A stretch of DNA of 64,000 nucleotides from Terriglobia bacterium (lineage in GTDB: Bacteria; Acidobacteriota; Terriglobia; Bryobacterales; Bryobacteraceae), in assembly GCA_963788485.1 (NCBI GenBank), contig CAWBIS010000206.1, positions 22,301 to 86,300 of the forward strand, read 5' to 3'. The stretch's first letter is position 1. The number at the start of each line of letters is the position of its first letter. The notes beneath the pieces were generated by a model that made no database searches, was not told the DNA's origin, and was given only the letters and a program-made list of their open reading frames with translations. Made by a program: the position numbers and the translations under genes. This document shows, one piece after another, positions 1-64,000 of this stretch.

Positions 1-695
1 TGGCCGCCGTTCTGGAAACACGCTTACATCAGGCGCAGACCGAGCCCATGGCGCCCATCGATCTGATCTCCTGCCTGATCTCCGATGAACTCACACGCCG
101 CGCCGATCGACTGCTGGAACGCCGCCGGAAGCAAGCCGGGTTTCGCGACGCCAACCGCTCGCTCGACGGTTTCGACTTCACCTTCAACCCGAAGATGAAT
201 CGCAGTCTGGTGTTCGACCTTGCCGCGTGCGCCTTCATCGCACGGCGCGAGGACGCTTTGTTTCTCGGCCCCGGGGGCACGGGCAAGAGTCATCTGGCGC
301 AGGCTATCGGCCAGTGCGCCATTCTGCAGGGTTATCGCGTCATCTATCGCGAAGCGCACGTGCTGTTGGAAGAACTCGCCGATGCCGTGGCCGAGAATCG
401 GCGTAAGTCTTACATCGAATCTCTGGCCTCTGTGCCGCTGCTGATCATCGACGACTTTGGCATGCGCAGACTGCCGCTCACCGCGGCCGAAGATCTGCTG
501 GAAATCGTCATGCGCCGTTACGAGCGCGCCAGCACACTGTTGACGTCGAATCGTCCGGTGGAAGACTGGGGCAAACTCCTCGGTGATACCGCGGCAGTCA
601 GCTCGATGCTCGACCGGCTGCTGCACCACGGCCATGTTCTCAAGTGCGGGCCGCGCAGCTGGCGCACCAAAGCCCTGCCTGCGAGCGCTGCATGA
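1..695 (+). CDS. istB: IS21-family transposition helper ATPase IstB (5' end probably outside the window)
   Basis: The frame is open from the window edge (AAVLETRLHQAQTEP precedes the first ATG at 48). Walker A is LGPGGTGKSHLA and Walker B is LLIIDDFG. The C-terminal LLTSNRPVEDWG...DRLLHH matches the IstB/DnaC-like family. Confidence 0.9.
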   Translation, partial: AAVLETRLHQAQTEPMAPIDLISCLISDELTRRADRLLERRRKQAGFRDANRSLDGFDFTFNPKMNRSLVFDLAACAFIARREDALFLGPGGTGKSHLAQAIGQCAILQGYRVIYREAHVLLEELADAVAENRRKSYIESLASVPLLIIDDFGMRRLPLTAAEDLLEIVMRRYERASTLLTSNRPVEDWGKLLGDTAAVSSMLDRLLHHGHVLKCGPRSWRTKALPASAA

Positions 696-940
696 AAACC
701 GGCCAAACCGCCTGCGGCGCAACGAAGTGGGTCGCCCCCTTTCCCGTTTCCCCCTCCGGGGGAAAGCCGGGGCGGGCGGGTGCCCCCCACGCCGCAAACT
801 GCGCGGCTCCCCCCACAAGAGGGCTCCGCCCCCTTGTGCATCCCCCGCCGACATCCGATGATTCCGGCGGCTTGTTGTTCAGGCTTGCCTTGACCTCGAG
901 ATCAGGGTAAAACTATGGCTTGTCCTGGCTCGTTCCCGTT

Positions 941-984
941 GGCCGGTTTTGAGGTGACCGCGACTGGCCGGTTTTGGGGTGACC
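941..984. repeat. Two direct copies of a 19-bp motif, probable IstA binding sites in the IS21 right end
   Basis: ggccggttttgaggtgacc (941-959) and ggccggttttggggtgacc (966-984) differ at one base. Confidence 0.6.
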
Positions 985-1311
985 ACCGAGGTCTATGAAG
1001 TGCCGCTTACGATCTTTCTTCTGCCATTGTTCGATTGGTGTGCCGACGCGATGCAAGTATACAAGCGTGACGACATACGTTACGAACGACGCGCCCGCGT
1101 CACAGTAGGCGATGTCTGGCTGATAGAACGTCGACGGCGTAAACCATTGTGGCGTGATCTTGAAGCAGCCGACAACAGTTGGCAGGAGGCCGATGAGTTC
1201 GATGCCTTGTTTGGCGGAGTAGACGAAACCTTTCGATTCTGCTTTCTTCTGCTCGTTGTCGCGTTGATTCACATCAGCGGCCACGCGGCGCCTGCCGGGC
1301 GGTCGGCACAT

Positions 1312-1803
1312 TCACGATGGCGAGCACGCCGTCCTTTGGAACTCCGCAATTTGAACCGGGATGCGAATCATCGATGGAAATGTTGCGGTGTCGATCGATG
1401 CTTTCTTATTCTCGCCAGGCTTGAGTCGCATCACACCGCGGTTCTCCAGTTTGGTCACGGCACCGTCGACCGGGAAATCAATGAGCGCGTCCTGCTTCGA
1501 CAGGTTTTCAATCGTGTACGTGATGCGATAACCAGGGTTGGTTTTTTCCAGCGTCGTGGTAACCTTCACCGCGAGTCCACGATTCTTCCCGTCTTTTGAC
1601 GAGATGATCGCCTGCGATGTGAGATTGAGCGTTTGACCGGCGTATGTGTCCCGCGTTGCTGCAGCGCCAGCGCTGTAGATCTCCGTCATCAGTGAAGACT
1701 GGTCCTGCCCGAAGAACAAAGGTCCGCTCGGATCGGTACGGTTCTTCTGCGCTTCGTGGCACGCAACCGCGAACTGTTGCGGTTTCAGGTTTTCCACGCG
1801 CAT
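1312..1803 (-). CDS. Hypothetical protein; possibly the body of a decayed secreted-protein gene (see findings)
   Basis: 163-aa ORF with coding-like composition. The upstream ORF 1508-2092 carries a signal peptide in another frame, and the ORF 913-1311 follows in the same frame after a single TGA. Confidence 0.4.
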   Translation of the reverse strand: MRVENLKPQQFAVACHEAQKNRTDPSGPLFFGQDQSSLMTEIYSAGAAATRDTYAGQTLNLTSQAIISSKDGKNRGLAVKVTTTLEKTNPGYRITYTIENLSKQDALIDFPVDGAVTKLENRGVMRLKPGENKKASIDTATFPSMIRIPVQIAEFQRTACSPS

Positions 1804-1820
1804 CCCGGCGACCGGCCAAC

Positions 1821-3146
1821 TCAGGTTCCGGGGCCCGCCCGAATCGAGATTTTACGATAAATGTCGAGGTGTTCCATAACCCTCCGACTGCCGGATCGAC
1901 AGTCGATCCCCATTCGACAATGTTGTTCTTGCCCGTCCGAAGCGGTTCGCTGTTGGTCGGCTTCCATTGGCAGACGCCGAGCTGCGCGAATGCCATCGAA
2001 GGTGCAACGGCCAGAACGATGAGAGTCAGGACGGAGACGACGCGCGCGCTGCGGATTTCCAATGGTCCTCCTCGTGAGCAGGGTGCTTGCACTTGGAGCG
2101 TAATCGCCCGTATCTGAAGCCTCGGGTATCGTAATCATGACGACGGAACGGAGGTCCACCCAGTTCTTAACTAAGCTTTCTATAGTCCGCGAGACCACAT
2201 CGAAGCCGTCGTGCGTAGGATTCAGGAGCACGCCTGGGATTTCACCTCCACGGATATCGACAATACTCTCGCCCTCTGGACTTTTCTGCAAATACAGATA
2301 CGGTGCGTATGCGACAATCTCGTGCACCGGGATACCACCAGGAGAAACTCGATCCAGGAGAAGCCCACGCACTGAGCCGGGTGCATCGTACACGTACAAG
2401 TGAAGCAGGGAATCCAGGTCAACTGTTCGATCAGAGAACTCAAGCCGGTTTCGCATCTGCTCAAGATTCTCCTTCAACCGTCTTAATTGGTAATCGCTGA
2501 TTATGTGTTTCGATTTCGGCGATATGACGAAGAGATAAGTATCCACCTCGCACCCGACAAGTCGCCGAACGAGATCAAGCGCATTCACGCCAGTGTACTG
2601 AATTACATAAGCTTTCCTCGTTCCGGCCGGCTGGGCATTGTTACTCAGATACTGATGCACCTGGTCCGCGAGAGACGCGTTGATATCGAACACAATTGCG
2701 GACTGGCGCCGGACGATGATCTCGAACAAACTCCCGAGCACAAGACGCGCGATTTCGTAGGGTTCGCTCCATGTTTGTGTTGTGTGTCGTCGCATCAGAT
2801 CGTGCACGAACTGTTGTTGAAGAGGATCACTTTCGGTACTCGAAGCATACTTGACAAAGACGATAATCGAGATGCCAAGCCTAACGGCTTCGTGATACTC
2901 CAATTCAACATAGGATTTACCTGATTCCTCGACGGTATCACCGTACCTGAAGCCTGCCATTAAGACGAAAAACTGACATGTGGCGAGCTTCTCGACGATT
3001 CGTTCCGTCGGCCGAGCGCTCGTTGCCGCCCAGTTCTCCATCGAAACAGGTGTACAGTTTGCAGCAAGCACTGCCCGGATCGCCTCAGCTCGTTCCGGCG
3101 CGAGATCGGACGTTGAACTGATGAAGACTCTATAATCACCCTTCAT
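1821..3146 (-). CDS. DUF4062-type (TIR/nucleoside-deoxyribosyltransferase-like fold) N-terminal domain protein with an uncharacterised C-terminal region
   Basis: The N-terminus YRVFISSTSDLAPERAEAIRAVL...CQFFVLMAGFRYG...SYVELEYHEAV...IIVFV matches the DUF4062 pattern from memory. The body (about 2137-3146) is visibly more AT-rich than its flanks. The last ~100 codons are Arg-rich and overlap another ORF's signal-peptide region, so the true 3' end is uncertain. Confidence 0.6.
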   Translation of the reverse strand: MKGDYRVFISSTSDLAPERAEAIRAVLAANCTPVSMENWAATSARPTERIVEKLATCQFFVLMAGFRYGDTVEESGKSYVELEYHEAVRLGISIIVFVKYASSTESDPLQQQFVHDLMRRHTTQTWSEPYEIARLVLGSLFEIIVRRQSAIVFDINASLADQVHQYLSNNAQPAGTRKAYVIQYTGVNALDLVRRLVGCEVDTYLFVISPKSKHIISDYQLRRLKENLEQMRNRLEFSDRTVDLDSLLHLYVYDAPGSVRGLLLDRVSPGGIPVHEIVAYAPYLYLQKSPEGESIVDIRGGEIPGVLLNPTHDGFDVVSRTIESLVKNWVDLRSVVMITIPEASDTGDYAPSASTLLTRRTIGNPQRARRLRPDSHRSGRCTFDGIRAARRLPMEADQQRTASDGQEQHCRMGIDCRSGSRRVMEHLDIYRKISIRAGPGT

Positions 3147-3348
3147 GCCCGGCTACTCCTGATCTTGAGGCTATTGTATCCGCTCCCGCATTCGCTGAGC
3201 GGGCACGTTGCAGACTGTCCTTGCCTATTTCACAGCGCTTTATTCGCAGCGCTTTGCCATAGCTGGCGATAACAGCCTTCCCGCCAGAAATGCTTGTTGG
3301 ACAGATCGAGTTAGAGGGTTAATCGACCGCGGAAATAGAAACGAACGT

Positions 3349-4695
3349 TCAGGCGGGTCGAGAATCGGCCCTGCGGTACAGTCTGTTTTCGATTTCCTCA
3401 ATCCACCTGCCTTCCTTACCTTGCCGGTCCCGATTCTCTCGAATCAGCTTTAAATTATCCGCCGTAGTCCTTGCACGGAAAAGCTCATCCCCAACCAACG
3501 GCAACGCATCCGCGAGGTGAGTCTCCGCCGCTTTCTTGTCATCGGCAAGAACCGCCAGTTCGAGCAAAGTCGCGTGGTCCCAGTAATCCGCACTCGCGGC
3601 CGCCTTCCGCGACGCGGCATAACGAACCACCGGAAGAATCGCAGCCTGACGGGGGTCCGGAGCCTCGGCCAGTTCCATCAGCGTGACCGCATTCACGCCG
3701 GGATACGCGTCCCGCCAATCCGCTTCGAAACCATCGAGGTAACAATCGATCGCCAGCTTCAGACAACCTCGCGCCATCAGGAAATCTCCCTCCGCCAGCG
3801 CAGCCCTATACCGATCCTTATAAACCCGGCCCAGTATCCCGTTCGTCTCGGGACTCGCGCCGTACTCCCTGATCACCTCTTTCAAAACCTTCTCCGCATC
3901 CTTCCACCGACCCGCCCGATTCAGCGCCAGCCCGAATTGCTCCCGCATCATGCGAACACGCTGCAGCGGGCGGGGCAACTCGTCGTAAAACTTCACCATT
4001 TCGCCGAAGGCCTCGACCGCGCGGAACGACAGAAATATCTGAATCACCACTCCCGATTCCACGTCCGCCAGATTCCCCAGGCTCTTCCGAATCGCCTGGA
4101 TGTCGGCGAGCCCGTGAGCCCCTTTCGCCGCAGCGTCGGAAAGCCGCCGGCGCACCTGGTTCGAGTGCTCCACCACCTTGCGGAAGATATCGGTCTTTGA
4201 ATGGTCGAGCCGCGGCCGAGGCAGATCCACCAGGAAGTTGTACACAGGACTGTCGTCCACGCACTGCCGCGCTTCTTCCAGCCTCTTGCTGAGCAGGTCG
4301 ATAAACCCCGGTGCATTTTTCATGCTGTAGGGAATGCCCCTCAGCGGGGCCACATCGAACGGCAGCACCGACCCTTCCTGAAAGATCACCACCGTACTGT
4401 AAGGCCGCAGGGCATGGCGGATTCCCAGCTCATAAAACACGTTCGGATTTTCGCCCGTCAGGTCCGCCACCGCATAGTCGCACAGCATCAGGCGCTCGAA
4501 CATCGGCTTGTGAATCCACCCGCCCACCAGTTCTTCGTCGGCCCGCACCGGTTCCATGTCCGCGGCGGCGATCGCCGGTTCGATCAGCTTTTTATACGCG
4601 GCGTCGAAATCGCGCAGCTTACCCGCGGAGTCCTTCTTCTTCCCGAACGGCATCAATACGAAGCAGAGGGGGCGCACAGGACCCCAGCATCGCAC
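3349..4695 (-). CDS. TIR-fold (nucleoside 2-deoxyribosyltransferase-like) N-terminal domain fused to a DUF4071 / MAP3K(ASK)-TRAF-binding-type TPR region
   Basis: N-terminus is CFVLMPFGKKKD...DFDAAYKKLIEPAI...CDYAVADLTGENPNVFYELGIRHAL. The helical repeat C-terminus is ...GILGRVYKDRY...AIDCYLDGFE...YPGVNAVTL. Start is ambiguous: GTG 4695, GTG 4677 or ATG 4653. Confidence 0.65.
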   Translation of the reverse strand: MRCWGPVRPLCFVLMPFGKKKDSAGKLRDFDAAYKKLIEPAIAAADMEPVRADEELVGGWIHKPMFERLMLCDYAVADLTGENPNVFYELGIRHALRPYSTVVIFQEGSVLPFDVAPLRGIPYSMKNAPGFIDLLSKRLEEARQCVDDSPVYNFLVDLPRPRLDHSKTDIFRKVVEHSNQVRRRLSDAAAKGAHGLADIQAIRKSLGNLADVESGVVIQIFLSFRAVEAFGEMVKFYDELPRPLQRVRMMREQFGLALNRAGRWKDAEKVLKEVIREYGASPETNGILGRVYKDRYRAALAEGDFLMARGCLKLAIDCYLDGFEADWRDAYPGVNAVTLMELAEAPDPRQAAILPVVRYAASRKAAASADYWDHATLLELAVLADDKKAAETHLADALPLVGDELFRARTTADNLKLIRENRDRQGKEGRWIEEIENRLYRRADSRPA

Positions 4696-5885
4696 AAATT
4701 ACAGATCGAAGACCGCGGGGAAATGCTGCTGCCGGACGAGTGCTTCCGCGGCTTTGCGGCCAATTTCGATAGCCGCTTGGCGTTCTCAGGACGGTCGATG
4801 TGCCTCAGGTCCCGAACTTCGTCCGGAGAAACCTCCAGTCCCAGCCGCTCCCGGAACCAATCGCGTTCGATCGGTGCGTCGTACCGCAGGTAATGCAGCA
4901 GGTTCTTCCCTCCCGGCAGGTCCCCGGAGCGGTCCCCCACCTCGCGGTTGATCCGAAGCGCGGTGGGCGACGAGCTCATCCGCTGCAACACGGCCTGCGC
5001 CAGCCAACTCGAATCGTTCATCGCCGAAAACAGCGCCTCGACCGCGAACTCCGCTGCCGACTCGCCGCGATATGACCGACCCCACAGCGGCGCGGGCTGC
5101 GAAGCGCCGGTTCCCAGGGAAAGCAGCATCGGATTCTCCTCGCCGATTCGGCCCTCGGAAGCCGTAGCCCTGCAACGTGGCCGGCATCGGCAGGAGCAGC
5201 GACGGGTTGTTGTGCGGGCCGACTCCGCCATCCGCGAACAGACCTTCCATGCCCGGCGCCACTTCCAGCAGCTGCAGCCCAAAATATGGCGGGGCGGCCG
5301 TGCCCGCGCGCAGCAGGTTTGCGATTTTGATATCGCGGTTTGGCGTGTGAGTACCCGCGGGGGATGACGCCCCGATAAACGCCCCATTCGGGTGATTGTG
5401 GAACAGCCAGACGCTGCCGGTATCCAGCCGTTTCGTAACGATGGCGAGCCCGCAGGCGACGCGGTCCGAACCCGGCGTATCCGGCCCGAACTCTCGGAGG
5501 ATGGCCTCACGCAGCGCTTCGTCGTCGAATTTGGGCATGAAGGCGCCGCCGAACCATTGAACCATTTGAGCCCGAACCATTCGCGGCGGACGAACGATTC
5601 GTGGGAGATGTGGAGGTAGAGGTCGATCAGTTCCGTGACGGTGTGGCCGATCGCCAGGCCGGCGGCAACGATGGCGCCGGTGGACGTGCCGCCGATCAGG
5701 GAGACGTAGTGGCAGAGGAGGAAATCGAGATATTGAGCAGGCGGAAGACGGGACTGCAGGAGGGCTTCGATGCGTTCGAGGAAGGCGAGGGAGATGACGC
5801 CGCGGACGCCCCCGCCATCGAGGGAAAGGATGCGCTTCGGGCCGGAGTCGAAGAGGTGATGGTGACGGAGTGCGGCCGGGCTCAT
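4653..5885 (-). pseudogene. Patatin-like phospholipase interrupted by two compensating frameshifts
   Basis: Frame A (5885 to ~5570) has DGGGVRG (oxyanion hole) and GGTSTGA (GxSxG). Frame B (~5570 to ~5150, inside ORF 4786-6345) has FGGAFMPKFDDEAL...FADGGVGPHNNP (catalytic DGG). Frame A resumes with RIGEENPMLLSLGTGAS... and runs to the stop at 4653. Shift 1 lies in a GAACCATT x3 cluster at 5551-5581. Shift 2 lies at about 5145-5165. Confidence 0.8.
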
Positions 5886-8791
5886 CAGTGCATCGCTTCG
5901 AGACAGCGCTGGTGGTTGGCTGCGAAGAGTTTCGTATTGGGATGTTCCGGTCCGAGAACTCGAAGGGCAGCTTCGAGAGCGCGGCGGTAGAGAGGCTCGG
6001 CGGCGGCGTAATCCCCCTGGCTCGCCAGCAGGTGCGCCAGATTGTTGACCGAAGCGAGGGTATCGGGATGCTCGGGCCCCAGCACGCGCTCCCTGGCCTC
6101 GAGAGCGCGGCGGTAGAGAGGCTCGGCGGCGGCGTAATCCCCCTGGCTCTCCAGCAGGTACGCCAGATTGTTGACCGAACCGAGGGTATCGGGATGCTGG
6201 GGTCCCAGCACGCGCTCCCTGGCTTCGAGAGCGCGGCGGTAGAGAGGCTCGGCGGCGGCGTAATTCCCCTGGCTCTCCAGCAGGCCCGCCAGATTGTTGA
6301 CCGAAGTGAGGGTATCGGGATGCTCGGCTCCCAGCACGCGCTCACTGGCTTCGAGAGCGCGGCGGTAGAGAGGCTCGGCGACGGCGTAATCCCCCTGTCT
6401 CTCCAGCAGGTACGCCAGATTGTTGACCGAACCGAGGGTATCGGGATGCTCGGGTCCCAGCACGCGCTCCCTGGCTTCGAGAGCGCGGCGGTAGAGAGGC
6501 TCGGCGGCGGCGTAATCCCCCTGGCTCGCCAGCAGGCCCGCCAGATTGTTGACCGAACCGAGGGTATCGGGATGCTCGGGTCCCAGCACGCGCTCCCTGG
6601 CTTCGAGAGCGCGGCGGTAGAGAGGCTCCGCGGCGGCGTAATCCCCCTGGCTCGCCAGCAGGCCCGCCAGATTGTTGATCGAAGTGAGGGTAGCGGGATG
6701 CTCGGGTCCCAGCACGCGCTCCCAGGCTTCGAGAGCGCGGCGGTAGAGAGGCTCGGCGGCGGTGTAATCCCCCTGACTCTTCAGCAGGTACGCCAGATTG
6801 TTGACCGAACCGAGGGTATCGGGATGCTCGGGTCCCAGCACGCGCTCACAGGCTTCGAGAGCGCGGCGGTAGAGAGGCTTGGCGGCTGCGTAATCCCCCT
6901 GTCTCGCCAGCAGGCCCGCCAGATTGTTGACCGAAGTGAGGGTATCGGGATGCTCGGGTCCCAGCACGCGCTCCCAGGCTTCGAGAGCGCGGCGGTAGAG
7001 AGGCTCGGCGGCGGCGTAATCCCCCTGGCTCTCCAGCATGCCCGCCAGATTGTTGACCGAACCGAGGGTATCGGGATGCTCGGCTCCCAGCACGCGCTCC
7101 CTGGCTTCGAGAGCGCGGCGGGCTGCCTCCGAGCCCTTGCGGTAGCTTCCGGCGTGGCGAAACGCGCTGGCCAGTTCCCCCCAGATCTTTGCCTGTAATT
7201 CTCTCTCGACCAAATCGCATCCGGCCAATGCGCGCGAATGGCTGACCAGTCCGGCCCAGATACGCTGGCTTTCGCGATCCCACGAGGGCGCCGGCGTCGC
7301 ACGAAAGTACATCTCGGCCGCTCTTTGCGCAACTTTCCCGGCGCGGTCGCCCATCTCGTGCCGTTCCACCGCCTGCACCAGCGCATGGACTAAAATGCAT
7401 CCGCCCGACTCCTGCTTCGCCATCGAATATCGCAGCAGGCTTTCCTTCCAGTCGCGAACGGCTTCCTCATCGGGAACATCCGTCGCCGCCTCTGCCGCCA
7501 GTTGTTCCGCCCCGGCAATATAGAGGCTGACGGGGAACGGTGTCGGCGCGAAGAATGCGTGCAGCCGCAACATCGCGCGCGCACCGGCCGGCAGCGCATC
7601 AAGTGTCGTCCTCCAGGTCAGATAAACCGAATCCGGATAGTCCGTCGCGCCCGGCGTCCGCCTCTTCAGATAATGTCGCTCATTTACCTCAAATCGCCGC
7701 GAATAGTCCGCAAACCCGACCTCGGGATGCTGCGCCACATATGCTGCCGCCTGCTCCAACGCCAACGGCAGGTACTGCAGTTTCTCCGCCACCCGATCCG
7801 CCGCCGCTTCCTCGCCCGCAATCCCTGCCCGCTCGCCGCGCCGGAGCAACAGCTCCCGCGCCGGCTCCGGGTCCAGTACCCAAACCGGATGCGTGGCAAT
7901 CCCCTCCGACCACTCCGTAAAGCGCGAAGTAATCAGCACGTGGCAATTCCCGGAAGCCGGGAGCCAGGGAAGAACGGACTTCTCATTCTCGGCGTTGTCG
8001 AGAATCAGCAGCCTCTGTTCCGAATACGGCTGCTCCAGTTCCTGTTTGGCCCGTTTGGCGCGAATCTCGACCTTAACGGCTTGCTCCTGTCCCGGGTTCA
8101 GCAGGTCGTAAATCTCCGCGAACCCGGTCTCCAGACCGGTGCGGCAATCCACCCAGAACATCTGGCGATAGCAGCGCCAGAACTTCTCCGCATAATGGCG
8201 CGCCAGGGTGGTCTTGCCGATGCCGCCCAGCGCCGGAAGCGCGATCACGCTGCCCTGCGTCAGCGCCGTCGGCCGGCTCAGAAACAGCTTCTCGTGCAGT
8301 TCGACCATGGTTGGGTCACGCCCGACGAAATGCTCGATCGGACGGTGTTTCAGGAGGGTTGCCCGGCCTTTTTCCCCACGCACGGGCCGCGGCTCATCGC
8401 GATAGGTCTGCAGGCGTGCGATCAACCGCTCCCAGTCGGAGGAGGTGGCGGACTCGTAAACCACCAGATCGCTCTGAAAGATTGAGAGGGGCGGCGTGAC
8501 CGCTTCCGTCCACGTGCCCCGAAGCAGCAAAGGAACCACGCGCGCCGCGCCGTAGGTTTCATAACGAGTCCAGAGCGAATTTTTCCATTGCGGCGTCAGT
8601 AGAGGAATCACGATGCGGCTGGCCTCGCAATGCCGTTCGATCTCCTCATGCCAGCGCATTTCGGGTGCGAGATAGGCCTTGTCCCACCAGACCTTGAAAC
8701 CTGCCGCAGTCAGGCGCGCGTGGATTTCTTCGGCCACGGCAGCATCTTCAGAACAATAGCTCAGGAAGCAATCGTAATATTCGGGAAACAC
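5885..8791 (-). CDS. TIR - NB-ARC (STAND NTPase) - TPR repeat protein
   Basis: TIR domain: YDCFLSYCSEDAAVAEEIHARLTAAGFKVWWDK ... NSLWTRYE (candidate catalytic Glu). NB-ARC domain: Walker A GGIGKTTLA (8207-8227), Walker B LLILDNAE, HVLITSR and YLPLALEQAA (GLPLAL-like). About ten 42-aa kinesin-light-chain-type TPR units follow (YRRALEARERVLGPEHPDTLGSVNNLAGLL.SQGDYAAAEPL). GTG start. Confidence 0.9.
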   Translation of the reverse strand: MFPEYYDCFLSYCSEDAAVAEEIHARLTAAGFKVWWDKAYLAPEMRWHEEIERHCEASRIVIPLLTPQWKNSLWTRYETYGAARVVPLLLRGTWTEAVTPPLSIFQSDLVVYESATSSDWERLIARLQTYRDEPRPVRGEKGRATLLKHRPIEHFVGRDPTMVELHEKLFLSRPTALTQGSVIALPALGGIGKTTLARHYAEKFWRCYRQMFWVDCRTGLETGFAEIYDLLNPGQEQAVKVEIRAKRAKQELEQPYSEQRLLILDNAENEKSVLPWLPASGNCHVLITSRFTEWSEGIATHPVWVLDPEPARELLLRRGERAGIAGEEAAADRVAEKLQYLPLALEQAAAYVAQHPEVGFADYSRRFEVNERHYLKRRTPGATDYPDSVYLTWRTTLDALPAGARAMLRLHAFFAPTPFPVSLYIAGAEQLAAEAATDVPDEEAVRDWKESLLRYSMAKQESGGCILVHALVQAVERHEMGDRAGKVAQRAAEMYFRATPAPSWDRESQRIWAGLVSHSRALAGCDLVERELQAKIWGELASAFRHAGSYRKGSEAARRALEARERVLGAEHPDTLGSVNNLAGMLESQGDYAAAEPLYRRALEAWERVLGPEHPDTLTSVNNLAGLLARQGDYAAAKPLYRRALEACERVLGPEHPDTLGSVNNLAYLLKSQGDYTAAEPLYRRALEAWERVLGPEHPATLTSINNLAGLLASQGDYAAAEPLYRRALEARERVLGPEHPDTLGSVNNLAGLLASQGDYAAAEPLYRRALEARERVLGPEHPDTLGSVNNLAYLLERQGDYAVAEPLYRRALEASERVLGAEHPDTLTSVNNLAGLLESQGNYAAAEPLYRRALEARERVLGPQHPDTLGSVNNLAYLLESQGDYAAAEPLYRRALEARERVLGPEHPDTLASVNNLAHLLASQGDYAAAEPLYRRALEAALRVLGPEHPNTKLFAANHQRCLEAMH
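5930..7140. repeat. Tandem 126-bp DNA repeats (about 10 units) encoding the TPR array
   Basis: The motif gagagcgcggcggtagagaggctcggcggcggcgtaatccccctg recurs at 5975, 6101, 6227, 6353, 6479, 6605, 6731, 6857, 6983 and (degenerate) 7109. The period is exactly 126 bp and nucleotide identity between units is high. Confidence 0.9.
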
Positions 8792-10486
8792 CTATTTCGC
8801 TCCCAGGTTGGCCGAAAGCTTTCGTTCGCGATGCATGGCCAGCCAGTCCGCGCTTTCGGCCAATGAATGGCAGCCCAGTTCCCGCAGGGTCTCCTCACAT
8901 TTGCCGAACTCTCCGTTGGATTCGAATTCCTCCAGATCCCGGTCGGCATCGTGAAACAAAGTGTGCATCTGTGCGTACTGCCGGGCCTCCTGCGTGAAGC
9001 CCCGGCGCTCGACGTAATCACACGCCAGCGCCGCCCACCACATGGCGACCGGAGCGGTGACTGCAGTCCACTCGCCGAAAGTGAAAAACCGGTTCAGCAG
9101 CGGCAGGGCGAGCCCGGTGATTCCGGCGATGGTGGCCAGAATATGGAAGGCGAGCTTTTTGCGCTTATGGCGCCTGCCGGTTTTCAGGAAATAGTTCCTC
9201 TGACTGACGACCCATTCGCGAGCCAGACGCAATCGGCCGGCGAGTCCCTCAATTTGCGCCGGACTCAGGCTGAGGACGCCCTCATACAGTGCGCATTCGC
9301 TGATGGCGTCGCGGATCCAGACCATTTCTCCGGCCTGTTTGCGAAGGTACTTATCGGCTGCGAGGTCGGGGAGGCCGGCCACCATCCAGAAAAACTGGAC
9401 ACGAAGGGCTTCCGCCAGTGCCCGGTAATCTTCGTGGCGGCCCCGCAGTTCGGCCCTTCGTTCGAGGAGAATAGGCAGGGCCGCAGCGGCGAGACAGGCG
9501 TAGTAGCCGTAAAGCAAATCGTTTTGGCCAGAGATATGGGAAAGCGCCAGGAACAGCCCCGCGAACGCCAGCATGACAAAGGCGAACTGCCAGCTGAGAA
9601 GACCGCGTTCGGCATAGCGGATGGCAAGGGCGTCGGCGCGCGAATAGGCCCCCATCACCCATTTCATAGCGGGCGTGAGGCCCACCGGTTCGCCTTTGGG
9701 GAACAGGTCCCTGCGGCTTCTGGCGACTGCTTTTGGGAAGTCTTTGCCGGCCTGGGCGACGTCCGCGTTGAACTTATCGAGCAAAAGGTAGCAGGCGTGA
9801 TAACCCGCCCATGTGGTCCCGTGGGGGACAGCTTCCTCGCATTTGAGCGCGGGAGTGGCGGAATGCCCGGATCCCGGAGTTCGGGCGGGGATGATGTATA
9901 CCGGGCCCGCGCCTTCGGCGTTGATTCGCGACCGGGAGAGGCGGTGATGGCGACTGTCTCGCCGGAGTTTCATGTCCACGACATCTGTGGCACCGCCTTC
10001 CTTGCGCGCGCGATCCCGGTCCCAGATGGCAATGAGGATCTGGCTGTAACGCACCAGGTATTCGCCGAGAAGGCGGTACTGATGTGCCCGCGGCTCGCCT
10101 GCAAGCCGAACCATCTCCGGGGTGACTCCGGGAGCAAGGGGCAGAGTGATGCATCGGACCGCGCGGTCGCGCATTTCGCAGAATTCCCGGTCGCTCGCTT
10201 CACTGGCGAATTCAGTGCGATAGAGATCTTCCGGCATGGGGAGGATCGCAGCGTAAGAAACCGCGATTTCCTTTTCCTGCGCCACGCGCACGGCGATTCG
10301 GTCGGCGCCTTCGGCCAGGCCGGAAAGCAGCAGGATCGGGGTATGGCGGTAGGCGTGTTTTAGTTTCTTAAAAATGACGCGGATTTCGGTTTCGTAACGC
10401 GGAATATCCTCGTCGATTAGTTTGAGGTGCCCGGTCACGGCTACCACCAGGGAGAGTGAGCCCTTTGTGAAGTCCTCGCTGGCCAT
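8792..10486 (-). CDS. SLOG (LOG/DprA/YpsA-like Rossmannoid) domain protein fused to two tandem 2-TM modules (SLATT/LSDAT-like)
   Basis: N-terminus is LVVAVTGHLKL...ILLLSGLAEGADRIAVRVAQE...ILIAIWDRDRARKEGGATDVV, a YpsA/LOG-like pattern. TM pair 1 is LLSWQFAFVMLAFAGLFLAL / LLYGYYACLAAAALPILL, followed by ELRGRHEDYRALAEALRVQFFW. TM pair 2 is LAFHILATIAGITGLALPLL / WTAVTAPVAMWWAALACDYV, preceded by QRNYFLKTGRRHKRKK. Confidence 0.6.
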   Translation of the reverse strand: MASEDFTKGSLSLVVAVTGHLKLIDEDIPRYETEIRVIFKKLKHAYRHTPILLLSGLAEGADRIAVRVAQEKEIAVSYAAILPMPEDLYRTEFASEASDREFCEMRDRAVRCITLPLAPGVTPEMVRLAGEPRAHQYRLLGEYLVRYSQILIAIWDRDRARKEGGATDVVDMKLRRDSRHHRLSRSRINAEGAGPVYIIPARTPGSGHSATPALKCEEAVPHGTTWAGYHACYLLLDKFNADVAQAGKDFPKAVARSRRDLFPKGEPVGLTPAMKWVMGAYSRADALAIRYAERGLLSWQFAFVMLAFAGLFLALSHISGQNDLLYGYYACLAAAALPILLERRAELRGRHEDYRALAEALRVQFFWMVAGLPDLAADKYLRKQAGEMVWIRDAISECALYEGVLSLSPAQIEGLAGRLRLAREWVVSQRNYFLKTGRRHKRKKLAFHILATIAGITGLALPLLNRFFTFGEWTAVTAPVAMWWAALACDYVERRGFTQEARQYAQMHTLFHDADRDLEEFESNGEFGKCEETLRELGCHSLAESADWLAMHRERKLSANLGAK

Positions 10487-10603
10487 CGGCGGGGTAGCTG
10501 CGATGGTAACACGGGAAATGGGAAAAGCCGGCGAAGCTGGACCGCACGAGTTGGCGACTGGGAGTCGGAAAGAAGGTCTTTCTTTACAGAGTTGAGGGTG
10601 CGG

Positions 10604-10632
10604 ATTATCCCGGAGAGGGCTTTACTTGTCGA
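10604..10632 (-). promoter_or_regulatory. sigma70-like promoter candidate for the SLOG/TIR operon
   Basis: The minus strand reads TCGACA-N17-GATAAT (-35 at 10627-10632, -10 at 10604-10609), about 120 nt upstream of ATG 10486. Confidence 0.3.
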
Positions 10633-10774
10633 AAGGGCTGTTATCAACAGGAATCATTCGCTAGGTGTGTGAGGTTGGACCGTTCCGTTTAGCTCCGGTC
10701 GCCGGGTTTAATCCCACCGCCTTTGAGGCGGCCAGCTTTGAGCAGCTTGGTTCCACGCCCAAGACAATGAGGGA

Positions 10775-10905
10775 GTGGCGGATTACAGGTATAGCACGCA
10801 CGCGGTGTTCGATTTGCAGTATCACGTGCTCTGGTGTACAAAGTACAGATACAAGATACTGCGCGGTCGAGTGGCGGAGTTGCGCGCACGAGCGTTGAGC
10901 CGGGC
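10775..10905 (+). pseudogene. N-terminal remnant of an IS200/IS605-family Y1 transposase (TnpA)
   Basis: YSTHAVFDLQYHVLWCTKYRYKILRGRVAELRAR matches the conserved N-terminus including the HxxYHxVW.TKYR motif. Similarity is lost after ~43 codons, and the catalytic HUH/Tyr parts are absent. Confidence 0.6.
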
Positions 10906-11176
10906 ACCTTCCAGACGGCTTCAGCCGTCCCCGCGCGAATTTAAGTCGTGTTGGATTCTAACGGCTTTAAGCCGGCAGTCGTTAGAAAACAACGGCGCGG
11001 GCGGCCACGCAAGCGCTGGCCATGTCTTGCCACATTCGCGGCACGGCGGAGCGCAGTCAGCGCCTCTTGCTCGGATGGCAGGCCCTTGCCTCGCGTGGTG
11101 CGCATGGCATGTCGGCTTTTCGTATCCCGCAGGTCGCATCGGCGTTGGATATGATATCTGATGTTTAAGACAGCCC

Positions 11177-14005
11177 GTGCTTCTATCCATTGTCAGGGCG
11201 GCAATCGTTCCGATCAAGCTCCTGTTTGGGTTTGACGCCTTCGTTTCCTACTCGCGCCGGGACGGAGCCAATTACTCTGAAGCCTTGGAACGGGAACTCG
11301 CCCGCCATATCTCTCCCCGCATGGACATCCAAGAGAGCAGGGCGGGCGAGACTATTCCACTGGGGCTAAAAATCAGCATAGCGTTCAGCAAAGTTTTTAT
11401 CCTAGTCGCTACCAGCGGCGCGTCGGACTCCAGGCATATCGAAGCCGAAGTCCTAACGTTTAAGAAATGGAGCAACGGCCCCATCATTCTCATCCAGCTT
11501 CCTGCCCCCGACGGGGAGGCCGTCTGGCGGACATATTTTAAAGGCCTCCCCGTCCTCGCGGAGACTGATCACAATCGAAGTTCCGGCCACCCTTCGGACT
11601 GCGTAATTCAGCGCATCCTAAATAATGTCGGCTATTGGCGCCGCAGCCGCCGGCAACGCCTCGCGACCACAGTTTTAACAATTGTGCTCGCCACTTTGGG
11701 AATTCTAGTAAGAAGTGCCTACGTTTCGCTGGGCCGAGCCACGACCGAAGCCAGAGCCCAACAAAGGGCTGCGCGAACCGCCAAAAGCGAAGCCGAGGCA
11801 GCCACCCAAGAGACCGCTCGCCAAGTCACAAATCTACGCGCAGCGGAGCGCGCTCGCGACAAGGCGAACGAAGCGCAGAGCAAAGCTGAAAGATTGACCG
11901 CCCAGAGTTCCGCCCGATACACGGAGGCCCTGTCGAAGTATCTTGCGATCAAGGCAGCTGACCCGGACGCGCCCCAGTTGCCGCTTTTTATCGAGTCCGT
12001 GCTTCGGAAGCCGGTCGATACGGGAGTAAGCGGGCTCATGACGCGCATCCCGCTTCAGCGGCGCATCATTGCGACGCTCCCGCACGCGGAGTCTTTGAAC
12101 GCCGTCGCGTTCAGCCCGGACGGCAAGACCCTCGCTACCGCCAGCAATGTGACCACGTGGCTGTGGGATGCTGTTTCCGGCCAGCTTCGCGCCACCCTTC
12201 AGGACGGTGGCGCCCGTGGCGCCGTCTCCGCCGTCGCTTTCAGCCCAGACGGCAGGACCGTTGCCACAGTTGACGGCTGGTCAACGCGACTGTGGGATAC
12301 CTCGACCGGTCGGCTCCGCGCGACCTTTGAGAGCGTACTGGCAGGCGCTGTTGCCTTCAGCCCTGACGGCAAAACCCTCGCTACGGTTTGGGCGGCATCC
12401 GACGTGCGTCTGTTGGATTTAGCCTCGAGACAGCCCGACGTCGCCCTCGGACACCACCAATCAAACGTAACTGCGATCGCATTTAGTCCGGACGGCAAGA
12501 CCGTCGGCACATCGAGTCTCGATCGGACCGCGCGGCTGTGGGATGCCTCCTCTGGACAGCTTCGGGTAACCCTTCAGCACCAAGGTGCTGTTTACGCCCT
12601 CGCTTTCAGCCCCGATGGCAGGGAGGTCGCCACGGGCGACGACAGCGCCGCACGGCTGTGGGATGCCGTTTCCGGCCAGCTTCGCGCCACCCTTCAACAA
12701 AAAGGGATTGTCCACGCTGTTGCCTTCAGCCCTGACGGCAGAATCGTCGCCGCGGGCGTCGACAACACCGCACGGCTATGGGATGTCGCCTCCGGCGAAC
12801 CGCGCGCCGCCCTTGAGCACCGAAACATCGTTCGCGCCATTGCCTTTAGCCCGAATGGAAAGATCATCGCGACGGCCGACGACAGGACAGCCACGCTGTG
12901 GGACGCCTCGTCTCGTGATCGCAGTGCGATCCTCCCGCAAAGCCTTAGCGCCGTAGCATTCAGCCCTGATGGTAAAACAGTCGCTACAGGCAATAGCGAC
13001 AATGCCGTGCGACTTTGGGATGCCGTCTCCGGCCAAATAGGAGTTACCCTTCAGCAGCGGTCGATCGTCTTAGCAGTCGCCTTTAGCCCGGACGGTAAGA
13101 CCGTCGGGACTCCGGACGGTCCCGTCTCGAGGCTGTGGGATGCCGTCTCAGGCAAGCCCCGCGTCACGCTCCCGCACGCCCCGTGGCCCCTCTGCGCCCC
13201 CGCCTTTAGCCCTGATAGCAGGATCGTCGCTACCGCCGATCTGGATAACGCTGCGCGGCTTTGGGATGCCTCTTCCGGCCAACTACGCGCTACCCTCCCG
13301 CACAAAGGCAACGTGGTCGCTGTCACCTTCGGCCCGGAAGGCAAAACCGTCGCCACCGCCAGTCTTGACAAGACCGCGCGGTTGTGGGATGCGTCTTCCG
13401 GCCAACTGCGCGCAACCCTCCAACACCAAGATTCCGTGCGCGCGGTGGCCTTCAGCCCGGACGGCAAGACTGTCGTAACCGCCAGTGACGACAAGACCGC
13501 GCGGCTTTGGGATGCGTTTTCCGGCGAACTGCGCGCAACCCTCCAACACCAAGATCGCGTGCGTGCGGTGGCCTTCAGCCCGGACGGTAAGACTGTCGCA
13601 ACCGCCGGTGACGACAAGACCGCGCGGCTTTGGGATGCGTTTTCCGGCCGGCTCCGCGCCGCCCTCCAGCACCAAGCCGGCGTGACAGCCGTTGCCTTCA
13701 GCCCGGACGGTAACACTGTCGCCACCGGGAGCTATGACAAGACTGCGTGGCTGTGGGATGTCGAGACCGGTCAGCCCCGTGCCGATCTTCAGTACCACGG
13801 CGCCGTCTACGCCGTCGCCTTTAGCCCGGATGGCAAGACTTTACTCGTGTCGTCCGACCGTGAGGCGCAGCTCTATCTTTACCATCCTGCAGACCTTATC
13901 GAGGCCGCTTGCGACTTCCTGCCATTCAATCTCACGCCGGCGCAATGGAAGATTTATTTGCCGGACGAGCCCTACAGAAAGACCTGCCCGAGAATTCGTA
14001 ACTGA
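11177..14005 (+). CDS. TIR - single TM - coiled coil - 15x WD40 repeat protein
   Basis: TIR domain: FDAFVSYSRRDGANYSEALERELAR ... SRHIEAEVLTF. The basic stretch WRRSRRQR is followed by TM helix LATTVLTIVLATLGILV (about 11660-11725) and an Ala/Glu/Arg-rich coiled coil (about 11732-11926). Fifteen units of AVAFSPDGKTVATAS.DKTARLWDA.SGQLRATLQH follow. GTG start. Confidence 0.85.
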   Translation: MLLSIVRAAIVPIKLLFGFDAFVSYSRRDGANYSEALERELARHISPRMDIQESRAGETIPLGLKISIAFSKVFILVATSGASDSRHIEAEVLTFKKWSNGPIILIQLPAPDGEAVWRTYFKGLPVLAETDHNRSSGHPSDCVIQRILNNVGYWRRSRRQRLATTVLTIVLATLGILVRSAYVSLGRATTEARAQQRAARTAKSEAEAATQETARQVTNLRAAERARDKANEAQSKAERLTAQSSARYTEALSKYLAIKAADPDAPQLPLFIESVLRKPVDTGVSGLMTRIPLQRRIIATLPHAESLNAVAFSPDGKTLATASNVTTWLWDAVSGQLRATLQDGGARGAVSAVAFSPDGRTVATVDGWSTRLWDTSTGRLRATFESVLAGAVAFSPDGKTLATVWAASDVRLLDLASRQPDVALGHHQSNVTAIAFSPDGKTVGTSSLDRTARLWDASSGQLRVTLQHQGAVYALAFSPDGREVATGDDSAARLWDAVSGQLRATLQQKGIVHAVAFSPDGRIVAAGVDNTARLWDVASGEPRAALEHRNIVRAIAFSPNGKIIATADDRTATLWDASSRDRSAILPQSLSAVAFSPDGKTVATGNSDNAVRLWDAVSGQIGVTLQQRSIVLAVAFSPDGKTVGTPDGPVSRLWDAVSGKPRVTLPHAPWPLCAPAFSPDSRIVATADLDNAARLWDASSGQLRATLPHKGNVVAVTFGPEGKTVATASLDKTARLWDASSGQLRATLQHQDSVRAVAFSPDGKTVVTASDDKTARLWDAFSGELRATLQHQDRVRAVAFSPDGKTVATAGDDKTARLWDAFSGRLRAALQHQAGVTAVAFSPDGNTVATGSYDKTAWLWDVETGQPRADLQYHGAVYAVAFSPDGKTLLVSSDREAQLYLYHPADLIEAACDFLPFNLTPAQWKIYLPDEPYRKTCPRIRN
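12070..13880. repeat. Tandem ~123-bp DNA repeats encoding the WD40 blades
   Basis: The 41-aa blade period is visible at DNA level. Units between about 13330 and 13740 are near-identical (gacaagaccgcgcggctttgggatgcgttttccggc...gccttcagcccggacggtaagactgtcg). Confidence 0.85.
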
Positions 14006-14445
14006 TTCAAATACAGAAGACTTCCAAACACGTGAGCGCTGCCTTTTCCGCAGGGACGTGTTTAGGGCGACCGAAGCGCCTGCGCGCTCGAGCCCTCGAC
14101 GAGCCCGCATACTCCGGTTGATTTGCGGCGCCAACACTCATTGAAACAAAAAGACCTTCTAGCTAGGTAAGAAGTGTCCGATAACTGTCGATAAATCCCC
14201 TTCCCACCAGAGCCCCAGTTCGGTATCAGACATGGTGTCAGGACCGTCGTCTGGGCGGTGTCCGTCAAACACTCCCGCGAGCTAGCCCAAAAACAGGGCC
14301 TTTTTGTGCCTCCAGAGCCGGCCATCGACAAAAATGCGATGCGCCAATCCACGTACTATCAATAATTTGGCAACATGATGGGATTCGAAATGCGATGCTC
14401 GTTCAGATCTGCAAACGATGTTAATCGGTTTATTTTCAATTATTT

Positions 14446-14521
14446 TGGTGAGCCGGGCGGGGCTCGAACCCGCGACCACCGCATTAAAAGTGCGATGCTC
14501 TACCAACTGAGCTACCGGCTC
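14446..14521 (-). tRNA. tRNA-Lys (anticodon TTT)
   Basis: The reverse complement GAGCCGGTAGCTCAGTTGGTAGAGCATCGCACTTTTAATGCGGTGGTCGCGGGTTCGAGCCCCGCCCGGCTCACCA folds as a cloverleaf with anticodon loop CTTTTAA and an encoded CCA. Confidence 0.95.
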
Positions 14522-14649
14522 CTGGGGAATGTAAGACTGGGCAGCGCCGCGACGTCCGTACCCGTCAGGTTAGCATAGGGGAGTCTGGCCGATCCCCTTT
14601 GCCAACCCGCTCGGCGGGCCCTGTTGCGAACAGAACCGCGGCGCACCGC

Positions 14650-14658
14650 TGTTATAAT
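14650..14658 (+). promoter_or_regulatory. Extended -10 element (TGTTATAAT) upstream of tRNA-Leu
   Basis: tgttataat ends 20 nt before the tRNA 5' end. No good -35 lies at 17-bp spacing. Confidence 0.35.
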
Positions 14659-14677
14659 CCAACCAGATCTTCCCAGT

Positions 14678-14764
14678 GCGGATGTGGCGAAACTGGCAGA
14701 CGCGCCAGATTTAGGTTCTGGTTTCCGAAAGGAAGTGAAGGTTCAAGTCCTTTCATCCGCACCA
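14678..14764 (+). tRNA. tRNA-Leu (anticodon TAG), class II with a long variable arm
   Basis: GCGGATGTGGCGAAACTGGCAGACGCGCCAGATTTAGGTTCTGGTTTCCGAAAGGAAGTGAAGGTTCAAGTCCTTTCATCCGCACCA has an anticodon arm CCAGA-TTTAGGT-TCTGG, a variable stem TTCC/GGAA and an encoded CCA. Confidence 0.95.
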
Positions 14765-14784
14765 GCAAAATCGCTGTTTGATTC

Positions 14785-16476
14785 TCACCGGCCGGGCGCA
14801 ATCTCTTCCGCTGTCGTGAAAATCGGCCGGATATCCACGGGCACTTTCCCCGCCGGGTGATCGATCGCGGCCAGCGTCGATTTCATCTCCGGCCGCAGGA
14901 CGCCGAATGTGTCCAGCATCCGTTTCGCACCGGCATAGTCTCCCCTCGCTTCGATCGTCAACAGGTCGTGCGCCAGATCGCGGACGGCGCCCCGCACCCT
15001 GGACTCATCCACCTCCCAGCCGTTTCCCCGGTGCACGAATGCCCCCTTGTCCACGAGATAGTTGAACTGCAGCGCCATCCCCTTCCCATGGGCTTCGTTG
15101 AGCCCGAAACGCAGCGTGCGGAAGGAGGACGCGAGAAACGTCGTGTAGAGCCTGTTCTCGTCGTGCTTCAGATAGCCGCGATCGGAAAACAGCTGCAGCA
15201 TAAAGAGCCCGAGCACATCGGCTTTGGCTTCTTCAACGGCGCTGTAGAGCTCCTTCAGTTCCTGCCGCGGCGTCGAGGCGCGGCCATTCACCGTGATTTG
15301 ATGCGGCCCGATGCCGTGACTCATCTCATGCGCCACAATATGGGTGAAGAACGAATCGAAACTCAGGGAACCGCGCGCCTGCGGCGTTAGTACGATCCTC
15401 GCGATCGGCTCCAGAGTGCTCTTGAACTTCGCGTCCTGCACGTTCTTCAGCATTACCCGCTTGCTGCCTTTTTCATGCACGACGCGCTCGTCATTGGGCA
15501 GATTGTAGGCCGCCGTCTGCACGCCGTGATCGCCATCGCCGGCGGCAAAAACCTCGTTCACTACGCGAATCGGCGAGAGGGCTCCGATTTTCGGGTTCCG
15601 GTATTCAGGCTCGATCGGGAGATTGTTCTCCACTTCCTGCATGTGATCGCCGAAAAACGTCAGCTTCGCGGTTTCGGCGTCGTCGCGCACGTTGATATAC
15701 GCCTCGAATGCGGCCTTGTAGCCGAACAACTCGTCGTTGTACGTCTCGTATGGCCCGATCGTGATGTCGAGCGGCGCATCCAGATCCATCCAGGCCACGT
15801 CGCTCGCGTAGTAATCGTTCGAAAGGAAGGCCGCAGCCCGCGTTTCGAGGAAACGCTTCAGTGTGGCATTGCCGGTGAGCTTCGCCGCGTCCCGCAGATC
15901 CTGGGCGCAGGCCGCAAGGTCCGTCTTATAGGCTTCCGAATACGGCACGGCGTGGAACTTGCCGTCCGGGCCGCTTCGAATCACCGTGAAAAAACTTTCA
16001 GCCTGCGCGCGCGCTTCGGGAGACAGTGTCTTTGCCCAGGCCTCGAAGCTTTCCCGAGTCGTATTTTCCGGATAGAAATTCGCGCCCAGCGGCTTCCGCT
16101 CCGGGACGCCCGGCAGGAACGCTTTGTGATCGTCCAGATCCGACCATGGCCCTTTGTTGAGTCGGAAGTATTCAAGCCTGGCTCTGCCGAGCGGTGAAGC
16201 ATCCTGCTTCAGCCTGTCGTAAAGAGCGAGATTTCCGCTCCAGACCTGCTGCAGAAAAATATGGTTGATGACGCGCCCGGCTTCGATCAGCTTTGCCAGC
16301 GCGGCCCGATCGCCGGGGGAAAGCCTGGACGTATCGACGGGCAGAGGCGCCGGGGCGAAGCGAGCGGCCATCTGCTGGAGCTCGGCCAGCGATGGAGTTT
16401 CGGCGGCCGAAGCGGAAGATGTCATGGAAAGTGTCATGAAAGTGGTCACAAGCGCGGCGTGGATTTGTTTTCTCAT
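14785..16476 (-). CDS. Secreted dipeptidyl-peptidase III (M49)-like zinc hydrolase
   Basis: Signal peptide is MRKQIHAALVTTFMTLSMTSSASA. Metal motifs are HEMSHGIGPH and EEAKADVLG, which resemble DPP3-family motifs. Confidence 0.6.
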   Translation of the reverse strand: MRKQIHAALVTTFMTLSMTSSASAAETPSLAELQQMAARFAPAPLPVDTSRLSPGDRAALAKLIEAGRVINHIFLQQVWSGNLALYDRLKQDASPLGRARLEYFRLNKGPWSDLDDHKAFLPGVPERKPLGANFYPENTTRESFEAWAKTLSPEARAQAESFFTVIRSGPDGKFHAVPYSEAYKTDLAACAQDLRDAAKLTGNATLKRFLETRAAAFLSNDYYASDVAWMDLDAPLDITIGPYETYNDELFGYKAAFEAYINVRDDAETAKLTFFGDHMQEVENNLPIEPEYRNPKIGALSPIRVVNEVFAAGDGDHGVQTAAYNLPNDERVVHEKGSKRVMLKNVQDAKFKSTLEPIARIVLTPQARGSLSFDSFFTHIVAHEMSHGIGPHQITVNGRASTPRQELKELYSAVEEAKADVLGLFMLQLFSDRGYLKHDENRLYTTFLASSFRTLRFGLNEAHGKGMALQFNYLVDKGAFVHRGNGWEVDESRVRGAVRDLAHDLLTIEARGDYAGAKRMLDTFGVLRPEMKSTLAAIDHPAGKVPVDIRPIFTTAEEIAPGR

Positions 16477-16537
16477 GAATCAGTTACTTACGGAGCAATC
16501 CGGCCCGATCCCGCATCTGCGAATCTAACATGGAGCC

Positions 16538-17167
16538 GTGAAGACATTGAGGCTTGAGATCATCGGATCGGCCGCGGCTGGAATCGCGCACGATATCAAT
16601 AACCAACTTACTATCATTGTGAATCATCTTTCGTCGGAGGATGTGGAAAGCGCAAGAGCCGCGGTTGAGCGCTGCTCGGCTCTGACTTCGAGCCTGCTCT
16701 CTTACTGCCGGGGCGAACCGCTGACGCTCAGCGCGGTCGACCCGGCTCCATTCCTCAGGCGCTTTACGGCCCAGCTTCGCCTGCCCGCGGGCGTCGATCT
16801 GGCGCTGAACATTCCCGCCGGGCTGCCCGCGATTGAAGCCAATACGCTGGCGGTGAAGCGCGCCTTGACGAACCTGATTTCGAACGCCTGCAGCGCCATG
16901 GAAGAAAGAGGAACGCTTCGCATCGTGGCGATGCCGGGAGCCATTGAAGTTGCCGATACCGGTCCCGGCATACCGTCCGAACAGAGGAAGGAAATCTTCA
17001 CGCCATTTTTCACCACGAAAGGCGCACGGGGCACCGGCCTCGGATTATCGATCGTGCGCGAACTCATGCGCCAGCAGGGCGGTTCCGTAAGCGTGCACGC
17101 CGAATCGGATCGCGGGGCGCGATTCACCCTGCACTTCCGGACGCACGCGCGCCAAATCACGGCGTAA
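16538..17167 (+). CDS. Small soluble histidine kinase (HisKA + HATPase_c only)
   Basis: H-box is AGIAHDINNQL, N-box LISNACSAM, G1 DTGPGIP and G2 GTGLGLSIV. There is no sensor domain and no adjacent response regulator. Confidence 0.75.
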   Translation: MKTLRLEIIGSAAAGIAHDINNQLTIIVNHLSSEDVESARAAVERCSALTSSLLSYCRGEPLTLSAVDPAPFLRRFTAQLRLPAGVDLALNIPAGLPAIEANTLAVKRALTNLISNACSAMEERGTLRIVAMPGAIEVADTGPGIPSEQRKEIFTPFFTTKGARGTGLGLSIVRELMRQQGGSVSVHAESDRGARFTLHFRTHARQITA

Positions 17168-19490
17168 CCGGCTTGAACACATCCCCGCGCATGATCCCGC
17201 CCGAAGCCTGAATGTGCCGCGTGCCGTCGCTGACCTTGATCACCAGCTGTCCGTTATCCTGCATCTCGGCGCTTCCCGAATACGTTTCCGCACCGGTTTT
17301 CATCACCAGTTGCGTCAACTTCAGCTTCGGATTTCGCGCATCCCATGCCCACTCGAACGAACCGGCCACCGAGTCATAAGAATCCAGCGCCGCCAGGTCG
17401 ATCTCTTTTCCCTCAAAGGACCCCTGCGCCCGCAGGTTCGCAAACAGGTCCTGCCCCATGCCCGAGGTCGCCAGCGTTCCGTCCGCGTCGATTGTCCCGT
17501 TGCGCCAGGGCAATCCGGTCAGCTTGCCTTCGACGCGGTAGGCCGGTTGCCGGCCGGCCAGCCGTATAGTCGCGCCTCCGGCGAATGCGGCATCGTCGAA
17601 CAGCGCCTGCAGTCCCGTGAATTCGATCCTGGTGCCTTCCCAGATCATGCGCGCGCGCACCTTTGTGAACTGGCTGCCGCCCAGATCGAGGGCGCTCGTT
17701 TGAATGATTCCGTCGGCCCGCATGTTGCGCAGCCAGTCGGGCTCCGGAACGCGCCCGAAATTGAAGGCATATGTAAGAAAATTACCGCGGCGCAGCGCCG
17801 GCAGCAGCAGCTTCTCGATGGCGGCGCCGCTCGCCGGCGCCACAGTGATGCGGAACCTGTGCGGACGCGCCGCTGTGGCATCGTAACGATACTCGCCCTG
17901 CGCGCCAATGCCGCCGACCACCAGATCGATGTGCTTCATTGCCAGCTCCGGCCCATCGATGGTGGCGTCCGCCGAAACCACGTGCACGGGCGCGGCGAAA
18001 GCTTCGAATGGAATATCGGCGTCGCCGAGGTTGATGGTCCCCGCCCATCCTCCGGTTTTGCCTGCAGCGCGGCTGTAGCGCAGATCGCCGCTCCACGTGC
18101 CCGAGGTCGCGTGGCTCAACAGCGGTATTCCGGCGAGCGAAACCTGGCGCCGCAGCGACCCGATGGCCATTCCATCGCTCGAAAGCTCGGCCTCGAATTT
18201 CTGCGTCGTGATATCCCAATCGCCCTGAATGGCCGCTGTTTCGTTGCTGTCGTTACGTATCTCGGTGGCTTCAAGTTTGATGGCGCTTCCGGCGAACCTC
18301 AGTTCAGCATTGGGCAGATGCAGCGGCGGCGAACCCGCCACGATCAGCGTGGAATTCGAAACATTCAGCGCTCCGTCCATGCGCGGCAAGCCTTCGGGAA
18401 CCGAATATCCCACCGCGCCATCCGCCGTGCCATCGAACTTGAAGTCGGCGGGTATGACAAATCCGAGATTGCGCGCAATCTCGGGAATTGGCGCCAGGGG
18501 AAAATGGTTCAGATTGACGGTGATCCCCCAGCGTGGACGCCGCAGATAGTCCGCCACGCGATAGCGAAGCTGCAGCGGCGACTGAGTTCGGGATATCTTC
18601 GTATTCGCGTTGAGATCGATCACCTGTCCCGGCGCGTTGATCGTGCCGCCGATCGAAAACCGCCATTCCTCACCCTCCGGCGGCGACTGGCTCCAGCCAT
18701 GGAGATTCGATACCGTCATACGCCCGGCCAGACCGATACGGTCGAGCGGGCCGGCGAGATGAGCCTCACCGGAAATATGCCCGTTAATGCCCGATCCGTA
18801 ACCGTTGAAAAGCGTCAGCATGTCGCCGAGTTCGCTCTGCTCCAGGCGCACGTCGAGCGTGGTCGAGCCGTTCGCCGGCAGCCACTGGCCGCGTGCGGTG
18901 AAGTTGCCAAAACCTCGTGCCGGACGGTCGGTGCGGGCAGGTTCAGCGTGCAACCGCAGCGTCCACGGTTCCTTCGCGGAACCCGGCGGCCATAAATCGA
19001 TGTCGGTGTTCACCAGGTAGAACAGGGATTTCGTATCGCCGAACTTGAAATTGATGCGCCCCCCGCGCATGTGGATGCTCGGAAAAGCCGTCAGCAGCTT
19101 CGGCTCCAGCAGAGAAGCGAAGTTCCAGCGCACGCCGCTCGAGGCGGAATCGACCCGCGTCAAATTGAGGTGAGCCTCGTCCAGATCGACCGACGCGAAT
19201 TCGAGCGGTCCTCCAAATAGCGCGGAAAAACGAGGCACGGCCTCGAGAGTCGTCACGTATGCCAGAGGCTCAATTCCGATAGCCGGGTCTTCTCCGATCT
19301 CTACGTCGTTGATAGTGATCGCGGGTTTCGGTAACAACTGGAATCGGACCTTGCCGATCTTGACCTTGCGGTGGAGAGCCCTTTCGAGCGCCACATGGGC
19401 CCGTTCCCGATAAGAGTCGGCGCTGATTCTGGGTACATACAGCGCGGCCGCAAGCAGCAGCACGACTGCCAGAAGCACCCAGCGCTTCAT
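17157..19490 (-). CDS. AsmA-family outer-membrane biogenesis protein
   Basis: An N-terminal anchor MKRWVLLAVVLLLAAALY is followed by the typical AsmA N-terminal region (VKIGKVRFQLLPKPAITINDVEIGED) and a long beta-rich body. Confidence 0.55.
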   Translation of the reverse strand: MKRWVLLAVVLLLAAALYVPRISADSYRERAHVALERALHRKVKIGKVRFQLLPKPAITINDVEIGEDPAIGIEPLAYVTTLEAVPRFSALFGGPLEFASVDLDEAHLNLTRVDSASSGVRWNFASLLEPKLLTAFPSIHMRGGRINFKFGDTKSLFYLVNTDIDLWPPGSAKEPWTLRLHAEPARTDRPARGFGNFTARGQWLPANGSTTLDVRLEQSELGDMLTLFNGYGSGINGHISGEAHLAGPLDRIGLAGRMTVSNLHGWSQSPPEGEEWRFSIGGTINAPGQVIDLNANTKISRTQSPLQLRYRVADYLRRPRWGITVNLNHFPLAPIPEIARNLGFVIPADFKFDGTADGAVGYSVPEGLPRMDGALNVSNSTLIVAGSPPLHLPNAELRFAGSAIKLEATEIRNDSNETAAIQGDWDITTQKFEAELSSDGMAIGSLRRQVSLAGIPLLSHATSGTWSGDLRYSRAAGKTGGWAGTINLGDADIPFEAFAAPVHVVSADATIDGPELAMKHIDLVVGGIGAQGEYRYDATAARPHRFRITVAPASGAAIEKLLLPALRRGNFLTYAFNFGRVPEPDWLRNMRADGIIQTSALDLGGSQFTKVRARMIWEGTRIEFTGLQALFDDAAFAGGATIRLAGRQPAYRVEGKLTGLPWRNGTIDADGTLATSGMGQDLFANLRAQGSFEGKEIDLAALDSYDSVAGSFEWAWDARNPKLKLTQLVMKTGAETYSGSAEMQDNGQLVIKVSDGTRHIQASGGIMRGDVFKPVTP

Positions 19491-20068
19491 AGCCGCGCCG
19501 CCTCCCGCGCCAGCAGTTTCTCATAGAGGACAGGGTCGTCGACGTCGTCCCAAATCCCCGGATCATGCACTTCGACGTAATCGATCTCGGCGGAATGCCG
19601 GTCGATCACATCGCGCACTTTCGACGTGACAGGCTCCCGCAGAAACTCCCCGGCGATCTCCCTGCGGATCAGCACCGGATGTCCCCGGCGATTCTCGCAG
19701 CGCGGGATCGCAATCATCGCGCTCGACTGCATGACGGCGTCAACAGTCTCAGGCATGACGGCGGGATGGTCGACCAAAGTGAACAAAATCGCGTCGCAGG
19801 CATCGGGAACGGCGCGCAAGCCCGCCTGCAACGACGTCAGCATTCCGTGTCTGTAGTCGGGGTTCTCGATCGGCATCACCCCCACCGGCGCGGACTGGCT
19901 GACTCGCGCCGCATCGAATCCGAACACGGCGATTACGGGCGAACAGCGGCGTCCCAGATTTTCGGCGATGGCGCTGACGAAGGTGCCTCCACGGAACGGA
20001 AGCGATGCTTTGGGCCGCCCCATGCGGCGCGACTCGCCGGCTGCGAGGATGATCGCGGCCGCGTTCAC
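19487..20068 (-). CDS. MobA/MocA-like nucleotidyltransferase (molybdenum cofactor cytidylyl/guanylyl-transferase family)
   Basis: AAIILAAGESRRMGRPKASLPF signature. It has a 4-nt overlap with the upstream XdhC gene. Confidence 0.75.
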   Translation of the reverse strand: MNAAAIILAAGESRRMGRPKASLPFRGGTFVSAIAENLGRRCSPVIAVFGFDAARVSQSAPVGVMPIENPDYRHGMLTSLQAGLRAVPDACDAILFTLVDHPAVMPETVDAVMQSSAMIAIPRCENRRGHPVLIRREIAGEFLREPVTSKVRDVIDRHSAEIDYVEVHDPGIWDDVDDPVLYEKLLAREAARL

Positions 20069-20913
20069 TGCGGGGTCGCGCGCATGTGCTCGCGAAGGTG
20101 TTCGTCGAAGAAGATCGATTTCGAGAGCGAGCGCCAGCTGCCTTCCGGATCGCGCCGCATGGCGATCATCTCGGCCCCGACGGAAATCGCGATCTCCTCA
20201 GGCGACACCGCGCCGATCTCGAGACCCATCGGCGCGTACACCCGCTCGAAGGCCTCATGCGGAACCCCTTCTTTTTCGAGTTCTTTCACCACCGCAATCA
20301 CCTTGCGCTTGCTGCCGATCATTGATATATAGCGGGCCTGGGTGGTGACGGCCCAGCGCAGCACCCGCATATCGTCGCGGTGCCCGCGGGTTACGATCAC
20401 GATGTAAGTCGATTCCGTGATGCCCAGTTTCGGATAAACCTCCTCGTACTCGCCGGCGTGCACTGCGGCGACGTCGGGGAAGCGCTCCCGATTGGCGAAG
20501 GCTTCGCGATTATCGATCACGGATACGCGAAAACCTGCCAGGTCGAGCACTTTCGCAAGGCTTTTCGAAATGTGTCCGCCGCCGAAAATCAGCGCCGCCG
20601 GCTGAGGCGTGATGCACTCGACGAAAACGTCCAACTGCCCTCCGCAAATCAGCCCGTTGTCGTAAGCCGCATCCTGGCCCAGGCTGAACGACATGTGACG
20701 GGGCTTGTTCGTGGCGATGACTTCGCGCGCGGCGTTCCAGACTTCCGCCTCCACGCAGCCGCCGCCGATTGTACCCACCATCGAGCCGTCCTCGCGCACC
20801 AGCAGCTTCGCGCTCTCGAAGCTGGGGATCGAGCCGCGCACCTGCACGATGGTGGCCAGCGCGCATTTCTGGCCCAGGTTACGAAGGTGGATGAGTTCGT
20901 CGAAAACGTCCAT
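20065..20913 (-). CDS. XdhC/CoxI-family molybdo-enzyme maturation factor
   Basis: MDVFDELIHLRNLGQKCALATIVQVRGSIPSFESAKLLV...GTIGGGCVE plus a Rossmann part IFGGGHISKSLAKVLDLAGFRVSVIDNRE. I chose the ATG at 20913; the longer ORF start at 21072 adds an Arg/Ala-rich extension that overlaps the divergent gene. Confidence 0.8.
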   Translation of the reverse strand: MDVFDELIHLRNLGQKCALATIVQVRGSIPSFESAKLLVREDGSMVGTIGGGCVEAEVWNAAREVIATNKPRHMSFSLGQDAAYDNGLICGGQLDVFVECITPQPAALIFGGGHISKSLAKVLDLAGFRVSVIDNREAFANRERFPDVAAVHAGEYEEVYPKLGITESTYIVIVTRGHRDDMRVLRWAVTTQARYISMIGSKRKVIAVVKELEKEGVPHEAFERVYAPMGLEIGAVSPEEIAISVGAEMIAMRRDPEGSWRSLSKSIFFDEHLREHMRATPQ

Positions 20914-20956
20914 TCGCCACCAATTATATCGGTCTTTCCGTGTTACTGTGACGGCA

Positions 20957-21538
20957 ATGACTCCCGGTCTGGTACTCACGCACGGCGCCGGTGGTAATTC
21001 CGAAGCGCCTCTGTTGATCGCTGTGGCGGGGGCCTTCACCGCGGCCGGATACCGCGTGCTCCGCTTCGACATGGCGTTCCGGCAGCGGCGACGGTTCGGT
21101 CCGCCTTCACCCGCGACCGCGGCGCAGGATCGCGACAGCCTGCGGCAGGCGGTAGCGGAGATGCGCCAGCGGGTCGACGGCCCGGTCGTTCTGGGTGGGC
21201 ATTCCTATGGAGGACGCCAGGCGACGATGCTGGCGGCGGAAGAGCCGTCGGTTGCGGACGCATTGCTGCTGCTCTCTTACCCGCTGCATCCACCCAACAA
21301 GCCGGATCAGTTGCGGATCGCCCATTTTCCCGCGTTGCGTACGCCGGCGCTATTCGTGCACGGTACGAAAGATCCATTCGGCACGATCGCGGAGATCCGC
21401 GCGGCAATTGCGACAATCCCCGCAAAGACAGAGCTTCTGGCACTGGACGGCCTCGGGCACGACCTTGGCCGCGGCCTTTTTGACTTGGCCCGGCTACCCC
21501 GGCTTCTCGCTGCCACGGAGGCGGAACATCACCCGTAA
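20957..21538 (+). CDS. Alpha/beta hydrolase (dienelactone-hydrolase/KANL3-like)
   Basis: LVLTHGAGGNSEAPLL, nucleophile elbow GGHSYGG and C-terminal FVHGTKDPFG...GHDL. ATG at 20957. Confidence 0.7.
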   Translation: MTPGLVLTHGAGGNSEAPLLIAVAGAFTAAGYRVLRFDMAFRQRRRFGPPSPATAAQDRDSLRQAVAEMRQRVDGPVVLGGHSYGGRQATMLAAEEPSVADALLLLSYPLHPPNKPDQLRIAHFPALRTPALFVHGTKDPFGTIAEIRAAIATIPAKTELLALDGLGHDLGRGLFDLARLPRLLAATEAEHHP

Positions 21539-22957
21539 GCCGCTGCGCCAGTCGGCGGCCAGCCCGATGCGGGTGATGTCGATCTCCGGCGAAAACGCTG
21601 CCAGTACAGTTTCGGTCGTCGAGTGGAATTCGAGCGCGGGAGCCACGAGCAAAATCCGCGGCGATTCGCGAGCGATAACGTGACCCACGAAATAGCCGAG
21701 CCTCTCGAAGTCTCCCGCAACCAGGTGCTTTCGCACGCGCAGCCAATAATCGAGCGCCTGGAAAGGAAGCTGCAGATCGGCGGTGGCTTTGAGTTCGATC
21801 ACCGCCAGACGGCCGGTGTGATCGATGCCAAGCAGGTCGATGACGCCGCGGTCCGCGGCACTGAAAATTGGGACCTGCCCGTAGATTGGCACCGGGCGAA
21901 GCGCTGCGTCGATGGCCTGCGGATGCGCTCGCACCTGCGCCTCCAGCCAGCCTTCGGGATAAAGCGAGTAGAGCGGATGCTGGCGATCGCCGCTGTCGGG
22001 ATGCCGCACGCGGGCGATTTCGGCCGCCATCGCCTGAACCTCCTGGATACTGGCCCGTTTTCGTCTGGCGATACCGCAGGTGAGTTTGCCTCCGGCGGCG
22101 CGGGCGAATTCGAGGCCGCGTACCTGAAAGCTGATCGAGCCGTCGGATCGTTCGACGACATCCACGTCGGTAAGCTGCGGCAGTGTCTCCACGTACGTAT
22201 TGGGCAACCCGGCGCGCCGGCAGGGTGGCAGCGTGGATTCGACATTACCGGCGTCGGCAAAATCGATTACTCCGGCGCGGTCCTTTTCATCGAACGCGAA
22301 CAACTGGCATGCCACCACGTTCGGATTGAGACATGCGGCGCGGAACGCGACTTCGCTCTCGCGACCCAGAGGCACGAAGAGCAGTAATCGTGCCAGCGAA
22401 AGCGTTTTTTCGCGACGGCGAAGATAATCGAGCCAGATCAAACCGAATGCCGCGATACCCGCGCACTCGGCGCCCGGCGCGGCCCCCATGACGGCAATAC
22501 CCGAATTTCCGAGCCGCAGAAACGCGCGCGTATACGACGGCGAAAGGCTTTGCTCGAGGTCTGCCTCGGAGCTGATGTCTTCGATGCGCCAGCCCGGAAA
22601 TTCACGCGCCAGCATCAGGTAGAAGCGTTCGCGGAAGGCCAGGCGTGTGGTCCTTCGCTCCATCTCGCGTCCGTTCGGCGAATCGAGATCGGCGATTTGC
22701 AGCTCTCCTTCGGATTTTGGGAAGCGCTCCACGAGGAAAATGATCCGGTCCCGGCGGCGTTCCTTCAGGCCGACGATTTTGCGCACCAGGTTGCGTTCGC
22801 GGTCCCAGGCCTGCAGCACGAGGCGGCCATTCCATTCGGAGGCGCTCCACTGATCGGCGATCAGAGAAAGCGGTTCTTCGCCCTGATCCAGCACCGCCGG
22901 TTGAGCCGCCGCGGCGACGAAGCTCTGGATAAGACTTTGAAGATCCGAGGGCGACAC
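21494..22957 (-). CDS. Conserved hypothetical protein with a C-terminal PD-(D/E)xK nuclease-like motif
   Basis: 487-aa ORF. The C-terminal [20 protein letters not shown]...ALDYWLRV resembles the D...E-x-K core of restriction-endonuclease-fold proteins. Confidence 0.5.
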
Positions 22958-23037
22958 GCGCTGATGAGGCTAACATCTCACGGCGGTCATTCGGCTATGC
23001 CGGGCTGTCGCAGGTTATAGTCGTTAGGACAAAGACT

Positions 23038-23796
23038 ATGGTAGGGACCGGAAAGATTGCGCTCGTCACGGGCGCCGGCAGTGGCATCGGCAAGGCAGCC
23101 AGCCTGGCCTTGCAGGCGGCGGGATATTCGGTGGTCGTGGCCGGCCGGCGCGCGCCGGAGCTGGAAAAGACCGCGGCTGCGGCGGACCCGAACGGCGGCA
23201 GGATGTTTGTCGTTCCCGCCGACGTCAGCAAACAGGAATCGGTGCGGGCGCTGTTCGCGCGCGTGGGCGAAATGTTCGGGCGGCTCGATGTGCTCTTTAA
23301 TAATGCCGGTTACGGCGGCCGGGCGATACCCGTGGAAGATCTCACCCTCGATCAGTGGAATGCCGTCATCGGCGTGAACCTCACCGGCGCGTTTCTATGC
23401 GCGCAGGAAGCAATCAAGCTGATGAAGGCCCAGCAACCGCGGGGAGGCCGGATTATCAACAATGGATCTCTTTCAGCGCATGCGCCCCGCCCGAATTCTG
23501 CGCCTTACACGGCCAGCAAACACGCCATGACCGGCCTGACCAAATCCATTTCGCTCGATTGCCGCAAGTATGATATCGCCTGCGGCCAGATCGACATCGG
23601 CAACGCCGAGACCGAAATGACCCAGCGGATGTCGAGCGGCATTATCCAGGCAAACGGCGAGACGATGCAGGAACCGCGCATGGCGGTCAGCCACGTCGCC
23701 GACGCCGTTGTCTATATGGCGAATCTGCCGCTCAACGCCAACGTTCAATTCATGACGCTGATGGCCACCGCGATGCCGTTTATCGGGCGTGGGTGA
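23038..23796 (+). CDS. Short-chain dehydrogenase/reductase (SDR)
   Basis: [11 protein letters not shown] cofactor motif, NNAG, and catalytic YTASKHA. Confidence 0.9.
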
Positions 23797-23814
23797 TACA
23801 ATCCCACTGGTTCG

Positions 23815-25053
23815 ATGACCGCGGCCGCCAAACCTCTCAGCCTTCGAAGCTGGCTGACGCTGTTCACTTCCTTCGTGATCCTGACGGTCGCTTTCGCATT
23901 CGGATTATTCTGCTGGCCCGCGATTTATCGCCCGCTTACCAGAGCCTTCGGCTGGAATTTCAGCCAGGCGAATGCGGGCGGGTCCATTGTTCTGTTTCTG
24001 ATCGGAATCCTGTCCCCGTTCGTGGGTACGCTGGTGGATAAATTCAGACCGAAGCGAGTGATTCTGGGCGGCACGCTCATCATCGCGGTGGCGCTGGGAC
24101 TGCTTTCCACCATCCATTCGCTTGCGCAGTATTATGCGTTTTGCTTTCTCCTCGGCATTGGCGCTTCAGCCGTTTCCATTCTGCCCACCTCGATTCTGAT
24201 CGGTCCTTTCTTTTCCCAGTGGCGCGGACTGGCGGTGGGCTTCATCAATGCGGGAATCGGCCTGGGCGGGTTCATTGCGCCCCGTTTGGCTACGGCGCAG
24301 ATTGCCCGGCGGGGGCTCCCGGGCACCTTCCTGGTGCTTGCCTCGTGTATGGCGATTCCGTTTGTGTTGACGATGATTATCGTTAGAGACGAGACGAGCG
24401 GCGCGCTGCGTCCGAAGTCACCTTCCGGACAGGTTCCCACGCTGGGCGAACTCGTGCGCATGCGGATGTTCTGGATCTTCGGCACTGCGCTTTTCTTCAG
24501 CGCCCACGCGATGCTGGGTGTCCAGCAGAACCTGATCTCCTATCTGACGGGCGAGCATGTTTCACCCAAAACCGCCGCGCTGATCCTCGCCATCGCACTC
24601 GGCGCCGCGGCGCCGGGGAAACTGATCAGCGGCATTCTCGCCGACAAGATCAATGCGCGCGCGGGCATGATTTTCAGCGTGATCTGCGTAACGCTGGGAG
24701 TCCTCGCCCTGCTCAACACCGCGCCGCAATCGGACAGGGTCTACTGGCTGGCCATCCTCTTCGGAATGGGATATGGCGGGATCTTCAATGCGGCCCCGAC
24801 GATCATTTTCGAGTACTTCGGAACGCATCAGGTGGGCAAATGTCTGGGTCTCTTCTACGTGTTTTTCGGCCTCGGCACCGCGAGCGGCGGCGAGGTGGCA
24901 GGCTATCTTTTTGACCAGACACACCGCTGGTCAACCCCGTTCACAGTGGATCTGGGACTCGCCTGCGCCGGGCTGCTCCTGCTTCTGGTGAGCGCCAGGC
25001 AAACTCGCGCGGCGGCAATTCCGGCGAGGCGACAAGCTCTTTCCGCGACTTAA
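23815..25053 (+). CDS. MFS transporter
   Basis: 412 aa with about 12 hydrophobic helices and a typical loop 2-3 motif (GTLVDKFRPKRV). Confidence 0.8.
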   Translation: MTAAAKPLSLRSWLTLFTSFVILTVAFAFGLFCWPAIYRPLTRAFGWNFSQANAGGSIVLFLIGILSPFVGTLVDKFRPKRVILGGTLIIAVALGLLSTIHSLAQYYAFCFLLGIGASAVSILPTSILIGPFFSQWRGLAVGFINAGIGLGGFIAPRLATAQIARRGLPGTFLVLASCMAIPFVLTMIIVRDETSGALRPKSPSGQVPTLGELVRMRMFWIFGTALFFSAHAMLGVQQNLISYLTGEHVSPKTAALILAIALGAAAPGKLISGILADKINARAGMIFSVICVTLGVLALLNTAPQSDRVYWLAILFGMGYGGIFNAAPTIIFEYFGTHQVGKCLGLFYVFFGLGTASGGEVAGYLFDQTHRWSTPFTVDLGLACAGLLLLLVSARQTRAAAIPARRQALSAT

Positions 25054-25062
25054 ATAACATCC

Positions 25063-25587
25063 ATGGCAGACAGACTCGTCTTCGAAGGTAACTGCTGGAA
25101 GTTCGGGAATAACATACCCACGGACCTGATTACCCCGACTCATATCATGTGGAAGACTCCGCGGGAAATGGCCAAGCACGTTCTCGAAACGGCGAACCCC
25201 GAATTCCCGCTGAAGGTGCAGCCGGGGGACATCCTCGTGGCGGGACGGAATTTCGGCTGCTCCTCGGGCCGGGCGCTGGCGGCAAAGGCTTTGAAAGCGA
25301 CCGGCCTCGGCGCAATTCTGGCGGAATTGTTCGCCCGAACTTTCTACCGCAACGGGCACGAGATCGGGCTGCCGCTTCTTGAAATCGGCGGGGTGCACAA
25401 CCTGGTGGAAACGGGCGACCGCGTGCGGGTCGATATAACGCGTGCCAGCGTGGAGAATCTGACTTCGGGCAAATCGATTCAGGGGACGCCGCCATCTGAC
25501 TTTCTGCTCGAAATGGTGCAGGCGGGCGGCCTGATTCCTCTGCTGAAATCCGGGTCGAAGCACTTTGAGACGATAGCCCGGCGATGA
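25063..25587 (+). CDS. Aconitase-family small subunit (LeuD/HacB-like)
   Basis: DILVAGRNFGCSSGRALAAKAL matches the LeuD signature G.NFGCGSSRE. Confidence 0.8.
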   Translation: MADRLVFEGNCWKFGNNIPTDLITPTHIMWKTPREMAKHVLETANPEFPLKVQPGDILVAGRNFGCSSGRALAAKALKATGLGAILAELFARTFYRNGHEIGLPLLEIGGVHNLVETGDRVRVDITRASVENLTSGKSIQGTPPSDFLLEMVQAGGLIPLLKSGSKHFETIARR

Positions 25588-26657
25588 TCCTTCTGAACAA
25601 TGAGGAAGTGGAGAAGGCGCTGACTCCACAGGACGCGATCGGCGCCACTGAGATCATCTATCGCGAACTGGCCGAAGGCAAAGCCATCAACCGGCCGCGT
25701 AGTCAGACTTACATGCCGGTGGAATCGAAAGAGAATCCCGGTTTCCGTTACCGCTTCAAATCGCAGGAAGGCAGCGGCGTAACCAGCGGCGTGTGGGCGC
25801 TGCGGATCACGTCCGATATGGCCGGGTTCTCCTTCACCGCGGGTGTGAAGCGGCGAAGAATCCTGCCTGTCGCGACCGGCAATCGGTATTGCGGCCTGGT
25901 GATTCTGTTCGATCTCGAGCGCATCGAACCGATCGCGATTATGCCGGATGGAGTGATTCAAAAAGTTCGCGTGGCGGCGCTGAGCGTGGTCGGCGCGAGA
26001 TATCTGGCCCCGGAGAAGCCAAAGGTTCTGGGATTATTCGGCAGCGGCTGGCAGGCGGGCGCGCACCTCGAGTTTCTTTGCAGCGAATACCAGTTCGACA
26101 GAGTCAAAGTCTTCAGCCCGAATCAGGAACATTGCCGGGAGTTTTGCGCGAAGATGAGCGCCCAGCTGAGCCGGAGTATCGAGCCGGTGGATTCGCCGGG
26201 CAAAGCGGTCGAGGGCAGCGATTTTGTCCAGGCTGCGACTGCGGCGTGGGACGCGGTCTTCGATGGACATCTGGTCGAGAAGGGGATGTATGTTGCGTCC
26301 ATCGGCGGGTCGGACGCCAGCAACAAGCGCCGCGAGATTGACGATGAAACCATCCGTCGGGCGGATTTGTATGTGGTGCATTCGAAGGAAGTCGCGCGTC
26401 TGGATCAATCGCCCGATGTCTGGGAGGTCGCGCAGAACGGGATCAAGTCGTGGGAGTCGATTGTCGAAGTACAGGATCTCATCGCCGGGAAAATTCGGGG
26501 TCGCACGAGCGCGGATCAGATTACGGTGTTCAATAACAATACGGGCGCGGGTACGCAGTTCGCCGCGGTGGGAGCGGCGGTTTTGAAGCGCGCGCGTGCC
26601 ATGGGCCTTGGCCGGGAGCTTCCCGCGGAGTGGTTCCTCGAGGACGTATCGCCCTAG
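25584..26657 (+). CDS. Ornithine cyclodeaminase / mu-crystallin family protein
   Basis: Length and pattern fit the family (Rossmann segment LGLFGSGWQAGAHLEFL). ATGA overlap with the upstream gene. Confidence 0.7.
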   Translation: MILLNNEEVEKALTPQDAIGATEIIYRELAEGKAINRPRSQTYMPVESKENPGFRYRFKSQEGSGVTSGVWALRITSDMAGFSFTAGVKRRRILPVATGNRYCGLVILFDLERIEPIAIMPDGVIQKVRVAALSVVGARYLAPEKPKVLGLFGSGWQAGAHLEFLCSEYQFDRVKVFSPNQEHCREFCAKMSAQLSRSIEPVDSPGKAVEGSDFVQAATAAWDAVFDGHLVEKGMYVASIGGSDASNKRREIDDETIRRADLYVVHSKEVARLDQSPDVWEVAQNGIKSWESIVEVQDLIAGKIRGRTSADQITVFNNNTGAGTQFAAVGAAVLKRARAMGLGRELPAEWFLEDVSP

Positions 26658-26735
26658 CTCCAGGGCAGATTGTCAATCTGCCTCCGCGTGCTCGCGACAA
26701 GGCCGGGTGGGTTACCAACTCGCACCATAAATTTG

Positions 26736-27815
26736 ATGACGATTAACACGAAACATCTCGCCCGGCTGACCAGCCTGATGGCTGAAAACAGCTGGGACTT
26801 GCTCTTGTTATACGGACACACGTGGCGGAAAGATTTCTTCCGCTATCTGGCAAACGTGAACTTCTCCGGCCCTCACGCCGCGGTTGCGCTGGACAGATCT
26901 GGCGAGGTTCGCGTCCTCGTATCGGACCCATGGGATTTCGAAGCGCTGTCAGACAGCGATCATGTAGCGTTCACACCCGATTTCACCTCCGGTTTAAAGC
27001 GCCTCGCGTCGCAATCGCAGCATGCCAACGTAGCTGTCGCCGGGATGGAGCTGATGCAGCTGCGGTTCATCGAAGCGCTGAAACAGCCGGTTTCGGCGAC
27101 GGTCGCGGTCGAGGAATTACGCCGGGTCAAGGACCCCGAAGAGCTCAGCAGCATCCGCAGAGCGGCGGAGTTATCCGACCGGGGATATCAACGGTTCGTC
27201 GAGGCGGCCGAGCCCGGGATGACGGAGTATGAGTTAGTCGCGGAAGTCGAAGCTTTTCTGAAAGCACACGGGGCCGAAGATAACTTCATGTTGATTGCCT
27301 CGGGCGGCACGGAAGTCACCGGCATGAAACCGCCGACGGGGCGCAAGTTACAACCGGGCGATTCAGTAACCACCGAACTGACGCCGCAAATCGACGGATA
27401 CTGGGCGCAGATCTGCCGGACTCTCGTCATCGGCGAACCCAGCTCGAAGCAACTCGAAGCGTTTGCCATATTTGCCGAGGCACAGAAGGCGGCGGAGGAG
27501 TTGCTCAGGCCGGGTGTGAATATCGCCGATGTTGCGCGGGTCCAGAATGACGTTTTCCGTAAGTACGGGTATGGCGATTACACAGGTCCGAAATACACAC
27601 GCGTGCGCGGGCATAACCTCGGCCTGCATCCGGATGAGAACCCTTACGTGCTGGAGGATGTCAATTACATCGTGAAAGAGGGCATGGTGGTGATCGCGCA
27701 TCCCAACACCTATCTCCCGTTGTCCGGATACATGGTTTTCGGAGATACTCTGCTGGTGACCGCGGTTGGCTGCGTGGCGCTGAATTCCACCGAAAGGAAG
27801 TTATTCCGGAAATGA
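26736..27815 (+). CDS. M24-family metallopeptidase (Xaa-Pro peptidase/creatinase fold)
   Basis: Creatinase-like N-domain is followed by a pita-bread domain (KDPEELSSIRRAAELSDRG, ...HNLGLHPDE..., VIAHPNTY). ATG at 26736. Confidence 0.75.
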   Translation: MTINTKHLARLTSLMAENSWDLLLLYGHTWRKDFFRYLANVNFSGPHAAVALDRSGEVRVLVSDPWDFEALSDSDHVAFTPDFTSGLKRLASQSQHANVAVAGMELMQLRFIEALKQPVSATVAVEELRRVKDPEELSSIRRAAELSDRGYQRFVEAAEPGMTEYELVAEVEAFLKAHGAEDNFMLIASGGTEVTGMKPPTGRKLQPGDSVTTELTPQIDGYWAQICRTLVIGEPSSKQLEAFAIFAEAQKAAEELLRPGVNIADVARVQNDVFRKYGYGDYTGPKYTRVRGHNLGLHPDENPYVLEDVNYIVKEGMVVIAHPNTYLPLSGYMVFGDTLLVTAVGCVALNSTERKLFRK

Positions 27816-28720
27816 AGCGAGGCTGGATCACGTGGGATAAGGCGGAGATTCCTCCGGCGGCCTTTGAGAAGCGGCTCGACGTGGCGCGAAATCATCTGGC
27901 CGCGCGCGATCTTCCGGCGCTGGTGGTCTATACCGACGTGTGGCGCTCCAATCAGGGCCGGCATTTTTCCAACTTCATGCCCTATTGGAACCGGGCACTG
28001 CTGGTAATCCCGCGGGACGGCGCACCCGTCCTGCTCTGTGGGCTGTCGCCGCGGGTTTATCCGTGGATTCGCTCGGTGACTATTCTGGAAGAAATCCAGC
28101 CGAGCCCCAATCTCGCGCAGCAGTTGCAGAAGATGTGCGGCGACAAGGGGTGGACGCGCATCGGGGTGCTCGATCTGCCGCAACTCCCATCCGATCTCGC
28201 GGCGCCGAATGCGGTCGACGTGCCCTGGGTCGCGGTCCATCCGACTCCGGATGAGAGTGAATTGAAGATGTACCGCCGCGCGGCGAAAATGGCGCGCGAA
28301 ATCCTGGAAGCGGAGATGGCGTACGGGGCGGGGATGGTCGATCACGAATTTGTCGGTCGGCTGGAACTGAAATACCGGCGAGCCGGCGCGGAGGATCTGG
28401 TGATTCTGGCGACGAACGGCGACACTCCACCCCTGCCTCCTGGCGGGGCAACACTCGGCGATTCGTTTTCGCTGGCGGTGGCGCTCGAGTATCGCGGTCA
28501 TTGGGCGAAAGTCGCGCGATGTCTGGCGCCGAACTCAGGCGCGGCCCGGGAAGCAAAAATCGAACTGCTTTCCGGTCCTTACCCTTATGAATTCTGCGAC
28601 CGCGCCGATCTGGACGATGGCGCCATCTTCGCACTCCACACCGAATTCCAGAAAGACGGGAAACGGTTGTTTTCAAGCGACAGCTGGAGACAGGCGCCGG
28701 GTAAAGCCGAACTTCTATGA
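27812..28720 (+). CDS. M24-like (creatinase/prolidase fold) protein, possibly non-catalytic
   Basis: Layout resembles the preceding gene (ESELKMYRRAAKMAREILEAE), but it is shorter and the metal-ligand motifs are not obvious. 4-nt overlaps on both sides. Confidence 0.5.
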   Translation: MKRGWITWDKAEIPPAAFEKRLDVARNHLAARDLPALVVYTDVWRSNQGRHFSNFMPYWNRALLVIPRDGAPVLLCGLSPRVYPWIRSVTILEEIQPSPNLAQQLQKMCGDKGWTRIGVLDLPQLPSDLAAPNAVDVPWVAVHPTPDESELKMYRRAAKMAREILEAEMAYGAGMVDHEFVGRLELKYRRAGAEDLVILATNGDTPPLPPGGATLGDSFSLAVALEYRGHWAKVARCLAPNSGAAREAKIELLSGPYPYEFCDRADLDDGAIFALHTEFQKDGKRLFSSDSWRQAPGKAELL

Positions 28721-29973
28721 ACGTGATCGAGAAAATCCTGGCCAGAGCCAGCGGCCATAAGGAAGTGCGCCCGGGGGATGTGGTGGTGGCGAACGTCGAT
28801 CTGATGGTGATGCACGATCTAAGCTCCAATTTCGTGATGAAGGTGTTCGAGAACGAGATGGAGAATGCAAAGATCGCGGACCCGTCCCGCATCACCTTCG
28901 TGTTCGATCACAACTTCGCGCCCGCGACCCAGCAGGCGGCCGAGGCGCTCGCGGCAGTGCGAAAATTCGCCGCAAAACATGACATCCGGCACGTATTCGA
29001 CTGCGGCCAGGGGAGCGTGCATCACGCCATCATCGAAAGCGGACTGTGGAAGCCGGGCCAGGTGATCATCGGTTGCGATTCGCATACGCCAATTTACGGC
29101 GCGCTCGGTGTGTTTGCGACCGGCGTCGGCAATAATTCGATGGCCGCGCTGGGTTTTCAGCACAGCCTGGGGTGGTTCCGGATTCCCGAAACGATTCAGG
29201 CTTTCTTCCGGGGAGAAACGGGACCGGGCGTGACGCCGCGCGATATTTCGCAGTATCTTGTGGGACGGCTGGGAGAAGACGGCGCCGTCTATAAAGCAAT
29301 AGAATACGCCGGCCCTTACATGCAGGGTCTGCCCGTGGTCGACCGGATGCTGTTTCCGCTCATGTCGATCGATGTTGGCGCCAAGTGCGGGTTCATCAAT
29401 CCCGATGAGAAGACCGTGGCGTTCGCGAAGGCGCATTCCGGCGCGAAAGAATTTGAAATGCCCGTCAACGATCCGGGAATCGTTTACAAAGATGTGCTGG
29501 AAATCGACGTGACTCGAATCGGTCCGCAGGTGGCGTGCCCTCCAACTGTGGGCAACGTAAGACCGGTCGAGGAAGCGGCGGGGATTCCAGTGAATATCGC
29601 CGAAGTCGGTGGCAGCACCGGCGGACGCATCGAAGACATTCGCCTGCTCGCGCGCTGTTTCGAAGGACGCAAAGTCCACCCTGACGTCCGTCTGCAGGTT
29701 GTGCCGGTGAGCCGGGGAACTTACAGCATGGCGTTGCGCGAGGGTCTGTTCCAGATTCTGCACGACGCCGGCGCAAATATTTTCCCTCCCAGCGCGGGAT
29801 CGAATCAGGCGTTCAACATGGGTGCGATGGCGGAGGATGAGGTCATGATTTCGACCCAGGCGCGCAATTTCCCGGGACGCAACGGTCATCCGAAAGCGCG
29901 GCATTACCTTGGGTCGACGCTTACGGTTGCGGCGTCGGCGATCGAGGGGCGCATCACCGATCCACGAAGCTGA
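28717..29973 (+). CDS. Aconitase-family large subunit (LeuC/HacA-like, 418 aa archaeal-type)
   Basis: MNVIEKILARASG...DLMVMHD..., Fe-S ligand region IGCDSHTPIYGALG. Confidence 0.85.
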   Translation: MNVIEKILARASGHKEVRPGDVVVANVDLMVMHDLSSNFVMKVFENEMENAKIADPSRITFVFDHNFAPATQQAAEALAAVRKFAAKHDIRHVFDCGQGSVHHAIIESGLWKPGQVIIGCDSHTPIYGALGVFATGVGNNSMAALGFQHSLGWFRIPETIQAFFRGETGPGVTPRDISQYLVGRLGEDGAVYKAIEYAGPYMQGLPVVDRMLFPLMSIDVGAKCGFINPDEKTVAFAKAHSGAKEFEMPVNDPGIVYKDVLEIDVTRIGPQVACPPTVGNVRPVEEAAGIPVNIAEVGGSTGGRIEDIRLLARCFEGRKVHPDVRLQVVPVSRGTYSMALREGLFQILHDAGANIFPPSAGSNQAFNMGAMAEDEVMISTQARNFPGRNGHPKARHYLGSTLTVAASAIEGRITDPRS

Positions 29974-29975
29974 GG

Positions 29976-30203
29976 CTACCGGGAGTTCGGTGCGTTATTC
30001 ACACCGCCAGGATCGCTCCCTGCGTCGGGGCCGGGATTCCCGTTGGCAGGCCCCAATGCATTGCTCTCTCCGTTGCCCTGTTTGAACGCGCCGCCCCCGG
30101 TCGAGTTGTTCTCCGTCTGGGTGCCGCAGTTCATCAACGCGACAGCCAGCGCAGTCATTGCCAAAGTCCGAAGGAATCGTCTGCCGGCAAACCCTCTGAT
30201 CAT
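29976..30203 (-). CDS. Small putative lipoprotein
   Basis: Signal sequence plus lipobox (LAVALMNCG), then a Gly/Asn/Pro-rich tail. Weak call. Confidence 0.35.
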   Translation of the reverse strand: MIRGFAGRRFLRTLAMTALAVALMNCGTQTENNSTGGGAFKQGNGESNALGPANGNPGPDAGSDPGGVNNAPNSR

Positions 30204-30355
30204 GATTAATCTCTCGCGCCTGACGCCGCACCCATCGGGCCATTGTCCAGTCCCACACGAGAGCTAAAAAACTCAAAACCTGATCCAGCAGTTGCAGAGG
30301 CAGATGGTTTCCGCCCCTGCTCCCGCTGAAATGAGAACCCCTTTCGTAATGGGCT

Positions 30356-30631
30356 CTACCGTGGCAGTCGTGAATACAGGTATATCGCCGCAAGGATCAG
30401 GCCGCCGCCGACCGTTAACGCGGTCAATCCTTCGCCCCAGCGATCGATGCTATCCATCACTCGATAGAAGGCCTGTTGCCTGGGGATCATCGCTTCCTCG
30501 CCGGTCGCGATGTGCAGATTATCGTCTTCGTGCAGCGCCATCAGGTTGCGGTAGAGAGCCAGCGCCAACACGATCGCGGCCAGGACCGCCCAAGTCACTA
30601 CGTAAGGGGTGAATCTCATAAAAATCAACAA
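30356..30631 (-). CDS. Small two-TM membrane protein
   Basis: Two hydrophobic helices (YVVTWAVLAAIVLALALY and LTALTVGGGLILAAIYLY) flank a polar loop. Confidence 0.45.
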   Translation of the reverse strand: MLIFMRFTPYVVTWAVLAAIVLALALYRNLMALHEDDNLHIATGEEAMIPRQQAFYRVMDSIDRWGEGLTALTVGGGLILAAIYLYSRLPR

Positions 30632-31357
30632 CCTCCGCGCAGTCAGATTGCATTTGCCTCGCCAACAAATGCAACGGCGCTTTGGAGGCCCGCGGCAACA
30701 GGCTTCATACTGCGATTTTTCAAGGCGATGGATGAGGTTTTTGGCAGGATCCTGCGAGCTTCATCTGGCGGGCTCATCAGCCTGATTGTTCCCGTAATGG
30801 CTCTCCCGCGATGCCAAAACACGCTGCCTTATCGCGTAGTCCTGCGCGTTATGGCTCAAAAGGGCGCGGGCGCTTTGGCAAGCCTGAGCCGGGCGGCGGA
30901 GATGCCGGCGACAAATGCCCGCTTGAACTCGAATCGGCTTTTAGTCGCCTGGGTAAAATTTGCGGCGGCTCGCAGGCTGTGGCGACTGCTCCCACCGATC
31001 GCTAACCGAAGCTGTTTGTTAGGGCTAAGCCGGTCTGGCGAAACCACCTCGTATGCCATCCGGCAAAAAGGCAGAGGCCGTTCACCTCCCGCCAGTCAAG
31101 CGCCTTATTAAAACGAGTCGGCCGGCATCCTGAGGTCGAAGCAAACGGGCGGAGACTTGCAAAACGAAAGACTCACGTTTTCAGGAGGGCGTTTATGTTC
31201 GATCAAATGTTGCTTTCCAACGGCCATGCGCAACAGGGGCGATGTGCCATATTCGGGTTCACCGGCGAGCTGGGTCTGCTGGCGATCGCCACCCTGGTGA
31301 TGGCTTACTCTGACCTGGTACCGATGCAGGCTGCATCAGTCCGTTATCCCTATCGCC

Positions 31358-31978
31358 TTGATGGCGCCGCCTCCACCACCCCCCGCGCCGGCAGCCGCGC
31401 CTCGTGCGCCGGCCCGAACGGCTGCAGTCAAGTCCATGCCAAAGACGTTCGTCGCCCCGGTTCTCATCGCGCCTCAATCGGCCCCGCAACACGCGATGAT
31501 GATCACCGATGCCGAGCCCCCCGCGGATATGTCTCCGGGCGGCGTAATCGGCGGGGTGCCTGGCGGCGTCCCCGGAGGCGTCCCCGGCGGTTCATTGAAC
31601 GTCATATTGGGATCTCTTCCCATTCCGCCTCCGGTCAAGGCTCCGCCCAAGCCTGTCGCGGCCCCGGCGCCAGCCACGCCGACGCGGATCCGACTGGGCG
31701 GCGCCGTGGAGGCAGCCCTCCTGACTCACCAGGTTGTTCCTGTCTATCCCCTCCTTGCCAAGCGTTCGCGGATTGAGGGCACGGTTCGCCTCACCGCCAT
31801 AATTGCATCCGATGGAACCGTAAAGGACCTGAGCGTGGTCAGCGGAAATCCTCTGCTGATCGAAGCTGCGTTGAACGCGGTGAAGCAATGGAAGTACCGC
31901 CCCACCATTCTCAACGGCACCGCAGTCGAAGTGCTGACTGAGGTCGACGTTGAGTTCAGTCTGGTTCAGGGCGGATAG
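31358..31978 (+). CDS. TonB-family C-terminal domain protein (its N-terminal anchor appears to be in another frame, 31195-31350)
   Basis: A Pro-rich spacer (PPPPPPAPAAAP, PPPVKAPPKPVAAPAP) is followed by a TonB_C fold (VVPVYPLLAKRSRIEGTVRLTAIIASDGTVKDLSVVSGNPLLIEAALNAVKQWKYRP). Confidence 0.75.
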   Translation: MMAPPPPPPAPAAAPRAPARTAAVKSMPKTFVAPVLIAPQSAPQHAMMITDAEPPADMSPGGVIGGVPGGVPGGVPGGSLNVILGSLPIPPPVKAPPKPVAAPAPATPTRIRLGGAVEAALLTHQVVPVYPLLAKRSRIEGTVRLTAIIASDGTVKDLSVVSGNPLLIEAALNAVKQWKYRPTILNGTAVEVLTEVDVEFSLVQGG

Positions 31979-32079
31979 CGCATCGGCTGGTAAGCGGCAT
32001 AGCTGGTAAGCGGCGGCGCGCATTGCATATGTGGTCGGTCGGATCGCCTTCCCGTTGCCGTGCGTAGGAAAATGAAGCA

Positions 32080-32952
32080 ATGCAGCTAACCAGAAGCCTT
32101 TTGGTTCTGGCCGCGTTCGCCGCCGCAACCGTTTTCGCGCAACAAAACCCCATACTCGGGGAAAGTACGGTCAGGATCTCCGATCACGTGTGGGCGATCA
32201 TGGGTTTCCCCAACATCGCCATTGTCGTGGGCAAGCGAGCCACTCTGGCCGTGGATACCGGTCTCGGTCCGCAAAACGGCGCGACCATCGCGCACGTGGC
32301 CGCGAAGCTTTCGGCGCCGAACGCGAAGCTCTATCTGACCACCACGCATTTCCACCCCGAACACGCTGCCGGAGACGCCGGATTTCCCGCGGGGACTATC
32401 CTGATTCGAAATGCCGTGCAGCAACAGGAGATGGATCTCCACGGGAAAGAACTGATCGCCACTTTCAGCAGCCGCAATGCGCAGTGGAAAGAACTCCTGG
32501 CGGACGTCAACCTGCGTACGCCCGATGTCATCTACAACGATGAAGCGAAGATCGACCTCGGCGGCGCGATCGTCCGGCTGCTCTGGTTTGGCGCCGCCCA
32601 TACCAAAGGCGACGAACTGATATTTGTCGAGCCCGACCGCGCCCTGATCTCGGGCGACGTGGTGCAGAACAAAACCGCGCCGAACATCGCCGCCGACGGT
32701 GGCACACCGGCGACCTGGCTCGCCGTACTCGACAAAATCGCAACGCTGAACGCGCTTCACGTTCTGCCGGACCACAGCGCCCCGGGCGACGGTTCGCTGG
32801 TGGCGCAGGAAAAAGCCCTCATCACCGAACTGCGGACGCGCGCGCAGGCGCTGAAGAAGCAGGGCGTTACGGCCGACGACGCAGGCAGGCAACTCTCCGC
32901 CGAATGGAAAATGAACGTGGCCGGTTTCGTGAAGAGCGTGTACGCCGAATGA
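32080..32952 (+). CDS. Secreted MBL-fold metallo-hydrolase
   Basis: Signal peptide MQLTRSLLVLAAFAAATVFA, and THFHPEH (HxHxDH-type) and HTKGD motifs. Confidence 0.8.
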   Translation: MQLTRSLLVLAAFAAATVFAQQNPILGESTVRISDHVWAIMGFPNIAIVVGKRATLAVDTGLGPQNGATIAHVAAKLSAPNAKLYLTTTHFHPEHAAGDAGFPAGTILIRNAVQQQEMDLHGKELIATFSSRNAQWKELLADVNLRTPDVIYNDEAKIDLGGAIVRLLWFGAAHTKGDELIFVEPDRALISGDVVQNKTAPNIAADGGTPATWLAVLDKIATLNALHVLPDHSAPGDGSLVAQEKALITELRTRAQALKKQGVTADDAGRQLSAEWKMNVAGFVKSVYAE

Positions 32953-32955
32953 AAT

Positions 32956-34266
32956 CTATTGTCCGGTGAAACTCGCCCGCATGGCCGCGCGGTCGAGCTT
33001 GTTGCCTCGCAGATAAACATCGGCGATCCGTCTTGTGTTGTCGATATTTTCGAGAGGATTCGCGTCAAGCACCATGAAATCGGCGCTTTTGCCCACCGCC
33101 ACTGTTCCAAGTTGACTCAGCCTGACCATCTCGGCCGCAGTCTTTGTCGCCGCCGTGATGACCTGCGCGGGAGTCATGCCCGCGGCCACCATGTCGGTCA
33201 GCTCCTGGTGGTCGTTCCAGCCCACATCCGTACTGGAGTCGGTTCCGAAAACGATCCTGACGCCTGCCGCATTGAACCTCGCCAGATTGCGCGACTGCAC
33301 GCCCCAGGCTTCACGCGCTGTTTTCGCGGCAGCCGGCGTGACGGCCGCCAGAGCTTCGCGTATCTGTTTCATTCGGGCCGGGGGAACGGTTTCGCCCTCG
33401 AAGCGGAGATCCGCTTCCGTGGTTTCACGGTCGGGCAGTGTCGTCATCACATACACGTTGGGATGCTGTTTCAAAAGCGCCATCAGTTCGTCGTCGACGT
33501 CGCGATCGCGCACGAGGTGAGCCAGGATATCGACCCCGGATCGCAACAGCTCCTTGGCATCGGCCAGATAGTAAATATGCGCGGCGACGCGGAGACGATT
33601 CCTGTGCGCTTCGTCGATGATCGCCCGATAGAGCTGCGGCGTCAGTTTCGGCACCGTGCCGTTTCGATCGTCCACCCAGATCTTCACCAGATCGACCTTT
33701 TTCGCCGCCAGTTCGCGGACATCCGCTCTCGCTTCGGCTTCGGTTGAAACGCCGTAGGCGACGGGCCTCCAGTATTCCCGGCCGGGGCCGGCATTCGGCA
33801 TAGCCATCCCGCGGCCCGCGGTTCGAAACAAAGCGGCGTCCGGGGTCGGATTCGCGCGCACCTCATAAGGGATTTCTCCCTTATCGATTCCCATGCTTTG
33901 AACCGCCGCTATACCGTAATACGCGGCGCGCCTCAGGTGATCGGTGAGATTTTCCAGCGTGTAAGTATCGGCTCCGATGCGACCGGTTTTGATGACCTGC
34001 CATCCATAATGCGTGTGCGAGTCGACGAGCGCCGGCATCACGGTCTTTCCGGTGAGGTCGACGCGCGTGGCCCCGGCCGGCAGTTTCAAATTCCCTTTGC
34101 TGCCGACCCTGGTGATTTTGCCGTTCTCGATCACAAAAGCGGAGTTTTCGACCACGCGGCCGTCGCCCACAATCAGGCGAGCGCCCTCGAACAAAACCGG
34201 CCGTTGTTGGCCGGCCGCGACGGATAAAAGGATGGCGGCCAGGCAGAGACTACGTAACGGGCGCAT
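32956..34266 (-). CDS. Secreted amidohydrolase-family protein
   Basis: Signal peptide MRPLRSLCLAAILLSVAA, metal motif LVDSHTHY and C-terminal GTDS...ADFMVLDANPL. Confidence 0.85.
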   Translation of the reverse strand: MRPLRSLCLAAILLSVAAGQQRPVLFEGARLIVGDGRVVENSAFVIENGKITRVGSKGNLKLPAGATRVDLTGKTVMPALVDSHTHYGWQVIKTGRIGADTYTLENLTDHLRRAAYYGIAAVQSMGIDKGEIPYEVRANPTPDAALFRTAGRGMAMPNAGPGREYWRPVAYGVSTEAEARADVRELAAKKVDLVKIWVDDRNGTVPKLTPQLYRAIIDEAHRNRLRVAAHIYYLADAKELLRSGVDILAHLVRDRDVDDELMALLKQHPNVYVMTTLPDRETTEADLRFEGETVPPARMKQIREALAAVTPAAAKTAREAWGVQSRNLARFNAAGVRIVFGTDSSTDVGWNDHQELTDMVAAGMTPAQVITAATKTAAEMVRLSQLGTVAVGKSADFMVLDANPLENIDNTRRIADVYLRGNKLDRAAMRASFTGQ

Positions 34267-34536
34267 GAGTCCTCCTCAAGTCAGCCATCTTATACTGCCC
34301 GCGAGATGCGCCAGGACGTTCCGCGCGACGGCACTTTCCCGGGGCCGCGGGAACCATCGAGCCCCATCGCATTCCAGACGGTGGGTTTACTGCCCCGCTG
34401 CGACGCTTTCACACCCGCGGTTGCAAGCAGTCGTGATTGTTGTCTGCTCAAAAAGATAACAAATTATTTCTCCATAAGGATGATGCCCACGTGAAGCGGT
34501 GACCGCCCTGGCGGTTTCGCGGAGCAAGCTTGCAGT

Positions 34537-34552
34537 TTCGCAATTTTGCGAA
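34537..34552. promoter_or_regulatory. Perfect 7-bp inverted repeat TTCGCAA-TT-TTGCGAA, candidate operator of the HigBA-like module
   Basis: ttcgcaattttgcgaa lies directly upstream of the toxin-homologous frame. Confidence 0.35.
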
Positions 34553-34560
34553 TAGACTAA

Positions 34561-34935
34561 GGTCGAGCGCCCAGGACCAAAGTCGCTTTCTTCCGAGAGG
34601 AAGACGGATCATGCCCGTTCATCGAGTTGTTCGACAAGTTGCCGGCGAAAGTGCAGGACGAGTGATATCTCCGGTTGGAGCGCCTGCGCGAGATGGGCCA
34701 CGAACTGCGTCGGCCCGAGGCGGACTTCCTGCGAGACGGCATCTACGAACTGCGCGCCAGCCTGGGAGGCGTTCATTACCGGATCCTGTACTTCTTCCAC
34801 GGCGCGGTGGCGGCCGTGGTCTCTCACGGTCTTGCGAAAGAGCGGGTGGTCCCGCCGAAAGAGACCGACCGGGCCGTCGAACGCAAGAAGCGGTTTGAGG
34901 CGAATCCTGAGAAGCACACTTATGAGGAGGCTTGA
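34561..34935 (+). pseudogene. Degenerate RelE/ParE-superfamily toxin (phage Gp49/HigB-like)
   Basis: The frame reads KVAFFREEDGSCPFIELFDKLPAKVQDE-TGA-YLRLERLREMGHELRRPEADFLRDGIYELRASLGGVHYRILYFFHGAVAAVVSHGLAKE. There is no start codon between the upstream TAA (34558-34560) and this homology. An in-frame TGA sits at 34663-34665. Only a TTG-initiated 86-aa remnant (34675) stays open. Confidence 0.6.
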
Positions 34936-35269
34936 CCATGCCAGAAAAAAAACCAAGGCCCTGAAGGCGACCAGCGATGCGGTGGAGATCCTTCACCGCC
35001 GGTTCTACGAAGGCAAGCCAGCCCGGCTGAAGAACCTGGAAGAGGCGCGCGCGAACGAAGAGATCGCCCTCAAAATTCAGGAACTGAGGGCTGAGGCAGC
35101 CCTCACCCAAACTCAGCTTGCCAGGCTCATCGGCACCACCGCATCGGTCATCTGCCGCCTGGAGGATGCCGATTACGAGGGCCACTCCCTGGCGATGTTG
35201 CGCAGGATAGCGGGCGCGCTGGATCAGCGAGTCGAGATCCGTTTTGTACCGATCCGGCGGTCGGCGTAG
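34922..35269 (+). CDS. XRE-family HTH antitoxin (HigA-like)
   Basis: The HTH segment is LTQTQLARLIGTTASVICRLED. The gene immediately follows and overlaps the toxin remnant. Start is uncertain: ATG 34922 is in frame, whereas the ATG with a good SD (GAGGAGG-N7-ATG 34938) is out of frame across an A8 run. Confidence 0.7.
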   Translation: MRRLDHARKKTKALKATSDAVEILHRRFYEGKPARLKNLEEARANEEIALKIQELRAEAALTQTQLARLIGTTASVICRLEDADYEGHSLAMLRRIAGALDQRVEIRFVPIRRSA

Positions 35270-35290
35270 GTCGGGGCATTAAATCCTTGG

Positions 35291-35665
35291 TCAGGAAGGG
35301 CGTGGCGCGCTTCCTGGCCGATAGATTGTAGGGCCGCCCCAGTCGAAAACAATAAGCCCGAGCGAATTCGCCGTTCGGACAAGGAATGGCAACACCTCAT
35401 CCACCCGCGACCAGATCATGCCGAGGACGGCGGCGCGGTGGCTGAAGTCGTTCCACAGTGGCCCGTCGCTCCAAACACCTTCCTCATCCACCTTGTCGTC
35501 GGGAAGGGTGCAGATGCACGGATACCGTGCCGTTAGCGCGTCGTGTAACTCGCGGAAAATAGGTGGAGGCGGGCCCTGGTCCTTGATAAGGCTGTCGAGC
35601 GCTTCCCACGCTGCGGTGTCATCGGCGGGGACAGGCGGGGTGCAGATAGCGACGTTGTAGCTCAT
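35291..35665 (-). CDS. Hypothetical protein (124 aa)
   Basis: The coding-like part starts at ATG 35665 (MSYNVAICTPPVPADD...). The longer ORF to 35887 would run through the tRNA-Ala gene. Confidence 0.45.
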   Translation of the reverse strand: MSYNVAICTPPVPADDTAAWEALDSLIKDQGPPPPIFRELHDALTARYPCICTLPDDKVDEEGVWSDGPLWNDFSHRAAVLGMIWSRVDEVLPFLVRTANSLGLIVFDWGGPTIYRPGSAPRPS

Positions 35666-35809
35666 TGCATTTCGGGCAAGACATCCGATGCCGCCTGCCG
35701 GAGTCCAAATTTCCCCCGTTTTGGACTCCAAATGGACTCCGCGCGACCTCTTCCGCGACGCGGACGCGCGCAAGAATTTTCGTAACTCTATGTTTTGTCG
35801 GGTTTGTTT

Positions 35810-35885
35810 TGGTGGACCTGAAGGGATTCGAACCCTTGACCTCTTCCATGCCATGGAAGCGCGCTCCCAACTGCGCCACAGGCCC
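35810..35885 (-). tRNA. tRNA-Ala (anticodon GGC)
   Basis: The reverse complement GGGCCTGTGGCGCAGTTGGGAGCGCGCTTCCATGGCATGGAAGAGGTCAAGGGTTCGAATCCCTTCAGGTCCACCA has anticodon loop ATGGCAT. The G3:U70 alanine identity pair is present and CCA is encoded. Confidence 0.95.
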
Positions 35886-35989
35886 ACGCTGAAACGACTC
35901 TCCCATCATAGCTCACCGTATTGTGACCGGCATCGCAGTCGCATCTGTCCCGAATCCCCTTTCGATTCAATGCATCCTACAATGAAACG

Positions 35990-36886
35990 ATGCCCATACC
36001 GCGCCGGCTGGTTCCGGCGATCCTCGTCATCCTGCTGGGCCTCACATCCAGTTCGTGCATCATCACCCGTCGGGTTATTGTGCGGCACCACAAGGCCGTG
36101 ACCCCCGGCTCCGCGCCGCCGCTGCTCACGGCGACGCGCGACGAGCTGAATACCCGTATCGCCAATATTTACAATGCCATCGACTCTTTCCAGGCGAACG
36201 TCGAGCTGACTCCCTCGGTCGGTAGCGTTTACACGGGCCAGATTACTGAAATTCGGGACGTCAGCGCCTTTGTCCTGTTCCGCAAGCCCGCGGACATCCG
36301 TATCATCGGCAACACCCCGGTGATCGGTACGCGCGCCTTCGACATGGTTTCGGACGGCGCCCAATTCAAGCTCCAGCTGGTTTCGAAGAATCTCTTCATC
36401 GAGGGCGCCAACAATGCACCCGCCACGTCCAAAAACAAACTCGAGAACCTGCGCCCGGATGCCTTTCTTTCCTCGATGCTGATCCGCCCGGACGACCCGC
36501 AAACCGAGTCCCCCATGCTGGAGGATTTTACCGATGAGGATAACGCCTTTTATATTCTTAATTTTGTGAAGAAAGCGCCGGACGGATCCTTGATGCTGGC
36601 GCGGACCGTGTGGTTTGATCGTCTGGATCTCACCATCGTGCGCCAGATGGTATTCGATCCCAAAGGCGAGATCGTCAGCGACACCCGCTACTCGAAATGG
36701 CAGGTTTACAGCGGCGTGATGTTTCCCTCCCACATCGATATCAATCGTGTGCAGGATGGATATGGTCTGGTGCTCGATATCCCCGACATGAGCGACATGA
36801 AGATGAACGTCGACCTGCCCAACGACAAGTTCGTTCTCAAGCAGCCCGCGGGTTACAAGCTGCAGGTGATCGGAGCCCCGCAATAG
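35990..36886 (+). CDS. Lipoprotein, LolA/outer-membrane-lipoprotein-sorting-like
   Basis: Lipobox LLGLTSSSC. Size and position directly upstream of an FtsX-type permease and ABC ATPase fit this call. Confidence 0.4.
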   Translation: MPIPRRLVPAILVILLGLTSSSCIITRRVIVRHHKAVTPGSAPPLLTATRDELNTRIANIYNAIDSFQANVELTPSVGSVYTGQITEIRDVSAFVLFRKPADIRIIGNTPVIGTRAFDMVSDGAQFKLQLVSKNLFIEGANNAPATSKNKLENLRPDAFLSSMLIRPDDPQTESPMLEDFTDEDNAFYILNFVKKAPDGSLMLARTVWFDRLDLTIVRQMVFDPKGEIVSDTRYSKWQVYSGVMFPSHIDINRVQDGYGLVLDIPDMSDMKMNVDLPNDKFVLKQPAGYKLQVIGAPQ

Positions 36887-36887
36887 C

Positions 36888-37988
36888 GTGACCTTCCGAC
36901 TCGTCTGGGAAAACATCAGCTTCCGGCCTGTCCGCACCTTGCTCAGCATTCTGCTGATCGCCGTTCCCGTCATGCTCATTCTGACGCTCGTTGGCCTCAG
37001 TCACGGCTTTTTCGAGGACTCAGAACGGCGTGCGCAGGGCGTCGGCGCGGATATCCTCTTTCGTCCGCCGGGGACCTCCATCCTGGGTTCTTTCAGCGGC
37101 GCGCCCCTTCCCGAGGCACTCGTCGACAAACTGGCGAAACAACCGCACGTCGCAGCGGCCACCGGCGTTGCCATGCAACTCATCGGCGGGACGTTCGATT
37201 CCGTGACTGGCATCGATCCCGCGTCCTTTACCCGCTTGAGCGGACCTTTCGTTTTCCTCTCCGGTCATGGCCTCGAAAAACCGGACGACATACTGCTCGA
37301 CCAGGATTATGCCGATCAGCGCCACGTCCGCGTCGGCCAGACGATCAAAGTGCTCAACCGGGAATGGAACGTTGCCGGAATCGTGGAACCAGGCAAACTG
37401 GCGCATCTCTACGTGCTGCTCCCTGTGCTGCAGGATCTGATGAGCGCCACCGGCAAGGTCAGTCAGGTTTTCCTCAAGCTCGACAACCCGGCAAACACCC
37501 AGTTGGTGATCGATCAGTTAAAACAGAAATTTCCAGGCTATCCGACCTACCCCGTGAAAGAACTCGCCAGCTATTACCAGGTCAGCAATATTCCCCTGCT
37601 GCAGGGCTTCATTGACGCGGTCCTCGGCATGGGAGTACTTTTCGGTTTCTTCGTCGTTGCACTCTCGATGTATATGGCGGTCCTGCAGCGCACTCGTGAG
37701 ATCGGCATATTAAAATCCCTGGGCGCATCGAGGGGCTTCGTGATGCGTATCATCCTCTATGAGTCCTGCGGGCTCGGCGTGGGCGGAACCATCGTGGGCA
37801 TAGGCTTCAGCTTCGTCACCCGCTGGATCATGCATCTCCTCATGCCTGCCTCGCTGCCGCAGGCAATTGTCGTATCCTGGTGGCCGATTGCCGGTGCGGT
37901 GGCGATGGGCGCTGCGCTGCTGGGCGCGCTTTACCCCGGTATGATCGCCGTGCGTCAGGACCCGGTGGAGGCGCTGGCATATGAGTAG
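36888..37988 (+). CDS. ABC transporter permease, FtsX/MacB/LolC family
   Basis: An N-terminal TM is followed by a large periplasmic domain and three C-terminal TMs with the conserved REIGILKSLGA motif. Confidence 0.8.
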   Translation: MTFRLVWENISFRPVRTLLSILLIAVPVMLILTLVGLSHGFFEDSERRAQGVGADILFRPPGTSILGSFSGAPLPEALVDKLAKQPHVAAATGVAMQLIGGTFDSVTGIDPASFTRLSGPFVFLSGHGLEKPDDILLDQDYADQRHVRVGQTIKVLNREWNVAGIVEPGKLAHLYVLLPVLQDLMSATGKVSQVFLKLDNPANTQLVIDQLKQKFPGYPTYPVKELASYYQVSNIPLLQGFIDAVLGMGVLFGFFVVALSMYMAVLQRTREIGILKSLGASRGFVMRIILYESCGLGVGGTIVGIGFSFVTRWIMHLLMPASLPQAIVVSWWPIAGAVAMGAALLGALYPGMIAVRQDPVEALAYE

Positions 37989-38685
37989 CGCTGCAACGCC
38001 AACGATCATCCGTGTGCGCGGGCTGCGCAAGGTCTACCGCACGGGCAAGGTGGACGTTGAAGCTCTCCGGGGAGTGGATCTGGACGTGCCCGAGGGCGAG
38101 TTTCTGTCGATCGTCGGTCCTTCCGGTTCAGGCAAGTCGACGTTGTTTCACATCATCGGGGGGCTGACGCCGCCCACCTCGGGCGAGGTGCTGGTAGCCG
38201 GTCGCGACGTCTCGGCTGTAGGCGACGCCGGGCGGACCGAACTGCGGCGCAGGTATGTCAGCTTCGTCTTTCAGAAATTCAATCTGCTGCCCAATCTGAC
38301 CGCCCGGGATAACATTCGCACGGCGCTCTTCATCGCCGGATTGCCGGTGAGCCAGTTTGATGCCGCGCTCCGGAGCATCATCGACCTCCTCGGCATTTCG
38401 GGCCGCCTCAATCATAAACCGAGCGAATTATCCGGCGGCGAGCAGCAGCGGGTGGCGATCGCCCGGGCTCTGGCCACCCGCCCGGCGATCCTGCTGGCCG
38501 ACGAACCGACCGGTAATCTCGATTCCCGCAACTCCCTGGCCGTGCTCGACATTCTCCGCGATCTCAACGCGCGCTTGAATCAGACCATTCTCATGATCAC
38601 GCACAATGCGGATGCGGCCGCCTGCGCGCATCGCATCATGCACATGCGCGACGGCCAGATCGCGGAAAAACCACAGCCGGAATAA
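37981..38685 (+). CDS. ABC transporter ATP-binding protein (MacB/LolD type)
   Basis: Walker [10 protein letters not shown], signature [15 protein letters not shown] and Walker [13 protein letters not shown]. Confidence 0.9.
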
Positions 38686-38823
38686 GGACCGGTACTAGGA
38701 CCGGTTTAGCCTCCAGGGATCGTAAATCTGGTGATTTTTGGGCGTGGATGGACTAGATTGAAACTTCAGCCACCAGCGTGAAAGGTGGATTGGACACGGT
38801 TCCGAATCACGGAGGAGACTCTT

Positions 38824-39723
38824 ATGAACAAGTTTTTCTGGACGGCAATCTTGGGTGGCGCAATGCTTATGGCGATGCCCGCCTCCGCCTCAACTACAAC
38901 TTTCAACTTTTTGAATTGCGGCGATACAGGTAATCCGGCGTGCAATAGCGATGTCAGTTCCTACTCTGTTACCAATACCCTTGGCTCAAGCAACGTTACA
39001 GCTACGGCGACCGCATTCTTTGTGACGGGCACTTCGAGCGGCCCCACTACTTCGGCCGATTTCGCTGCAGGCCAGGTTGGATCCTACTCTGGAGCGGGTC
39101 TGGGTATCTGCGAGACGAACGTGAATACGAACGGCGACGATTGCGCCTCCCCGGACCATCAGATCAATAATGGCGCGGATACAACGCTGAGCGGCGGCAA
39201 CGGCTCCGGCACCGATTATTACGAATTCATGCTGATCCAGTTCAGCGCTGCGGTCGATCTTAGCCAGATCACCCTGGGCAACTACGGCTCAACCAGCACA
39301 AGCGGCACCAATAATCCCTTCTCTTCGACTTACTACACTTCGACCAGCAGTTCCAGCCTCACAGCAATGGAAACGGCTCTCGAAGCGACGACCCTCAGCT
39401 CGATGACCGGAACCGGCTTTGGCACGACGGGATCGCAGGAAGGCTGCACTACGGGCTCCACGACTTCGACACTCACCAGCAATTCCGCCTGCGCCATCAA
39501 CGACACCGGAATCAATGAAAACCTGAACGGCACGGGTGTGACTTATCTGTTGATCGGAGCTTCGACGACCACGAACCTGAACTATGATTTCTTCAAGATC
39601 CAGGACCTGAGCGTCAGCTCTTATCAGGCTCCGGGCACGCCCGAACCGGCTACCTTTGCCCTGTTCGGTCTCGCTCTGACCGGCCTCGGAATCTACGGCC
39701 GCAAACGTAAATCGAGCAACTAA
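38824..39723 (+). CDS. PEP-CTERM sorting-domain secreted protein
   Basis: Signal peptide MNKFFWTAILGGAMLMAMPASA, a Ser/Thr/Gly-rich body, and C-terminal PEPATFALFGLALTGLGIYGRKRK. Confidence 0.85.
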   Translation: MNKFFWTAILGGAMLMAMPASASTTTFNFLNCGDTGNPACNSDVSSYSVTNTLGSSNVTATATAFFVTGTSSGPTTSADFAAGQVGSYSGAGLGICETNVNTNGDDCASPDHQINNGADTTLSGGNGSGTDYYEFMLIQFSAAVDLSQITLGNYGSTSTSGTNNPFSSTYYTSTSSSSLTAMETALEATTLSSMTGTGFGTTGSQEGCTTGSTTSTLTSNSACAINDTGINENLNGTGVTYLLIGASTTTNLNYDFFKIQDLSVSSYQAPGTPEPATFALFGLALTGLGIYGRKRKSSN

Positions 39724-39787
39724 GATATCCCTCCACGTGAAGTCTCCTGGAAGCGGGTCCCAGGTTCTCCTGGGACCCGCTTGCCGT

Positions 39788-40576
39788 TTACAGCAGCAAT
39801 TCGACAACTTCACCGGGCCGCATGCCCAGCACCGCCGCCGCGCTCCTCTGATTCATCGAAACCTCCAGATATCCCGCGCTGCCCGCAATCACGAATAATT
39901 CCCCCACATCCACCTCCGCGTAATTCGTCGCAACGCGCGAGATCGAATGCGAGCCGATCCTCATCTCGAATGGCTGCTGCGCCAGCCGCTTCCATATGTC
40001 TGATTCAAAGTTCGTGATCACATTCCCGAATCGATCGACCTTAAGAATTGAACCCGTCCACCTTTTGTCCTCGGCTTGTCTCGGCCGAGCGAAATCGAGC
40101 CGTAGATAATCGTCGATCCGTTTGCCGAGCTTCGCCGGCGCGAGGCCCGTTGCCAGGTATGCTGCCGCCGGCGCAAAGATATCGCGTCCATGGAACGTCC
40201 GGCTGACTGGCTTGCGGAAATAGCGCGAAGCCGTAATCTCCCGCGCTTTATGATTCACTGCCGCATCGAACACCATCGTCAACACGCCGTTGTCCGGCGC
40301 CACAAAGCAATGACCGGCCGCTTCCACGACCATCGGCCGCCGCGTGCTTCCAACGCCCGGATCGACAACGATCAGATGAACCGAGCCTGTGGGGAAACAG
40401 GCCCACGCCTGCGCCACCGTATAGGCCGCTTCGACAATCGCAAAGGGCGCGATCTCATTTGAAATGTCGACCATTTGCGCGGCCGGACAGATTCCCAGCA
40501 TCACGCCTTTCATTGCGGCGACGTAGTGATCCATGGATCCAAAATCGGTAAGCAGAGTAATGACCGGGCGTTTCAT
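39788..40576 (-). CDS. SAM hydrolase / SAM-dependent halogenase family protein (DUF62)
   Basis: ITLLTDFGSMDHYVAAMKGVMLGI N-terminal signature. Length is 262 aa. Confidence 0.8.
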   Translation of the reverse strand: MKRPVITLLTDFGSMDHYVAAMKGVMLGICPAAQMVDISNEIAPFAIVEAAYTVAQAWACFPTGSVHLIVVDPGVGSTRRPMVVEAAGHCFVAPDNGVLTMVFDAAVNHKAREITASRYFRKPVSRTFHGRDIFAPAAAYLATGLAPAKLGKRIDDYLRLDFARPRQAEDKRWTGSILKVDRFGNVITNFESDIWKRLAQQPFEMRIGSHSISRVATNYAEVDVGELFVIAGSAGYLEVSMNQRSAAAVLGMRPGEVVELLL

Positions 40577-40605
40577 CGGCGGAGTTCTCGGTACACTGAA
40601 GTTAA

Positions 40606-41778
40606 ATGCAGCGGTTCTATTTCGACCACAACGCGACGACGCCGGTCGCGCCTGAGGTGCTGCGCGACCTCACGGAAACTCTGGTCGAAGTTTGCGGTAA
40701 CGCGTCCAGTATCCACCATTTCGGGCAGGCCGCCAAACAGCGCCTCGAAGCCTCGCGTCGCGAAATCGCCGCCCGCATCGGCTCCGATCCCAGGGAGATC
40801 GTGTTTACCAGCGGCGGCACCGAGTCGGATAATCTGGCGATCTTCGGTATTGTGCGCAAAAGTCTCGCGGCCGGCAATGCCGGTGGTCGCGTGCGCAACC
40901 ACGTCATCACCAGCGCCGTGGAACATCCCGCGGTTCTGAATGCCTGCGCGCAACTCTCGCGCGAGGGCGCGGAAGTGGCTTATCTGCCGGTGAGCGCCGA
41001 TGGAATCGTGCGCCTCGAAGACCTCAAGCGGACGGTTCGCCCCACTACGGCGCTCGTGACCATCATGCACGCAAACAACGAAACCGGGACCCTGCAGCCA
41101 GTGCGCGAAATCGCCACGCTGGCGCATTCCGCCGGCGCGGTCTTCCACTGCGACGGCGTCCAGGTGGCGGGGCGTTTCCCCGTCAATGTGCGCGAACTCG
41201 GCGTCGATCTGTATTCCATCAGCGGACACAAGTTCGGCGCCCCCAAGGGAATTGGCGCGCTTTACGTACGCAAGGGCATCGCGCTCGATCCCATGTTGTT
41301 CGGCGGCCATCACGAGCGCGACCGCCGTGCAGGCACCGAAAATGTTCCAGGCGCATCGGCTCTGGGCCGCGCTGCCGCACTCGGTACGAACTGGACGGAC
41401 ATCGCCGCACTGCGCGATCGGCTGGAGCGTGGCATTCTGGATCGCGTTCCCGGCGCTACCGTGAATGGCTCTCTCGAGCGCCGCATATCGAACACTACCA
41501 ATATCTGTTTCGACGGCATCGAAGGCGAAGCTCTGGTCATCGCTCTCGATCTGCGCGGATACGCTGTCTCAAGTGGTTCTGCCTGCTCCAGCGGTGCCGT
41601 TGAGCCGTCGCATGTTCTGCTCGCCATGGGGCTCGCGCCCGAAGCCGCAAGATCCAGCCTGCGATTTTCGCTGGGACCGGCAAACTCCGAGGCCGAGGTC
41701 GGCGGGCTGATCGAAGCGGTCGAAGCGAGCGTCGCCCATCTGCGGCGCATCTCGCCGGCGGCGGCGAAGTATGCCTGA
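40606..41778 (+). CDS. Cysteine desulfurase (NifS/IscS class V aminotransferase)
   Basis: PLP-lysine motif [17 protein letters not shown] and catalytic loop SSGSACSSG. Confidence 0.9.
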
Positions 41779-42877
41779 TCTGATTGCGGTCGCCATGTCG
41801 GGCGGCGTCGACAGCTCCACCGTAGCCGCCCTGCTCAAGCGCGAAGGCCACAACATCGCCGGCCTGACCATGCAGCTCTGGAATCAGCGCCGTCTGCCCG
41901 AGGTTGCCAATACCGCAGAAGCGCCGACCGGCCGCTGCTGCTCGCTCGACGACGTCTACGATGCGCGCCGCGTGGCCGAACACGTCGGTATTCCGTACTA
42001 CGTGGTGAATCTCGAGCGGCAGTTCGAGAAGAGCGTGGTCGAGCCGTTTGTCGACGAATACCTTGCCGGACGCACGCCCGTCCCCTGTACGCTGTGCAAT
42101 ACCTTCATCAAGTTCGACCAGTTCCTCGATCTGGCGGATTCGATCGGCGCCGCCGCCGTGGCCACGGGCCATTACGCACGCATCACCCGCCATCCCGAGA
42201 CGGGCCGCTATGAGATGCGGACCGCCGTCGATCGTTCAAAAGATCAGACCTACTTCCTCTGGGGTCTGGCTCAGGAGCAGCTTGCGCGCACCCTGTTCCC
42301 GCTGGGAGAGATGACCAAAGCCGAAGTGCGCGCGCTCGCAGCCGAGTTCGATCTGCCGGTGGCCGCCAAGCATGAAAGCTACGAAATCTGCTTCGTGCCG
42401 AATGGAGATTATGCGGCATTCATGGACGCATATCTGCGCGAAAAAGGGATCGCGGCCGCTACGACCGAAGGCGCTATCGTCAATGCCCAAGGCCGCGAAC
42501 TGGGCCGTCACGCCGGTGCGCACCACTTTACGGTAGGCCAGCGCAAAGGCCTGGGAATCGCGGCCAGAGAGCCGCTCTACGTGATCGCTACCGATCCGCG
42601 ATCGCAAACCGTAACCGTCGGTTCGAACGACGATCTCCTGCGTCCCGGTCTGATCGCGCGCGATATCCGCTGGTTGTCCTGGTCCGGCCTCGCCGCACCC
42701 GCGCGGGTGCGTGTGCGCATCCGCAATCGTCACGTTCCCGCCGAAGCGACGCTCTATCCGCTTTCCGAGACCCGCGCCGAAGTCCGTTTCGACGAACCCC
42801 AAAGAGCCGTGACTCCCGGGCAGGCCGCCGTGTTCTATTCGGGTGACCTCGTCGCGGGCGGCGGCTGGATTGAATAA
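41771..42877 (+). CDS. mnmA: tRNA 2-thiouridine(34) synthase
   Basis: PP-loop [10 protein letters not shown], and CC..DD / TGHYAR / KDQTYFL motifs. Confidence 0.9.
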
Positions 42878-43799
42878 AGGGGACGTCCCCGACCGATCAG
42901 GCAAACGCTCGGGATTCCGCAATGCTTTCGAAGCCGCAATCGCGCGAGTTCTTGTCGCAACCCTGGAGTATGCCCCGAGGCCGCTGGCGAACTGGCTCGG
43001 ACACGTTTCCGCGCGGGTACTCGATAGCTGCATACCGCGGCTGCGCCGCATCGCCGAGCGCAACCTGACGCTGGCGTATCCCGATTGCGATGCGCGATGG
43101 CGAAGCCGGACGATCGACGGCGTGTTCGAATCCGTTGGCCGGCTCCTCGTGGCATTCGCCCGTTTTCCCGAAATCACCAAAGCCAATGTGGGCGAGTGGA
43201 TCCGCTATGAGGGCTTCGAACATTACCGTCGCGCCAAGGAGCGCGGCTGCGGTGTCCTGTTCGCGACAGCGCATCTCGGCAACTGGGAGTTGAGCGCCTA
43301 CGCCCACGCGCTGCTGACCGAACCGATGAACGTGGTGGTGCGGCCGCTGGACAATACGCTGATTGACGACATTGTCGAGCGCCGCCGCGCGCTATCGGGC
43401 AACAAGCTGCTTTCGAAGCGCGACTTCGCCCGTTCGATCTTTCATGCCCTGCGCGCCAATGAACCGGTGGGAATCCTGCTGGATCAGAACAGCTCGGCCG
43501 AGAATGGCGCATTCGTCCCCTTTTTCGGCATTCCGGCCTGCGCGAACCTCACGTTTGCCAAACTCGCCGCCCGCAGCGGCGCCGCTGTCATCCCGGGCTT
43601 CGCCGTCTGGAACGCGACCGAACGGAAGTATGTACTGAAGTTCTATCCCGAGGTCGACATGACCGGCGAGGCCGTCGAAGACACCCGCCGGATTCAGACG
43701 GCGATCGAAGCCGCGATCCGCGAAACGCCCGATCAGTGGCTCTGGATTCATCGCCGCTGGAAAACGCGTCCGGAAGGCGAACCGCCATTGTACGACTGA
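42843..43799 (+). CDS. Lipid A biosynthesis lauroyl/LpxL-family (lysophospholipid) acyltransferase
   Basis: HLGNWE acyltransferase motif and C-terminal [12 protein letters not shown]. The start is uncertain because the GTG at 42843 overlaps mnmA by 35 nt. Confidence 0.75.
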
Positions 43800-43955
43800 G
43801 GCTCGGCCTGCGTGAATTCGCGCAGACGCCGCGCGAGGCAACACCGCCAACTATTCCGCCACAGACGTAAGACATTTATGCGAAGGGTTTTAACGGCTTC
43901 TCATGGTGGTGAGGCGAATGCATCGGTATAACGCCGAAAGAAGGAAACGCCACCC

Positions 43956-44240
43956 ATGAAACTAACGAATGCCGAATTCTTAACGCTGGCGAAATCCCAC
44001 AAGACGTCAGCCGATCATCTGAAACTTGCGGAACATTTCACCGCTCACGCCGCCGAACACGAAGAAGACGCCAAAATTCAGGAAGAATTGGCCACGCCCT
44101 ACGAGAAGACCGAACCCAGGCTCGCCGGTGAGGCCCGGCATTACGCGGCGCATTCGCGCGAGGCCGCGGAGGCCATGCGCAGTCTGGCCAGCATCCATCA
44201 GGACCTTGCCAAAGAACATACGCACCACAGCCACGCTTGA
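43956..44240 (+). CDS. Small helical His-rich hypothetical protein
   Basis: 94 aa with repeated HxxAHAAEHEED / ARHYAAHSREAAEA elements, ending KEHTHHSHA. It lies directly upstream of the metal ATPase. Confidence 0.5.
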   Translation: MKLTNAEFLTLAKSHKTSADHLKLAEHFTAHAAEHEEDAKIQEELATPYEKTEPRLAGEARHYAAHSREAAEAMRSLASIHQDLAKEHTHHSHA

Positions 44241-44357
44241 CATTCCCCTGTGCAGGGCAGGTTGTTAACCTGCGGCGGATTGGCAATCCGCCTGGTCTCC
44301 CGATCGATAAAGCTGAGGCCGAGAGCCAATCGGCCGCCGATTCACAAGGGTACAGCC

Positions 44358-46274
44358 ATGGCAGACGGACACGCGCAAGCGGTTGAAGAAGTGGCAGTCG
44401 GCGTTTCTCATCACGAAGAACCTCACGATGAGGAGCACGGCGAGCATGAGCAGCACGATCGCGAATGGGTTCGGGTCGGTTTTGTAGCCCTCGTGATCGG
44501 CGTCGTGTGGTCGGGACTGGTTCCCCGCTTCCACGGCGTGGACCTGCTCGCGCTGGCGGGCATCCTGATCGGCGGGTACCCCATATTCAAAGAAGCCTTC
44601 GCCGATCTGGCCAAAGGCCGCATGACCATGGAGCTCTCCATGACCATCGCCCTGGTCGCGGCCTCCGCAATCGGCGAATTCTTTACCGCGCTGCTGATCA
44701 CCGTCTTTGTATTGATCGCTGAAATCATCGAAGGCATGACCGTCGGGCGCGGGCGCGGCGCCATCCGCCAACTACTCGATCTGTTACCGCAGACCGTCGA
44801 AGTTCGCGCGGATGGCGAGGTAGCGTCGCGCGATCTTTCCGGCCTGCACATCGGGGATGTGGTTCTGGTGCGGCCGGGAGGCCATGTTCCCGTGGATGGC
44901 GTGGTGGTGAACGGCCATTCCTTCGTCGATCAGGCGAACATCACCGGTGAGTCGATGCCGGTCGAAAAGGTTTCCGGCTCGCAGGTTTTCGCCGGAACCA
45001 TGAATCAGTCCGGCGTTCTCGAAATTCAGACGGAGAAGATCGGACACGACACCGCATTCGGCCGTATCATCGAACTGGTCGAAAGGGCCGAGCGCTCCCG
45101 CGCGCCGATCGAGAAAATTGCCGACCGTCTCGCGGGCTATCTCGTTTACTTCGCGCTGGCCTGCGCAGTCCTGACTTTCTGGATCACGCGCGATGCCCGC
45201 TCGACAATCTCCGTCATCGTGGTCGCGGGCGCCTGCGGCATCGCGGCGGGTACGCCTCTCGCGATTCTCGGCGCCATCGGCCGCGCCGCCCAGAAGGGCA
45301 TGATCATCAAGGGCGGCCGCTATCTGGAGGGCCTCAGCAACGTAAATGTAGTCGTGCTCGACAAGACGGGCACACTGACGCTCGGTACCCCCGAAGTGGT
45401 GAACGTAACGCCGGCGGAAGGCGTCCTCCCCGAAGATGTCATACGTATTGCGGCATCCGCCGAACGCTTTTCAGAACATCCTTTGGCCAGGGCGATCGTC
45501 CAGAAAGCCAACGCCGGTTCGATCGCCATCGCCGAGCCGGAAGACTTCCAGTATTTCCCGGGCAAGGGCATCGTATGCCAGGTTGCCGGCTCCCGCACCA
45601 TCGTCGGCACTCGCGCCCTGATGGCGCTCGAAGGAATTTCGGTACCGGCGCCCGACGGCCAGGTGCAGGAATCCTCCGAAGTCCTGGTTGCCGCGGCCGC
45701 GGAATACCTCGGCTCCATCCATATCGTGGACGTTGTGCGCAAAGAAGCCGGCGCGGCGATCCGCGAAATCAAAGCCATCGGCTGCCGCACGGTTCTTCTC
45801 ACGGGTGACCGCAAGGAAATCGGCGAGGCCATCGCGCGCGAGCTGGGGGTGGACGAAGTCCAGTGCCAACTCCTCCCGGAAGAAAAAGTGGAATGGGTGC
45901 GCGACCTTCGTCTCAAAGGCAAGTATGTGGTCATGCTGGGCGACGGCGTCAACGATGCCCCGGCGCTGAACGAGGCGGACGTAGGTGTCGCGATGGGCTC
46001 CGGAACCGACGTCGCTCGCGAAACCGCATCCGCAGTGTTGCTGGGTAACGATCTGCTGCGTTTCGCCGAAGTACTGAGGGTCGCGCGGCGGTGCCGGAAC
46101 ATCATCTACGCGAATTTCGCCGGAACCCTCATCGTGGATGGCGCGGGGGTGCTGCTCGCCGCCTTCGGCATGCTGAATCCGGTGCTGGCGGCGCTGATCC
46201 ATGTTTCCTCGGAGCTGTTGTTTATCGGCAACTCGGCCCGTCTGCTGCCGAGTCTGGCGGGAGGCAAGGACTAG
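44358..46274 (+). CDS. P1B-type (heavy-metal) P-type ATPase with a His-rich N-terminus
   Basis: DKTGTLT, TGD, GDGVNDAP and TGES motifs. The N-terminus is HHEEPHDEEHGEHEQHD. ATG at 44358. Confidence 0.85.
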   Translation: MADGHAQAVEEVAVGVSHHEEPHDEEHGEHEQHDREWVRVGFVALVIGVVWSGLVPRFHGVDLLALAGILIGGYPIFKEAFADLAKGRMTMELSMTIALVAASAIGEFFTALLITVFVLIAEIIEGMTVGRGRGAIRQLLDLLPQTVEVRADGEVASRDLSGLHIGDVVLVRPGGHVPVDGVVVNGHSFVDQANITGESMPVEKVSGSQVFAGTMNQSGVLEIQTEKIGHDTAFGRIIELVERAERSRAPIEKIADRLAGYLVYFALACAVLTFWITRDARSTISVIVVAGACGIAAGTPLAILGAIGRAAQKGMIIKGGRYLEGLSNVNVVVLDKTGTLTLGTPEVVNVTPAEGVLPEDVIRIAASAERFSEHPLARAIVQKANAGSIAIAEPEDFQYFPGKGIVCQVAGSRTIVGTRALMALEGISVPAPDGQVQESSEVLVAAAAEYLGSIHIVDVVRKEAGAAIREIKAIGCRTVLLTGDRKEIGEAIARELGVDEVQCQLLPEEKVEWVRDLRLKGKYVVMLGDGVNDAPALNEADVGVAMGSGTDVARETASAVLLGNDLLRFAEVLRVARRCRNIIYANFAGTLIVDGAGVLLAAFGMLNPVLAALIHVSSELLFIGNSARLLPSLAGGKD

Positions 46275-46277
46275 CGG

Positions 46278-48014
46278 ATGCACATTTCCGAAGGATTCCT
46301 GCCAATTGCGCACTGCATCGGCTGGGGTCTCGCGTCGCTCCCGCCCACTATCCTGAGCGTTCGCGCCATTACGAAGCAGATGGAGAGCAAACGCGAGAAT
46401 CGCGTGCTCCTTGCAGCCTCGGCGGCATTCCTTTTCACGCTGAGTTCCCTGCGCATGCCTTCCATCACCGGCAGTTCCTCGCATCCAACGGGAACCGCGG
46501 TCGGAACTTATTTGTTCGGACCCGAAGCCATGCCCGCTCTGGCGCTGATCACGCTGGTGTTCCAGGCTCTGCTGCTGGCGCATGGCGGATTGACTACCCT
46601 CGGAGCCAACCTGTTTTCTCTCGGCATCGTGGGGCCGTGGGTCACGTGGTTTTTTCTGAAATTCACCGCGAGATCCGGGCGTAACGGCAGCCGCGGAATC
46701 TTCGTCGCCACCGTCGCCGGCGACCTTGCGACTTACTTCACCACCGCAGTCCAGCTGGGCCTGGCCTATCCGTCGGCTCACGGCGGATTCAAAGCCTCGT
46801 TCCTCAAATTTTCGGGAATCTTCATGATCACCCAGATTCCCATTTCGATCGCCGAAGGGATGCTCACCGTCGCGCTGCTGGGCGCGCTTTCCGCGAGCCG
46901 TATGGAGGGTCTACAAGGCTCTTCCAACGCGGACGCGAAGCAACGGAAAACGGGTCTTCGAGCCCTGGCGGCGATCGGCCTCCTCGCCGCCATCGTAATC
47001 GCGCTGTTCTTCGCCAACGGCGTCACCAGGCCTCATGTGGGCAGCGACGATCAGGCGGAAGGGGCCGTATTGGTCCTGCGCCCCAACTACCACCCCATCG
47101 CTGTGCCGATCTGGACTCCCGGCCCATTGGCCGAGGGCGTATTGTTCGCCGCCCAGGGAGCGATCGGCGTGGGCATTCTCTGGTGGGCCGTCATAAGACT
47201 GCGTCGTTCCCATCGACCCGATTCCGGACCCGCCGCCGCTCATCACCACCTCCACATGCATCCGCATCTGAGCGATATCGCGTTCACCAATCAATGGCGA
47301 AACCGCAATCCGTGGGAAAAGGTTCTCTTCGGTGGCGGCTTTCTCGCGGTCACGCTGCTGATCCCACCCATGCCCGGGGCTATCGTAATCGCGGTGATTG
47401 TTTCGCTCGCCGCCATCGCCGGGGCGAAGATCCCACTCGCGAGCTGGCTGACCGTCCTTTCCATCCCGGTATCGTTCGCGATCCTGACAGCGGTCGGGAT
47501 CATGATTCAGATCGGCGGGACCGGTTCCGGATTTCCCGTGAGCGTCGACTGGAACAGTTTTCCGCTCGCCCTTGGCCTGCTCCTCCGCTCGACCGCCGCC
47601 ATCTCATGCCTCGCGTTCATCGGCTGGACGACGCCGCTGATGGAACTGATCCCCGTCTTCGGGCGCATCGGCATTCCAACCGTTCTCATCGATCTCGCGT
47701 TGATGATCTACCACTTCCTGTTCGTGACCGCGACTACGCTTGGCGAAATGCGCAGAGCCCAATCGTGGCGTCTGGGCCGCGCCGATTACCGCAGCCGTCT
47801 GCGGGCGCTCTCCATGCTCGCCAGCGGATTGTTCATTCGCTGCATCCAGCGTTTCCGGCGCCTCGAGGACGGCATGGCGTCGCGCGGCTATGAAGGGCGG
47901 CTCTGGGTGCTCGCACCCGACCGCGGCCCTTCGGCGGCATTCATCGGCGTGACACTCGCCCTGCAAGTCGGTCTGCTGGCGGCCGGTCTCGTCCTCTGGA
48001 GAGGAATTTTATGA
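46278..48014 (+). CDS. Fused ECF-type cobalt/nickel transporter components CbiM-CbiN-CbiQ
   Basis: N-terminus MHISEGFLP...HPTGTAVG...LLLAHGGLTTLGAN is CbiM-like. The middle part RKTGLRALAAIGLLAAIVIALFF...YHPIAVPIWTPGPLAEGVLFAAQGAIGVGILWW is CbiN-like. The C-terminal ~260 aa multi-TM part is CbiQ-like (T component). Confidence 0.7.
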   Translation: MHISEGFLPIAHCIGWGLASLPPTILSVRAITKQMESKRENRVLLAASAAFLFTLSSLRMPSITGSSSHPTGTAVGTYLFGPEAMPALALITLVFQALLLAHGGLTTLGANLFSLGIVGPWVTWFFLKFTARSGRNGSRGIFVATVAGDLATYFTTAVQLGLAYPSAHGGFKASFLKFSGIFMITQIPISIAEGMLTVALLGALSASRMEGLQGSSNADAKQRKTGLRALAAIGLLAAIVIALFFANGVTRPHVGSDDQAEGAVLVLRPNYHPIAVPIWTPGPLAEGVLFAAQGAIGVGILWWAVIRLRRSHRPDSGPAAAHHHLHMHPHLSDIAFTNQWRNRNPWEKVLFGGGFLAVTLLIPPMPGAIVIAVIVSLAAIAGAKIPLASWLTVLSIPVSFAILTAVGIMIQIGGTGSGFPVSVDWNSFPLALGLLLRSTAAISCLAFIGWTTPLMELIPVFGRIGIPTVLIDLALMIYHFLFVTATTLGEMRRAQSWRLGRADYRSRLRALSMLASGLFIRCIQRFRRLEDGMASRGYEGRLWVLAPDRGPSAAFIGVTLALQVGLLAAGLVLWRGIL

Positions 48015-48841
48015 CTTCGATTCTGGAAGCCCGCGGCGTGTCCTTTGCCTATGGACCCGGCAAATGGGCCGTTCACGATCTCAACTTCGCCTTGAAAAAA
48101 CCCGAACGCATTGCCCTGCTCGGAGCCAATGGCGTCGGCAAGTCCACCCTGATGCTGCTGCTGAACGGGACGCACCGGCCGCAGGAAGGGGAACTCTTCG
48201 TGCTCGGTGAACCCATCGACTACTCGCGTGCGGGCCTGCACAAGCTGCGGCGCCAGGTTGGAATGGTTCTTCAGGATCCGGACGACCAGCTCTTCGGCGC
48301 CACGGTGGAGCAGGACGTCGCTTTCGGCCCGTTGAACAATGGACTGGCGTCGGCGGAAGCGCGGGTGCTCGTGGACCAAACTCTGGAAAGGCTCGGCATC
48401 ACTCACCTCGCCGAACGGCCCATTCACGAACTCAGTCTGGGAGAAAAGAAGCGCGTGGCTCTCGCCGGTATCCTGGTGCTGCGGCCTCGCATCATCCTGC
48501 TCGACGAACCGACGGCCGGCCTCGACTTCGCCGGCGTCACCGCGATGCTGGGATTGCTCAGTGAACTCCACCGTGCCGGGACCACGCTCGTGATCAGCAC
48601 GCACGATACCGACCTGGCTTACGAATGGGCGAACGAATCCTGGGTGCTGGGAGACGGCCATATAGCCGCGCAGGGTCCGATGGCCGAGGTTCTGCGCGAT
48701 CGCGCCACGCTGCGGGAAGCGCATTTGAAAATACCCTGGCTCGTCGAGATGGGGCTGGCAATCGGCGCAGAGCCGCTGCCCGCTACGCACGACGAGTTGA
48801 TCCAGCGCATCCGGGAGCTCCGCCTCGCTTCAGTGGCGTAA
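48011..48841 (+). CDS. cbiO: ECF transporter ATPase (CbiO-like)
   Basis: Walker A GANGVGKST, signature LSLGEKKRVALAGIL and Walker B ILLDEPTAGLD. 4-nt overlap with the upstream gene. Confidence 0.85.
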   Translation: MTSILEARGVSFAYGPGKWAVHDLNFALKKPERIALLGANGVGKSTLMLLLNGTHRPQEGELFVLGEPIDYSRAGLHKLRRQVGMVLQDPDDQLFGATVEQDVAFGPLNNGLASAEARVLVDQTLERLGITHLAERPIHELSLGEKKRVALAGILVLRPRIILLDEPTAGLDFAGVTAMLGLLSELHRAGTTLVISTHDTDLAYEWANESWVLGDGHIAAQGPMAEVLRDRATLREAHLKIPWLVEMGLAIGAEPLPATHDELIQRIRELRLASVA

Positions 48842-48900
48842 TTCGGCAATCAGCGGAAGCGCGCCAATTATTTTGGTGTCGAGCAGGACAGGAGTCACAT

Positions 48901-49938
48901 CTATTTCGCCGTTATCGCGCCCCGCAGTTCCATCAGCAATCCATCCAGCGCAATCGTTTTCTGAATATTCCGCCGCAACAGCCCCGCGATTTCATCCACG
49001 CTCTTGACCGCGTGAATAATCCACGGCCGCGAAACCTTCTGCGCCAGCCCGCTCAACTCGTTGCGCAGATCGAAATTGCGAATCGCCGTGCCGCCTTCGC
49101 GCAGCACCGTGAGATCCCGCAGCAGATCGTAGAGCAGCTTCAGATATAACTCCAGCTTCTCGCTCCGGCTGCGGCCGAGCGTCTCCGAAACCGGCAGCCA
49201 TGCCGCATAGGTCGACGCTCCCGCGCCGGTCTTGAGCAACGCCAGCATCGCCGCCCGCCGCTTCTGAAACAGCTCGATGTCGAGCGAGGCCGCCACGCCC
49301 GGACTGCCTCCCGAAAGCGCGATCCGCCGCTCGGCATTATCCAGCTTGCGTGCGTGCGCGAACGCCTCCATCTCCTCGTTCGCAAGTGGCGAAAAATTGA
49401 GGATCACCGATCGCGAACGAATCGTCGGCAGGAGATCGTAAACGTTCTCCGCCGTGAGAATCAGGATCAGATGATCCGGCGGTTCTTCGAGCGTCTTCAA
49501 CAGCGAATTAGCGGCCTGTTCACCCGCGCGATCCGCCTGATCGATCAGGAATACGCGCCGATCCCCATGCAGCGGTTTATACTGCGCGAATTCCTTCAGT
49601 AATCGCATCTGCGGGATGCCGATCTGCCGCAGCGGGCCGTCCGGCGCGAAAGTCAGAAAATCGGGATGCGAGCCGAAGAACAACGGATCGTCGTTGCGTT
49701 TGTCGGCCGGTAGTTTCTCCCGCCCAACAATGGCTTCCACGTTCTCGGGGAGGCTCAGATCGTCATGCTCGATCTTTTCGGGCGATCCCAGCAGCCGCGC
49801 GGCAAATCGCCGCGCCAGCGTGGCTTTTCCCAAACCTTCGAGTCCGGCGAAAAGCATGGTCTGCTGAATTCGCTCCCGCACGATCATGCCCTCGAGCGCG
49901 TTCTGGACATGCAAATTGCCATGGAAATTCTCAAACAA
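48901..49938 (-). CDS. holB: DNA polymerase III subunit delta prime
   Basis: QQTMLFAGLEGLGKATLARRFAARLL, VFLIDQADRAGEQAANSLLKTLEEPP and IRSRS motifs. Confidence 0.85.
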   Translation of the reverse strand: MFENFHGNLHVQNALEGMIVRERIQQTMLFAGLEGLGKATLARRFAARLLGSPEKIEHDDLSLPENVEAIVGREKLPADKRNDDPLFFGSHPDFLTFAPDGPLRQIGIPQMRLLKEFAQYKPLHGDRRVFLIDQADRAGEQAANSLLKTLEEPPDHLILILTAENVYDLLPTIRSRSVILNFSPLANEEMEAFAHARKLDNAERRIALSGGSPGVAASLDIELFQKRRAAMLALLKTGAGASTYAAWLPVSETLGRSRSEKLELYLKLLYDLLRDLTVLREGGTAIRNFDLRNELSGLAQKVSRPWIIHAVKSVDEIAGLLRRNIQKTIALDGLLMELRGAITAK

Positions 49939-50578
49939 GATTGCCCACCGCCTCCCGGGTCTTTTCTCTGATCAGAGCCCCGACTTCGCCAATCCCGCCG
50001 CGCCCGTCGATCACCACGAAGCGTTCCGGCTCGGTCTCCGCCAGCGCCAGATATCCCTGCCGTACGCGTTCGTGAAACGCCGCGCTCTCCTCATCGATCC
50101 GCGACTCCGAAGCGCCCACCCGCTCATTGCGCCGCTTCGCCCGCATCAGACTGGTGTCGAGATCGATGTCGATCAGAAACGTGAGATCGGGCTTCAAACC
50201 CCGGCAGGCAATCAGGTCGAGCTCCAGCACCACGCTCACGTCGAGGCCGCGCCCGGCCCCCTGATAGACCAGCGTCGAATCCGTGAAACGATCGCACAAG
50301 ACAATGCGACCCGCATCGAGCCCGGGTCGAATCACCTGCTCCACATTCTGCGCGCGGCTGGCGAAATAAAGCAGCAGTTCCGTGCGCGGCTGAATCTCGG
50401 CGTTGGCGGGATCGAGCAGAATCTTTCGGATCTGCTGCCCGATGGCCGTTCCGCCCGGTTCCACCGTTTCCACCACCTCCATGCCGCGGTCTCGCAGCCA
50501 CGCGCCCAGCATGCGGAACTGAGTGGTCTTGCCGCATCCGTCGATACCTTCGAAAGTAATGAAGAGGCCGCGTGGCAT
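49931..50578 (-). CDS. tmk: dTMP kinase
   Basis: FITFEGIDGCGKTTQ P-loop and DRFTDSTLVYQG. ATG at 50578; the longer ORF to 50782 overlaps uppS. Confidence 0.9.
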   Translation of the reverse strand: MPRGLFITFEGIDGCGKTTQFRMLGAWLRDRGMEVVETVEPGGTAIGQQIRKILLDPANAEIQPRTELLLYFASRAQNVEQVIRPGLDAGRIVLCDRFTDSTLVYQGAGRGLDVSVVLELDLIACRGLKPDLTFLIDIDLDTSLMRAKRRNERVGASESRIDEESAAFHERVRQGYLALAETEPERFVVIDGRGGIGEVGALIREKTREAVGNLV

Positions 50579-50619
50579 TCTGTGTGCGAAATCGGAAGGA
50601 ACTCCGATTTTCGCAAACG

Positions 50620-51351
50620 TCAACGCAGCCAGCGCTCGTGGATCGCCTCGGGCGCCTGCGGCACCGCGCCGAAACGCCGCTCGCGCCGCGCGAACTCCAG
50701 CACCGTGCGCTCCAGATCGGCCGGACCGAAATCCGGCCACATGAGATTTGTGAACACGAGTTCCGCATAGGCGCACTCCCACAGCAGAAAATCGCTGAGA
50801 CGCTGTTCGCCGCCGGTGCGGATCAGAATATCGACGGGCCGAGTGTCACCCAGCAGTTTTTCGAATTTTTCGCGCGTGACGGGTTCGCCGGATTTCTCCG
50901 ACGCCTGCCGGCTTGCGCTCAGAATCGAATCGCGCGCCGAATAGTCGACGGCGATGCGCAGACTGAGACCCACGCAACCTTGTGTAGCGCGTTCTGCCGC
51001 TTCAATCGAATCGACCAGCGAACGCGGCAGCCGGTCGCGCCGTCCGATGATCGTCATCCGCACATCATTCGCCAGACATCGCGCGGTTTCGCTTTCGAGG
51101 TATCCGGCCAGCAGCGCCATCAACGCCTCCACTTCGAACGGCGGACGCTTCCAGTTATCCGAAGAAAATGCATAAACCGTGAGAACGCCGACGCCGCACG
51201 CGGGAGCGGCTTCCACGATGCGCCGCAAAGCCTCGGCCCCGGCCCGATGTCCCGCGACGCGAGGCAGTCCGCGGCCTGTCGCCCAACGGCCATTGCCATC
51301 CATGATGACGGCGAGGTGCAGATTACTTTGTGATGTAAAGTGACCGCGCAA
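50620..51351 (-). CDS. uppS: Isoprenyl transferase (undecaprenyl-diphosphate synthase family)
   Basis: [13 protein letters not shown] and [19 protein letters not shown] signatures. Confidence 0.9.
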
Positions 51352-51368
51352 AAAATTTTCCTCCGTGC

Positions 51369-51743
51369 TTAGGCCTGCCGGGTAGCGCGTATCAGCGCTT
51401 CCATGTGGGTCAGGTATTTTTCCAGCGCGGTACGTCCCGCATCCGTTAATTTGTACTCGGTTCGGGGCAAACGCCCTTCAAACTTTTTCTCGCAGCCGAT
51501 ATAGCCGGCTTCTTCCAGCTTGCGCGCATGCACGCTCAGATTGCCGTCCGTGGTGTCGAGAATCTTCTTCAGTTCCCGGAACGTCAGGCTCTCATTCACC
51601 GACAGCGCGCTCACGATTCCCAGACGCAGGCGTTCGTGAATGATTCGATCGAGCGCGCGCGCTCCCGCACCGGCCGCAACCACCGCGGGTCCACTGCCGT
51701 GAACCTTCGCCGCGCTTTGTCTACCCACCGTAACGCCTCGCAA
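51369..51743 (-). CDS. Winged-helix transcriptional regulator
   Basis: [49 protein letters not shown] is a wHTH pattern. The exact start is uncertain. Confidence 0.65.
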
Positions 51744-52374
51744 TCAACCACCCGAAAACAATATGAAACCCGCCGAACCCGAGCGCCAGCACGGCATCGG
51801 CGTAATTCGCCGGCGTGACCGCCGCGATCGAGCCAAGCGCCAGAAACGACATCCCCATCACCGGAACCACGCGCACCGAGAACGCGCCGCCGGACGTAAT
51901 CCCGGCACCGTAAAGCAGCAGCCACATCGCCGGTATCAGTTGCTGCACACTCTCGCGGTAGAGAACGAAAGTCAATACCGCGCCCACCAATACCGACGGC
52001 GCCACCGCCAGCACGAATCGCCGGAACGGTTTCGAAAGCAGTGGCGTGCAGCTTCTGGTCGCCTTGCGATGCGAAAAGACCAGGCCGATTACAAATGCGA
52101 GAACCGCTTCTCCCATCCAGACGGCGAGCCACGCTCGTGGACTCTTGCTGACGTGCGCCGCGAAGGCAGCGAACAGTGCCGTCGCTCCCATCAGAATTCC
52201 ACCCTGGCCGGGTACCGCCGTGAAGGACCCCGCGCTCTCCATCGTGCTCCGGATGAACCGCAGGTTGTCCATGGCCTGCGCGTGCAAACCCACCGGTTCC
52301 ACGGGTTGGGAGCGAATTGGCCGGACAGCCGCCATAGCCGGATTATAAGCCGATAGCCGAGAACTTTGCAACAT
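51721..52374 (-). CDS. Integral membrane protein (about 6 TM), unknown function
   Basis: Hydrophobic helices run throughout. Co-oriented with, and overlapping, the downstream wHTH regulator. Confidence 0.55.
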   Translation of the reverse strand: MLQSSRLSAYNPAMAAVRPIRSQPVEPVGLHAQAMDNLRFIRSTMESAGSFTAVPGQGGILMGATALFAAFAAHVSKSPRAWLAVWMGEAVLAFVIGLVFSHRKATRSCTPLLSKPFRRFVLAVAPSVLVGAVLTFVLYRESVQQLIPAMWLLLYGAGITSGGAFSVRVVPVMGMSFLALGSIAAVTPANYADAVLALGFGGFHIVFGWLIARRYGG

Positions 52375-52421
52375 AAAGCTGCATCGTTTCCGCGAGATCC
52401 TGCACAGAGCGAAAATGGGTC

Positions 52422-52964
52422 ATGTTCCCTCGTAGCATCATTCCGGCAATCTGCATCGCCCTGTATGCGGCCGTCGGCGCATTCGGTCAAGTATCCGCAA
52501 ACAGCCCCGCGACTTCCACGTCGAGCTTTCCTCCGGTTGGACTCGCTTCCAGCGAAACGGCTCAAGTGAACGTTGTCAACACCGCTGTCGCCCCTTCGGG
52601 TTCTCCTGCGCCCTCATGTACCGGATCCATTGCCTGGTACAACGCGTCCGGATCGCTGATCGGCAGCGCCACCCCGTTCACCGTGGGGAGCGGCCAGATC
52701 TTTTCGGCTCCGCTGCCGTACGCTGCCGCCGCGCCGGCGGAAACGGCGCGCATCGTGGTGCGGGCGGAGATCGTTCTCACCTTCCCGGTCACTATTGCCT
52801 CCGCGAGCGCAATCAGTTCCGCGCCCGCATGTCTGCTCTCTTCCTCGTTGGGAACATATGACAGCATGAGCGGTGTGACGCATCTCTTTTTCGCGGGCGC
52901 GACTCCCCAGATCCTGCCGATCCTCCGGTCCGGGCAAATCACCGGCGTCGTTCCGGGCCGATGA
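52422..52964 (+). CDS. Secreted hypothetical protein
   Basis: Signal peptide MFPRSIIPAICIALYAAVGAFG, Ser/Ala/Thr-rich. Confidence 0.45.
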   Translation: MFPRSIIPAICIALYAAVGAFGQVSANSPATSTSSFPPVGLASSETAQVNVVNTAVAPSGSPAPSCTGSIAWYNASGSLIGSATPFTVGSGQIFSAPLPYAAAAPAETARIVVRAEIVLTFPVTIASASAISSAPACLLSSSLGTYDSMSGVTHLFFAGATPQILPILRSGQITGVVPGR

Positions 52965-53410
52965 GTACGCTCGCCGACCCAGCGGTTCGCCATTCCTGCA
53001 TCGCGCGTCTGGCGAGTCTGGATCCGTCCACCAGGCCCCGATGGGGCCGCATGTCGGCGCATCAAATGATGTGTCACCTGACCGATTCCTTCGCTGTCGG
53101 CGCCGGGACGAAATATGCCAGCCCCGCCACCGGGATCCTGCAACGAACGTTGGTGAAATGGATCGCGCTGCGTGGCCCGTTTCGCTGGCCGGGCGGCCTT
53201 CCCACCAGACCGGAGATTGATCAGAAGCGCGGTGGAACGCCGCCGGTGGACTGGGAGACCGATCGCTCTGCCCTGCGCCGATCCATGATCGAGTTTTCGG
53301 AACTACGCGCCTTTGGCGTTCATCCGATTTTCGGCTCCATGAGCCGCACCGACTGGTTGATATGGGGATACCGGCACGTGGATCATCATCTGCGGCAATT
53401 TCGCGTCTGA
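52961..53410 (+). CDS. DinB-superfamily / DUF1569-like protein
   Basis: RWGRMSAHQMMCHLTD ... HPIFGSMSRTDWLIWGYRHVDHHLRQF. Confidence 0.65.
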   Translation: MSTLADPAVRHSCIARLASLDPSTRPRWGRMSAHQMMCHLTDSFAVGAGTKYASPATGILQRTLVKWIALRGPFRWPGGLPTRPEIDQKRGGTPPVDWETDRSALRRSMIEFSELRAFGVHPIFGSMSRTDWLIWGYRHVDHHLRQFRV

Positions 53411-53416
53411 CGCGCG

Positions 53417-54241
53417 TCAGTTCTCCGAAGGCTTCGCCGCGCGGTCGACGATGAGAATATCCACCGGCCCCTTCTGCGATTCGAGTTTGAGGCCGAGTTG
53501 CTCCTGAAAAGCGGTGAAGATCGAGGGCCCTGTACTATCCGGTGGCGGAGTCTGCGCATTCGCCGGCAGCCGCAAAGCCTGCGTTTCGTCGGGAGTCCAT
53601 TCCACGCTGATGTTGAAATTCCCCGTCAAACCCGTCTTGTCGATCACGCTGCGCCCGAGCAGGCGCGAAAGCATCGGGGTCATCCCGGAAACGGGTATGC
53701 CAACGGCTGTGAGGTGATTGATACCCATCATCATCTGGCCGCAAAAGCGCGCAGGAGCCACGCCAGGCTGCGGTGGCGCGGGAGCGCTCAGCGGGTCGGG
53801 CTGCACGCAATCCCCGTCTTTCGATTCGTTGAGCTCGGGGCCTAACCGGCCGTCTTTTCGCGCCATGACCAGCGCATAAATGGGAAGCTCTTTCTTTTCG
53901 CGATGCACCTTCACCTGAAATCGGTTCTCGATGAGCGCCTGGAGCATCTCCGGGATTGCGCTTTGTTTGGGTTTCGTCTCCGGTTTCGCCACGATATCGT
54001 AGTGAACCGAGTCGAGCCATGCCGGTCCGCCGGAGATCTGAAAAGGCTGAACGCGCCAGGCAAGGACAATCAGCTCTTTCAAAGTCATATTGGTTATGCT
54101 GACTCCGCCTCCTGGACCGGGACGAATGTACATGCCGCGCGCGTCGGGCGCCGCGGGCTTGATGGATGCAACCTCAAACTCAGGCCTGGCATTGGTCTGC
54201 GCGCCTGCGGCGCAGCCAGAAAGCAGGAACAGGCAGACCAT
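53417..54241 (-). CDS. TIGR03435-type (soil/Acidobacteria-associated) secreted protein
   Basis: FEVASIKPAAPDARG...ITNMTLKELIVLAWRVQPFQISGGPAWLDSVHYDIVAKPE and C-terminal VDILIVDRAAKPSEN. ATG at 54241 gives a signal peptide MVCLFLLSGCAAGA. Confidence 0.7.
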   Translation of the reverse strand: MVCLFLLSGCAAGAQTNARPEFEVASIKPAAPDARGMYIRPGPGGGVSITNMTLKELIVLAWRVQPFQISGGPAWLDSVHYDIVAKPETKPKQSAIPEMLQALIENRFQVKVHREKKELPIYALVMARKDGRLGPELNESKDGDCVQPDPLSAPAPPQPGVAPARFCGQMMMGINHLTAVGIPVSGMTPMLSRLLGRSVIDKTGLTGNFNISVEWTPDETQALRLPANAQTPPPDSTGPSIFTAFQEQLGLKLESQKGPVDILIVDRAAKPSEN

Positions 54242-54446
54242 CCGGAACAGCGGCCTCAAAGCTGACGCCTCCACCAGATCACAATAACAGTCTGGAACGC
54301 CCGCACAATTCCTGTTCAAGGCGGTCTTGCCTGGATGTACAGTATAGGTGAACTCAAACCCTACCAGGTGGAACTCTGACTTGAGCACAGCAACCGCCGT
54401 AAATACCACAAGCGCAAAGGCCGAAGGGTCCGCTTTGCGCGATCAA

Positions 54447-55913
54447 ATGATAGAGACCAGATTATTTATCGGAGGTGAGTTCGTCCCCGCAGCCGAGGGC
54501 GGGCTTATCCCCGTTTATAACCCGCACGACAACAGTCTTCTCGCCAAAGTCGCCGAAGCCACGGCGGTCGATATAGACCGCGCCGTCGCGGCTGCGCGAA
54601 AGGCGTTTCCCGCCTGGAAACGCATGGCGGCGGCCGATCGAGGCCGTCTTCTGTTGAAGCTGGCGGACGCAATCGAAGCGGACGCTCCATACCTGAGCGA
54701 ACTGGAGAGCCTCGATACCGGCCATCCCATTCGCGATACAAAGAATCTCGATGTGCCGCGCACGGCCGCCGCCTTCCGCTACTTCGGAGGCATCGCCGAC
54801 AAGGTCCGGGGCGCGGTCGTCCCGGTCGAGAGCGGTTTTCTGAATTACGTCACACGCGAGCCTGTCGGGGTGGTAGGCGCCATCGTGCCATGGAATTTTC
54901 CGCTGCTCTTCACCAGCTGGAAAATGGGTCCCGCGCTGGCAGCCGGTAATACGGTGGTCTTGAAACAGGCGGAACTGACGCCGCTGAGTACGCTGCGCAT
55001 TGCGAGGCTGATAGCGGATATCGGCATTCCCGCCGGAGTCGTGAACATCGTTCCCGGCTACGGACACACGGCCGGCCAGTACCTCGCCGAGCACAAAGGC
55101 GTCAACAAAATCGCCTTCACCGGTTCCACCGTCACCGGGCGAAAAATCGTTCAGGCTTCGGCGGGAAATCTCAAACGCGTGCAACTCGAACTCGGGGGCA
55201 AGGGCGCGAACATCGTCTTCGACGACGCGCCGCTCGACGCCGCGGTGGGCGGGTCCGCCTTCGCCATTTTCCATAATCAGGGCCAGGCCTGCATCGCCGG
55301 CTCGCGTCTGCTGCTGCAGGAGAACATCGCCGACGCCTTCCTCGAAAGATTCCTCGCTTTGACCAGATCCATTCGCATCGGTAACCCGCTCGATCCCGAA
55401 ACCGAGATGGGTCCGCTGACCTCGACCGGCCATCGGGACCGCGTCCTCAAATACATCGAAGTCGCGAAGGAGCAGGGGAGCACGCTCCTCGCCGGCGGTG
55501 GTCCGCCCGCTGACCCGGCGCTTCAGGCGGGATGCTACGTCATGCCGACCGTCGTCACCGCTCAGCCCGGCGATCGTGTCTGCCAGGAAGAAGTCTTCGG
55601 CCCGTTCGTCAGCGTCACCCGTTTCAAAGACGAAGCCGAAGTGATCGATATTGCCAACGCCACCGAATACGGCCTCGGCGGCGGCCTCTGGACCCGTGAC
55701 CTGCAACGCGGCCATCGCGTCGCGGCCGCCATCAACACCGGCATGGTGTGGGTCAACAGTTACAAACGCGTCAACCCCGGATCGCCGTTCGGCGGCGTCG
55801 GACAATCGGGCTACGGACGGGAAATGGGTTTCGAAACCATGCACGATTACACCGATGCCAAATCGGTCTGGATCAACGTGGACGCGCAAATCCCGCCATT
55901 CTACAAACGGTAA
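54447..55913 (+). CDS. NAD(P)-dependent aldehyde dehydrogenase
   Basis: MIETRLFIGGEFV start, ELGGKGANIVFDDA and catalytic FHNQGQACIAGSR. Confidence 0.9.
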   Translation: MIETRLFIGGEFVPAAEGGLIPVYNPHDNSLLAKVAEATAVDIDRAVAAARKAFPAWKRMAAADRGRLLLKLADAIEADAPYLSELESLDTGHPIRDTKNLDVPRTAAAFRYFGGIADKVRGAVVPVESGFLNYVTREPVGVVGAIVPWNFPLLFTSWKMGPALAAGNTVVLKQAELTPLSTLRIARLIADIGIPAGVVNIVPGYGHTAGQYLAEHKGVNKIAFTGSTVTGRKIVQASAGNLKRVQLELGGKGANIVFDDAPLDAAVGGSAFAIFHNQGQACIAGSRLLLQENIADAFLERFLALTRSIRIGNPLDPETEMGPLTSTGHRDRVLKYIEVAKEQGSTLLAGGGPPADPALQAGCYVMPTVVTAQPGDRVCQEEVFGPFVSVTRFKDEAEVIDIANATEYGLGGGLWTRDLQRGHRVAAAINTGMVWVNSYKRVNPGSPFGGVGQSGYGREMGFETMHDYTDAKSVWINVDAQIPPFYKR

Positions 55914-55919
55914 ACAGCC

Positions 55920-56819
55920 ATGGAGAATTCAGCCGCGCTTCCAGCGAAAACAAGGTTCACCACCGAAGACGACATTACCTCGGAGGTGCTGCGGCGCTTC
56001 GAACGCACCGAAGACCCGCGCCTGCGCGAGATCATGACGAGCCTGACCCGCCACATCCATGCTTTTGTGAAGGACGTGCGGCTCAAGGAATCCGAATGGT
56101 GGAAGGGTATCGAATTCCTCACCTCAACCGGTCAGATGTGTTCGGACAAACGCCAGGAATTCATCCTGCTCTCGGACACATTGGGCGTTTCGATGCTGGT
56201 GGATCTGATCAGCAACGGCAAACCCCCAGGCGCCACTGAATCGACCGTATTCGGACCCTTCTATCGCGAAGGCGGTCCCGAAATGCCCGAAGGCGGGGAC
56301 GTCGCTGAAGGCGCTGAAGGTGGCACGCCGACGATCGTCTACGGGCGCGTGCTCGATATGCAGGGCAACCCGATCGCGGGCGCGGCGCTCGATGTCTGGC
56401 AGGCCGACCCCGAAGGTTTATACGATTCGCAGCGGCCCGATATCGCGGACGAGCTTCGTATGCGGGGCATCTTCCACAGCGGCCCGGATGGGCGCTACGT
56501 GATTCGCACCATGCGCCCGGTGCACTACCAGATCCCTACTGACGGGCCTGTCGGCAGGATGCTCGCCGCCACCAGGCGTCATCCGTGGCGCCCCGCGCAT
56601 ATTCACTTCAAAGTGACCGCCGGCGGCTATCAGCCGCTGACCACGCATCTCTTCGATAATGTCGATGAATACCTCGACTCCGACGCCGTATTCGGCGTGA
56701 AGGATTCGCTCATCTGCGAGTTCCCGCTGCACACGACGCGCGATGAGGAATCGATCCGCTTCGCCGTCGATCCCCCATTCTGCACGGCCAGATACGATTT
56801 CGTACTGGCGCCCGTCTGA
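55920..56819 (+). CDS. Intradiol ring-cleavage dioxygenase (hydroxyquinol/catechol 1,2-dioxygenase)
   Basis: N-terminal helical linker domain. Iron-ligand region is GPFYREG...YGRVLD...RPAHIHFKV. Confidence 0.85.
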   Translation: MENSAALPAKTRFTTEDDITSEVLRRFERTEDPRLREIMTSLTRHIHAFVKDVRLKESEWWKGIEFLTSTGQMCSDKRQEFILLSDTLGVSMLVDLISNGKPPGATESTVFGPFYREGGPEMPEGGDVAEGAEGGTPTIVYGRVLDMQGNPIAGAALDVWQADPEGLYDSQRPDIADELRMRGIFHSGPDGRYVIRTMRPVHYQIPTDGPVGRMLAATRRHPWRPAHIHFKVTAGGYQPLTTHLFDNVDEYLDSDAVFGVKDSLICEFPLHTTRDEESIRFAVDPPFCTARYDFVLAPV

Positions 56820-56832
56820 GCGCGCGGCTCGA

Positions 56833-58524
56833 TTACCGGGCTACTGAAGCCGTAATCGTTTCCAGCCGTCTCAGCCTGAAGTGAAGCAGCGCCTGACCCT
56901 CCACCGGTCCGTTATCGTTTCGCGCCGGCTCGAAGGTCCATTGTCTGGCCGCTTTCACAAATGCATAGGCAACCCGGTCGTCGACATCGTGCGCTTTCAA
57001 TTCCGTTTTCGCCACGTCACCCTTGCGGCTGATCGTCACCTTGACCTCGACATCGCGCGCTCCGTGCACATCGGATATCAGCTCGGGCGGCAGCTGTGGC
57101 TCAACCTCTCGCAGTGCCCTTGCAGGAATTGCACGGTTCTCCTGGTCGTCGTGAAAAAGGCGCTCGGGCGACAACTTGCTCATCATGCGCCTGAAGCCGG
57201 ACTTGCCAACCGGTTCCACGTCGACCGACGTCACCAGCCTCGGGCCGGCGGCGGTCACCGGCGCAGGCGCGGGCTTCTGAATCGGCGGGTCCGGCGCCTC
57301 AGGTTTCAGCGGGAATTGCAGAGGCGGTGCGGCCGCAATCAGAGGCAGCGCGGGCTCGCCGGTTCCCCCGGGCGCCGCCGGCGGCGCCGGTGTACGAGAT
57401 CTGGCGGGTGCTTGTTCGCGAGGCGGCGGCGCCAATTCGAAACCCGGTGGTTCAGTTGAAGTGTCAGCCACATTGACTTCGGGCGCCGTGCCGACCGCCA
57501 GCAACCGGATCGATTCAGTGGACGTGTGACCCGGAGCGAACAACTGCATCTGGAAACTGACATCCTTGCCTTCCGGCACATAAACCACGCGCCCCGTCTG
57601 CAGCTCCGTCCGGTCGAGACGCAGTTCCTGTCGTTTGTCGCCATCGAGGATCAGGAGTTGCCCGAAGTCCGCCTGCTGCACCGCCGCAGCCGAATGGTTC
57701 CAGCTGAGAATCGCGCTGCTGTCCTTTTGTTCGACGCTCAGCGACATTCCCGCTCCCGTTACCGGCGGCGTGGCCGGCGCCTTCTGCGCTGCCGGTGGCG
57801 CCGCCGTCGCACGCGTGCGGCCGGGCGCCCAGATCAGAAAGGCCACGAAGAACATGGCCGCCGCGGCGCCCAGCAGCACCCATGAGTTTTGCAGCCATTT
57901 TTCGTATCGCGAAGTTTGCACTTCGCCGGGCGGCATCGGAGCCGCGATCATGGGCGCTTCGTCCTGTTGCAGCGCGCCGGCCTCAAACGGAAACGGCTCC
58001 AACGACTCGAACTTCTCCTGCGACCAGACCGCCATCCTGGCGGTGACAGAATGATCCACCGCCGGCTTCACCAGCAGGCAAACCGAGGGTTCCTTATTGA
58101 AGAAATCACCCGCAATAGCGTTATCCTGTTCGTCGAATTCGATGCCCGCGCGCGTCTGACTGCGGAAGAATCCGACTGGCCGCAGTTCCCCGGGAGGCTG
58201 ATTGCGCCGGCGGGAAACCGCCTGCTCGAACAGCAGCAGATCCCGCTCCGTCAGAAGATATGAAGGTCCGTATAGATGCTCGGATTCGACCGGCTCGTAA
58301 GCCTGCACGAAGATCGCGCCATCCTCCACCCGCCCCAGCAAAATCCCGCCGATCTCAAGGCCGCGTTTGGCTGCCGAGCTGAAAGCGTCGATCGACTCGA
58401 CGCCGAGTTGTTCCACCAGGGCACGGCGAAGCTGGATTGTCAGGCGCGACTCGGGTGCGTCAACAGCGAAAAAAGAGTCCGGTGTCTGCGACATAACGAA
58501 CGTACGGCGTGTGGTTCGCAGCAC
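56833..58524 (-). CDS. Membrane protein: MPN/JAB-like (no JAMM motif) N-domain, one TM, Pro-rich linker, TonB_C-like C-domain
   Basis: LEIGGILLGRVEDGAIFVQAYEPV...PVGFFRSQTRAG; TM helix WVLLGAAAAMFFVAFLIWAP; linker PPAAPGGTGEPALPLIAAAPPLQFPLKPEAPDPPIQKPAPAP; C-terminal VEVKVTISRKGDVAKTELK...AFVKAARQWTFEPA. Confidence 0.45.
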   Translation of the reverse strand: MLRTTRRTFVMSQTPDSFFAVDAPESRLTIQLRRALVEQLGVESIDAFSSAAKRGLEIGGILLGRVEDGAIFVQAYEPVESEHLYGPSYLLTERDLLLFEQAVSRRRNQPPGELRPVGFFRSQTRAGIEFDEQDNAIAGDFFNKEPSVCLLVKPAVDHSVTARMAVWSQEKFESLEPFPFEAGALQQDEAPMIAAPMPPGEVQTSRYEKWLQNSWVLLGAAAAMFFVAFLIWAPGRTRATAAPPAAQKAPATPPVTGAGMSLSVEQKDSSAILSWNHSAAAVQQADFGQLLILDGDKRQELRLDRTELQTGRVVYVPEGKDVSFQMQLFAPGHTSTESIRLLAVGTAPEVNVADTSTEPPGFELAPPPREQAPARSRTPAPPAAPGGTGEPALPLIAAAPPLQFPLKPEAPDPPIQKPAPAPVTAAGPRLVTSVDVEPVGKSGFRRMMSKLSPERLFHDDQENRAIPARALREVEPQLPPELISDVHGARDVEVKVTISRKGDVAKTELKAHDVDDRVAYAFVKAARQWTFEPARNDNGPVEGQALLHFRLRRLETITASVAR

Positions 58525-58543
58525 GTTTACTGCCTAACCGCAA

Positions 58544-59989
58544 CTATTGAGCGGCCTTGATCTTGTCCCCATCGGATGGAGTAATCCAATGTTCTTTCAC
58601 CATCCGGTTCACCGACTGTGCAATTTTGTCCGAGTAATTTTGGTGATTGCCGTAAAGCGCTTCGAGACGTGCCCAATCGTACGGAATGGTGCGTCCCAGT
58701 TCGCGGCAGGTGCCGGGTCCGGCGTTGGTCGTCGTGTACGTTGCTGCGGGCACGTCCACATAGGGGTTGCGTACACCGCCGGTCACGACGTCGCCCTTGA
58801 TGGTGATTCGTTCGGCTCTGGGTGGTGCAACGCCCTTGCTCGCCCACACTTCCAGGTTCGCCACCGCGCCGTCCAGGATGTACTTCAAGAGCGGATGTTC
58901 CTGCAGCAGGATCTCCGGCGTGCAGCGAACGTTGAATGGCCAGTCGGGCGTTCCCTGGCCCGGAGCGCCGGCCGCGGCCAGTTGATCCGGAAATCCGGGC
59001 ATATCCTGGTAGGCCCATTTGTCGATATGCGCGGCGCCGGCCACTTCATAGATGCGGAAACGGTCGTTCGGCTCATCGCTGTCCGGACGCTGATAGGCCT
59101 CGCCGATCTCGCCCTGCGCCACCACGAGCATTACCGGGACGCCGGCTTTCTCAATCTTCTGCCGCGGATCGTTTCGCGGCACGTTCGCGCCGCAGCGGCG
59201 GATGCGACCCACGCCGCCCGGCGTTTTGATGAGGAAGCCATCGTAGATGGGCTTGCCGTTATCGAGCGACGCATGAGGCTGAACCGCCGCGAGGTAGGTC
59301 TGGATATCGGCACCCTGCGCGGTCATGTAAAGATAACGCGCGTTGAGCACCGCCTTGCTCTTCAGCGCCGCGCCCACCTGGCTGATCATGTCCCAGCGCA
59401 GGCCATCCTCTTCGTCCGAGGTCGCCGGCGCCGCATTGCCCCTGCCCGCCGCGCACCCCTCCGAAGGATTCGGATTCGCAAATGAGAGCGAAGCGTAGCG
59501 CGTGGGATTAAACTTCTGCAGCGCTTTGACCGACGCCGGCATCGTGATCCCAACCCAGGCGTCGCCGCGTTCGATCAGCGACTCGCGCAGATAGCCCGAC
59601 ATCATGCCCCAATCGAAACGCCGCGCCGGATTCAGCAATTCGACGACGGCGTGTCCGCTGAAGCGCGCGCCATCGGCCGGGCGCCGCACCAGAATGCGCG
59701 TGGCGTACGGGGCATTCGGCGTTTTTACCGTCAACGAACCGTCCGCGCCCCAGTCGTACACATTGGCCGAGCCGCTGATAATGAACTCTTCCTCGACGTA
59801 TCCGGCCTTCTGCAAATCGATCGGCTGAAGATTTCGATTCGCCGCCATGAAGGGATAGGAATCGGCTGTGACGGGAATCGGGCCGGTCACCTTTGGCATT
59901 GTGGTCGGGGGCGAACCGGCGACAGGCGCGGCGACGATCGCGGTGGCGGCGCAGAGCGTGGCGAAGGCAATTCTCAGGGACTGTCTCAT
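58544..59989 (-). CDS. Secreted hypothetical protein (possibly alpha/beta-hydrolase-like)
   Basis: Signal peptide MRQSLRIAFATLCAATAIVAAPVAG. 481-aa ORF with good coding character. Function not recognised. Confidence 0.5.
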   Translation of the reverse strand: MRQSLRIAFATLCAATAIVAAPVAGSPPTTMPKVTGPIPVTADSYPFMAANRNLQPIDLQKAGYVEEEFIISGSANVYDWGADGSLTVKTPNAPYATRILVRRPADGARFSGHAVVELLNPARRFDWGMMSGYLRESLIERGDAWVGITMPASVKALQKFNPTRYASLSFANPNPSEGCAAGRGNAAPATSDEEDGLRWDMISQVGAALKSKAVLNARYLYMTAQGADIQTYLAAVQPHASLDNGKPIYDGFLIKTPGGVGRIRRCGANVPRNDPRQKIEKAGVPVMLVVAQGEIGEAYQRPDSDEPNDRFRIYEVAGAAHIDKWAYQDMPGFPDQLAAAGAPGQGTPDWPFNVRCTPEILLQEHPLLKYILDGAVANLEVWASKGVAPPRAERITIKGDVVTGGVRNPYVDVPAATYTTTNAGPGTCRELGRTIPYDWARLEALYGNHQNYSDKIAQSVNRMVKEHWITPSDGDKIKAAQ

Positions 59990-60046
59990 TGCCTATCCAG
60001 CGTACAACGTTTTTCGATATCGTCAGGGGGTGTACAACACCCGGCC

Positions 60047-60781
60047 CTACCGTTCGAGGCGAATATCCCACGGGCTCCTGACGCCCGCCTTCGTCTCGAT
60101 ATGCATACTCCAGCCTCGATAATTCTTCGCGTAGGCCGCCAGCACCCAATTTCCGGGCAATGCCGAAAACGTAAAGCTTCCATCCGAGGCGGTGGTGCTG
60201 TGCAGCGACACGCTTCCATCTTCCTTCAACAGCCAGACCGCGATTCCGGCAAAAGGCAGTCCGCTCGGGCCCTTTACCACTCCGCTGACAGTCCCGAAGA
60301 TCGACTGTATCCCACGAATCTCCTGCTCGAGTTCGGTCGGCCGCAGCGCCATCTGCATACCCAGCTTCGTGAAATCGTTTTGAATCGGAACCAGCCGCGC
60401 GGGCGGAGCCGTGAACAATGCATTCATATCGTTCCTCGTGCCCAACAACAAAGGCTTGTTCAGTCCGGCCGCGCCACTGAGGCCTTGTGGCGGCGCGTCG
60501 CACCATTCAAGATTCTGCCGCTCCACCGGCGTGAGTTTATTGACGTAATCGTAGACTTCCTTGGCCAGCGCAGCGCCTTCGGCGGCCATGGCGATACGCG
60601 GATTCTCCTTCACGATCCCGATAATGGCAATCACATGGCTGGCGGGCCCGATCGCGCCAATCAATTTATCCATGAGCGTTGGATCGTTGACGGACGCAAC
60701 CGCGAAATTGTGGCAAGCCGCTTCGAGCGAAGCTGTGGCAGGAGAGAAAAGCAAAGCTGCGAATAAAACTACACGCGTCAC
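60047..60781 (-). CDS. Secreted protein with a C-terminal carboxypeptidase-regulatory-like (Ig-like) domain
   Basis: Signal peptide MTRVVLFAALLFSPATA. C-terminus is GTVSGVVKGPSGLPFAGIAVWLLKEDGSVSLHSTTASDGSFTFSALPGNWVLAAY. Confidence 0.55.
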   Translation of the reverse strand: MTRVVLFAALLFSPATASLEAACHNFAVASVNDPTLMDKLIGAIGPASHVIAIIGIVKENPRIAMAAEGAALAKEVYDYVNKLTPVERQNLEWCDAPPQGLSGAAGLNKPLLLGTRNDMNALFTAPPARLVPIQNDFTKLGMQMALRPTELEQEIRGIQSIFGTVSGVVKGPSGLPFAGIAVWLLKEDGSVSLHSTTASDGSFTFSALPGNWVLAAYAKNYRGWSMHIETKAGVRSPWDIRLER

Positions 60782-60821
60782 AAGTAGATTTTTCGCTCGA
60801 CAAGCCCGCTTGTCAAGGATT

Positions 60822-61979
60822 TTAATACCGGTTGAGTTCGGCTACCAGAGCCGCCAGGCCCTTCTTCGAGTAAATATCCGCCAGCCGCTGCTCTTCCGGC
60901 GAAGGCGCAGTCACCCGCAGCAGAGGCGACGAATCCAGATCCTTCCGCGACGGTACCCACACGTGTCCGTCCGCAAACTCCACCTTGCTGACATAACCGG
61001 TCATGCCGTCGATCTCGATCGGCCGCCCGGTGCGCGAAAACCTCAGCGCCGTGTCCTGCAGGAGCTTCGTACGCCGGCCCGAAGCCAGCAGCAGCGTCGA
61101 GTCCGACGCCGGCACCGACCCCGCCAGATACTCCTGTCCCTGTTTGTCCTTTACCAGCCAGCCGATCTCAACATACCGTACGATTTTGCCGGAGTTATTG
61201 ACTATTTCAATCTGCGGCGACCGCGCCTCGTTTCCCGAAATCGCCGCCCATCCTTCGAGCGGCTGCACCGGCTCATTCGGCAGATTCAGAAATGCGAACT
61301 GCGCGACCCGGTCGGTCGATGGCACCGTCCCGCCCACCGCCCGTCCATTGCGCGTCAGCGACACATCCAGCTGCGGGCGATCCGCCTGTCGCGCCAGGCT
61401 CTTCCGCATCTCTTCGCCCAGCCCGTTCTCACCTCGGGCCTGCAGCGTCTGCTTGAAATAAGCCCGGTCGCGCTGCGCCTCCACTTCCCAGAAGGTCAGC
61501 GCGCGTTGCGAATTGAGCTTGTTCGGTCCGAAAAAACTCAGGTCGTCGAAAAGAACGCCATCCAATTGCACGTGCACCAGCGGACCCGCCGACTGCTGCA
61601 CCGGACGCACCAGCCGGATATCCACCGGGAGCGTGAACGTCTGTCCCGGCGCCACATCGATCGATGGACGCGCTACCGATCCTTTGCCGCCCGGGGCGAA
61701 TTCCTGCGCCGTCACCAGCAGAGTCACCCCCCGGATGTGTTTGAATCCGGAATTGCGCAGCGTCAGGCCCATATGGAGGTCGAGCACAATGGCGCCACCG
61801 CGCGCTGTGGCGCGCGAATCGCCCATGGAGTTCGATATCAATTCGAGCGGTGAACCGGACGGCAGGTCGACCTTGACCGAATTGGCCGGATCGAGCGCCG
61901 TTTCCTGGCCGGCCAGTGGCAGCACGAAGGCCACGAATGCTCCCGCGAGCCACCCAAACTTATTGCTGCAGGTAAACAT
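60822..61979 (-). CDS. Secreted hypothetical protein
   Basis: Signal/anchor FGWLAGAFVAFVLPLAG. 385 aa, located downstream of the ECF sigma/anti-sigma pair. Confidence 0.5.
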   Translation of the reverse strand: MFTCSNKFGWLAGAFVAFVLPLAGQETALDPANSVKVDLPSGSPLELISNSMGDSRATARGGAIVLDLHMGLTLRNSGFKHIRGVTLLVTAQEFAPGGKGSVARPSIDVAPGQTFTLPVDIRLVRPVQQSAGPLVHVQLDGVLFDDLSFFGPNKLNSQRALTFWEVEAQRDRAYFKQTLQARGENGLGEEMRKSLARQADRPQLDVSLTRNGRAVGGTVPSTDRVAQFAFLNLPNEPVQPLEGWAAISGNEARSPQIEIVNNSGKIVRYVEIGWLVKDKQGQEYLAGSVPASDSTLLLASGRRTKLLQDTALRFSRTGRPIEIDGMTGYVSKVEFADGHVWVPSRKDLDSSPLLRVTAPSPEEQRLADIYSKKGLAALVAELNRY

Positions 61980-62556
61980 TGGTAATCGTCACCGAGCCCG
62001 TTTCGCCGTTGACAGTGCGCCTCTCGATCGCGCCCTGCGCGTTCACCGTCTGGTCCGCCCTGATCCCTTGCCGGTCCATTAAGGCGAAGCTGTCCTTCCC
62101 CTGCGACAATTCGATCCCGGAACCGGTCGCCTGCAACACCGCCACGGCTGTTTCCGGCGCCCTTGCCCGGTGAGGCGCCGATTCCGTTGCGAGGAAACTC
62201 GCTCCTGCAACCAGCAGCATACTCGCCAGGGCGACCGTCAGCCTCGGGCTCCAGACGCTTGCCGCGGCAGGTGTGCGCACGCAGGCCCCGGCTTCGAGGC
62301 CCACGCGGATATTCGCGCGCATCTCGAGCGCCAGGAAATTCCAGTTCAAATCGGGCATTTCGGCTGCGGCCAGTCGCTCGCGCACATGCCGGAAGGCCTC
62401 CACCTTCTCCTGGCAAACCTCGCAGTTGCGCAAGTGCCGGTCCAGAAAGAAGCGGTGGACGACGCCGATTTCGCCGCCTGCCAGCAATGCCAGATCCTGT
62501 TCATCCGGGTGTGTCATCGCTTGTACCTTGCGCTCATCTCTTCCGCTTCCCGGCAA
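61960..62556 (-). CDS. Anti-sigma factor (zf-HC2 type) with one TM
   Basis: HLRNCEVCQEKVEAF zinc-finger motif, TM helix PRLTVALASMLLVAGASFLA. Overlaps the sigma gene. Confidence 0.75.
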   Translation of the reverse strand: MPGSGRDERKVQAMTHPDEQDLALLAGGEIGVVHRFFLDRHLRNCEVCQEKVEAFRHVRERLAAAEMPDLNWNFLALEMRANIRVGLEAGACVRTPAAASVWSPRLTVALASMLLVAGASFLATESAPHRARAPETAVAVLQATGSGIELSQGKDSFALMDRQGIRADQTVNAQGAIERRTVNGETGSVTITNVYLQQ

Positions 62557-63109
62557 ACTTCCTCAACTTGATTCGCGCATTGGCGATATGCGAACGCACG
62601 GTGGCTTTCGAGCAGTCCAGTCTCCGCGCCACCTCCTCCGCCGGCAGATCTTCCATATCGCGCAGCACCAAAGCCGCCCGCTCGCGCGGCGTCAAACGTT
62701 CGAGGCCTGCGGCCAGCCACATGCGCTCCTCGGTACGCAGCACCGTCGCTTCCGGCGTCTCCATGTGGCTTTCGGGCGCGTCGGTGATCTCGCAAAAGCT
62801 CACCCGGCCATGGCGGCGCAGAAAGTCGATTGCCGTATTCGTGGCGATCCGCGACAGCCAGTGCGCGGCCTTCTGCTCGTCCTTGAGTTGTTCCTGCCGC
62901 TGCAGCGCCTTGATGAATGCTTCCTGGGTCAGGTCCTGCGCGTCGTGCACGTTGCCCACGATCCGGTAGATCTGACGGAACACCCGCCGCAGATTGTCGT
63001 TGACGAAGCGGTCCTGCAGCTCCCGCTCACTCAGGTCCGACGCGCTCGCCGCTTCGACCAGCGCTGGGTCGTGCTCTCTCATTCTGACCTGCGGCGCAAG
63101 AGTTGGCAT
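62534..63109 (-). CDS. ECF-family RNA polymerase sigma-70 factor
   Basis: Region 2 is VHDAQDLTQEAFIKAL. Region 4 is LPAEEVARRLDCSKATVRSHIANARIKLR. Confidence 0.9.
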   Translation of the reverse strand: MPTLAPQVRMREHDPALVEAASASDLSERELQDRFVNDNLRRVFRQIYRIVGNVHDAQDLTQEAFIKALQRQEQLKDEQKAAHWLSRIATNTAIDFLRRHGRVSFCEITDAPESHMETPEATVLRTEERMWLAAGLERLTPRERAALVLRDMEDLPAEEVARRLDCSKATVRSHIANARIKLRKFAGKRKR

Positions 63110-63209
63110 CCCTTGTAAGGAATGACGTCCATTCCCGCCAGACGTGGAAAGGAACTTTGCGCGCTATCCTTGAGTATAGGTCCTCGATGACAGCTCCGGG
63201 AGTGCGCAG

Positions 63210-64000
63210 ATGAGCGATTTCAGGCAGGTCGCGATCGTGGGAGCGGGGAAAACCCCGTTCGGCGCATTTCCCGATCGGGATCTGCGCGCGCTGGCCGTGG
63301 CGGCGGGTGAAAAGGCTCTCCAGAACGCGAATATCGGCCCGGAGGCCATCGAATCCTTTTACCTCGGCAATTTCGCCGGCCCCGAATTTACCAGCCAGAA
63401 CCATCTCGCTCCTTACATATCGACGGCGCTCGGCATGACCGGCATCCCTTCGACTCGCTTCGAGGCCGCCTGCGCTTCGAGCGGTGCGGCGTTTTTTCAG
63501 GCCTTCATGGGCGTGGCCAGCGGAATTTACGACGTCGTGATGGTAGCCGGCGTTGAGAAAATGACCTGCCAGCCGACTCCGCGCGTCACCGAAATCCTGG
63601 CTGGGGCGGGGGATTGCGCCACCGAGGTCAAAGCCGGCTCGACTTTCCCCTCGCTCTTCGCCATGATTGCGCGCCGCCACATGCACGATTTCGGCACCAC
63701 CCGGGAGCATCTTTCGGCCGTAGCCGTCAAGAACCACGCCAACGGGGCGCTCAACCCGGATGCCCAGATGCGCAAGGTCATCACCCTCGAACAGGCCATG
63801 AACGCACGCCCCATCGCCGAGCCCTTGAATCTGTACGATTGCTCTCTCATCAGCGATGGCGCGGCCGCGGTAGTGCTTTGCGCGGCCGATCGCGCGCGCG
63901 AACTCGGCTCGCATCATCCAGTAAAGGTTCTCGGTGTGGCGCAGGCCTCCGACTATGTGGCGCTCGATCGAAAACCCGACATCACCACCTTCGCCGCAGT
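63210..64000 (+). CDS. Thiolase-family (SCP-x/acetyl-CoA acetyltransferase-like) protein, 3' end beyond the window
   Basis: Translated by hand from ATG 63210: MSDFRQVAIVGAGKTPFG...STRFEAACASSGAAF (active-site Cys)...VVMVAGVEKM...AVKNHANGALNP. The frame is open to the window end. Confidence 0.8.
   Translation, partial: MSDFRQVAIVGAGKTPFGAFPDRDLRALAVAAGEKALQNANIGPEAIESFYLGNFAGPEFTSQNHLAPYISTALGMTGIPSTRFEAACASSGAAFFQAFMGVASGIYDVVMVAGVEKMTCQPTPRVTEILAGAGDCATEVKAGSTFPSLFAMIARRHMHDFGTTREHLSAVAVKNHANGALNPDAQMRKVITLEQAMNARPIAEPLNLYDCSLISDGAAAVVLCAADRARELGSHHPVKVLGVAQASDYVALDRKPDITTFAA

What the first reader, a model, noticed from the sequence alone, without database searches (positions are those of the whole stretch)
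11177..14005. TIR-TM-coiled-coil-WD40x15 protein with an inverted Toll-like-receptor topology
Seen in sequence: an N-terminal TIR is followed by a basic patch WRRSRRQR, one hydrophobic helix (about 11660-11725), a ~65-aa Ala/Glu/Arg-rich coiled coil and 15 WD40 blades (two propellers).

Inference from the positive-inside rule: the TIR would be cytoplasmic and the propellers extracytoplasmic. That makes it a transmembrane receptor that couples an outside repeat sensor to an inside TIR, like TLRs but with reversed domain order. The gene is divergently placed next to the SLOG/TIR-STAND operon, so its TIR could feed the same SLOG receptor.
Basis: partly seen in the sequence, partly recalled or inferred. 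Interest (0 to 1): 0.65.

Follow-up and report, generated by a model that had tools for sequence, protein, structure and literature searches.

The report
Membrane TIR receptor with outward WD40 propellers
This gene encodes a bacterial inner-membrane protein with an NAD-cleaving-type TIR domain inside the cell and two WD40 propellers predicted to face the periplasm; it belongs to a very large, untested family that may let bacteria couple sensing at the cell envelope to TIR-based immunity.

Summary
The ORF at 11177-14005 (+, GTG start, 942 aa) is real, and its described anatomy holds. It has an N-terminal TIR, the basic patch WRRSRRQR, one hydrophobic helix, an Ala/Glu/Arg-rich helical stalk and 15 WD40 blades.

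The TIR fold is confirmed. Its invariant Glu91 aligns with the catalytic Glu of the SARM1 NADase.

The layout is not a one-off. A profile of the N-terminal part finds 910 protein clusters at E<=1e-10. Of 138 representatives, 133 keep a single about 23-residue hydrophobic segment after an Arg-rich motif. Of 50 scanned, 43 carry WD40 propellers.

TIR-inside, propellers-outside is therefore a well-supported prediction, but it is untested.

The proposed link to the neighbouring SLOG gene is not supported. None of about 26 relatives' loci has a SLOG/SLATT gene, and homology starts at the start codon. A minority sit in tight clusters with patatin and TPR-S genes, which also occur in the window's neighbouring operon.

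The architecture appears in print only as rows in a supplementary table (Kaur 2021). This scan has flagged the same architecture before on other DNA (e1-2470112, e1-4209256).

Verdict: a new variant of a known kind (a TIR immune protein), of moderate to high interest.

The parts
11177..14005 (+). Whole gene: TIR - basic motif - TM - helical stalk - 15 WD40 blades - C-terminal cap (942 aa, GTG start)
   Evidence: The ORF is listed and translated. The start is supported by alignment with homologues.
11228..11632 (+). TIR domain (about residues 18-152), predicted cytoplasmic
   Evidence: Pfam TIR_2 hit. AF2 model with pLDDT 90.4. Foldseek top hits are RUN1, RPV1 and SARM1 TIR domains. The family profile hits the SARM1 TIR at E 4e-12.
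11447..11449 (+). Codon of Glu91 (second E of HIEAEV), the candidate catalytic glutamate
   Evidence: Invariant in alignments A3, A4 and A5. It aligns with the Glu of SARM1 'WVHKEI'. That this is the SARM1 catalytic residue E642 is from established knowledge.
11636..11659 (+). Basic juxtamembrane motif WRRSRRQR (residues 154-161); family consensus F-x-R-R-x-x-R-L-R
   Evidence: Net charge of the N-side flank is +6, against +2 for the C-side flank.
11660..11725 (+). Single transmembrane helix (residues 162-183; uncharged core 162-178)
   Evidence: KD19 is 1.88. The segment is conserved as a hydrophobic stretch in 133 of 138 relatives. It lies within a confident helix in the AF2 model.
11726..11962 (+). 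Ala/Glu/Arg/Gln-rich helical stalk (residues 184-262), predicted periplasmic
   Evidence: AF2 helices at 156-245, 250-260 and 267-277. Composition and heptad test. A coiled coil is not demonstrated.
12065..12910 (+). WD40 blades 1-7 (residues 297-578), first propeller
12944..13879 (+). WD40 blades 8-15 (residues 590-901), second propeller. Blades 11-13 are 76-89% identical to each other at the DNA level.
13880..14002 (+). C-terminal cap with a Cys pair (AAC-x-FLPFNLTPAQWKIY-x-PYRKTCP)
   Evidence: Shared with P0002 and P0003 and with 14 of 98 large family members. AF2 confidence is low here.

Best explanation
The gene encodes a single-pass (type II, N-in) inner-membrane protein.

**Layout.** Its N-terminal TIR domain, which keeps the catalytic glutamate of NAD-cleaving TIRs, sits on the cytoplasmic face. 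One helix crosses the membrane. An Ala-rich helical stalk then holds two WD40 propellers (7+8 blades) in the periplasm.

**Role.** It is a self-contained sensor-effector of the bacterial conflict or anti-phage type.

**Proposed mechanism.**
1. A ligand binds the variable top faces of the propellers.
2. Binding clusters or re-orients the receptors.
3. The cytoplasmic TIR domains come together into the oligomers that TIR NADases need for activity.
4. NAD+ is cleaved. This either depletes NAD+ and stops growth (abortive infection) or makes an ADPR-derived signal.

**Shown here:** the domain order, the TIR fold, conservation of the Glu, conservation of the TM segment and its charge bias, the blade count, the stand-alone and patchy distribution, and the defence-type neighbours.

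**Inferred:** the topology, NADase activity, activation by clustering, the immune role and the nature of the ligand.
For: **Domain anatomy**
- The anatomy is confirmed.
- The TIR fold is confirmed by Foldseek.
- The family profile hits SARM1 NADase at E 4e-12, with E91 aligned on its catalytic Glu. E91 is invariant.

**Family and membrane segment**
- The N-terminal profile finds 1971 cluster representatives at E<=1e-3 and 910 at E<=1e-10, nearly all matching through the TM region.
- 133 of 138 have a single hydrophobic segment with a median 23-aa core.
- The N-side flank has 5.1 Lys/Arg and the C-side flank 3.3; the N side is higher in 114 of 138.
- 49 of 50 have TIR_2 and 43 of 50 have WD40 propellers.
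- One member replaces WD40 with an FGE-sulfatase domain.
- The Kaur 2021 supplement lists TIR+TM+CHASE2, where CHASE2 is an extracytoplasmic sensor by established knowledge.

**Host envelope**
- The host has Omp85 and AsmA-like genes, so it has a periplasm.

**Stand-alone, patchy gene**
- The four closest homologues lie in four unrelated contexts.
- No upstream DNA or partner gene is conserved.
- Only 4 of 401 genomes sampled from the phylum have a match that spans TIR to TM.
- It is the only WD40 gene found in this genome.

**Genomic context**
- It lies in a TIR-rich island next to tRNA-Lys and tRNA-Leu, with an IS200 remnant.
- Neighbours of relatives include further TIR proteins (7 of 116 neighbours), patatin effectors, subtilase/IetS, pAgo with TIR-APAZ, integrases and transposases.

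**Sensor diversification**
- Blades vary at a few positions (2, 16-20, 38-41) on an otherwise near-identical scaffold.
- DNA identity between blades reaches 89%.
Against: - Topology rests on prediction only. No predictor such as DeepTMHMM and no experiment was available.
- For this particular protein the hydrophobic core is short (17 uncharged residues) and Thr-rich. A crude Hessa-scale sum is slightly positive at +1.6.
- The C-side flank is still fairly basic across the family (3.3 Lys/Arg).
- No fused domain that is diagnostic of the periplasm was found in longer relatives; they carry only TPR-like and HEAT repeats.
- This sequence falls just below the Pfam TIR_2 threshold.
- Several relatives sit among housekeeping genes: pheST, molybdenum-cofactor oxidoreductases, ComEC. 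That fits a non-immune role equally well.
- PADLOC has no model for this protein.
- No paper in the searched library tests any member.
Confidence: 0.55

Rival explanations
1. One reading: the TIR of this membrane protein makes an NAD-derived signal that is read by the SLOG-SLATT protein of the divergent neighbouring operon. The gene would then be an extra, outward-looking sensor arm of that Thoeris-like system.
For: - The two are adjacent and divergently oriented, 690 bp apart.
- The neighbour encodes SLOG (YAcAr) plus SLATT, a TIR-NB-ARC-TPR protein and a patatin.
- Type VII Thoeris pairs a TIR with a SLATT effector (bioRxiv 10.64898/2025.12.03.692087).
- Earlier scan notes on other subfamilies report SLATT neighbours (e1-2470112, e1-5244821). 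These notes were not checked here.
Against: - No SLOG/SLATT homologue was found within 10 kb of about 26 relatives, using phmmer with the window's own protein.
- Neither family is among the 25 most frequent Pfam families of 116 neighbours.
- The closest homologues have unrelated neighbours.
- An IS200 remnant lies between gene and operon.
- The operon already has its own TIR enzyme.
Confidence: 0.12
2. The gene is one component of a recurrent multi-gene set made of membrane TIR-WD40, another TIR protein, a patatin phospholipase and a TPR-S (DUF4071) protein. In the window this set is split over two divergent transcription units. The TIR output would act through the patatin or TPR-S partners rather than through NAD+ depletion alone.
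For: **Tight same-strand clusters**
- L008, Chryseobacterium formosense: TIR-TM-WD40 > patatin > TIR > TPR-S, with gaps of 93, 0 and -35 bp.
- L017, Pyrinomonadaceae: patatin > TPR-S > TIR-TM-WD40.
- L079: TPR-S > TIR-TM protein, with a 34-bp gap.
- The more distant TIR-TM-WD40 genes of L021 (Burkholderiales) and L088 show the same set.

**Match to the window**
- The window's patatin (4653-5885) and TPR-S (3349-4695) resemble these partners at E 1e-21 to 1e-37.
Against: - Only 3-4 of about 26 strict members show this arrangement.
- Close homologues of the window's TPR-S protein are mostly solitary. Of three contexts sampled, one had a TIR neighbour and none had a TIR-TM-WD40.
This was not re-tested here.
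- Co-location in defence islands can arise without a functional link.
Confidence: 0.15
3. A non-immune envelope protein. The propellers and stalk would scaffold or monitor an envelope structure, and the TIR would act as a protein-interaction or regulatory module rather than as a suicide enzyme.
For: - Several relatives lie among housekeeping genes.
- Many small TIR-TM proteins exist in the same phylum, which suggests a general membrane-TIR theme.
- An earlier checked note on the related nSTAND1+TM+propeller proteins says that several reports weigh against an immune role (e1-2100490).
Against: - The catalytic Glu is invariant over the whole family.
- The nearest solved relatives are NADases.
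- Distribution is very patchy: 4 of 401 genomes sampled from the phylum.
- It sits in a tRNA-adjacent island with IS remnants and other TIR, STAND and patatin genes.
- The blades show repeat diversification.
Confidence: 0.12
4. The hydrophobic segment is not membrane-spanning. The protein would be a soluble cytoplasmic TIR-WD40 sensor, like a TIR-NLR without the NTPase, with a long helical linker.
For: - The core in this protein is only 17 uncharged residues, is Thr-rich and is of marginal hydrophobicity.
- WD40 arrays of this consensus type, and the C-terminal 'NLT..EW..Y' cap, are recalled from memory to occur in cytoplasmic STAND proteins. This was not tested.
- No periplasm-specific domain was found in relatives.
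Against: - Across the family the segment is strongly hydrophobic: KD19 is at least 2.0 in 107 of 138 and reaches 2.96.
- The core has a constant length of about 23 aa, its sequence is not conserved, and it always follows an Arg-rich motif. This is the signature of a signal-anchor, not of a buried helix.
Confidence: 0.05

Closest known systems
'TIR+TM+BetaPropeller' architecture rows in the supplement of Kaur, Iyer, Burroughs & Aravind 2021 (eLife, PMC8195603)
   Same: The same domain order is listed twice as a neighbour gene, in Leptolyngbya sp. SIO3F4 and Verrucomicrobium sp. BvORR106. The related rows 'nSTAND1+TM+BetaPropeller' and 'TIR+TM+CHASE2' are listed too.
   Different: These are table rows only. 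The searched main text gives no analysis, topology argument or experiment, and the rows are incidental neighbours of the STAND proteins studied there.
SARM1 and bacterial TIR NADases (AbTIR, TIR-STING, TIR-SAVED, SPARTA TIR-APAZ)
   Same: They share the TIR fold and the aligned catalytic Glu. They also share a single-polypeptide sensor-plus-TIR logic in which oligomerisation switches on NAD+ cleavage; that last point is from established knowledge of those systems.
   Different: All of them are soluble and sense intracellular ligands. None has a membrane helix between sensor and TIR.
Toll-like receptors / IL-1 receptors
   Same: They are single-pass membrane receptors with a repeat-built outside sensor and a cytoplasmic TIR, and signalling is by receptor clustering.
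   Different: - Orientation is opposite: they are type I, with a signal peptide and a C-terminal TIR.
- The sensor is LRR or Ig rather than WD40.
- The TIR acts mainly as an adaptor scaffold.
- There is no homology outside the TIR.

The resemblance is an analogy, not membership.
Thoeris (ThsB TIR plus effector; type VII = TIR + SLATT ThsH, bioRxiv 10.64898/2025.12.03.692087)
   Same: It is a TIR-based anti-phage system, and the window's neighbouring operon is of this general type.
   Different: Thoeris is defined by a TIR gene paired with a cognate effector gene. This family has no conserved partner, and ThsB proteins are soluble.
Receptor Ser/Thr kinases with an extracellular beta-propeller (M. 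tuberculosis PknD type) and TolA-like stalks (both from own knowledge, not tested here)
   Same: The layout is a cytoplasmic catalytic domain, one TM helix and an extracytoplasmic propeller. The Ala- and charge-rich helical stalk after the TM helix resembles TolA domain II.
   Different: The output domain is a kinase rather than a TIR, and the propeller is of NHL rather than WD40 type. No sequence relationship was examined.

Membership tests
TIR domain (Pfam TIR_2, PF13676) | Score above the Pfam gathering threshold | tested here: inconclusive
   This sequence scores 25.8 bits against a cut-off of 28 (E 1.7e-5). 49 of 50 family relatives match at E<=1e-4, best 1.3e-18.
TIR domain (Pfam TIR_2, PF13676) | Flavodoxin-like five-strand beta/alpha TIR fold | tested here: met
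   The AF2 model has pLDDT 90.4. All top Foldseek PDB hits are TIR domains, led by RUN1 at E 1.6e-6, with RPV1 and SARM1 following.
NAD+-cleaving TIR enzymes | Catalytic glutamate at the position of SARM1 E642 | tested here: met
   E91 is invariant and aligns with the Glu of SARM1 'HKEI' in the profile alignment.
NAD+-cleaving TIR enzymes | Measured NADase activity | not testable with these tools
   This needs a biochemical assay.
WD40 repeat beta-propeller (PF00400) | Tandem repeats of about 40 aa scoring above threshold and forming 7- or 8-bladed propellers | tested here: met
   The score is 377 bits against a cut-off of 27. There are 15 repeats. AF2 predicts four-strand blades at pLDDT 80-95.
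Single-pass type II (N-in) membrane protein | One hydrophobic segment of about 20 residues, conserved as hydrophobic in homologues | tested here: met
   KD19 is 1.88 here. 133 of 138 relatives reach 1.6 or more, the median core is 23 aa, and there is no second segment.
Single-pass type II (N-in) membrane protein | Positive-inside charge bias with the N-side more basic, and no signal peptide | tested here: met
   Net flank charge is +6 on the N side and +2 on the C side here. The N side is more basic in 114 of 138 relatives. The N-terminus is an interrupted amphipathic helix that is not conserved as hydrophobic in the family.
Single-pass type II (N-in) membrane protein | Experimentally determined topology | not testable with these tools
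   This needs PhoA/LacZ fusions or protease accessibility assays.
Thoeris-type TIR signalling system | TIR gene conserved next to a cognate effector gene (SLOG, Macro, SLATT and others) | tested here: not met
   No SLOG/SLATT was found in about 26 loci. No partner is conserved in the majority. The closest homologues are solitary.
Toll-like receptor family | Signal peptide, N-terminal LRR ectodomain, TM helix, C-terminal TIR | tested here: not met
   The order is the opposite and the sensor is WD40, not LRR. The resemblance is an analogy only.
'TIR+TM+BetaPropeller' architecture class (Kaur 2021 supplement) | N-terminal TIR, one TM helix, C-terminal beta-propeller repeats, no NTPase | tested here: met
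   No NB-ARC, NACHT or P-loop hit was found in P0001.

The most novel reading that the evidence does not exclude
Bacteria possess true outside-in innate immune receptors. Members of this large TIR-TM-WD40 family would detect a phage part or another foreign structure in the periplasm, for example during adsorption or genome injection. They would then switch on a cytoplasmic TIR NADase by receptor clustering. This would be a functional counterpart of Toll-like receptors that arose independently, and the first bacterial TIR defence that senses before the invader reaches the cytoplasm.
Probability: 0.35. Interest if true: 0.85.

Novelty: new variant of a known kind. Interest (0 to 1): 0.6.

Why it matters
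Every characterised bacterial TIR defence senses its trigger inside the cell. This covers Thoeris, TIR-STING, TIR-SAVED, SPARTA, Avs and TIR-STAND.

A 2024 survey of E. coli TIR systems states that TLR-like features such as a membrane span plus a repeat sensor seem to be absent from bacterial TIR systems (PMC11350192).

This gene shows that a large family with exactly that layout exists: at least 910 clusters at 50% identity. It occurs in Acidobacteriota, Bacteroidota, Gemmatimonadota, Myxococcota, Proteobacteria and others.

If the predicted topology and NADase activity hold, the family gives a simple one-gene system for asking two questions: how bacteria sense threats at the envelope, and how a signal crosses the membrane to a TIR enzyme.

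It also gives a concrete case for comparing convergent receptor design between bacteria and animals.

Tried and rejected
1. **SLOG/SLATT co-occurrence.** phmmer with the window's SLOG-SLATT, TIR-NB-ARC-TPR, patatin, TPR-S and DUF4062 proteins was run against all ORFs of relatives' loci.
2. **A conserved small partner gene or upstream element.** The 84-aa antisense ORF upstream of P0002 has no counterpart in the window. Upstream DNA of close homologues does not align.
3. **A fused domain that would fix the compartment of the C-terminal part.** C-terminal extensions of longer relatives gave only TPR-like and HEAT repeats or nothing. One relative has FGE-sulfatase in place of WD40. The result is inconclusive.
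4. **Reverse test from the TPR-S protein.** Three contexts of its close homologues showed no TIR-TM-WD40 gene, and one had a TIR neighbour. The TPR-S link therefore stays a minority association.
5. **Promoter and terminator scan.** Around the gene it gave nothing above shuffled expectation. Rfam found only the two tRNAs.
6. **PADLOC.** There is no model for this protein; the WD40 part hit only a repeat model.
7. **Literature.** No paper names or tests TIR-TM-WD40. Only supplementary table rows were found.
9. **Canonical coiled coil.** The heptad test is weak, so the segment is called a helical stalk here.
10. **The pAgo/TIR-APAZ neighbour.** I tried to find which relative's locus holds it. L073 was checked and instead holds an M28 peptidase and ComEC. 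The locus was not identified.


Full report
**1. The observation**

The window has an open frame at 11177..14005 on the + strand. It is 942 aa and starts at the first GTG after an in-frame TGA at 11159. The four closest homologues start with ATG at the aligned position, and DNA similarity between the loci begins exactly at this codon. The start and the gene are therefore sound.

- **TIR.** The motif FDAFVSYSRRD opens a TIR-like domain. Pfam TIR_2 gives E 1.7e-5 and 25.8 bits, just under the 28-bit cut-off, over residues 22-109.
- **Basic patch.** WRRSRRQR is residues 154-161.
- **Hydrophobic stretch.** LATTVLTIVLATLGILV(RSAYV) is residues 162-183, which is nt 11660-11725. Its Kyte-Doolittle (KD) mean over 19 residues is 1.88.
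- **Stalk.** An Ala/Glu/Arg/Gln-rich helix follows.
- **Blades.** There are 15 repeats anchored on AFSPDG with a period of 38-43 aa. Pfam WD40 scores 377 bits.

Two points need softening:
- 'Coiled coil' is not shown. Large hydrophobic residues occupy only 23% of the best a/d heptad positions, or 64% if Ala is counted. I call it a helical stalk.
- 'Two propellers' is inferred from the blade count and a low-confidence break at residues 579-590 in the full-length model. It was not checked in 3D.

**2. The TIR domain**

I aligned the N-terminal 200 residues with 27 relatives read from fetched loci (A5).
- AlphaFold2 on this alignment gave a confident model: pLDDT 90.4, pTM 0.81. It shows a five-strand beta/alpha domain, a short helix at 141-151 and one long helix at 156-199.
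- Foldseek against the PDB returned only TIR domains at the top: RUN1, RPV1, SARM1 and TLRs.
- A profile of the same alignment hit the SARM1 TIR NADase at E 4e-12. It placed the family's invariant Glu (E91, the second E of HIEAEV) on the Glu of SARM1 'WVHKEI'. By established knowledge this is the catalytic residue E642.
- D20, F22, S24, Y25, R27, D50 and E91 are invariant in alignments of 50, 40 and 28 diverse members. S85 and G123 are invariant in the first two of these.

The TIR is therefore of the enzyme-competent type. Activity itself is untested.

**3. The layout is a family trait**

A profile of the N-terminal 190 residues (TIR through TM) was run against 1.84 billion cluster representatives. 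It found 1971 proteins at E<=1e-3 and 910 at E<=1e-10. Almost all of the best 150 match right through the membrane segment.

Among the 138 representatives of at least 260 aa:
- 133 have a segment with KD19 of at least 1.6 directly after a conserved basic motif (consensus F-x-R-R-x-x-R-L-R), and 107 reach 2.0.
- The uncharged core has a median of 23 residues.
- No second hydrophobic segment follows in 135 of them.
- The 15 residues before the segment hold on average 5.1 Lys/Arg and 0.8 Asp/Glu. The 15 after it hold 3.3 and 2.2. The N side is the more basic in 114 of 138.

Pfam scans of 50 spread representatives found TIR_2 in 49 and WD40-type propellers in 43. One member has an FGE-sulfatase domain instead.

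The segment is conserved as a hydrophobic stretch of constant length with no sequence conservation, which is how signal-anchors behave.

**4. Topology**

- With a single span, the TIR and the propellers must lie on opposite sides of the membrane.
- The strong positive charge on the N side, the absence of a signal peptide and the size of the N-terminal domain (160 aa) all argue that the TIR stays in the cytoplasm. Bacterial N-tail translocation without a signal peptide is limited to short tails, by established knowledge. The cytoplasm is also where NAD+ is.
- The genome encodes four Omp85-family proteins and an AsmA-like protein, so the cell has an outer membrane and a periplasm.
- The Ala- and charge-rich helix after the TM resembles periplasm-spanning stalks such as TolA domain II (from memory). 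In relatives with at least five recognisable blades, TM end to first blade measures 73-381 aa, median 158.
- The supplement of Kaur et al. 2021 also lists TIR+TM+CHASE2 proteins. CHASE2 is an accepted extracytoplasmic sensor, so TIR-in, sensor-out is a recurring design.

Against this reading:
- The core in this particular protein is short and Thr-rich.
- The C-side flank is not free of positive charge.
- I found no fused domain in relatives that would prove a periplasmic location.

I put the TIR-in, WD40-out topology at roughly 0.75-0.8.

**5. Is it tied to the neighbouring operon?**

The neighbouring minus-strand operon encodes the following:

| Coordinates | Product |
|---|---|
| 8792-10486 | SLOG(YAcAr)+SLATT |
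| 5885-8791 | TIR-NB-ARC-TPR |
| 4653-5885 | patatin |
| 3349-4695 | TPR-S/DUF4071 protein |

Earlier notes of this scan read this operon as Thoeris-like (e1-4077557, e1-4077556).

Between the operon's start and this gene lie 690 bp holding an IS200 Y1-transposase remnant.

The four closest homologues (41-56% identity over the N-terminal part) sit in four unrelated contexts:
- beside molybdenum-cofactor oxidoreductases;
- among rve integrases and a group II intron;
- beside a BNR protein and a methylase;
- beside pheST.

I then collected 69 further loci from named genomes and metagenomes. Those carrying the full TIR-to-TM module were defined with an HMM.
- In about 26 such loci with usable flanks, phmmer with the window's own proteins found no SLOG-SLATT homologue.
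- A Pfam tally of 116 neighbours within 4.5 kb gave, as the most frequent families: further TIR_2 proteins (7), TPR proteins (5-6), patatin (3), WD40 (3), TPR-S (2), subtilases (2) and integrases (2).
- PADLOC found CBASS-type phospholipase effectors, subtilase/IetS, one pAgo with TIR-APAZ, one PD-T4-6 kinase and others among the same neighbours.

The gene is therefore mostly solitary and tends to lie among defence-type and mobile genes. It is not linked to SLOG.

One unexpected result keeps a weaker link alive. Patatin and TPR-S genes, homologous to the last two genes of the window's operon (E 1e-18 to 1e-37), form tight same-strand clusters with family members:
- In Chryseobacterium formosense (L008) the order is TIR-TM-WD40 > patatin > TIR > TPR-S.
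- In a Pyrinomonadaceae genome (L017) the order is patatin > TPR-S > TIR-TM-WD40.
- In L079 a TPR-S gene sits directly upstream of the TIR-TM gene.
- The same set occurs with more distant TIR-TM-WD40 genes in L021 (Burkholderiales) and L088.

The reverse test was weak. Of three contexts of close TPR-S homologues, none held a TIR-TM-WD40 gene and one held another TIR protein. I keep this as a rival at 0.15.

**6. Distribution**

- In 401 genomes sampled from the window's own phylum, only four including this one have a match that spans TIR to TM. 20 have any match at 1e-10.
- This genome is 86% complete and holds no other WD40 gene of this type.
- Named relatives come from Pyrinomonadaceae and other Acidobacteriota, Chryseobacterium and Flavobacteriales, Longimicrobium, Polyangiaceae and Bryobacteraceae. 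More distant TIR-TM proteins occur in Burkholderiales, Rubrivivax, Solirubrobacteraceae and others.
- The gene lies 440 bp upstream of tRNA-Lys(TTT) and tRNA-Leu(TAG). It ends a run of TIR-fold, STAND, patatin and DUF4062 genes.

All of this marks an accessory, horizontally moving, single-gene cassette.

**7. The sensor**

- The 15 blades share a near-constant scaffold (V-x-AVAFSPDGKTVATAS-x-D-x-TARLWDA-x-SGQLRATLQH).
- Variation is concentrated at repeat positions 2, 16-20 and 38-41.
- Blades 11-13 are 76-89% identical to each other at the DNA level, with both synonymous and non-synonymous differences.
- This fits a repeat array that is amplified and diversified, as in other immune-type WD40 sensors (from memory: fungal HET-E/NWD proteins).

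**8. How it most likely works**

*Shown:* the anatomy, the TIR fold and Glu, the conserved signal-anchor, the charge bias, stand-alone inheritance, and the island context.

*Inferred:* resting receptors are spread in the inner membrane with their TIR domains apart. A periplasmic ligand then bound by the propeller faces brings receptors together or twists the stalks. The TIR domains assemble into the head-to-tail oligomers that known TIR NADases need, and NAD+ is cleaved.

Most loci lack a partner gene, and the nearest solved relatives are NAD+-depleting enzymes. Direct NAD+ depletion (abortive infection or growth arrest) is therefore the more likely output, and signal production for a partner is the alternative.

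The trigger is unknown. Phage parts crossing the periplasm, cell-wall damage or a competitor's delivered proteins are all possible.

**9. Comparison with what is known, and novelty**

- The architecture appears in print only as 'TIR+TM+BetaPropeller' rows in a supplementary table of Kaur et al. 2021.
- No paper in the searched library analyses or tests it.
- A 2024 survey of E. coli TIR systems remarks that TLR-like membrane and repeat features seem absent from bacterial TIR systems.
- This scan has met the same architecture on other DNA: e1-2470112 (cyanobacterium), e1-4209256 and e1-5244821. My results agree on anatomy and family size. They did not reproduce the SLATT partnership reported in some of those notes.
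- It works like a TLR in outline but is not a member of that family: the order is opposite, the sensor is WD40, and the TIR is of the enzyme type.
- It is not a Thoeris system, because it has no cognate effector.

I class it as a new variant of a known kind, namely TIR immune proteins with repeat sensors. Here the sensor is membrane-spanning and outward-looking.

**10. Limits**

- Topology, enzyme activity, immune role and ligand are all predictions.
- No transmembrane predictor was available.
- The neighbour statistics rest on about 26 loci, some of them related.

Noticed in passing
L008:9983-16021; L017:6696-12892; L079:357-4103; L021:6048-13165; L088:2510-6723: Patatin and TPR-S (PF20308/DUF4071) genes recur in tight, mostly same-strand clusters with TIR-TM-WD40 genes. 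This is seen in Bacteroidota, Acidobacteriota, Burkholderiales and two metagenome contigs. L008 also has a second TIR gene and a TPR-S-trypsin gene. It may be an undescribed multi-gene TIR/patatin/TPR-S system.
   Followed up: partly
window 10775-10880: A remnant of an IS200-type Y1 transposase, with only the first 26 or so profile positions surviving (Pfam Y1_Tnp, E 8.7e-5). It lies in the 690-bp spacer between the divergent operon and this gene.
   Followed up: partly
window 14446-14521 (-) and 14678-14764 (+): tRNA-Lys(TTT) and tRNA-Leu(TAG) lie directly downstream of the gene. The TIR-rich gene run 1821-14005 ends at these tRNAs, as expected for an integrated island.
   Followed up: partly
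window 1821-3146 (-): A DUF4062 protein of 441 aa. A 2026 preprint abstract (10.64898/2026.05.01.722283, seen) reports DUF4062 as a TIR-like NADase family forming the 'Swarozyc' anti-phage system. This would add another NAD-targeting gene to the island.
   Followed up: no
window 13880-14002; C-termini of P0002, P0003, P0047, P0049, P0100, P0119 and others: A conserved C-terminal cap follows the last blade: A-C-x(4-6)-R-N-L-[ST]-x-x-E-W-x-x-Y ... Y-x-x-T-C-P, with two conserved Cys. It occurs in 14 of 98 large family members. A disulfide would fit a periplasmic location, but this is untested.
   Followed up: partly
L009:9914-13288 and L009:13965-17270: Two TIR-WD40 genes of this type lie in tandem in one Pyrinomonadaceae genome.
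   Followed up: no
loci L036-L064 (genomes of the window's phylum): Many shorter TIR proteins (300-500 aa) in the same phylum also carry a strongly hydrophobic segment after a basic motif downstream of the TIR. Membrane-anchored TIR proteins therefore seem to be a broad theme there.
   Followed up: partly
one of the 24 relatives' loci in alignment A6 (locus not identified): A long pAgo (PADLOC pAgo_I, E 1.7e-207) and a TIR-APAZ-type partner (E 3.7e-151) lie within 4.5 kb of a family member.
   Followed up: no
window 3349-4695 (-); P0154-P0272: The TPR-S/DUF4071 protein belongs to an unusually conserved and abundant family. Thousands of homologues are 55-60% identical over the full length, and most are solitary in the three contexts sampled.
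   Followed up: partly
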